Notes under the pieces: model-generated
What the model was told of the DNA's origin: nothing
Seen by the model: only the letters and a program-made list of their open reading frames with translations
The model's database searches: none
Assembly: GCA_002269645.1 (NCBI GenBank)
Contig: NIVC01005260.1
Location: 1 to 15,129 of the forward strand
DNA length: 15,129 nt
From: Macrostomum lignano
Taxonomy: Eukaryota
Direction of reading: 5' to 3'
Part shown: positions 1-15,129 of the stretch, one piece after another
How positions within the stretch are numbered: the first letter of the stretch is position 1
Layout of the letters: each line of letters begins with the position of its first letter
Position numbers and translations under genes: made by a program

Positions 1-47
1 TCGGAACAGGCGGAAAGAAGCTAATCGAGATGGTTGCTTTGCTTCGA
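1..47 (-). CDS. Cav1: Cav1 exon start, IVS4 (truncated by the window edge)
   Basis: ATTTCAG acceptor. Reads (S)[14 protein letters not shown] after removing one extra base near 43-44 and one near 12-16. Confidence 0.85.
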
Positions 48-319
48 CTGAAATTCATGGATTGAGCAGTTGTCCCTTTGTCAGCGAGTTCAAGCTCGAG
101 ACTTTAATTGTCAAGTCACAGAAAGAATCTTCAACGCCAAACTAACAAAAATCAAGTGGAAGTACAACACGTACGTTGTTACCGTAAAAACTCGAAATTA
201 AAATATGAAATTAGCTAAAAAATATTCTTTTTGTTTTATCTAGATTCCTCCAATGGACGTTTTGCTGAACTTTGAAAATCTACTTTCAACGTTTGATTCC
301 GGCACATTAACTTGGGGGG

Positions 320-399
<80 letters not shown>

Positions 400-485
400 C
401 ACCTCCAATCTCAGGCACTGACACTGTGAAAAGGACTGAATAAGTCAATTTTTTTTTGAGTAGCCGATATTTCGAAATTAAGCCT

Positions 486-566
<81 letters not shown>

Positions 567-843
567 GAGAGAGAGGGAGGAGAGAGGGAGAGAGAGAGGG
601 AGAGAGAGGGAGAGAGAGGGAGAGAGGGAGAGAGGGAGAGAGAGAGAGGGAGAGAGAGGGAGAGGGAGAGAGAGAGGAGAGAGGGAGAGAGGGAGAGAGG
701 GAGAGGAGAGAGGGGGGAGAGAGAGAGGGGGAGAGAGAGAGGGAGAGGGAGAGAGGAGAGAGAGGAGGGAGAGAGGGAGAGAGGGAGAGAGAGAGGGAGA
801 GAGAGAGAGAGGGGGAGAGAGAGAGAGAGGGAGAGAGAGAGGA

Positions 844-886
<43 letters not shown>

Positions 887-3800
887 TAGCGCAAAAAGAC
901 CGACTGTATGGTTTACTGGAGTTTGGGCCATAGACAACAAAGCTTCAAACAGGCCTGGGGATTAAGAGGGCAGAAAGGAAGGAGATGTGGAGAGAGACAG
1001 AGAATACAACGTGAATTGTTACATTCCATTAACAATGGAGAACCAGAGCTCCATCGTGCAAGAAACAGTGAATGTGTCTGGTGGTTTTCAGGTGAATGTT
1101 CGGTGTATTGTTTATTATGAACAACTGTACTTTTAACAGTTGCAATCTGTGATGAGGTTTACGGTCACTTAATTTTAAGCAGTGCCCAAAGATGGTTCCT
1201 TTCAGACTTCCTGAGAGGAACTAATAGTACCTATCAAAACAAACAGAATGGATCGTCAGGTGCATTTCTAGTATAATTAATACAAAAGTACATTTACTAG
1301 TGAAAGGGTGCTTCAATAATAAGGAATATAAAATGAAACAAAAGTTCACAACGCTTAAAAAGCTTCCAAAAATCCTCCTCAGTTCCAAAGCAGCTCAGTT
1401 TGGCAACAACCCAGCTTTTTGCGCAGTCAAAAATGACAAATATGGATTTGACAGTTGGTCGGCAAATAGCGTACATGCGTGTGGGCGTGTTTCTCAGCAT
1501 CAAGTGGCGGCTGCACAGGCTCTGGAACGCTATTTGCTTGCTGTATGATCGTATTAAAGGAGAGAGAGACAAGTTGTAGTTAGTAGGGCTGGTTAGACAG
1601 TTTTGCATGTAAAAAAATTGGGTAAATAATTACTTGTCCATATAGATGGACAGCTGAAGCAAAAAGGAGCTGCATTTTCAGATCGTAAAAATTGTTAACA
1701 CACTATAGAGATGTGACCACCTGTAATATAAGCTCGATAAACTTTTTGTAATCATCCATACAGAAAATACATACTTGAAACTTATTTTAAAATTGTTCGT
1801 TTTTAAGCTTAGTGATCCATTCAATACACCCAGAAGTATTATTGCTCTCTTCCACCAGTAAATAAATCACTCACTCAGTAAATAAATAAATAAAACAGTC
1901 ATATCGATTTATTGTACAACAGCTTACCACAATTTTGCTGGATATGATGTCGATATAAGACCCCAGCACGATGACGAAATCTAGCACGTTCCATAGGTCG
2001 CTGAAGTAGTTCTAAAATGTGAGAATAGGAGCCTCGCTATAAATTAACACATCATGATATTGGAGCACTAAACGTTGCTCGCAGGGGCGTCGGCACCGGG
2101 GGGACAGAGGGGACAGGACCCCCGAGTAAAAGCTTTGTCCCCCCACCCAACCTTGTGACCCGTTATGTAAATCAATAGTTTTGCTTCAGGGTGCTTGCGG
2201 CGCTAGAATGAGTGCTGGTGGCGCTAGAATGAGTGCTTGCGGCGCTAGAATGAGTGCTTGCGGCGCTAGAATGAGTGCTTGCGGCGCTAGAATGAGTGCT
2301 GGCGGCGCTAGAATGAGTGTTTGCGGCGCTAGAATGAGTGCTTGCGGCGCTAGAATGAGTGCTTGCGGCGCTAGAATGAGTGCTTGCGGCGCTAGAATGA
2401 GTGCTTGCGGCGCTAGAATGAGTGCTTGCGGCGCTAGAATGAGTGCTTGCGGCGCTAGAATGAGTGCCTGCAGTGCCAAAATATCTGCTGCGCTAAATGT
2501 GCGCTGACAACACAGATCATGTACATGTAAAGTAGAATTCTTGGCTGTGTCTACCCGACCATAAAATTTATGCCGACGCCCCTGTTCTCACCGAGAAGAA
2601 ATTAAGAAGGTAACAAATAAACAAAAATCAGTGATGTTGGTTAAGGTAGAGGTCACGAGGACGTGACCCGCGTCACTGAGAAAAACAGGTTGACAATATT
2701 ACAGCACCAATCACACTGCATGAGGTGGCTATGGATTAGCAGAGGGCTGGAGCACTAGCTTGACCTGCATGTATGCTCTACTTACCCTAAAGCTAAATGC
2801 CACCAGCTTCAAAATGAACTCGATGGTGAAGATGGCGGTGAAGAGCATGTTGAAATAGTCAAGCACCGAGCTGTACGTTTCAGGCTGGCCTTCAAACTGC
2901 AATGATTGACATATGAACTCGTGTGAAAAATTTGAATAGAAATTATTAGCCTGGAATACAAATATACAAAGAAAGTAAGACACAAAGAGTCGAGCGACAT
3001 AGCAAATGTATAGTGGCCCTTCCACACCAAAAATAAGTCTGTAACAAAAAACCAAAATTGCACAACTTCGAAGAAAACTTGTCTTCTTAACGGCAAAATG
3101 GTCCTCCCTAGGTAAAGCCACTTCCCTAGGTCGTATGAAGCGACTTCCCTAGGTCGTATAAAGCGACCTCCCTAGGTCGTATGAAGCGACTTCCCTAGGT
3201 CGTATAAAGCGACCTCCCTAGGTCGTATGAAGCGACCTCTCAATGTATATAAAGCGACTTCCCTAGGTCGTATGAAGCGACCTCCCTAGGTCGTATGAAG
3301 CGACCTCTCAATGTATATAAAGCGACTTCCCAAGGTCGTATGAAGCGACCTCCCTATGTATATAAAGCCACTTCCCTAGGTCGAATGAAGCCACTTCCCT
3401 AGGTCGTATAAAGCGACCTCCCTAGGTCGCATATGAAGCAACTTTCACGACTAGATGTGGGCACCCAAAGAGCTTTTCATGCACTATTTATTCACTTCAA
3501 AAAAAGAATTTTATGAAACCGAGAGAAACATGACAGCAGGTAATATATGGAGGCTTCAGATAGGAAGTTAACCGGTACTAACCTTCATAGCCAGCGCAAT
3601 CGTGTTGAGCATGATCAGCAGAAAAATTCCGTATTCGAATGGCGTCGAGGTGACAAACCACCAGATCTTGTACTGCAACCGTCGTTGCGGTATGTAGCGC
3701 CGCACTGGCTTGGCTTTTAACGCAAATTCGATGCACTTTCGCTGCATAAGAAAGAAGGAAGATCGGGATAATAAATTTAGGGTGTACTACTTGCATTAGC

Positions 3801-6800
3801 ACGCAAAACAAGTGTACGCTGGTGTGTACTCGTACGGATATTGAGAAATCAGTCTGCTAATACATAATACATACTTGATTTTTATGGAAATTTTTAATTT
3901 TGAAGAGTCAAGCTCGTACTGAAGGTCGTTAAATAATTTTCTCTTTTGTTTAGCTAACATGTACTTACTATTATAGTAACTAAAAACGTATATTTCAAAG
4001 CAACATTCATACTGATTGTACAAAAAGAAAAGAGCATGTGAGCAAAGTAAAAAAGTGAAATAATTGTTAACCAATTGCGATTTGACACAATAAATTTGAG
4101 CTGTGAGTAACGATTGTTGCTTCTAAAAGCAGTCTCACTGACACAAAACAACAATCTAAGGTGATCCAGTCGATCAAGTGCCAACACTTTGCAAAAGGAA
4201 CCTGACATACTTTGTACTACATGTGTTGTCGACCCTGTGAATTGGTCGGTCGGTCTGAACTGGATAAAGGAATGTAAAATGAGAAGCGCATGGAGCTGCA
4301 GGGGACGGCGACTTGGCGCAGATTAGCGGGGAACGAACCAATTTAATCCGGGGACCAACTGAGATCCGCACGCCCGACCCGAAAATCCAATCCCCATGCA
4401 GTTAGGAGCCTCATCGACCATTAAGGTTGGCGAATTAAATGTACTATTGCTCCACCGAGAGAGACTGGAATGAATTTTTGTCAAAGTACTTTTACCGTTC
4501 GATAGTTTTTAAGTCTGACAAAAAATATCGGTGTTCAATTATGAACAGAACTACAAGGGTAAATTTACCAGCCCTTGAATTGCACAGAAACAGCTATAGC
4601 TACAGATATTTATGCTCGAACAAGAGTAAAGGGCTCTGCAAACTTCTGCGGAACATCACTACAACACTAGCCTAGTATCACAAGAGCAAGAAAAAATACT
4701 GATTTCCTAAATACATAAATTTGGCCAACAGATGTCATTCGTGTCTCATATCAGCCTCTCCTCGTTTGGCGGCCGGAGAATGTCCTGCATGCTTTGCTGT
4801 CCCGACTTGCCGCTGCCCAGCTCCCGATCGCTGGGCTTATAAACGCCTGTGTCCTTTCGTCGGTCGCGTATCACTTTAAAAGCTAAGCCAGCTGCAGTTC
4901 CGGCTAGCAGAACAAGTAGCAAACCCACTACTAGGCCGACTACCAGACGACTGTCTGCGGCTGGAGCCTGAGTTCCAGCCTCCACAGGCTCCGTTGTCTG
5001 AGCAGTCTGTGGCATCGTTGTCAGAGGCGGAGTCGTCGTTTGCAGAGTCGTCGCTAGCGGAGTCGTCGCTGGCGGAGTCGTCGCTGGCGGAGTCGAACAG
5101 TTGGCGCCGCTGTAACCGTCGGTACAGTTACAGGAGAAAGTCTCCAACGAAGCGATGCTAGTGCAGAATCCGTGCCCTGAGCAGGGCTCCAGGCCGATCG
5201 TGCTTGTGTTGCAGAAATCTCTAGCCTTTAAGCAAAAGTCGCCCCCGTAGCCGGTAGCGGTGCAGTTGCAGCTCGAGTGGAGGTTCCACTGAAGCCGGGG
5301 CAAGCAGCTGCCCCCGTTTGCACAGATGCAGGGGTCCTCATGGCAGCCAGCCAAAACACCGGAGCCATTCAATAGCTGCACATTCGTCACCTCGGCAATG
5401 GCATTATCCGAGGACTCAGTGACCGTCGCATTGGCAAGGCAACCTCTTAGTCCGTCGGTGCCATTAGTACCACCAAAGGTCATCACAGTCCAGTTGAATA
5501 TCGCCGTTAATGCTGTCGTCGGATCTGCAAATACACGTAGCAGTTCAGCTCCATCCAAGCTGACAGTCACGTCGCTAGCATTGGCATCGAGTCTGATGCT
5601 GACAGAGTGCCAGTATCCGTCAGTAAGATTAACAGCAGCTTGGTTGCGACTGCCATTCGAAGGCCAATCAGCAGTCAGATGCTGGAAAGTTATGCCGAGG
5701 ACCAGTTGCAGCATGCTGTTGGTTTCATTGTCCGTCGACGGTGCGTACAAGCCCCAGATGGACCAAGCCGGGTGTGACGCTCGAAACTCGAATGTTGCGA
5801 CAGTTTCAATCGGGATTGCCGAAGCATTTTGGCGCGTCAGATTTGCAACGCCACTGACGTTAAATGTTGCGACATCGGCCGAAGCATTGGAAATTGGCTG
5901 TGTAACCAGAAACAGCACGCCGAAGCAGAAATACAGAAAAAATCGTTGAAGAAACATGCTTCTGCGCCTAACAATTCAACCGAAGCAAAAAAAGTCGTCA
6001 GAGCTATAGTTGCACGAAACAGTTGTTACGAATCTATCGCTTCAGTAGGCCGTAGTTGAGGTAAGCTATATAATCGCTTTCAAACTTGCTCGTTTACTCT
6101 CATGCTTAATTAGACGCAGGCTGAAGCATAATAATAGCTGCAATAGCCACGAAGTTCCACGAGTGTCGTATGTCAGCACGGGCACGATAGAGAGTAGTAG
6201 TAGTACGTCTCTAGTCACGGAGGAAATGCGCCACACTGGTCGCCTTTTATAAGGTACGCTCGCCGTGGCCTTTCTCGCGAACAGCTAGCTGCTTTCCTTT
6301 GTATACACTTCTCTGTATACTCACTATAGCAGCCTGGCCTTCTCTCCAGACACTCACTAATGCAGGGCAGAACTGACTGGACGGATTTGGCGAGCGAATC
6401 TCTCTTGCCAAAAGTTCTGTTGGTCATGCAGTACTCATGTCGTTTTTTCTTAATGCTTCTTTTTATTTTCACTCCTGCTTCGCAGAGAACACGGCCCACA
6501 GGGAAAGTTTTCTCTCGTTTTAGCTCATGTAAAATCGTTTTTATATCGGGCTGACGGACGCGGTCGATTGGGCTGAGTTAGCTGAGCAGAGCCGGGAGGT
6601 AGGGCTGAGAAGCTTTATGGGTAGAGAAAGGGAGTTGGCCTGGAGGGTTATTGGATGAAAGAACTGCAGCTTAGGGCGTGGAGATGTATGAGCTCATTCG
6701 CTTTCCTCCACTCTCTCCTGCCCTAACCGTCTCACCTGCTGAGCACATCCAGATGGTTTCTGTCAGACTTAACTGCGCACGACAATAGGCTCTATAATTT

Positions 6801-9800
6801 CGCGGGGAGTGCTCGTTTCTCACCCTCAGGCCAGCGTGCATGGTCGCTTGGCGTGCATACATGAGCATACATACGGAATGAGGCGCTTTGCATTCAGTGG
6901 CAGACTGAACTTGAGTAAGCAAATGATAGAAGAGATAATTATTTTCAGTGAAAAGGATGACAGTTTTCTGTTGCAACCACTGCCTATTCTTTACTCCTTA
7001 ATATCTGTATAATATGACATTAAGTAATTAAAGCTATCAAGCAAGATAAGGAGTCAGAGGCAAGCACGAGGGACTGTCAAAACAGTTGTGCATATACACG
7101 ATAATGCAGACACGTTATTAGGAGGTGGGGCAGCTATGTACATGAATGGGGCAGTGGGGCTTCACCGCATTTTAACTGCTTTAACCCGTGCCCTAATTTA
7201 ACAGCGCACATGTATAAACATTCTTGCTTGCCTAGATTGACTAAGGGACTGGAGAGTGGCATAATTTTAACCATTGTCAATTATAGAAGCTTGTCTAGCA
7301 GATGTATCAAAGTCGAAGCCTTCTGAGGCAGCGCTCGCTACTTCAACGATCGCTATGCACAGCAAAGTCGGGCACCCCAAACGGTCGATTCGACTGCGCA
7401 GTGATCGGTGCCGGACACAACGGCCTGGTGGCTGCCGCCTACTTGGCTGGCGCTGGTAAGAAAGTCTGCGTACTTGAACGGCGTCATGTGATCGGTGGCG
7501 CTGCCGTAACTGAAGAGATCGTGCCCGGGTTCAAGTTCAGCCGCTGCTCCTACGTGCTGAGCCTGCTGCGCCGAAGGTGATGGAAGACCTTCAGCTAGAA
7601 CGGCATGGCTTGGTCGTGTACACTCGCGACCCCAGCTCCTATACGCCTCTACTGGAGCCCGGGTCGAAAACTGGAGCTCAGTCACTTCTACTGGGCCGCG
7701 ACCACGCGCGGACGCACAGGTCCATCGCCGCATTTTCGCCTCGCGACGCCGACCAGTTTGTCCGCTACGAAGAGCAGATGGGCCGCCTGGCAGCCAGTCT
7801 GGAGCCGCTGCTCGATAACCCGCCGTTCAACTTGCACCACCTGCTGGCATCAAGCGGACTTCGCGCGAAAGCAAGGGAACTCGAACGGGCTAGACCGCTT
7901 TACCGGATGGCGTCTCAGCTCGGACCGCAGCTGCTGCAGCTCTACGAGCTGCTCACTGCGCCAACTTCTCGAATTCTGGATCGCTGGTTCGAGAGCGAGC
8001 CTTTGAAGGCCACTCTGGCCACGGACAGCGTCATCGGAGCAATGATTTCGCCGGACACGCCTGGCAGCGGCTACGTACTACTGCATCACGTGATGGGCGG
8101 AGTGAACAATATCCCAGGAGCATGGGGCTTTGTCCACGGCGGTATGGGATCTGTTAGCAAAGCTATTGCCGAAAGTGCTCAAGCAAGAGGTATGAAACTA
8201 CAGGAACCAATTGCTATTAACGAGTAAACTTTGAAGCTCAATTTGATTTAAAACGCTTAAATCGTTTCTCCTCAGGTGCCAAGATATTCACCGATGCTCC
8301 GGTCTCTCATATCAAAGTAGTAAATGGCAAAACAGAAGGCGTTGTTCTTGCCGACGGCAGCGAAGTAGATGCGCCCGTGGTGTTGTCGAACGCCACGCCG
8401 AAGGTGACGTTCGAAAACCTGCTGCCGCCAGACTCTCTGCCCGAGGACGATTTTCTGGCCAGCGTACGGCGAATCGACTACGCCTCGCCAGTGACGAAAA
8501 TCAACGTGGCCGTTTCCCGACTGCCAAACTTTCTCGCCGATCCCAATCCGGTGTCGGGCGACTGCCCGGACCATTTTCACGGCACCATTCACCTCAACTC
8601 CGACAGCTGCGCCATGATTGATACGGCCTACCGGGCCTGTCAGCAGGGCGGCTACGCTGATAGGCCGGTCATCGAGATGACTGTGCCCTCGTCGCTTGAC
8701 GATAGTCTAGCTCCAAAAGGTACGCGGAAGATTGAGCATTTCTATACTAATATACTGCAGGTCTGGCTGGTTGACTGTCTCCAGAACTTGTTCTAGAAGC
8801 GTCCCAGAGGACTGTGCAAGAGAAGTTAGGCTTATCTGAAACGCCTCCCAAATGATTCAACACTGCTCATAGTTGACTTTATGAACCATGGAAACCACGT
8901 TTTCAATTAGCTTTTAATGCGTCTTCTCTCTGTAGGGGGTTTACCGGATAATCCTCGTCCTAATTACCAATAGGTGCACACGTGGTCCAGCTATTTACTC
9001 AGTACACACCAAAGCTGCTGCATGGCAAGCGGTGGACGCAGGAGGACAAGGACCGCTACACCAGGACCGTGTTCAAATGCATCGACGACTACGCGCCCGG
9101 TTTCTCCGCCTCGGTTGTTGGCAGCGACGTGCTGACTCCGCAGGACCTAGAAGAGACATTCGGTCTCACCGGAGGCAACATCTTCCACGGCGGGATGTCG
9201 CTTGACCAGCTTTACTTCATGCGGCCAACCCCCGAGTACTGCGACTATCGCAGTCCGATCGGCGGCCTCTACCTGTGCGGCAGCGGGGCTCACCCTGGTG
9301 GCGGCGTCATGGGTGCACCTGGACGGCTGTGCGCTTTGGAAGTGCTCAGAGACAGCTAAATGATGATCACTATTGAAGCCATTCATTTTGAATTCAATAG
9401 TTTCCTCTATTATTGAACCTCTATTTCTATTGGAATGGATTTTTTCGGTAATTATAGCAATATTTAGAATTATTCTATTTTTCAATAAGCAGATGTTAGA
9501 ATTCGAAATTTATTTAATAATACATTTTAATAATCACTATACGAACGTAGAAGCAGTCTCAAAAATCCTTGTCTGAAATCGGTAATATTTTTATAGCTGA
9601 TCCTGTAGGGTCAATACCAAACTACATCATAAGAATCAGCTGTTCTTGTCTTCAAAATGAATCAGTGAATGAATGTACCTTATCAGCCTAAAAATAAATC
9701 ATACAAAACAACAGGTCTGCAATGACGCAGACTACAGTTCTTTCTTCTCAGCAGCGTCCTCGCTGTCAGGCTGCTTGGCGGCCTTCTTCGCCGCTTCGTC

Positions 9801-12400
9801 GGTGCCTTGAAGCGTCGGCAGCTCGTCGTACTCGCCCGGCTTGTGCGCCGCCTCGCAGGCGGAGTTGCACCGGGCGAACTCCTCTGCCAGCTCGTGCTCG
9901 CTGACGCACTCGCGCCGGCAAACCTGCAGCTTGCTGAGCCGCTTTGCGCGCATGATTTCTTGGAAAGCCTCCTCGGCTTCGGCGCGCAGCTTCGGATCCT
10001 CCGTGTTCATCAGCATCATGCGGTCGATCTCAGGGCCGGCCTTGGGGTCCTTTTTCATGAAGTCCATGTTGACGTCATCGGCGTCCGGGTAGAAGGCCAG
10101 AGCTGGAAGCGACAGCTGCGTGAGCAGCACCAGCAGCACCGGGAGGGTTTCTCTTCTAAAAGCCGGCTGCATTTCCAAGACAGACGGGTATATCAAACTT
10201 TCAAATCGGGTAGCTCGCATGTTGGACCGGTTTTCAGCATTTTTATACCGGCTTGCCAGCTGATCTCAGTGTCCAATTGCAACGCGACCCGTCATGCCAC
10301 ATCAACACAGAGCAGGTGCGCCGTTCGATAGGAGAACTTTGGGACATTTAGTTTTCCCAATTGCAGTCTGTTCAAACACGCTGGTTCTCTATTTGATTTC
10401 AGTTGCTTCGATTCTGTCACAATCCAGCGCATTGTTCAACCATAAAGGTAAACACACGCCGATTGTGTTTAAACAGTTCACTTCGTATTACTTGACATTG
10501 AGCGAGAGTTATTTATGCAAGCCACCCATAGTCCATAGGGATTTCAAGCTGCCAGATTTTAAGCAGAGCCACCATTGACTTAGAAGCCTTAGCGCTCGAT
10601 AATATCAGCATTTTCCAAGTCAATTTTTTCGATTTTCTAACTCAGTATACTTGAAAACATCTGTTTCCAGGACTTTGATAAGCAATTCGGCGCTCACGAT
10701 TTATACTAATAGCTTCCTCAAAATGTATGTTTAGTCTTCTACATAATGTGCAGCCAGTTCTTCATATCATCTACAAAGCCGCTCCCCATTTCGGTTGGGC
10801 TGGATAGGCTTTTCATAGCGGCCATAGTCTATTGCCAGCCTTGCCGGACTGGAGGGGCTTTTCATAGCGGCCATAGTCTATGGCCAGCCTTGCCGGACTG
10901 GAGGGGCTTTTCATAGCGGCCATAGTCTAAGGCCAGCCTTGCCGGGCGTGGAGCTATTTATAGAACTCTATGTTCGGCAAGGAACGGAGTTTTTTATTGC
11001 TTCGGCGCGAAGAACAAAAAAACGACGCGGGCTAATAACTAACCATGGAAAAACTGCTCACCTGATTCTTGTCCAACTCGCAATTCCTGTACTCTTGCTC
11101 GCCCTCCTGTTGAAAGGTGACAATGACAAAGCCAACGAAGATGTTGACCATAAAGAAGGCGATCACGATGATGAAAGCGACGTAAAACAGCGCCATTGGG
11201 GGCCGATTGTTGTAGGTGCCACCCTGGCCTCCTTATCTGAGTCGATGACATGTACAACAGCCTGCAGTAGATAGAGAGAAATTAGTTTTCTTAATGCTCT
11301 ACTGTCAGTAGCTCGTAGGCTTGTAGGATGAAAAAAGTAATATAGAACTCTACTAACCCGGGCCAGCCCTCGAATGTGGAGGTGGCAAATAGAGACAGCA
11401 TGGCGTGAGCCACGTCATCAAAATTGAGATCCTCATTCTCCCATTCTCTCTCCTTCATCACGGGCTTGGAGATGTCGTTGTCTTTGTAGAAAATGAAGTA
11501 GCCCTGGCACTCTGCTTCCGTAGACTTGGATCCGTCGTTGCACTTTCTGAACTTGCCCTTGAACAGCTGAACACCGATGACGGCGAACATGAACTCGAGC
11601 AGGAAGGTGACCAGCATGATGTTGCCGATGCTCTTCACCGCTACGATCACGCATTGTACGACGTGCTGCGGATTGGGGATTGCAGATTGGGGTTTTGCTG
11701 CTTTTAGAAGAATGCAGGGAGGGGTCGCAAACCTCAACCAAGCTGGAAGGGTAACATACAGTTTAGAAATTGTTTCACAAAGTCCCGTTTTGTCGTGAGT
11801 TTGAATTTGAACTTTTTTTTAGCAATTGCGAGTTTAATAGCGCGATTACTCAGCCTCACCTTGAGCCCCTTGGCCCTGTTGATGGCGCGCAGCGGCCGCA
11901 ACACTCGCAGAACTCGAAGAATTTTCACGACCGAAAACGTGTCCGAACTGAAAATTGAAGTACGAGATGAATTTATCAATACGTGAGACACAAGTTCACT
12001 TTTTTTAATTTAAAATCTTTTTAAAAGTACATTATGCACACGCTTTGAACTTTAGAATGCATCAGGTAGCTAAAGCATCTACCTGTGACTATGCAAAAAC
12101 TGCTGCAAACAAGAACGGATCAAAATTTCCGCCACCACAGGCTAAAAACGTTTGATTTGATTTCTGCTCAGTTCACGAAATTGCAATCGCTGGCAATTCT
12201 TCATGTAACACTTTTTCTCTCATTCACTGGCAAAGCAAACAAAGGTGTATAGCATTCCGAAGTCCACAGCTTTGAGAACTGCGGTGCACTCACGGCGAGA
12301 ATAGGGACATTAAAGCTACAGACACAACCAGCAGGTCCAACAGGTTGAATGTGGACCTGCAGAAGGAGCCTTTGTGCAGGATCACACCGTAAGTGACCAC
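1..12400 (-). CDS. Cav1: Partial multi-exon gene for L-type voltage-gated calcium channel alpha-1 subunit (Cav1; CACNA1C/D-like), repeat III to IVS4; runs off both window edges
   Basis: Exons join at GT-AG sites to give [28 protein letters not shown]...[28 protein letters not shown]...TFEGWPG...[16 protein letters not shown]...[18 protein letters not shown]...[18 protein letters not shown]...ISISFFRLFR. These are Cav1-type IIIS3-IVS4 motifs. Four 1-nt indels must be corrected to keep the frame. Confidence 0.97.
322..392. repeat. (GA)n microsatellite flanked by G-runs
   Basis: Direct reading. Confidence 0.97.
486..881. repeat. Imperfect (GA)n / GGA polypurine tract, about 400 nt
   Basis: Essentially only G and A; pure (GA)n ends with a G-enriched core. 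Confidence 0.97.
1475..1540 (-). CDS. Candidate in-frame cassette exon (66 nt, [22 protein letters not shown]) in the Cav1 IVS3-S4 linker
   Basis: TACTAAC branch point, CT-rich tract and TACAG acceptor; CAT|GTACGC donor (same hexamer as the PYROXD2 donor at 8720); phase 0/0 with no stop codon. No transcript evidence is available. Confidence 0.5.
1928..2011 (-). CDS. Cav1: Cav1 exon (84 nt), IVS3
   Basis: TTTTAG|AAC acceptor and GTG|GTAAGC donor; [28 protein letters not shown]. Confidence 0.95.
2082..2584. mobile_element. MITE-like non-autonomous DNA transposon (503 bp) with perfect 14-bp terminal inverted repeats
   Basis: CAGGGGCGTCGGCA (2082-2095) and TGCCGACGCCCCTG (2571-2584); no coding capacity; no intact TSD found. 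Confidence 0.7.
2191..2467. repeat. 21-bp minisatellite, 13 copies (GTGCTTGCGGCGCTAGAATGA)
   Basis: Near-identical units; explains the ACGARMS and ALILAPQ repeat ORFs. Confidence 0.97.
2786..2896 (-). CDS. Cav1: Cav1 exon (111 nt), IVS2
   Basis: TTGCAG|TTT acceptor and AGG|GTAAGT donor; [37 protein letters not shown]. Confidence 0.96.
3103..3440. repeat. 22-24 bp minisatellite, about 14 copies plus a partial one (CTTCCCTAGGTCGTATGAAGCGA)
   Basis: Direct reading; variant unit CCTCTCAATGTATATAAAGCGA recurs at 3236 and 3304. Confidence 0.95.
3583..3741 (-). CDS. Cav1: Cav1 exon (159 nt), III-IV linker and IVS1
   Basis: TGCAG|CGA acceptor and AAG|GTTAGT donor; [53 protein letters not shown]; not shown in the supplied ORF track. 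Confidence 0.96.
4746..5957 (-). CDS. crb: Intronless short Crumbs-family type I membrane protein, 403 aa (signal peptide, 1 LamG, 2 EGF, Thr/Pro stalk, TM, Crumbs cytoplasmic tail)
   Basis: Hydrophobic N-terminus. LamG motifs [11 protein letters not shown] and GLRGCL. EGF cores CANGGSC...[13 protein letters not shown] and CSGHGFC...[37 protein letters not shown]. Tail GVYKPSDRE...[11 protein letters not shown] matches the Crumbs FERM-binding GxYxPS..E and PDZ-binding ERLI motifs. Confidence 0.9.
   Translation of the reverse strand: MFLQRFFLYFCFGVLFLVTQPISNASADVATFNVSGVANLTRQNASAIPIETVATFEFRASHPAWSIWGLYAPSTDNETNSMLQLVLGITFQHLTADWPSNGSRNQAAVNLTDGYWHSVSIRLDANASDVTVSLDGAELLRVFADPTTALTAIFNWTVMTFGGTNGTDGLRGCLANATVTESSDNAIAEVTNVQLLNGSGVLAGCHEDPCICANGGSCLPRLQWNLHSSCNCTATGYGGDFCLKARDFCNTSTIGLEPCSGHGFCTSIASLETFSCNCTDGYSGANCSTPPATTPPATTPLATTLQTTTPPLTTMPQTAQTTEPVEAGTQAPAADSRLVVGLVVGLLLVLLAGTAAGLAFKVIRDRRKDTGVYKPSDRELGSGKSGQQSMQDILRPPNEERLI
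6244..6251 (-). promoter_or_regulatory. Putative TATA box of the mini-Crumbs gene
   Basis: Minus-strand TATAAAAG with an Inr-like CATTTCC about 24 nt downstream; about 290 nt upstream of the ATG. Confidence 0.35.
7302..9359 (+). CDS. PYROXD2: Pyridine nucleotide-disulfide oxidoreductase domain-containing protein 2 (FAD-dependent, phytoene desaturase-like fold), about 572 aa; join(7302..8189,8276..8719,8974..9359)
   Basis: [15 protein letters not shown] dinucleotide-binding motif, [70 protein letters not shown]. Two phase-1 GT-AG introns (8190-8275, 8720-8973). One missing C at about 7571 (LLR-PKVMED). Arg-rich N-terminus without acidic residues suggests mitochondrial targeting. Confidence 0.95.
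9509..9514 (-). promoter_or_regulatory. Putative polyadenylation signal (AATAAA) for the KKEL gene
   Basis: Plus-strand TTTATT, about 220 nt past the stop at 9732. Confidence 0.4.
9693..9698 (+). promoter_or_regulatory. Putative polyadenylation signal (AATAAA) for PYROXD2
   Basis: First canonical plus-strand AATAAA seen after the stop at 9359. Confidence 0.35.
9732..10172 (-). CDS. Intronless orphan secretory-pathway protein (146 aa from ATG 10172; 162 aa from ATG 10220) with signal peptide, twin CX3C motif and C-terminal KKEL
   Basis: GC-rich coding-like ORF flanked by AT-rich DNA. Signal-like [35 protein letters not shown]-x12-CNSAC, ends EKKEL-stop. TATA box upstream and AATAAA downstream on the same strand. 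Confidence 0.75.
   Translation of the reverse strand: MQPAFRRETLPVLLVLLTQLSLPALAFYPDADDVNMDFMKKDPKAGPEIDRMMLMNTEDPKLRAEAEEAFQEIMRAKRLSKLQVCRRECVSEHELAEEFARCNSACEAAHKPGEYDELPTLQGTDEAAKKAAKQPDSEDAAEKKEL
10240..10247 (-). promoter_or_regulatory. Putative TATA box of the KKEL gene
   Basis: Minus-strand GGTATAAAAATG. Standard spacing puts the start site near 10220, favouring ATG 10172 as the start codon. Confidence 0.45.
10807..10953. repeat. 49-bp tandem repeat, 3 copies
   Basis: GGCTTTTCATAGCGGCCATAGTCTA... starts at 10807, 10856 and 10905. Confidence 0.93.
11062..11261 (-). CDS. Cav1: Cav1 exon, IIIS6 and start of III-IV linker (200 nt as written; 202 needed for frame)
   Basis: CTGCAG acceptor and CAG|GTGAGC donor. 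Reads LLYMS / IDSDKE / [56 protein letters not shown] across three frames, implying 1-nt deletions near 11247 and 11229. Confidence 0.93.
11358..11665 (-). CDS. Cav1: Cav1 exon (308 nt), IIIS5 and pore loop including the selectivity-filter Glu
   Basis: CCGCAG|CAC acceptor and GG|GTTAGT donor; [39 protein letters not shown]...[10 protein letters not shown]. Confidence 0.97.
11860..11947 (-). CDS. Cav1: Cav1 exon (88 nt), IIIS4 voltage sensor
   Basis: TTTTCAG acceptor and AAG|GTGAGG donor; [29 protein letters not shown]; phase 2 to 0. Confidence 0.97.
12294..12400 (-). CDS. Cav1: Cav1 exon (107 nt), IIIS2-S3 linker and IIIS3
   Basis: CAG|GTG acceptor and CC|GTGAGT donor; translates [35 protein letters not shown](P); phase 0 to 2. 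Confidence 0.95.
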
Positions 12401-12708
12401 CTGTGCATTGTATTGTGCATTTGGTTGTATCAATAGTTGTTAGATGGCTAACTATACTAAACTCAATAATGTAGCTACTCAACAAACTAATAAAGAAACA
12501 AAAGTAATTATTAAACATAATAATTTATCACTAGGCACAAAAAGGACGACATAGATTGAACAAAATTGAGTGCATAAGTAATGTAATGTTTAGCGAAAAT
12601 GTGGGTTACATGTAGGTTAATGATGACTAAAAAATAATATGTTACTTTACACCAACCTGTGACCTTAGTTTAAAATTAATTAGAAACAAAAATGTCCTCA
12701 GGCTAGAC

Positions 12709-14567
12709 ATGGGATTCGTCAGACTAGAATTGAGATTCCTGAGCCTATAGAGTTAGGATTCTAGATTGTAGTCTAGACTAGATTGTAGTCTCGAGTTGGG
12801 ATTCCTCAGACTGGAATTGGATTCCTGAGACTATAGAGTTGAGATTCTAGATTGTAGTCTAGACTAGATTGTAGTCTCGACTAGATTGTAGTCTCGAGTT
12901 GGGATTCCTCAGACTGGAATTGGGATTCCTGAGACTATAGAGTTGAGATTCTAGATTGTAGTCTAGACTAGATTGTAGTCTCGACTAGATTGTAGTCTCG
13001 AGTTGGGATTCCTCAGACTGGAATTGGGATTCCTGAGACTATAGAGTTGAGATTCTAGATTGTAGTCTAGACTAGATTGTAGTCTCGACTAGATTGTAGT
13101 CTCGAGTTGGGATTCCTCAGACTGGAATTGGGATTCCTGAGACTATAGAGTTGAGATTCTAGATTGTAGTCTAGACTAGATTGTAGTCTCGACTAGATTG
13201 TAGTCTCGAGTTGGGATTCCTCAGACTGGAATTGGATTCCTGAGACTATAGAGTTGAGATTCTAGATTGTAGTCTAGACTAGATTGTAGTCTCGACTAGA
13301 TTGTAGTCTCGAGTTGGGATTCCTCAGACTGGAATTGGGATTCCTGAGACTATAGAGTTGAGATTCTAGATTGTAGTCTCGACTAGATTGTAGTCTCGAG
13401 TTGGGATTCCTCAGACTGGAATTGGATTCCTGAGACTATAGAGTTAGGATTCTAGATTGTAGTCTAGACTAGATTGTAGTCTCGAGTTGGGATTCCTCAG
13501 ACTGGAATTGGGATTCCTGAGACTATAGAGTTGAGATTCTAGATTGTAGTCTAGACTAGATTGTAGTCTCGACTAGATTGTAGTCTCGAGTTGGGATTCC
13601 TCAGACTGGAATTGGGATTCCTGAGACTATAGAGTTGAGATTCTAGATTGTAGTCTAGACTAGATTGTAGTCTCGACTAGATTGTAGTCTCGAGTTGGGA
13701 TTCCTCAGACTGGAATTGGGATTCCTGAGACTATAGAGTTGAGATTCTAGATTGTAGTCTAGACTAGATTGTAGTCTCGACTAGATTGTAGTCTCGAGTT
13801 GGGATTCCTCAGACTGGAATTGGGATTCCTGAGACTATAGAGTTGAGATTCTAGATTGTAGTCTAGACTAGATTGTAGTCTCGACTAGATTGTAGTCTCG
13901 AGTTGGGATTCCTCAGACTGGAATTGGATTCCTGAGACTATAGAGTTGAGATTCTAGATTGTAGTCTAGACTAGATTGTAGTCTCGACTAGATTGTAGTC
14001 TCGAGTTGGGATTCCTCAGACTGGAATTGGGATTCCTGAGACTATAGAGTTGAGATTCTAGATTGTAGTCTAGAACTAGATTGTAGTCTCGACTAGATTG
14101 TAGTCTCGAGTTGGGATTCCTCAGACTGGAATTGGGATTCCTGAGACTATAGAGTTGAGATTCTAGATTGTAGTCTCGACTAGATTGTAGTCTCGAGTTG
14201 GGATTCCTCAGACTGGAATTGGGATCCTGAGACTATAGAGTGAGATTCTAGATTGTAGTCTAGACTAGATTGTAGTCTCGACTAGATTGTAGTCTCGAGT
14301 TGGGATTCCTCAGACTGGAATTGGGATTCCTGAGACTATAGAGTTGAGATTCTAGATTGTAGTCTCGACTAGATTGTAGTCTCGAGTTGGGATTCCTCAG
14401 ACTGGAATTGGGATTCCTGAGACTATAGAGTTGAGATTCTAGATTGTAGTCTCGACTAGATTGTAGTCTCGAGTTGGATTCCTCAGACTGGAATTGGGAT
14501 TCCTGAGACTATAGAGTTAGGATTCTAGATTGTAGTCTAGCCTAGATTGTAGTCTCGAGTTGGGATT
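12709..14567. repeat. Composite satellite array, about 19 units of 104 bp (87-bp variants)
   Basis: Unit = GTTGGGATTCCTCAGACTGGA + ATTGGGATTCCTGAGACTATAGA + GTTGAGATT + 2-3 copies of the 17-mer CTAGATTGTAGTCT(A/C)GA. Confidence 0.97.
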
Positions 14568-14938
14568 TTTTTATTATTTTATTAGAGGCAGCGGGGTTGT
14601 GTGCACCCTGGCGCACTTTAAAGCGACATAGGCACACAACCGGCGAGAGGCATTACTGCCCATTTCCGCCGACTCCCCTGAGCAGGCATACAAGCGCGCG
14701 GATACGTACGCAGGCACACACTCACACAGGAGTGACAGCGGCACTAACTTTATATTATCGTTAGGCACATGTACACTTCACTGCGCCTTGGGGGGTTGGC
14801 TCTCAAGGCCGTTAATTGCACGAGCAGAGCCAAGCCGAGATTCCAATTCAGCCCCAAATTAATGTGACTGCACTTGGAATCGAGCCTGGGTCGCTGGCAC
14901 AACAGAGCAGCTGCGCTACCGCTGGGCTACGGCCCCCC
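14568..14938 (-). mobile_element. tRNA-derived SINE (about 370 bp) inserted into the satellite
   Basis: Minus-strand box A TAGCCCAGCGG (14919-14929), box B GGCTCGATTCC (14876-14886), A-rich tail AATAAAATAATAAAAAAA. 15-bp TSD TCT(C/A)GAGTTGGGATT at 14553-14567 and 14940-14954 with one mismatch. Confidence 0.85.
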
Positions 14939-14939
14939 T

Positions 14940-15129
14940 TCTAGAGTTGGGATTCCTCAGACTGGAATTGGAATTCCTGAGACTATAGAGTGGGATTCTA
15001 GATTGTAGTCTAGACTAGATTGTAGTCTAGAGTTGGGATTCCCCAGACTGGAGTTGGGAATTCCCCAGACTGGAGTTGGGATTCCCAGACTGGAGTTGGA
15101 TTCCCCAGACTGGAGTTGGGATTCCCAGA
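14940..15129. repeat. Continuation of the satellite, changing to a simpler ~20-22 bp unit (GATTCCCCAGACTGGAGTTGG)
   Basis: Satellite register resumes after the TSD; the simpler unit repeats from about 15036 to the window end. Confidence 0.93.

What the first reader, a model, noticed from the sequence alone, without database searches (positions are those of the whole stretch)
3742..11061. Three complete genes nested in one Cav1 intron, two on the host strand
Seen: the phase-0 intron between ...ELDKNQ and RKCIEFALK... is 7,320 nt, whereas the other complete Cav1 introns here are under 2 kb. It contains mini-Crumbs (-), PYROXD2 (+) and the KKEL orphan (-) in a divergent-then-convergent layout. 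Known: nested genes are usually single and antisense to the host. Inference: an unusual compact nested cluster; I know of no Cav1 gene described with this content. Any functional link (e.g. co-expression in polarised sensory or photoreceptor cells) is speculative.
Basis: partly seen in the sequence, partly recalled or inferred. Interest (0 to 1): 0.75.

Follow-up and report, generated by a model that had tools for sequence, protein, structure and literature searches.

The report
Three genes nested in flatworm Cav1 intron
In the flatworm Macrostomum lignano, one 7.3-kb intron of an L-type calcium-channel gene really does hold three separate genes; this is an ordinary nested-gene arrangement already in the public annotation, but one of the three, a small Crumbs-type polarity gene, sits in the same intron in distantly related flukes.

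Summary
The window is the whole contig NIVC01005260.1 of the Macrostomum lignano Mlig_3_7 assembly. A Cav1 (L-type) alpha-1 gene lies on the minus strand. Its phase-0 GT-AG intron between ...ELDKNQ and RKCIEF... spans 3742-11061 (7,320 nt); the other six introns are 96-1,880 nt.

The intron holds three genes:
- a single-exon Crumbs-like gene on the host strand;
- a three-exon PYROXD2 gene, antisense to the host;
- a single-exon orphan ending in KKEL, on the host strand.

Two other contigs (L002, L011) span the whole intron in the same order, so this is not a misassembly. The RNA-seq-based public annotation of L002 already shows the three genes inside a 1,973-aa Cav1 model.

The window's five frameshifts are homopolymer indel errors. 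The contig is also a mosaic of two near-identical copies.

The layout follows known nested-gene rules: the same-strand guests are intronless, the antisense guest has introns, and the host intron is the longest. That makes it a new member of a known kind.

One new point: an 86-88-aa Crumbs-type gene sits on the host strand, 191-192 nt upstream of the same Cav1 exon, in two trematodes. The Crumbs-in-Cav1 nest therefore appears ancient in flatworms. PYROXD2 and the orphan were found in this intron only in Macrostomum. No functional link is shown.

The parts
12294..12400 (-). Cav1 exon a (domain III S2-S3: [36 protein letters not shown])
   Evidence: identical exon in L002/L003
11860..11947 (-). 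Cav1 exon b (III S4: [29 protein letters not shown])
11358..11665 (-). Cav1 exon c (III S5 and pore loop, includes TFEGWP)
11062..11261 (-). Cav1 exon d (III S6, ends ...NCELDKNQ). The window lacks two bases here, both homopolymer errors: ATGTC[C]ATC and GAGG[G]CC
3742..11061 (-). Host intron, 7,320 nt, phase 0, GT-AG
   Evidence: An equivalent intron of about 7.3 kb is present in L002 and L011
9732..10220 (-). Single-exon orphan gene on the host strand. It has a signal peptide, a twin CX3C motif (C101/C105, C118/C122) and a C-terminal KKEL. The annotated product is 162 aa; the start is probably the Met at 10172. A TATAAAA lies at 10247-10241
   Evidence: No homologue among 1.84 billion representatives, no Pfam hit, low-confidence helical model
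9360..9731 (.). Tail-to-tail spacer between PYROXD2 and the orphan. AATAAA lies at 9693 (+) and at 9514-9509 (-), which would give overlapping 3'UTRs (inferred)
7302..8189 (+). PYROXD2 exon 1. The window lacks one C near 7572 (CGCC[C]GAAG), which truncates the annotated product of this contig to 479 aa
8276..8719 (+). PYROXD2 exon 2
8974..9359 (+). PYROXD2 exon 3, including the stop codon
   Evidence: The intact 572-aa product in L002 is named PYROXD2 by UniRef
5958..7301 (.). Head-to-head spacer between the Crumbs-like gene and PYROXD2. Presumed promoter region. It is among the most diverged segments between copies (3.1% substitutions plus many indels)
4746..5957 (-). Single-exon Crumbs-like gene on the host strand, 403 aa. 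Domain order: signal peptide, laminin-G-like domain, 2 EGF-like domains, Thr/Pro-rich stalk, TM segment, Crumbs tail (...[13 protein letters not shown]...RPPNEERLI)
3742..4745 (-). 1,004-nt spacer from the Crumbs-like stop codon to the next Cav1 exon. It must contain the guest's 3'UTR and poly(A) site (ATTAAA on the minus strand at 4347-4342)
3583..3741 (-). Cav1 exon e (III-IV linker and IV S1: [53 protein letters not shown])
2786..2896 (-). Cav1 exon f (IV S1-S2)
1928..2011 (-). Cav1 exon g (IV S3)
1..47 (-). Cav1 exon h (start of IV S4, [15 protein letters not shown] in the other copies). It is cut by the window edge and carries two indel errors
10800..10953 (.). 49-bp tandem repeat, 3 copies, inside the host intron

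Best explanation
This is a genuine nested-gene cluster in Macrostomum lignano. One intron of the Cav1 (L-type) calcium-channel alpha-1 gene lies in the linker between domain III S6 and domain IV S1. It has become the home of three independent protein-coding transcription units.

In the host's direction of transcription the order is:
- a lineage-restricted secretory-pathway orphan ending in KKEL (same strand, intronless);
- PYROXD2, an FAD oxidoreductase (antisense, two introns);
- a short Crumbs-family polarity protein (same strand, intronless), which lies closest to the 3' splice site.

How it works is mostly inferred.
- Cav1 pre-mRNA synthesis reads through all three guests, and the whole 7.3-kb segment is removed as one intron.
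- Each guest is transcribed on its own. The RNA-seq-based annotation gives each a separate transcription-unit name.
- The two same-strand guests tolerate the position because they have no internal splice sites that could mis-splice with Cav1 exons. The antisense guest can keep its introns.

History, also inferred: the Crumbs-type guest is old. It is shared with trematodes in the same intron, on the same strand and at the same 3'-proximal position. PYROXD2 and the orphan were later Macrostomum-lineage additions to an already enlarged intron.

No functional coupling between the host and its guests is shown.
For: Identity of the window. It is 100% identical to contig NIVC01005260.1 of GCA_002269645.1, which is M. 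lignano Mlig_3_7.

Cav1 host.
- The model scores 655 bits to human Cav1.2 and 498 bits to Cav2.2, collinear across the junction.
- Pfam Ion_trans hits at 4e-72.

Independent assemblies.
- L002 (a 253-kb contig) and L011 (a 685-kb contig) span the whole intron with Cav1 exons on both sides and the three guests in the same order and orientation.
- L001 and L003 each cover one side.

Transcript-level support.
- The Mlig_3_7 annotation is built from RNA-seq, trans-splice-site and poly(A)-site data (PMC5730564).
- In L002 it has a 1,973-aa Cav1 product. Its gene range covers the whole 20.5-kb locus and its product carries the C-terminal GPHH and IQ domains. The 162-aa, 572-aa and 408-aa products are listed as separate genes inside that range.
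- Locus tags: BOX15_Mlig007680 (Crumbs-like), BOX15_Mlig017006 (PYROXD2) and BOX15_Mlig032429 (KKEL orphan).

The frameshifts are errors. All five are homopolymer indels absent from the other copies.

Identity of the guests.
- Crumbs-like: the only PDB hit of the tail is the Drosophila Crumbs tail 4WSI/4YL8, aligned to the last residue. EGF passes the Pfam cutoff. LamG is just under the cutoff, and there is a neurexin LNS-EGF hit.
- PYROXD2: UniRef name, FAD-binding Pfam families and a CrtI-like best PDB hit.
- KKEL orphan: no homologue at all.

Constraint. Between the two copy types, the Crumbs-like and PYROXD2 coding sequences differ by 0.9-1.2%. The flanking spacers differ by 3.1-3.9%.

Deep conservation of the Crumbs guest.
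- In Paragonimus skrjabini miyazakii the homologous 11.6-kb Cav1 intron carries, on the host strand, an ORF with a TM segment and the tail ...RSQRTDHGVYQPN...KVPPEERLI*. It lies 192 nt before the RKCIEF exon (tblastn E=1e-6).
- A second, fairly distant trematode-like contig (Logan SRR31920576) has the same ORF 191 nt before the same exon. The ORFs are 58% identical in protein while the spacer is not alignable.

Fit to known rules: see PMC3814207.
Against: - I saw no read-level or cDNA-level evidence for the exact 11062->3741 junction. No M. lignano Cav1 transcript was returned by the protein search. Support comes from collinearity with Cav1.2 and from the annotated gene range.
- Independent promoters for the guests are inferred, not shown. 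In a species where 39% of genes are SL trans-spliced, the same-strand guests could instead be cut out of host-promoter transcripts.
- The window itself is a mosaic, error-laden contig, and contig NIVC01000282.1 ends inside the intron.
- The trematode link rests on about 85 residues, of which the TM segment is compositionally biased.
- The guest is absent from the orthologous intron of the cestode Mesocestoides. It is also absent from the second flatworm Cav1 paralogue and from a bryozoan Cav1. The nest is therefore not universal.
Confidence: 0.88

Rival explanations
1. Operon-like coupling. The two same-strand guests, or at least the Crumbs-type one, are not autonomous. They are produced from Cav1-promoter primary transcripts by SL trans-splicing at an acceptor just upstream of their ATG, plus intronic polyadenylation. 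Each transcript would then yield either full-length Cav1 mRNA or a guest mRNA, which links calcium-channel and polarity-gene output.
For: - M. lignano trans-splices 38.8% of its genes, and about 7% of assembled transcripts are multi-gene precursors (PMC5730564).
- A pyrimidine-rich tract followed by AG lies 7-13 nt upstream of the guest ATG in all three species: window ...ttgaattgttag|gcgcagaagcATG at about 5968, L008 ...acgtttccag|gttgaaaATG, and L005 ...tttttgtactccgcaag|ctaaaacatcagcATG.
- In both trematodes a complete ATG-stop-AATAAA unit is packed into the last 460 nt or so of the intron. The stop-to-exon spacing is 191 and 192 nt.
- Strand and position have been kept since the split between Macrostomorpha and trematodes.
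Against: - The annotation gives each guest its own transcription-unit prefix rather than cutting it out of the Cav1 unit.
- A TATAAAA lies 20 nt upstream of the orphan's first ATG, which suggests an own promoter at least for that gene.
- An AG near an ATG is weak evidence.
- I examined no SL-containing reads.
- Nested pairs generally show uncorrelated expression.
Confidence: 0.1
2. Assembly artefact. The two Cav1 halves and the three genes are joined only by collapse or chimerism of near-identical copies in a neopolyploid, repeat-rich genome. The real Cav1 intron would be short.
For: - The window is a 15-kb leftover contig that switches between two copy types and has many indel errors.
- Contigs NIVC01000282.1 and NIVC01003770.1 end inside the intron.
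- M. lignano is a known neopolyploid that is difficult to assemble (PMC10733133, abstract seen).
Against: - Two long contigs of 253 kb and 685 kb, which represent different copy types, carry the same collinear arrangement across the whole intron.
- The RNA-based Cav1 gene model spans it.
- An older, independent gene model (MetaClust P0126) fuses the Cav1 N-terminal part, the orphan and the Crumbs-like sequence in the same order.
- Trematode genomes show the Crumbs-type ORF in the same intron.
Confidence: 0.02

Closest known systems
Nested (intronic) protein-coding genes of metazoans, as surveyed in Drosophila (Lee & Chang 2013, PMC3814207) and mammals (PMC11694760)
   Same: - Guests lie wholly inside one long host intron.
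- The host is a long, conserved, many-intron neuronal/muscle gene.
- Same-strand guests are single-exon and the antisense guest has introns.
- One guest is a young orphan.
- There is no evident functional relation between host and guests.
   Different: - Three guests share one intron, and two of the three are on the host strand, whereas the majority of nested genes in flies are antisense.
- One host-guest pair appears to be conserved across a very deep split within flatworms. For comparison, only about 25-31% of pairs are shared even between human and mouse.
Human NF1 intron 27b with EVI2A, EVI2B and OMG (recalled from memory, not tested here)
   Same: Three small protein-coding genes are embedded in a single intron of a large host gene.
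   Different: In NF1 all three guests are antisense to the host. Here two are sense.
Crumbs family, especially the short vertebrate CRB3
   Same: - Single-pass membrane protein.
- The roughly 37-40-residue cytoplasmic tail has a juxtamembrane basic/G-x-Y-x-P FERM-binding-type motif and a C-terminal ERLI PDZ-binding motif.
- The Macrostomum protein also has the LamG and EGF module types found in long Crumbs proteins.
- The trematode 86-88-aa version has almost no ectodomain, like CRB3.
   Different: - The Macrostomum protein has one LamG-like and two EGF-like modules, against about 3-4 LamG and 19-30 EGF in CRB1/Drosophila Crumbs (numbers from memory).
- The FERM-type motif reads GVY/GKY rather than GTY.
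- The trematode ORF has no cleavable signal peptide.
- Binding to Pals1/Stardust or Moesin is untested.
SL trans-spliced polycistronic units of flatworms and nematodes
   Same: Same-strand genes lie close together in a species with abundant trans-splicing. An AG acceptor-like site lies just upstream of the guest ATG.
   Different: In an operon the genes lie in tandem. Here the candidate downstream genes lie inside an intron of the upstream gene, and the annotation treats them as separate units. No SL reads were examined.

Membership tests
Nested (intronic) gene / host gene pair | Guest gene lies entirely within one intron of the host, with no exon overlap | tested here: met
   All three CDSs lie within 4746-10220, inside intron 3742-11061. 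The flanking host exons were mapped. The same layout is seen in L002 and L011.
Nested (intronic) gene / host gene pair | Host exons on both sides are joined in one mature transcript | tested here: inconclusive
   Indirect support only. The model is collinear and gap-free against Cav1.2 across the junction. The RNA-seq-derived 1,973-aa Cav1 model has a gene range that covers the whole 20.5-kb locus and carries the C-terminal GPHH and IQ domains. I did not see a transcript sequence across the junction.
Nested (intronic) gene / host gene pair | Guest is an independent transcription unit | tested here: inconclusive
   Each guest has a separate transcription-unit name in an annotation based on RNA-seq, SL sites and poly(A) sites. 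A TATAAAA lies upstream of the orphan, and poly(A) signals lie downstream of each CDS. No TSS data were seen.
Cav1 (L-type) voltage-gated calcium channel alpha-1 | Closer to Cav1 than to Cav2/Cav3/Nav over the domain III-IV core | tested here: met
   Scores are 655 bits (Cav1.2), 646 (Cav1.3) and 637 (Cav1.1), against 498 (Cav2.2), 369 (Cav3.2) and 316 (Nav).
Cav1 (L-type) voltage-gated calcium channel alpha-1 | Domain III pore-loop glutamate of the EEEE selectivity filter (T-x-E-x-W) | tested here: met
   TFEGWP is present in exon c. Only domain III is within the window.
Cav1 (L-type) voltage-gated calcium channel alpha-1 | Four-domain architecture with C-terminal GPHH/IQ region | tested here: met
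   This is not visible in the window itself. The annotated product at the sister locus L002 carries Ion_trans repeats, GPHH and Ca_chan_IQ.
Crumbs family | C-terminal ERLI PDZ-binding motif at the very end of a short cytoplasmic tail | tested here: met
   The protein ends ...RPPNEERLI followed by a stop codon. It aligns end to end with the Drosophila Crumbs tail, which is the only PDB hit at E<=10.
Crumbs family | Juxtamembrane FERM-binding motif (basic residues followed by G-T-Y-x-P-S) | tested here: met
   [13 protein letters not shown] aligns with RNKRATRGTYSPS. The difference is T to V.
Crumbs family | Ectodomain built of EGF-like and laminin-G modules | tested here: met
   Pfam EGF scores 28.2 bits, above the 21.5 cutoff. 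Laminin_G_2 scores 20.5 bits, just below the 22.9 cutoff. A neurexin-1 LNS-EGF region hits at E=2e-4. There are far fewer modules than in long Crumbs proteins.
Crumbs family | Binds Pals1/Stardust PDZ and FERM proteins; apical localisation | not testable with these tools
   Needs biochemistry or imaging.
PYROXD2 | N-terminal FAD-binding Rossmann fold (GxGxxG) and a CrtI/amine-oxidase-like body | tested here: met
   GAGHNG is present. Pfam hits: NAD_binding_8 at 3e-11, DAO at 1e-13, Amino_oxidase at 2e-12. The best PDB hit is phytoene dehydrogenase 4DGK at 2e-19.
PYROXD2 | Orthology to animal PYROXD2 (reciprocal best hit or phylogeny) | not tested
   Only the UniRef name of the identical M. lignano protein is available ('Pyridine nucleotide-disulfide oxidoreductase domain-containing protein 2'). 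I also recall long identical motifs shared with human PYROXD2, but that is memory, not a test.
KDEL-type soluble ER-resident proteins | Cleavable N-terminal signal peptide | tested here: inconclusive
   From Met17 the sequence [26 protein letters not shown]|FYPD looks like a signal peptide by eye. No predictor was available.
KDEL-type soluble ER-resident proteins | C-terminal [KRHQSA]-[DENQ]-E-L (PROSITE PS00014, recalled from memory) | tested here: not met
   The C-terminus is K-K-E-L. Lys at position -3 is outside the classical pattern, so ER retrieval is only a possibility.
Small Tim / twin-CX3C proteins | Twin CX3C on a helix-loop-helix, and membership of the Pfam zf-Tim10_DDP family | tested here: not met
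   The motif is present (CRREC, 12 residues, CNSAC) on a predicted helical hairpin with pLDDT 72-84. There is no Pfam hit and no homologue. The signal peptide also argues against a mitochondrial intermembrane-space protein.

The most novel reading that the evidence does not exclude
The pairing of Crumbs and Cav1 is an ancient, selectively maintained host-guest unit of rhabditophoran flatworms. A short Crumbs-family gene has stayed on the host strand at the 3' end of the domain III-IV linker intron of one Cav1 paralogue since before Macrostomorpha and Neodermata split. It has stayed there because its expression is mechanistically tied to host transcription. SL trans-splicing plus intronic polyadenylation would compete with Cav1 splicing, giving a built-in switch between channel mRNA and polarity-protein mRNA.
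Probability: 0.1. Interest if true: 0.7.

Novelty: new member of a known kind. Interest (0 to 1): 0.3.

Why it matters
As a nested-gene cluster, this is a clean textbook-style example. Sense guests are intronless, the antisense guest has introns, and the host intron is enlarged. The organism has transgenesis, so transcriptional interference between a host and its guests could be tested there.

The more useful result is comparative. A Crumbs-type gene occupies the same Cav1 intron in Macrostomum and in trematodes, which gives two things:
- a deep microsynteny marker for assigning orthology among the duplicated flatworm Cav1 genes; Cav channels are studied as ion-channel drug targets in parasitic flatworms;
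- an unannotated 86-88-aa CRB3-like gene in fluke genomes that gene finders miss.

The analysis also flags NIVC01005260.1 as an error-laden mosaic contig. Its PYROXD2 model (479 aa, BOX15_Mlig017006g4) is truncated by a sequencing error, not by biology.

Tried and rejected
- Pseudogene reading of the frameshifts. Rejected: all five are single-base homopolymer differences that the other copies lack.
- Transcript proof of the junction. The protein search with the spliced Cav1 model returned no M. lignano sequence at all, not even the annotated 1,973-aa protein. It is therefore uninformative rather than negative.
- Word-based homology search with the Crumbs-like protein. It found only its own 90% cluster. 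A two-sequence profile of the tails found one more protein, P0127.
- Full HMMER search with the KKEL orphan. It found only itself. The AlphaFold model is low confidence (pLDDT 59.5), so I did not run a fold search.
- Alternative terminal exon of Cav1. I considered whether the trematode Crumbs-type ORF is one. Rejected: the nearest acceptor is out of frame with the phase-0 donor and hits a stop at once. In Macrostomum the guest has its own start codon and signal peptide.
- PYROXD2 or the orphan in other Cav1 introns. I searched Paragonimus, Mesocestoides, Hymenolepis, P. kellicotti and Bugula and found nothing.
- The Lottia hit turned out to be Cav2-like. The tick locus was too long to fetch.
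- KKEL constraint between copies. The coding sequence has 0 differences, but so does the whole right half of the locus, introns included. No inference is possible.
- Gene IDs in the literature or in supplements. None were found.
- Rfam and tRNA scans of the window. Both were empty.
Full report
WHAT THE WINDOW IS

The 403-aa ORF at 4746-5957 (-) occurs exactly in GenBank assembly GCA_002269645.1. Papers identify that assembly as Macrostomum lignano Mlig_3_7. A look-up of the 162-aa ORF returned a 15,129-bp contig, NIVC01005260.1, which is 100% identical to the window in reverse orientation. The window is therefore a complete small contig of a PacBio-based assembly of a free-living, neopolyploid flatworm.

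CHECK OF THE OBSERVATION

Six-frame translation and splice-site mapping give a Cav channel gene on the minus strand.

| Cav1 exon | Window coordinates |
|---|---|
| a | 12294-12400 |
| b | 11860-11947 |
| c | 11358-11665 |
| d | 11062-11261 |
| e | 3583-3741 |
| f | 2786-2896 |
| g | 1928-2011 |
| h | 1-47 |

- The introns are 346, 194, 96, 7,320, 686, 774 and 1,880 nt.
- The 7,320-nt intron (3742-11061) is GT-AG and phase 0.
- The spliced 353-aa model aligns collinearly with human Cav1.2 residues 866-1214. It scores 655 bits, against 498 for Cav2.2 and 369 for Cav3.2. The Cav1 call and the exon joins are sound.

The three guests are at the stated places and strands:

| Guest | CDS coordinates | Strand | Exons | Product |
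|---|---|---|---|---|
| Crumbs-like | 4746-5957 | - (host strand) | 1 | 403 aa |
| PYROXD2 | 7302-8189, 8276-8719, 8974-9359 | + (antisense) | 3 | 572 aa |
| KKEL orphan | 9732-10220 | - (host strand) | 1 | 162 aa |

The Crumbs-like gene and PYROXD2 are head to head, 1,344 nt apart. PYROXD2 and the KKEL gene are tail to tail, 372 nt apart.

QUALITY OF THE CONTIG

To read Cav1 exon d, exon h and PYROXD2 exon 1 in frame, I had to assume five single-base indels. Four other contigs of the same assembly carry this locus:

| Locus | Contig | Window coverage | Identity |
|---|---|---|---|
| L001 | NIVC01000282.1 | 1-10558 | 99.5% |
| L002 | NIVC01001668.1 | 3871-13494 in the longest alignment; exons e-g also found | 97.3% |
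| L003 | NIVC01003770.1 | 4550-15129 | 98.3% |
| L011 | NIVC01000309.1 | 173-13747 | 97.1% |

- All of them have the extra or missing homopolymer base exactly where I predicted it. The frameshifts are sequencing errors, not pseudogenisation.
- The annotated 479-aa PYROXD2 product of this contig (BOX15_Mlig017006g4) is truncated by one of these errors. The other copies give 572 aa.
- A substitution profile shows that the window has no substitutions against L001 over about 1-9000. It has none against L002/L003 from about 8500 to its end at 15129.
- The two copy types differ by 1-4% over about 3900-8500 and are identical to the right of about 8500.
- The window is therefore a haplotype-switch or recombinant leftover contig.

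- L002 lies inside a 253-kb contig. L011 lies at the start of a 685-kb contig and carries the Crumbs-like protein of the other copy type.
- Each of them carries Cav1 exons g-f-e, the Crumbs-like gene, PYROXD2, the orphan, and then Cav1 exons d-c-b-a. The order is the same and the intron is about 7.3 kb.
- An older chimeric gene model in MetaClust (P0126) strings the Cav1 N-terminal part, the orphan and the Crumbs-like sequence together in the same order.
- The arrangement is real.

TRANSCRIPT SUPPORT

The Mlig_3_7 annotation was built from genome-guided RNA-seq assembly. Gene ends were set by spliced-leader reads and poly(A)-site reads (PMC5730564).
- At L002 it lists a 1,973-aa Cav1 product. 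Its gene range covers the whole 20.5-kb locus. It carries GPHH and IQ domains, which are encoded downstream of the nest.
- Inside that range it lists the 162-aa, 572-aa and 408-aa products as separate genes.
- The three guests carry different transcription-unit prefixes: Mlig032429, Mlig017006 and Mlig007680.

This is good indirect evidence for the host junction and for separate guest transcripts. I did not see a transcript sequence across the junction. The homology search with the Cav1 model returned no M. lignano protein at all, which reflects a limit of that search rather than absence.

WHAT THE GUESTS ARE

(i) Crumbs-like gene.
- The domain order is: signal-peptide-like N-terminus; a heavily N-glycosylatable laminin-G-like domain; two EGF-like domains; a Thr/Pro-rich stalk; one TM segment; and a tail of about 40 residues.
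- The laminin-G call rests on Pfam Laminin_G_2 at 20.5 bits, just under the cutoff, and on a neurexin LNS-EGF hit at E=2e-4.
- One EGF-like domain passes the Pfam cutoff.
- The only PDB sequence that matches the tail at E<=10 is the Drosophila Crumbs tail (4WSI/4YL8), aligned to the last residue. [13 protein letters not shown]...[10 protein letters not shown] aligns with RNKRATRGTYSPS...LKPPPEERLI.
- 'Mini-Crumbs' is a fair name.

(ii) PYROXD2.
- It has FAD-binding Rossmann families and a CrtI-like body.
- UniRef names the identical M. lignano protein PYROXD2.
- I did not run a formal orthology test.

(iii) The orphan.
- It has no Pfam family and no homologue at E<=0.001 among 1.84 billion representatives.
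- It has a twin CX3C motif (C101/C105, C118/C122) on a predicted helix-loop-helix. That hairpin is the only moderately confident part of a poor model.
- A TATAAAA lies at 10247-10241, 20 nt upstream of the first ATG. This suggests that translation starts at Met17 (10172), which exposes a signal-peptide-like sequence.
- KKEL falls outside the classical [KRHQSA][DENQ]EL pattern (recalled from memory). ER retention is only a possibility.

COMPARATIVE RESULT

I fetched the genomic loci of Cav1 homologues returned.

Where a Crumbs-type guest is present:
- Paragonimus skrjabini miyazakii (L005). The homologous intron runs from ...NCELDKNQ at 31374 to the RKCIEF exon at 43001, about 11.6 kb.
  - tblastn with the Macrostomum Crumbs-like protein hits the host strand at 42560-42805 (E=1e-6).
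  - The ORF reads MDNSTTTPVSQAAAGLTNGQMAAAIVVPIIVLAILAVGGYFLYRWLRSQRTDHGVYQPNAMETQGKEFAQPDPQSVIKVPPEERLI*.
  - An AATAAA follows 63 nt after the stop, and the Cav1 exon starts 192 nt after the stop.
- Logan contig of run SRR31920576 (L008). A profile of the two tails retrieved one further protein from 5.8 billion, P0127 (88 aa, E=8e-22).
  - Its 967-nt contig carries the ORF at 351-617.
  - An AATAAA follows about 80 nt after the stop, and the Cav1 RKCIEF exon starts 191 nt after the stop.
  - The two trematode ORFs are 58% identical in protein. The Cav1 exons are 80% identical in DNA. The spacer between ORF and exon does not align. This is the pattern expected of a conserved coding gene.

In Macrostomum the Crumbs-like gene is likewise the guest nearest the 3' splice site, on the host strand, 1,004 nt from the exon.

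Where the guest is absent:
- the orthologous 2.15-kb intron of the cestode Mesocestoides (L007);
- the second flatworm Cav1 paralogue, whose intron at this position is short (about 195 nt in P. kellicotti L010; also short in Hymenolepis L006);
- the bryozoan Bugula, where the intron is about 290 nt (L012).

PYROXD2 and the orphan were found in none of these loci.

The most economical reading has three parts:
- A short Crumbs-family gene was already nested in this intron of one Cav1 paralogue before Macrostomorpha and Neodermata diverged.
- It was lost or moved in at least one cestode.
- PYROXD2 and the orphan joined later in the Macrostomum lineage.

I found no paper that mentions this.

HOW IT LIKELY WORKS

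What is shown is the anatomy, the replication across contigs, and the separate annotated transcripts. The rest is inference.
- Cav1 transcription reads through the guests and removes them with the intron.
- The guests use their own promoters, located in the head-to-head spacer 5958-7301 and at the TATA box near 10245.
- Poly(A) signals lie at 9693 (+), 9514-9509 (-) and 4347-4342 (-).

The layout matches rules derived in Drosophila (PMC3814207):
- 71% of nested genes are antisense.
- 72.5% of same-strand nested genes are single-exon, against 37% of antisense ones. This is attributed to selection against mis-splicing with the host.
- Introns that hold guests are long, with a median of 4.8 kb against 138 nt for other introns.
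- Host and guest are usually not co-expressed.

Mammalian data also show that nesting is common and that orientation is only mildly biased (PMC11694760). Here both sense guests are intronless and the antisense guest has two introns. The locus is an orderly example, not an exception.

RIVAL WORTH KEEPING

M. lignano trans-splices about 39% of its genes, and about 7% of assembled transcripts are multi-gene precursors. In all three species a pyrimidine tract followed by AG lies 7-13 nt upstream of the Crumbs-type ATG. The sense guests might therefore be cut out of host-promoter transcripts by SL trans-splicing plus intronic polyadenylation, at the expense of Cav1 mRNA.

The separate transcription-unit names and the TATA box argue against this. 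No SL reads were examined. I give it about 10%.

VERDICT

The interpretation as 'unusual' is not.
- This is a new, well-documented member of a known kind (nested genes). It is already present in a public annotation, although apparently undiscussed.
- The one modest new finding is that the Crumbs-in-Cav1 nest is shared with trematodes.
- A functional link remains speculative.
- Interest: 0.3.

Noticed in passing
L002:5701-5802 and L011:13794-13895 (outside the window, upstream of window exon a at 12294-12400): A second version of the Cav1 domain III S2 exon ([34 protein letters not shown]) is 62% identical to exon a. The two are probably mutually exclusive exons separated by the 104-bp satellite. 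The old chimeric model P0126 wrongly includes both in tandem.
   Followed up: partly
window 12700-14567 and 14950-15129: A large 104/87-bp satellite array, built from a 17-bp CTAGATTGTAGTCTCGA sub-repeat, lies inside the Cav1 intron upstream of exon a. It is interrupted at about 14570-14945 by a GC-rich repeat that also occurs at L001:15453-15762 (82% identity). No tRNA or Rfam match was found.
   Followed up: partly
window 322-392 and 486-881; 2191-2471; 3113-3444; 10800-10953: Other tandem repeats lie in Cav1 introns: a degenerate GA microsatellite of about 400 bp, a 21-bp repeat (13 copies), a 23/68-bp repeat (14 copies) and a 49-bp repeat (3 copies).
   Followed up: no
window 8500-15129 versus 3871-8500: The two copy types of the locus (L001-like and L002/L003-like) differ by 1-4% over the left part. 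They are identical, introns included, to the right of about 8500. This suggests recent gene conversion or recombination between copies in this neopolyploid, or a collapsed assembly.
   Followed up: partly
L005:42548-42808 and L008:351-617: An unannotated 86-88-aa CRB3-like 'micro-Crumbs' gene is present in two trematodes. It has a short N-glycosylatable N-terminus, no signal peptide, a TM segment and a Crumbs tail ending EERLI. The stop-to-Cav1-exon spacing is nearly identical (192 and 191 nt), and an AATAAA lies 63-80 nt after the stop.
   Followed up: partly
window 9360-9731: The candidate poly(A) signals of the convergent PYROXD2 (AATAAA at 9693, +) and orphan (AATAAA at 9514-9509, -) genes would make their 3'UTRs overlap tail to tail by about 185 nt.
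   Followed up: no
window 9732-10220 (-): The orphan protein has a twin CX3C motif (CRREC, 12 residues, CNSAC) of the kind seen in small Tim proteins. It combines this with a signal-peptide-like N-terminus and a C-terminal KKEL, and it has no detectable homologue anywhere.
   Followed up: partly
proteins P0005, P0006, P0019, P0027, P0028, P0040: A group of unidentified Logan/ENA contigs encodes Cav1 fragments with a similar ...RRLQYKVWWFITSQGFEY... signature. The stretch from domain III to ...FAFRFK reads as a single continuous ORF, apparently without the intron studied here. The organisms are unknown.
   Followed up: no

Follow-up and report, generated by a model that had tools for sequence, protein, structure and literature searches.

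The window analysed here, a 15,129-nt stretch of Macrostomum lignano DNA, carries on its minus strand the locus Mlig007680, whose product we refer to as short Crumbs. The features of the locus are as follows.

4746..5957, minus strand: coding sequence of short Crumbs, a single exon (403 aa, ATG start, stop at 4746–4748; from the list of open reading frames)
5976..5978, minus strand: in-frame TGA, 18 nt 5' of the ATG (read from the sequence)
6244..6251, minus strand: candidate TATA box TATAAAAG, 287 nt upstream of the ATG (consensus match, speculative)
4342..4347, minus strand: candidate poly(A) signal ATTAAA, about 400 nt downstream of the stop (pattern search, speculative)
5877..5957, minus strand: predicted signal peptide, residues 1–27 (read directly from the sequence)
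5343..5876, minus strand: LamG/LNS domain, residues 28–205 (sub-threshold Pfam match, neurexin LNS domain, LamG-EGF units, AF2/Foldseek)
5229..5342, minus strand: EGF-like domain 1, residues 206–243 (alignment to the EGF domain behind the LNS domain in neurexin and Crumbs)
5094..5225, minus strand: EGF-like domain 2, residues 245–288, C249 to C287 (Pfam EGF)
4947..5093, minus strand: mucin-like Thr/Pro-rich stalk, residues 289–337 (15-nt tandem repeat encoding TTPPA)
4878..4946, minus strand: transmembrane helix, residues 338–360 (top Kyte-Doolittle window; aligns with Crumbs transmembrane helices)
4749..4877, minus strand: Crumbs-type tail of 43 aa, residues 361–403 (tail alignment A1, PDB match)
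4821..4859, minus strand: FERM-binding motif, residues 367–379 (fits RxxxGxYxPS)
4749..4760, minus strand: C-terminal class II PDZ-binding motif ERLI, residues 400–403 (PPNEERLI followed by the stop; invariant in the tail alignment)

The 403-aa product is identical to an M. lignano protein in NCBI that is encoded on contig NIVC01000282.1, and GenBank titles the product of Mlig007680 solely as a "hypothetical" or "EGF-like domain-containing" protein. A preceding sequence-only reading had proposed an intronless frame at this position that encodes a signal peptide, one LamG and two EGF domains, a repeat stalk, a transmembrane helix and a 43-aa tail with GVYKPSDRE and PPNEERLI. All of these elements were found where it had placed them. 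An antisense frame of 207 aa at 5326–5949 on the plus strand was interpreted as a shadow frame opposite the coding sequence.

The signal peptide, as read from the sequence, begins with MFLQR and continues through a 13-residue hydrophobic core to TQPISNASA/D, thus combining a basic n-region with A-x-A at positions –3/–1. When the domain scan suggested earlier was run with Pfam, EGF2 passed the cutoff (Pfam EGF, residues 257–286, E 2.2e-6, 28.2 bits); this domain is also matched by mouse EGF (E 4e-4). The LamG domain scored 20.5 bits with Laminin_G_2 (E 7e-4), below the cutoff of 22.9 bits, yet it is backed by a match of the LNS+EGF unit of neurexin-1 alpha (E 2.3e-4) and by structure prediction, and residues ~100–245 are matched by dozens (40+) of LamG-EGF units. 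The AlphaFold (AF2) model, computed from an alignment made of LamG matches, is of moderate confidence (pLDDT 70, pTM 0.62); LamG/LNS structures fill rows 1–46 of the 50 that were listed for its Foldseek matches in the PDB (best E 1.5e-9, probability 1.00). The 14 cysteines of the ectodomain correspond to one LamG disulfide, C173–C205, a pair typical of LNS domains, and to three disulfides in each of the two EGF domains; those of EGF1 (C210, C212, C218, C230, C232 and C242) occupy invariant columns in alignment A2. In the stalk, Tandem Repeats Finder (TRF) delineated a repeat with a period of 15 nt and 4.7 copies at 5026–5095, and 17 Ser/Thr and 10 Pro residues were counted among the 49 residues from 289 to 337. 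The protein also contains 16 N-glycosylation sequons, a feature absent from the earlier reading. As judged from sequence and structure prediction, the product is a type I membrane protein with heavy N-glycosylation and a stalk of the O-glycosylation type.

The hydropathy scan gave residues 338–360 as the single strong hydrophobic segment. The tail that follows carries both signatures of the Crumbs family. The residues R367-K-D-T-G371-V-Y373-K-P375-S376 conform to RxxxGxYxPS, the juxtamembrane FERM-binding signature of Crumbs (PMC5968619), and the protein terminates in ERLI, which in Crumbs is the PDZ ligand of PALS1/Stardust and Par-6. Crumbs tails can be aligned with it over the full length (41 residues), and 11 of the columns are invariant, among them G, Y, P, E, P and EERLI. 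The tail of Drosophila Crumbs (4WSI/4YL8) was the only match in the PDB; it aligned end to end (E 0.0066), with one 3-residue gap between the 43-aa and the 37-aa tail; Crumbs tails typically have about 37–40 aa. In these two entries the tail is in complex with PALS1 and with moesin. The alignment with dragonfly Crumbs starts at EGF1 and runs through to the C-terminus of each protein, with E values of 3.5e-7 against the whole library and 2e-12 in the pairwise comparison. In Drosophila numbering, R4, G8, Y10, P12, S13 and E16 are kept, with the replacements T6→D, R7→T and T9→V; the aPKC phospho-acceptor threonines of TxGTY are thus absent (D and V), and a threonine is found at position 7 instead. 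The roles of the tail residues were drawn from one review and one structure-function paper based on fosmids. The TxGTY threonines are typical of cnidarian and bilaterian Crumbs and missing in C. elegans and in non-bilaterians (PMC5968619), so that their loss does not disqualify the protein. With both tail signatures present, its sequence marks short Crumbs as a member of the Crumbs family.

A separate long Crumbs gene with multiple exons was found in M. lignano, represented by Mlig013136 together with an upstream split model. Mlig013136 is collinear with residues ~870–1458 and 2080–2178 of dragonfly Crumbs, and its exon map and protein sequence show that it ends in the order LamG-EGF-TM-tail, with the tail on its own last exon. 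Since the same genome contains this long gene, the short gene is a paralogue, as had been proposed, and the suggested resemblance to the membrane-proximal end of a full Crumbs now applies to the species' own protein. The C-terminal modules of the two M. lignano proteins match each other with z = 16, the LamG domains alone weakly but above shuffles, with z about 3. Among 61 distinct Crumbs tails, that of the long M. lignano protein was closest to the short one (19 of 41 residues identical), albeit by a marginal difference (score 80 vs 77); both tails share RRK[DE][ST]G and RPPxEERLI, and T9 is kept in the long protein, where the short one has V. Taken as a whole, the frame at 4746..5957 is probably a functional Crumbs paralogue of M. 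lignano with a single coding exon.

The earlier suggestion that the gene was "possibly retroposed" was not supported. The LamG-EGF-TM module of Mlig013136 is a single exon, followed by the intron between transmembrane helix and tail, and it is only this intron that is missing in the intronless short coding sequence; hence there was just one intron to lose. No A-tract was detected downstream of the stop, and direct repeats of at least 11 nt were absent from the flanks, although both a poly(A) remnant and a target-site duplication could have decayed, given the deep divergence. Moreover, three near-identical genomic copies of short Crumbs occupy the same position, each nested together with two other genes inside an intron of an L-type calcium-channel (Cav alpha1) gene, and their shared flanking genes indicate that the copies arose by genome duplication and not by retroposition. 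We infer that short Crumbs originated from its lineage's long Crumbs by duplication of the 3' module: the LamG-EGF-TM and tail exons would have been duplicated, and the copy would then have lost one intron, gained a signal peptide and a repeat stalk, and diverged strongly in its ectodomain. That it was "independently derived", as also proposed earlier, agrees with the lack of a collinear orthologue among the representative proteins searched exhaustively, but is unproven.

An older origin of the short architecture was also considered, according to which the gene would be the orthologue of an ancient short or intermediate Crumbs lineage, similar to EAT-20 or CRB3, whose other members have diverged or are unsampled. 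Many animals possess multiple Crumbs genes with very different ectodomain lengths (PMC5968619), and residues 288–403 can be aligned with P0052, a CRB3-like protein of 177 aa that has a Thr-rich stalk and whose tail ends in ERLI. However, an exhaustive HMMER search of 1.84 billion representative proteins, in which other Macrostomum species and most flatworm genomes were not directly covered, returned 75 weak matches, mostly generic EGF or LamG proteins, and none that was collinear from LamG to tail. Two further searches, word-indexed and covering 5.8 billion clusters, took either the complete protein or just its ectodomain as query and retrieved solely the query's own cluster. A profile of five Crumbs tails found only short last-exon frames of arthropods and no flatworm protein, and a flatworm Crumbs is not described in the searchable literature. 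Two candidate precedents for a "mini" Crumbs (P0012 and P0016) were discarded, since they proved to be incomplete gene models, from nematodes, of long proteins of the CRB-1 type. The slightly greater closeness of the tail to that of the species' own long Crumbs, with the motifs shared by the two, likewise argues against an ancient lineage, which we regard as unlikely, and for the derivation from the long gene.

The three copies also bear on the question of whether the gene is needed, or is a decaying duplicate transcribed as a by-product of recent gene and genome duplication. One of them, on contig NIVC01003770.1, carries a 1-nt deletion in the assembly, and the resulting frameshift in the stalk truncates the product before the transmembrane helix; pN/pS between copies is 0.44, which is not a sign of strong constraint and is based on only about 15 substitutions, and C. 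elegans tolerates the loss of all three of its Crumbs genes. However, the coding sequences are 98.8% identical between copies, compared with 94.4% and 92.5% in the immediate flanks, which amounts to a divergence 3 to 6 times lower. No amino-acid change between copies falls in the transmembrane helix or the tail, and in the two intact copies these segments and all 14 ectodomain cysteines are identical, while the stalk of the sister copy differs by an in-frame indel of one 15-nt repeat unit. As the frameshift lies in a repeat and the assembly is of the PacBio era, it may be an assembly error. The ectodomain is only 20–30% identical to that of any relative, and the tail motifs are intact, suggesting that the open frame has been maintained over a long time. 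A functionless duplicate is thus quite improbable, and a functional paralogue remains the preferred reading.

The frame might also not be a gene of its own but the last, or an alternative, exon of a longer spliced transcript, either of an upstream Crumbs-like gene or of the Cav1 host, which lies on the same strand and in whose intron the gene resides. Between the in-frame TGA at 5976–5978 and the ATG there are acceptor-like AG and CAG sites, at distances of 4 and 10 nt from the ATG and preceded by a T-run, and polycistronic precursors make up about 7% of the transcripts of M. lignano (PMC5730564). This reading is very improbable, as residues 1–27 are a textbook signal peptide that makes sense only at an N-terminus, and other Crumbs-like, EGF-like or LamG-like exons are absent from the rest of the window on both strands. 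The annotation of M. lignano, which derives from RNA-seq-based transcripts (PMC5730564), moreover contains the intronless 403/408-aa coding sequence as a separate gene in the sister copy as well. As judged from the genomic letters, the context of the CAG at 5962–5964, 4 nt before the ATG, does not fit the [T/C]TNCAG acceptor motif published for trans-splicing of the spliced leader. Neither Mlig007680 nor Mlig013136 was found in the searched text and supplements of M. lignano papers, where expression tables were sought. Least credible of all is convergence, in which a LamG-EGF adhesion protein of the neurexin/Caspr type would carry a Crumbs-like tail without homology to Crumbs: although the best LamG matches are Caspr/neurexin-IV-like and not Crumbs LamG domains, and ICAM-2, syndecans and other membrane proteins also combine FERM-binding with PDZ-binding motifs, the match to Crumbs tails spans the tail from end to end and includes the 11 invariant columns, the spacing of the motifs from the transmembrane helix equals that in Crumbs, the EGF-TM-tail order is collinear with Crumbs at the pairwise E of 2e-12, and the tails of neurexin and Caspr differ.

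As a Crumbs paralogue, the short protein would dock with its ERLI terminus into the PDZ domain of PALS1/Stardust or, alternatively, of Par-6, and its juxtamembrane motif would bind FERM proteins (Moesin, Yurt/EPB41L5, Expanded). Together, the two motifs would localise it to the apical membrane, where it would serve the Crumbs polarity complex as a scaffold. The replacements T6→D and T9→V suggest that FERM binding is probably not switched off by aPKC as it is in the Drosophila tail. From these elements a more specific picture can be drawn tentatively, with less than even confidence: a mini-Crumbs of the Macrostomum lineage that arose by duplication of nothing but the last LamG-EGF-TM-tail module of an ancestral Crumbs, lost the aPKC switch with its FERM-binding and ERLI motifs intact, and might act as an aPKC-insensitive scaffold or as a competitor of long Crumbs, and that may be co-regulated with the Cav gene.

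Like the long Crumbs proteins (Drosophila Crb, CRB1/CRB2, C. elegans CRB-1, Mlig013136), short Crumbs is a type I protein with LamG and EGF domains next to the membrane and a short tail with RxxxGxYxPS and terminal ERLI, collinear over EGF, transmembrane helix and tail. However, the long proteins have 2–4 LamG domains, 15–30 EGF repeats and 1,300–2,500 aa, compared with one LamG domain, two EGF domains and 403 aa, so that short Crumbs lacks the several LamG domains and many EGF repeats that define the long subtype; the Thr/Pro repeat stalk is an addition relative to them, and the single-exon coding sequence differs from the multi-exon long gene of M. lignano with its separate tail exon. With CRB3 and C. 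elegans CRB-3 it shares its shortness and a function that would be exerted via transmembrane helix, FERM-binding motif and ERLI tail. In contrast to CRB3-type proteins, which have about 100–120 aa and no recognisable extracellular domain, it has an ectodomain that comprises about 260 aa folded as LamG-EGF-EGF, and hence not the very short, domainless ectodomain of that subtype. C. elegans EAT-20 is likewise a paralogue of intermediate length beside a long Crumbs, with EGF repeats and FERM- and PDZ-binding residues, but comprises 808 aa and three EGF repeats, with no LamG domain reported, and the exhaustive HMMER search detected no specific sequence relationship between the two. Neurexin/Caspr LNS-EGF units provide the best match for the LamG-EGF junction (G-C-L...G-C...C-x-N-G-G-x-C...W-N) and for the predicted fold; these proteins have multiple LNS domains, however, and their tails lack both the FERM-motif spacing of Crumbs and ERLI.

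The length of Crumbs ectodomains is already known to vary widely, from a few residues to over 2,000, with CRB3 and EAT-20 as examples. Short Crumbs is thus a further member of a known family, and not a new mechanism or system. With it, three GenBank entries titled "hypothetical protein" receive a corrected annotation, and M. lignano is shown to have at least two Crumbs genes. The function of Crumbs is largely borne by its tail, and the contribution of the large ectodomain is still debated; a minimised Crumbs beside a long paralogue, in an animal amenable to transgenesis and RNAi, would offer a comparative system for the roles of the ectodomain and of the aPKC sites.

The sequence-only reading had described the 403-aa protein as a signal peptide, one LamG and two EGF domains, a repeat stalk, a transmembrane (TM) helix and a 43-residue tail. 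Each of these details was recovered, with a caveat for LamG. The main features, all on the minus strand, are:

4746..5957, minus strand: short Crumbs ORF, 403 codons with ATG start (ORF listing)
residues 1-27, minus strand: signal-peptide-like N-terminus (read from the translation)
5026-5095, minus strand: 15-nt repeat unit of the Thr/Pro-rich stalk, 4.7 copies (TRF)
residues 338-360, minus strand: single hydrophobic helix (translation)

An in-frame TGA is located 18 nt 5' of the ATG, N-x-S/T sequons are abundant in the ~180 residues after the N-terminus, and two six-cysteine EGF patterns are present in the translation. EGF2 was accepted by Pfam (E 2.2e-6); the match to Laminin_G_2 was sub-threshold (20.5 bits, Pfam cutoff 22.9). 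A sequence search of the PDB identified the LNS+EGF unit of neurexin-1 alpha (E 2.3e-4), and >40 LamG-EGF units of Caspr-, neurexin- and Crumbs-like proteins align locally to residues ~100-245. An AlphaFold2 model of residues 28-292, for which 18 of the LamG-EGF sequences served as input, showed a pLDDT of 70 and a pTM of 0.62. When this model was compared with the PDB using Foldseek, LamG/LNS domains made up the first 46 of the 50 matches listed (neurexin LNS5-EGF3-LNS6, CELSR1, perlecan LG3, laminin LG, SHBG and agrin), and pentraxin folds came next; the top match had an E value of 1.5e-9 and a probability of 1.00. Several weak sequence matches and a model of moderate confidence thus converge on a probable LamG domain, a call limited by the fact that the alignment behind the model was itself taken from LamG matches. 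A 207-aa ORF at 5326-5949 on the plus strand, antisense to the Crumbs CDS and without independent support, most likely represents a mere shadow of the coding strand.

The proposed Crumbs-family tail was borne out. According to Belahbib et al., the Crumbs signature consists of two tail motifs, RxxxGxYxPS and terminal ERLI (PMC5968619), both of which are present (R367-KDT-G-V-Y-K-P-S376 and ERLI). The sole match of the tail among all PDB chains was the Drosophila Crumbs tail, aligned end to end (E 0.0066) and represented by the structures 4WSI (with PALS1) and 4YL8 (with moesin). When 1.84 billion representative proteins were searched exhaustively with HMMER, 75 matched the short Crumbs; those whose best-scoring stretch ends on the last residue are all Crumbs-type:

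dragonfly 'protein crumbs', 2,568 aa: residues 205-403 of the short protein against 2373-2568, C-terminus reached
JGI fragment: last residue reached
CRB3-like protein, 177 aa: last residue reached
M. lignano protein Mlig013136g1: last residue reached

A Crumbs-type tail also closes P0013, another HMMER match (198 aa), whose best-scoring stretch, however, falls within the EGF region. With dragonfly Crumbs, pairwise BLAST gave a collinear alignment from EGF1 via the TM helix to ERLI (E 2e-12). In Drosophila numbering, the tail has kept R4, G8, Y10, P12, S13 and E16, including three residues mutated in functional studies (Y10, P12, E16). The aPKC sites are not kept (T6 to D, T9 to V).

The 403-aa product is identical to an M. 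lignano NCBI protein on NIVC01000282.1 (assembly GCA_002269645.1); positions 1-10558 of the window are 99.5% identical to this contig, which ends at ~10558, the window running 4.5 kb further. The sister proteins PAA65284.1 (408 aa, Mlig007680g1) and PAA49883.1 (316 aa, g2) are named merely 'hypothetical protein' or 'EGF-like domain-containing protein'. GenBank annotation of M. lignano is based on RNA-seq-derived transcript models, with a mean of 4.9 introns per gene (PMC5730564). Since the sister copy is annotated with a range of 1,227 nt for its 408-aa product, starting at the same ATG, its CDS is intronless. Searches by tblastn with dragonfly Crumbs and the long M. lignano Crumbs as queries revealed no other EGF- or LamG-like exons across the 15-kb window. 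Together with the transcript-based annotation and the signal peptide at the N-terminus, this speaks strongly against the ORF being the terminal exon of a longer spliced gene, an objection which the sequence-only reading had itself raised. Acceptor-like AG and CAG sites occur in the stretch from the in-frame TGA to the ATG and make a 5'UTR intron or trans-splicing possible; the site before the ATG departs from the acceptor motif published for the spliced leader, [T/C]TNCAG.

A separate long Crumbs gene was found in the same genome. Mlig013136g1 (PAA62533.1/PAA70382.1), a 5'-partial model of 490 aa, has the architecture (LamG)-EGF-EGF-LamG-EGF-TM and the tail ...RRKESGTYGPS...RPPPEERLI; its locus has multiple exons, the last of which carries the tail alone. 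More exons precede it immediately on that strand; they are annotated as a 374-aa EGF protein of their own and are collinear with residues ~870-1458 of dragonfly Crumbs (one 42% identical, E 9e-28; another E 3e-31). The exons of both models, located at 3058-15424 of locus L004 and 1-9463 of locus L005, are collinear with a dragonfly Crumbs. The long Crumbs appears to have been divided between these two models. A canonical long Crumbs is therefore present in M. lignano, which makes the 403-aa protein a second, short paralogue.

As to its origin, retroposition had been considered possible. Neither an A-rich remnant downstream of the stop nor a flanking direct repeat was detected, and as the LamG-EGF-TM module of the long gene is already one exon, the short gene lacks only the TM/tail intron. 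Retroposition thus has no support and is not required to explain the gene, though the depth of divergence leaves room for it. The postulated resemblance to the membrane-proximal end of full Crumbs held: the long gene ends in LamG-EGF-TM-tail, and the short protein has the same order plus one EGF and the stalk. The C-terminal modules of both proteins align with z = 16 against shuffles, and LamG alone with z of about 3, a score reached by 1 of 300 shuffles. Among 61 distinct Crumbs tails, that of Mlig013136 is the best match (19 of 41 residues identical; score 80, next 77). Module order, z scores and tail match fit, by a thin margin, an origin in which the 3' part of this lineage's Crumbs gene was duplicated.

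Three genomic copies of the short gene, 97-99% identical and with neighbours in common, derive from the known genome duplication of M. lignano rather than from independent insertions. Between the window and the L002 sister copy, the CDS differs by 15 point differences (98.8% identity) and one in-frame indel of a 15-nt repeat unit, compared with identities of 94.4% and 92.5% in the adjacent 3' and 5' flanks; pN/pS of the CDS is 0.44, and no amino-acid changes affect the cysteines, TM helix or tail. The CDS is thus conserved relative to its flanks. The third copy (L003 10001-10951, NIVC01003770.1) carries a 1-nt deletion at CDS nt 913, within the stalk repeat, and its product of 316 aa (PAA49883.1) lacks the TM helix and tail, reflecting either an assembly error or a copy that is dying or pseudogenised. 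Although the ectodomain shares at most 20-30% identity with any relative, the tail motifs have stayed intact, which suggests long-term maintenance of the gene.

The short Crumbs gene is nested in a ~8-kb intron of an L-type calcium-channel alpha1 gene and shares its strand. This intron holds three complete genes, with identical layout in all three copies, and the annotated channel model (1,973 aa) covers the whole sister locus (L002 1-21227). Besides short Crumbs, the region contains:

11291-11737, minus strand: channel exon (Cav1.3 residues 999-1107, E 1.5e-55)
2729-3121, minus strand: channel exon (Ion_trans match)
~7353-9359, plus strand: multi-exon FAD/NAD-binding oxidoreductase gene, 572 aa, same intron (annotation)
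9732-10220, minus strand: 162-aa ORF, same intron, annotated as a gene in both sister loci

The annotation of the FAD-dependent oxidoreductase lists the Pfam matches NAD_binding_8, Amino_oxidase and DAO; its exons, searched individually, gave no Pfam match. The 162-aa ORF matches no Pfam family; it has a hydrophobic N-terminal segment and a C-terminus rich in Lys, Glu and Ala. Tandem repeats are dense in the channel introns (322-881, 2191-2471, 3113-3444, 10800-10953, 12761-14567) and comprise (GA)n of ~240 units, a 21-bp unit x 13, a 23/68-bp unit, a 49-bp unit x 3, and ~1.8 kb of a 104-bp satellite with overlapping 87/104/189-bp arrays of 95-99% identity; several give long spurious ORFs.

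By analogy with known Crumbs proteins, ERLI would bind the PDZ domain of PALS1/Stardust, or Par-6, and the juxtamembrane motif would bind FERM proteins, so that the protein may nucleate or join the apical Crumbs complex. Phosphorylation of the Drosophila tail by aPKC frees moesin, not PALS1; as both acceptor threonines are replaced in the short protein, its FERM binding may be uncoupled from aPKC. The LamG-EGF head, predicted to be heavily glycosylated, would stick out from the apical surface on its mucin-like stalk.

The literature searched contained no description of a flatworm Crumbs and no mention of the Mlig007680 and Mlig013136 loci, and the databases searched held no protein of the same architecture. 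The Crumbs family already spans long, intermediate and minimal (CRB3, CRB-3) members; the intermediate EAT-20 has 808 aa and three EGF domains, whereas the short M. lignano Crumbs has 403 aa, LamG and two EGF domains. It is best filed as a previously unrecognised family member of intermediate and unusual architecture: no surprise to specialists, it is a sound annotation result and a handy natural 'mini-Crumbs'.

Follow-up and report, generated by a model that had tools for sequence, protein, structure and literature searches.

A predicted twin-CX3C hairpin and a KDEL-like C-terminus in a signal-peptide protein from an intronless Macrostomum lignano gene

Here we report that the window, by which we mean the whole stretch of 15,129 nucleotides that was analysed (positions 1 to 15,129 of contig NIVC01005260.1 in the Macrostomum lignano assembly GCA_002269645.1), contains a real, compact and intronless M. 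lignano gene for a signal-peptide protein. For this orphan protein we favour, at about even chances, the reading that it is a soluble resident of the lumen of the endoplasmic reticulum (ER) built on a disulfide-stapled hairpin. Positions are those of the window, and all features lie on its minus strand unless stated otherwise.

Results

The coding sequence (CDS) of the orphan protein occupies positions 9732–10172 and consists of 146 codons and a TAG stop codon in a single exon, as judged by translation, coding score, GC content at the third codon position (GC3) and the fact that a gene is called at four loci. Translation of 9732–10220 places the stop codon at 9734–9732 and the ATG of Met17 of this longer open reading frame (ORF) at 10172–10170. 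The span that the initial annotation had singled out is thus exactly the CDS including its stop codon, and the features that had been described within it (signal peptide, acidic segment, RAKR, four Cys, Ala/Lys tail and KKEL) were all found in the translation. When scored with a codon model derived from the neighbouring genes, the orphan frame reached +38.9 bits and the next best frame −7.6 bits, and the GC content at the first, second and third codon positions was 0.68, 0.38 and 0.81, respectively, which is a strong coding signature. An antisense ORF on the plus strand (9807–10331, 174 aa) was rejected because of its poor codon score and is open only through the GC-richness of the region. Rfam and tRNA scans of the window gave no matches. 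Since all four genomic copies carry a called gene and the source of the annotation was RNA-seq-derived transcripts only, the way in which the annotation was built indicates that the gene is apparently transcribed; the locus tag Mlig032429 had no expression entry in the supplements of four M. lignano papers, and a full-text search for it was also empty.

Three of the four deposited gene models, each of 162 aa, start at an in-frame ATG (10218–10220) that lies 16 codons 5' of the Met at 10172, and the ORF is closed upstream by an in-frame stop 15 codons 5' of ATG 10220. The model of the fourth copy, which is transcript-based, starts at the equivalent of position 10199. A putative TATA box, TATAAAAA, was read from the sequence at 10240–10247, 27 nt 5' of ATG 10220 and 75 nt 5' of ATG 10172, and from its position transcription would be expected to start at ~10220–10214; ATG 10220 itself is probably located at the transcription start or 5' of it. 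Taken together, the expected transcription start and the transcript-based model that begins at 10199 make the Met at 10172, rather than 10220, the likelier start of the protein, and the mature protein is identical whichever of the two is used. Trans-splicing at the AG just 5' was considered and rejected, since the transcript-based partial model contains that AG. An AATAAA polyadenylation signal, likewise read from the sequence and presumed to be used, lies at 9509–9514, ~220 nt 3' of the stop codon. With these two elements, the orphan gene seems to be equipped with a TATA promoter and a poly(A) signal of its own.

The gene is located in an intron of ~8 kb of a voltage-gated Ca2+ channel gene, on the same strand as its host. 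The last channel exon before this intron encodes the S6 segment of domain III (11062–11229; tblastn and gene model), and the next recognisable host exon downstream of the intron is an Ion_trans match at 2768–2902, found with Pfam in ORF 2729–3121 and approximate in its borders. The initial annotation had considered the calcium-channel location worthy of note. However, the same intron also houses a PYROXD2-like oxidoreductase gene and a gene for a laminin-G/EGF membrane protein, both unrelated, and the location is therefore not evidence for function; we have rejected a functional link to the host channel as unsupported.

The family of the protein had not been recognised in the initial annotation, and our searches bear this out. 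With Pfam hmmscan at E-values up to 10 no family was found, whether the query was the whole protein, its mature part or the hairpin fragment, and NCBIfam gave no match. Among PDB sequences there was no relative; mS25 and designed helical repeats were the only matches, and with their non-significant E-values they reflect composition. Only the gene's four near-identical genomic copies came up when 5.8 billion proteins were searched with a word index, at E-value limits of 0.01 and 10, and when phmmer was run exhaustively against 1.84 billion representatives. A 1620-aa cluster member (P0003) that resembled a large homologue was rejected: in this old gene model, read-through has joined channel exons, the orphan ORF, the antisense PYROXD2 and the LamG/EGF gene into one. 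A literature search for twin CX3C motifs together with a signal peptide returned mitochondrial papers only. We take the gene to be lineage-restricted; it is so far confined to the M. lignano genome.

In this genome the four copies of the gene, which are the only sequences with which its motifs can be compared, are 99–100% identical: the CDS is the same in three of them and the fourth differs at 5 sites. Three of these differences are synonymous and 2 non-synonymous, against an expectation of 1.1:3.9 (pN/pS 0.19, P = 0.08, from 5 changes), and both non-synonymous differences fall outside the hairpin. The divergent copy is a mosaic that is identical to the window across 3600–8400. Divergence is 1.0% in the CDS and ~1.2–1.5% in the flanks, and the CDS is thus not clearly more conserved than its surroundings. 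The paralogous copies are too similar, and the signal too weak, for a usable measure of constraint.

Residues 1–26 of the protein (10095–10172) form a predicted cleavable signal peptide, which we called by eye and from the hydropathy profile. It has an n-region with RR, an h-region LPVLLVLL and a c-region in which Pro stands at −4 and A-L-A occupies −3 to −1, after which the cut is predicted. This N-terminal hydrophobic stretch is the only one, and the profile contains no further membrane span. The predicted mature protein begins with FYPD, ends with AEKKEL and comprises 120 aa (~13.6 kDa, pI 4.7, 29 D/E against 19 K/R), and there is no N-glycosylation sequon in the 146-aa protein. The mature part starts with an acidic, Met-rich segment (residues 27–59, 9996–10094) that contains 9 D/E and Met at positions 36, 39, 52, 53 and 55 and is modelled with low confidence. 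Towards the C-terminus, residues 110–142 (9747–9845) form a disordered acidic Ala/Lys tail with a pLDDT of ~50. An acidic, disordered stretch before the retrieval motif is also seen in many ER residents.

Between these two segments lies the twin CX3C core, C85-RRE-C89-x12-C102-NSA-C106 (9855–9920), which contains the only four Cys of the protein (85, 89, 102 and 106); the probability of obtaining a twin CX3C arrangement from four randomly placed Cys is 8e-4. The structure was predicted with AlphaFold2 from the single sequence in two independent runs, one with the full-length protein and one with a fragment, and both gave a confident helix-turn-helix around the four Cys with a pLDDT of 87–96. 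The predicted hairpin (9846–9932) consists of helices 81–92 and 96–109 and a turn at 93–95, and in the full-length model one continuous helix spans residues 60–92. The initial annotation had related the twin CX3C to disulfide-type helical hairpins and had suggested AlphaFold and Foldseek as a check; the models agree with its suggestion in that they predict an alpha-hairpinin-like fold. Every one of the best local matches in Foldseek is a CX3C-Xn-CX3C hairpin of the plant alpha-hairpinin kind (BWI-2c, 2lqx; Luffin P1, 6o3s and 2l37; the Jug r 2 leader, 9q1l and 7lvf; the Ara h 1 leader, 7lxk), with rmsd values of 0.9–3.1 Å over 28–34 residues and E-values of 1.7–9, which are non-significant. 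The hairpin is anionic (pI 5.5) and its loop, SEHEL, is without a basic residue, properties that are at odds with an antimicrobial or trypsin-inhibitor hairpin.

The protein ends in KKEL (residues 143–146, 9735–9746), a KDEL-like tetrapeptide outside the PROSITE pattern [KRHQSA]-[DENQ]-E-L, since the Lys at −3 is not among [DENQ]. It does belong to the experimentally extended K-X-E-L set (X not Pro), which was defined with a reporter in human cells: an A-K-X-E-L reporter was ER-localised with any residue at −3 except Pro, and the receptor ERD21 interacted with all KXEL variants (Raykhel et al. 2007, PMC2140024). The interaction assay of this screen has been criticised (PMC8248988). When the mature protein was shuffled, 0.17% of the resulting sequences ended by chance in [KRH]-x-E-L. 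Literature searches found no natural ER protein with a KKEL tail. The proposal in the initial annotation that KKEL is an ER retrieval end hence stands as far as the published reporter set goes and falls short of the PROSITE ER pattern, and by analogy with the human-cell reporter screen it is plausible that KKEL is a signal for the KDEL receptor.

A second motif, RAKR (residues 75–78, 9939–9950), is of the R-x-K-R type cut by proprotein convertases and lies 6 residues before the first Cys. In the full-length model it is part of the continuous helix, and in the fragment model it falls at a helix break (K77–L79). Since R-x-[KR]-R occurred in 4.9% of shuffles of the mature protein, RAKR is by itself a weak indicator. 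The initial annotation had remarked, correctly, that KKEL and RAKR suggest different fates.

Discussion

In the reading that we favour, the N-terminal signal peptide, as its sequence suggests, would bring the protein into the ER and be removed after Ala26. The oxidising machinery of the ER would then pair C85 with C106 and C89 with C102, thereby stapling helix 81–92 to helix 96–109 as a rigid alpha-hairpin; here the fold is that of the models and the pairing that of other CX3C-Xn-CX3C hairpins. Finally, the KDEL receptor of the cis-Golgi would recognise the free KKEL at the end of the flexible acidic tail, and molecules that escape would be returned to the ER, as the K-X-E-L reporter tails in human cells would lead one to expect. 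The disulfides would be structural rather than redox-active, and RAKR would be either incidental or exposed to convertases only in molecules that escape retrieval. Our best guess as to a role is that of a small client-specific escort or scaffold, in which the binding surface would be made up of the amphipathic, Met-rich segment near the N-terminus and of the long helix 60–78, and the hairpin would form a stable core. The chaperone, redox or Ca2+-binding activity that the initial annotation had put forward found no support; CX3C is not the redox-active CXXC and the acidity is moderate (24% D/E).

The main rival to ER residence, which we regard as unlikely, is a secreted pro-protein that loses its signal peptide, leaves the ER and is cut after R78 (RAKR|LS) by a furin/PC-type convertase, so that a C-terminal piece of 68 residues, or a stapled hairpin of ~50 residues after further cuts at K129–K130 and K143–K144, would act outside the cell and KKEL would be a chance ending or one more dibasic site. 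A hairpin module would have its natural N-terminal boundary at an R-x-K-R placed 6 residues before Cys85, and the fragment model breaks the helix at K77–L79; the acidic N-terminal part resembles a pro-region, and the structural look-alikes are all peptides freed from precursors by proteolysis. However, such a motif is expected by chance at a rate of ~5% as compared to 0.17% for the KDEL-like end, the full-length model buries RAKR in the continuous helix 60–92, and reporters with K-X-E-L tails stayed in the ER. Moreover, the protein has neither an amidation Gly nor repeated modules, its anionic hairpin is unlike the antimicrobial hairpinins, and the loop SEHEL offers no basic P1 of the trypsin-inhibitor type. 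A purely speculative combination of retention and secretion, to which we give a slim chance, would have the protein stored in the ER by a weak, non-canonical KKEL, released when retrieval is saturated or ER Ca2+ falls, and processed in the late Golgi, where the RAKR cut would yield an active hairpin. KKEL is indeed non-canonical and may be a weak signal, and both motifs are intact in all four copies, although these copies are too alike for the retention of both to carry meaning. In the most far-reaching reading, which is just as improbable, the protein would be the first from an animal ER lumen to be built on a twin-CX3C hairpin of the alpha-hairpinin or small-Tim type, an independent origin in a third compartment, and failure of retrieval under ER stress or Ca2+ loss could lead to export and the RAKR cut, which would free an anionic signalling hairpin.

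We also considered whether the ORF could be a young or non-functional transcript product whose motifs have no cellular role. All searches lacked homologues, the CDS is not clearly more conserved between copies than its flanks (1.0% against ~1.2–1.5%) and the pre-mRNA of a host gene on the same strand could explain part of the RNA-seq signal. Yet the codon-position bias and the best-frame score are strong, synonymous and non-synonymous differences stand at 3:2 against the expected 1.1:3.9, and a random intronic ORF is unlikely to combine a well-formed signal peptide and a twin CX3C with a KDEL-like end and to have a TATA box and a poly(A) signal as well; we hold this explanation to be improbable. 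Very improbable is a mitochondrial intermembrane-space protein of the small-Tim kind that starts at 10220, with MRATRF...RRE and the hydrophobic stretch as a bipartite presequence. The twin CX3C with its 12-residue spacer matches the small-Tim signature and the upstream in-frame Met adds two Arg, but the N-terminal extension also contains three Glu, the TATA position and the transcript-based model put the 5' end after ATG 10220, PF02953 remained unmatched even at E = 10, small Tims are missing from the Foldseek matches, and they have no N-terminal targeting peptide whereas the orphan protein has an ER-type n/h/c signal. The likeness to small Tim chaperones drawn in the initial annotation is in this way borne out for the twin CX3C motif and contradicted by the absence of a PF02953 match and by the ER-type N-terminus. 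Least credible of all is a membrane-anchored protein on which KKEL would serve as a COPI signal of the cytosolic dilysine (KKXX) type. The Lys residues at −3 and −4 agree exactly with KKXX; however, the N-terminal hydrophobic segment is the sole one, its flanks (RR before, D-rich after) place the C-terminal part in the lumen and the disulfide-forming Cys also favour the lumen, so that a cytosolic C-terminus is topologically unlikely.

If the ER-resident reading is true, the twin-CX3C disulfide hairpin, so far known from small Tim chaperones in mitochondria and from defence and storage peptides in plants, would also be used in the animal ER lumen, and the K-K-E-L retrieval signal, which has hitherto rested on an artificial reporter, would have a natural case. 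As M. lignano is amenable to transgenesis, KKEL-dependent localisation and RAKR cleavage are directly accessible. The wider importance is limited unless orthologues or a function appear, as the gene is found in the genome of one species and is without a link to a phenotype.

Among known systems, the proposed ER resident can be set beside ERp27 and ERp18, small soluble ER residents with the non-canonical KDEL-like tails KVEL and EDEL (PMC2140024). Like these, the orphan protein has a predicted signal peptide, no membrane span and an x-x-E-L end outside PROSITE; unlike these, it has neither a thioredoxin fold nor a recognisable family. With the small Tims (Tim8/9/10/13, PF02953) it shares small size, acidity, a twin CX3C with a comparable spacer and, as predicted, a two-disulfide helical hairpin. 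The small-Tim spacer is roughly 11–16 residues long, and these proteins are imported by the Mia40 relay and carry no cleavable N-terminal targeting peptide. The orphan protein differs from them in that it has no PF02953 match, carries an ER-type cleavable signal in place of Mia40-dependent import and has a tail that ends in KKEL.

The alpha-hairpinins and vicilin-leader peptides are defined by the motif C1X3C2-Xn-C3X3C4 with n = 4–20 (PMC11591084). The Cys of the orphan protein are arranged in this way with n = 12, and it resembles these peptides further in the predicted helix-loop-helix and in the signal peptide of a longer precursor. In contrast to them, it comes from an animal, consists of one module, lacks a vicilin or cupin domain and shows no sequence similarity; basic residues are missing from the reactive loop of its anionic hairpin (pI 5.5), and its long acidic tail with a KDEL-like end argues for retention over release. 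Proprotein-convertase substrates such as prohormones offer a parallel in that RAKR separates an acidic N-terminal region from a C-terminal region stabilised by Cys. However, unlike these substrates, the orphan protein has only one site, at a chance rate of ~5%, and no amidation signal, and it carries a KDEL-like end that would keep it from the compartment in which the convertases act.

Results

The window corresponds to contig NIVC01005260.1, in reverse complement, from GCA_002269645.1, which is assembly Mlig_3_7 of Macrostomum lignano, a flatworm. On the minus strand of this window lie voltage-gated calcium channel exons (12293-12400, 11860-11958, 11339-11710 and 11062-11229, placed by tblastn), with Pfam Ion_trans matches at 11291-11737 and within 2729-3121; in L001, a longer sister locus, the product of the channel gene model has 1973 aa and contains Ion_trans, GPHH and Ca_chan_IQ domains. 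An intron of ~8 kb, from the exon end at 11062 to the next recognisable exon near 2900, houses three genes: the orphan ORF (9732-10172, minus, like the channel), a PYROXD2-like FAD/NAD(P) oxidoreductase of several exons that runs antisense to the channel (7302-9359, plus strand; 572 aa in the sister loci) and, again on the channel's strand, an intronless gene (4746-5957, minus) for a 403-aa laminin-G/EGF single-pass membrane protein, in which Pfam detects an EGF domain and, weakly, laminin-G. As read from its translation, this last protein starts with a signal peptide, carries numerous N-glycosylation sequons, and has a Thr/Pro-rich stalk and a single membrane span before a short tail that ends in ERLI. 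The oxidoreductase and orphan genes are convergent, with ~370 bp between their stop codons, so that their 3' UTRs may overlap or abut. At 12710-14567 a channel intron contains a ~1.9-kb satellite built from units of 104 bp and 87 bp (95-99% matches), which recurs in the sister loci in differing copy numbers; further tandem arrays at 322-392, 486-881, 2191-2471, 3113-3444 and 10800-10953 include a (GA)n microsatellite of ~200 units and 21-bp x13, 23/68-bp and 49-bp x3 repeats, and such arrays produce long spurious ORFs (e.g. 236-940 and 2181-2507).

The orphan frame runs from an ATG at 10172 to a stop at 9734-9732 (146 residues), and is closed upstream by a stop 15 codons 5' of its first ATG. 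The region is 63% GC within an AT-rich intron and several of its frames carry long ORFs; since GC-rich DNA opens several frames in this way, the orphan frame was put to a coding test, scored in bits with a codon table built from the neighbouring genes. It scored +38.9 bits, compared with -7.6 for the antisense open frame and less than -20 for the remaining frames, and its GC content at codon positions 1, 2 and 3 was 0.68, 0.38 and 0.81. On the same strand, a TATA box (TATAAAAA, 10247-10240) and an AATAAA (9514-9509) could be read from the sequence. The deposited annotation calls the gene in all four genomic copies; by its authors' account, that annotation drew only on RNA-seq-based transcripts cut at experimentally mapped ends, in which ORFs were then called by TransDecoder (PMC5730564), and the way it was built suggests that the orphan gene is transcribed. 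In three deposited models translation starts from the in-frame ATG further upstream (10220), which gives 162 aa; the fourth (PAA85652.1, 'hypothetical protein BOX15_Mlig032429g2, partial'), open at its 5' end, begins at the position that corresponds to 10199. Given this beginning and a transcription start predicted from the TATA position at ~10220-10214, the Met at 10172, also the start taken in the initial annotation, is the likelier initiator; the mature protein is identical whichever ATG is used. An out-of-frame ATG at 10238-10240 (minus strand; ATGCTGAAAACC...TGA, 16 codons) overlaps the TATA box and is probably irrelevant, as it lies 5' of the predicted transcription start; with transcripts starting further 5' it would open an upstream ORF.

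The CDS is identical in the window and in sister loci L001 and L002, with flanks that differ by 1-3%. The fourth copy, L004, differs from the window CDS at five positions, three synonymous and two non-synonymous (the signal-peptide change Q2R and the tail change D136G), which gives a pN/pS of 0.19 from only five changes (P 0.08) and a CDS divergence of 1.0%, not clearly lower than in the flanks. Over the compared interval 3600-12600, L004 is 100% identical to the window across 3600-8400 (~4.8 kb) and 1-3% diverged from ~9300 onwards. The copies are thus mosaics, and the pattern in L004 suggests that duplicated regions recombined or underwent gene conversion, or that the assembly is chimeric. 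With so few changes, flank-like divergence and mosaic structure, the copies tell little about selection and nothing about motif conservation.

All the features listed in the initial annotation were present in the protein. Residues 1-26 read as a textbook signal peptide, with a basic n-region and a hydrophobic core, then Pro at position -4 and Ala at positions -3 and -1; they are followed by an acidic segment unusually rich in Met (27-59), RAKR (75-78), the only four cysteines (C85, C89, C102 and C106, as C-RRE-C-x12-C-NSA-C) and an Ala/Lys/Asp/Glu tail (110-146) ending in KKEL. The mature protein (13.6 kDa, pI 4.7) contains no N-glycosylation sequon, and hydrophobic moments are 0.38-0.48 in the Met-rich segment and helix 60-78. 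No family was recognised at the outset, and this held in every library searched: neither Pfam nor NCBIfam gave a family, PDB sequences yielded only non-significant, composition-type matches, and nothing beyond the gene's own cluster or non-significant matches of composition came from an exhaustive phmmer search of 1.84 billion representatives or from 5.8 billion proteins searched by word index (E 0.01 for the whole protein, E 10 for the mature one). One cluster member, P0003 (UPI0007A2CBB4, 1620 aa), was rejected as a homologue: it is an older read-through chimera over window ~4746-12400 that fuses channel exons, the orphan ORF, the LamG/EGF gene and the oxidoreductase translated in antisense, and pollutes the cluster. 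Orphan status therefore holds within these libraries, whose flatworm coverage is uncertain and among whose matches no other flatworm's sequence appeared; relatives of so short and compositionally biased a protein could lie below the detection limit.

The twin-CX3C hairpin proposed initially was recovered, as a prediction, in both single-sequence AlphaFold2 models. At full length the model is poor as a whole (pLDDT 63) and confident at residues 60-110, where helix 60-92, turn 93-95 and helix 96-109 have block means of 75-89; residues 59-117 modelled separately reached pLDDT 87, and the helices that bear the Cys, 81-92 and 96-109, averaged 91-96. The full-length model buries RAKR in a helix, whereas the fragment model breaks at K77-L79 and exposes it. 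No E-value was significant when either model was searched against the PDB with Foldseek; the sole compact, low-rmsd matches in both runs were plant CX3C-Xn-CX3C hairpins (BWI-2c, Luffin P1 and the Jug r 2 and Ara h 1 leader peptides), superposing with rmsd 0.9-3.1 A over 28-34 residues and target TM 0.41-0.79 at these non-significant E-values, and small Tim proteins were absent from the matches. Four cysteines placed at random would yield a twin CX3C with P = 8e-4, and, by analogy with other CX3C hairpins, we infer pairing of C85 with C106 and C89 with C102.

Discussion

Judged from its sequence, the orphan protein would enter the ER co-translationally, lose residues 1-26 and fold oxidatively into a two-disulfide alpha-hairpin, and the KDEL receptor could then retrieve it from the cis-Golgi via KKEL, as human reporter data imply. 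KKEL falls outside the PROSITE ER pattern, having Lys at -3; an A-K-X-E-L reporter in HeLa cells nevertheless localised to the ER with any -3 residue but Pro, and KXEL variants all gave signal with the receptor ERD21 (Raykhel et al. 2007, PMC2140024), in an interaction assay questioned by a later structural paper (PMC8248988). No natural KKEL-tailed ER protein was found in the searchable literature. The tail also fits a dilysine KKXX signal, but KKXX works on cytosolic tails only, and here the N-terminal signal is the sole hydrophobic segment, the charge distribution puts the remainder in the lumen and the Cys pattern too points to an oxidising compartment.

The strongest competing reading is a secreted precursor that is cleaved after R78; this would free a hairpin with natural borders, in the manner of all its structural look-alikes. 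However, the hairpin is anionic (pI 5.5), its loop lacks a basic residue, and the precursor holds one module only, has no amidation signal and ends in a KDEL-like motif. Shuffling the mature protein produced a [KRH]-x-E-L end in 0.17% of cases and R-x-[KR]-R in 4.9%, so the KDEL-like end is the more informative signal and, taken together with the acidic, flexible tail, supports ER residence as the best reading; less probably, the two fates are combined, with ER storage preceding release and cleavage.

As for function, our guess for an ER-resident protein is a small escort or scaffold that would bind through helix 60-78 and the amphipathic, Met-rich segment at the protein's N-terminus. The disulfides of known CX3C hairpins are structural, which makes the redox role suggested initially unlikely; Ca2+ buffering (24% acidic residues) is possible, if weakly grounded, and the calcium-channel identity of the host gene, previously offered as a hint, is no evidence.

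Overall, the gene is uncharacterised, apparently species-restricted and already deposited as a hypothetical protein, and M. lignano is a tractable flatworm suited to localising its product. We found no description of a twin-CX3C helical hairpin combined with a KDEL-like tail, each itself a known element. The published definition of alpha-hairpinins admits n = 4-20 between the CX3C motifs (PMC11591084), and the n = 12 of the orphan protein lies within this range.
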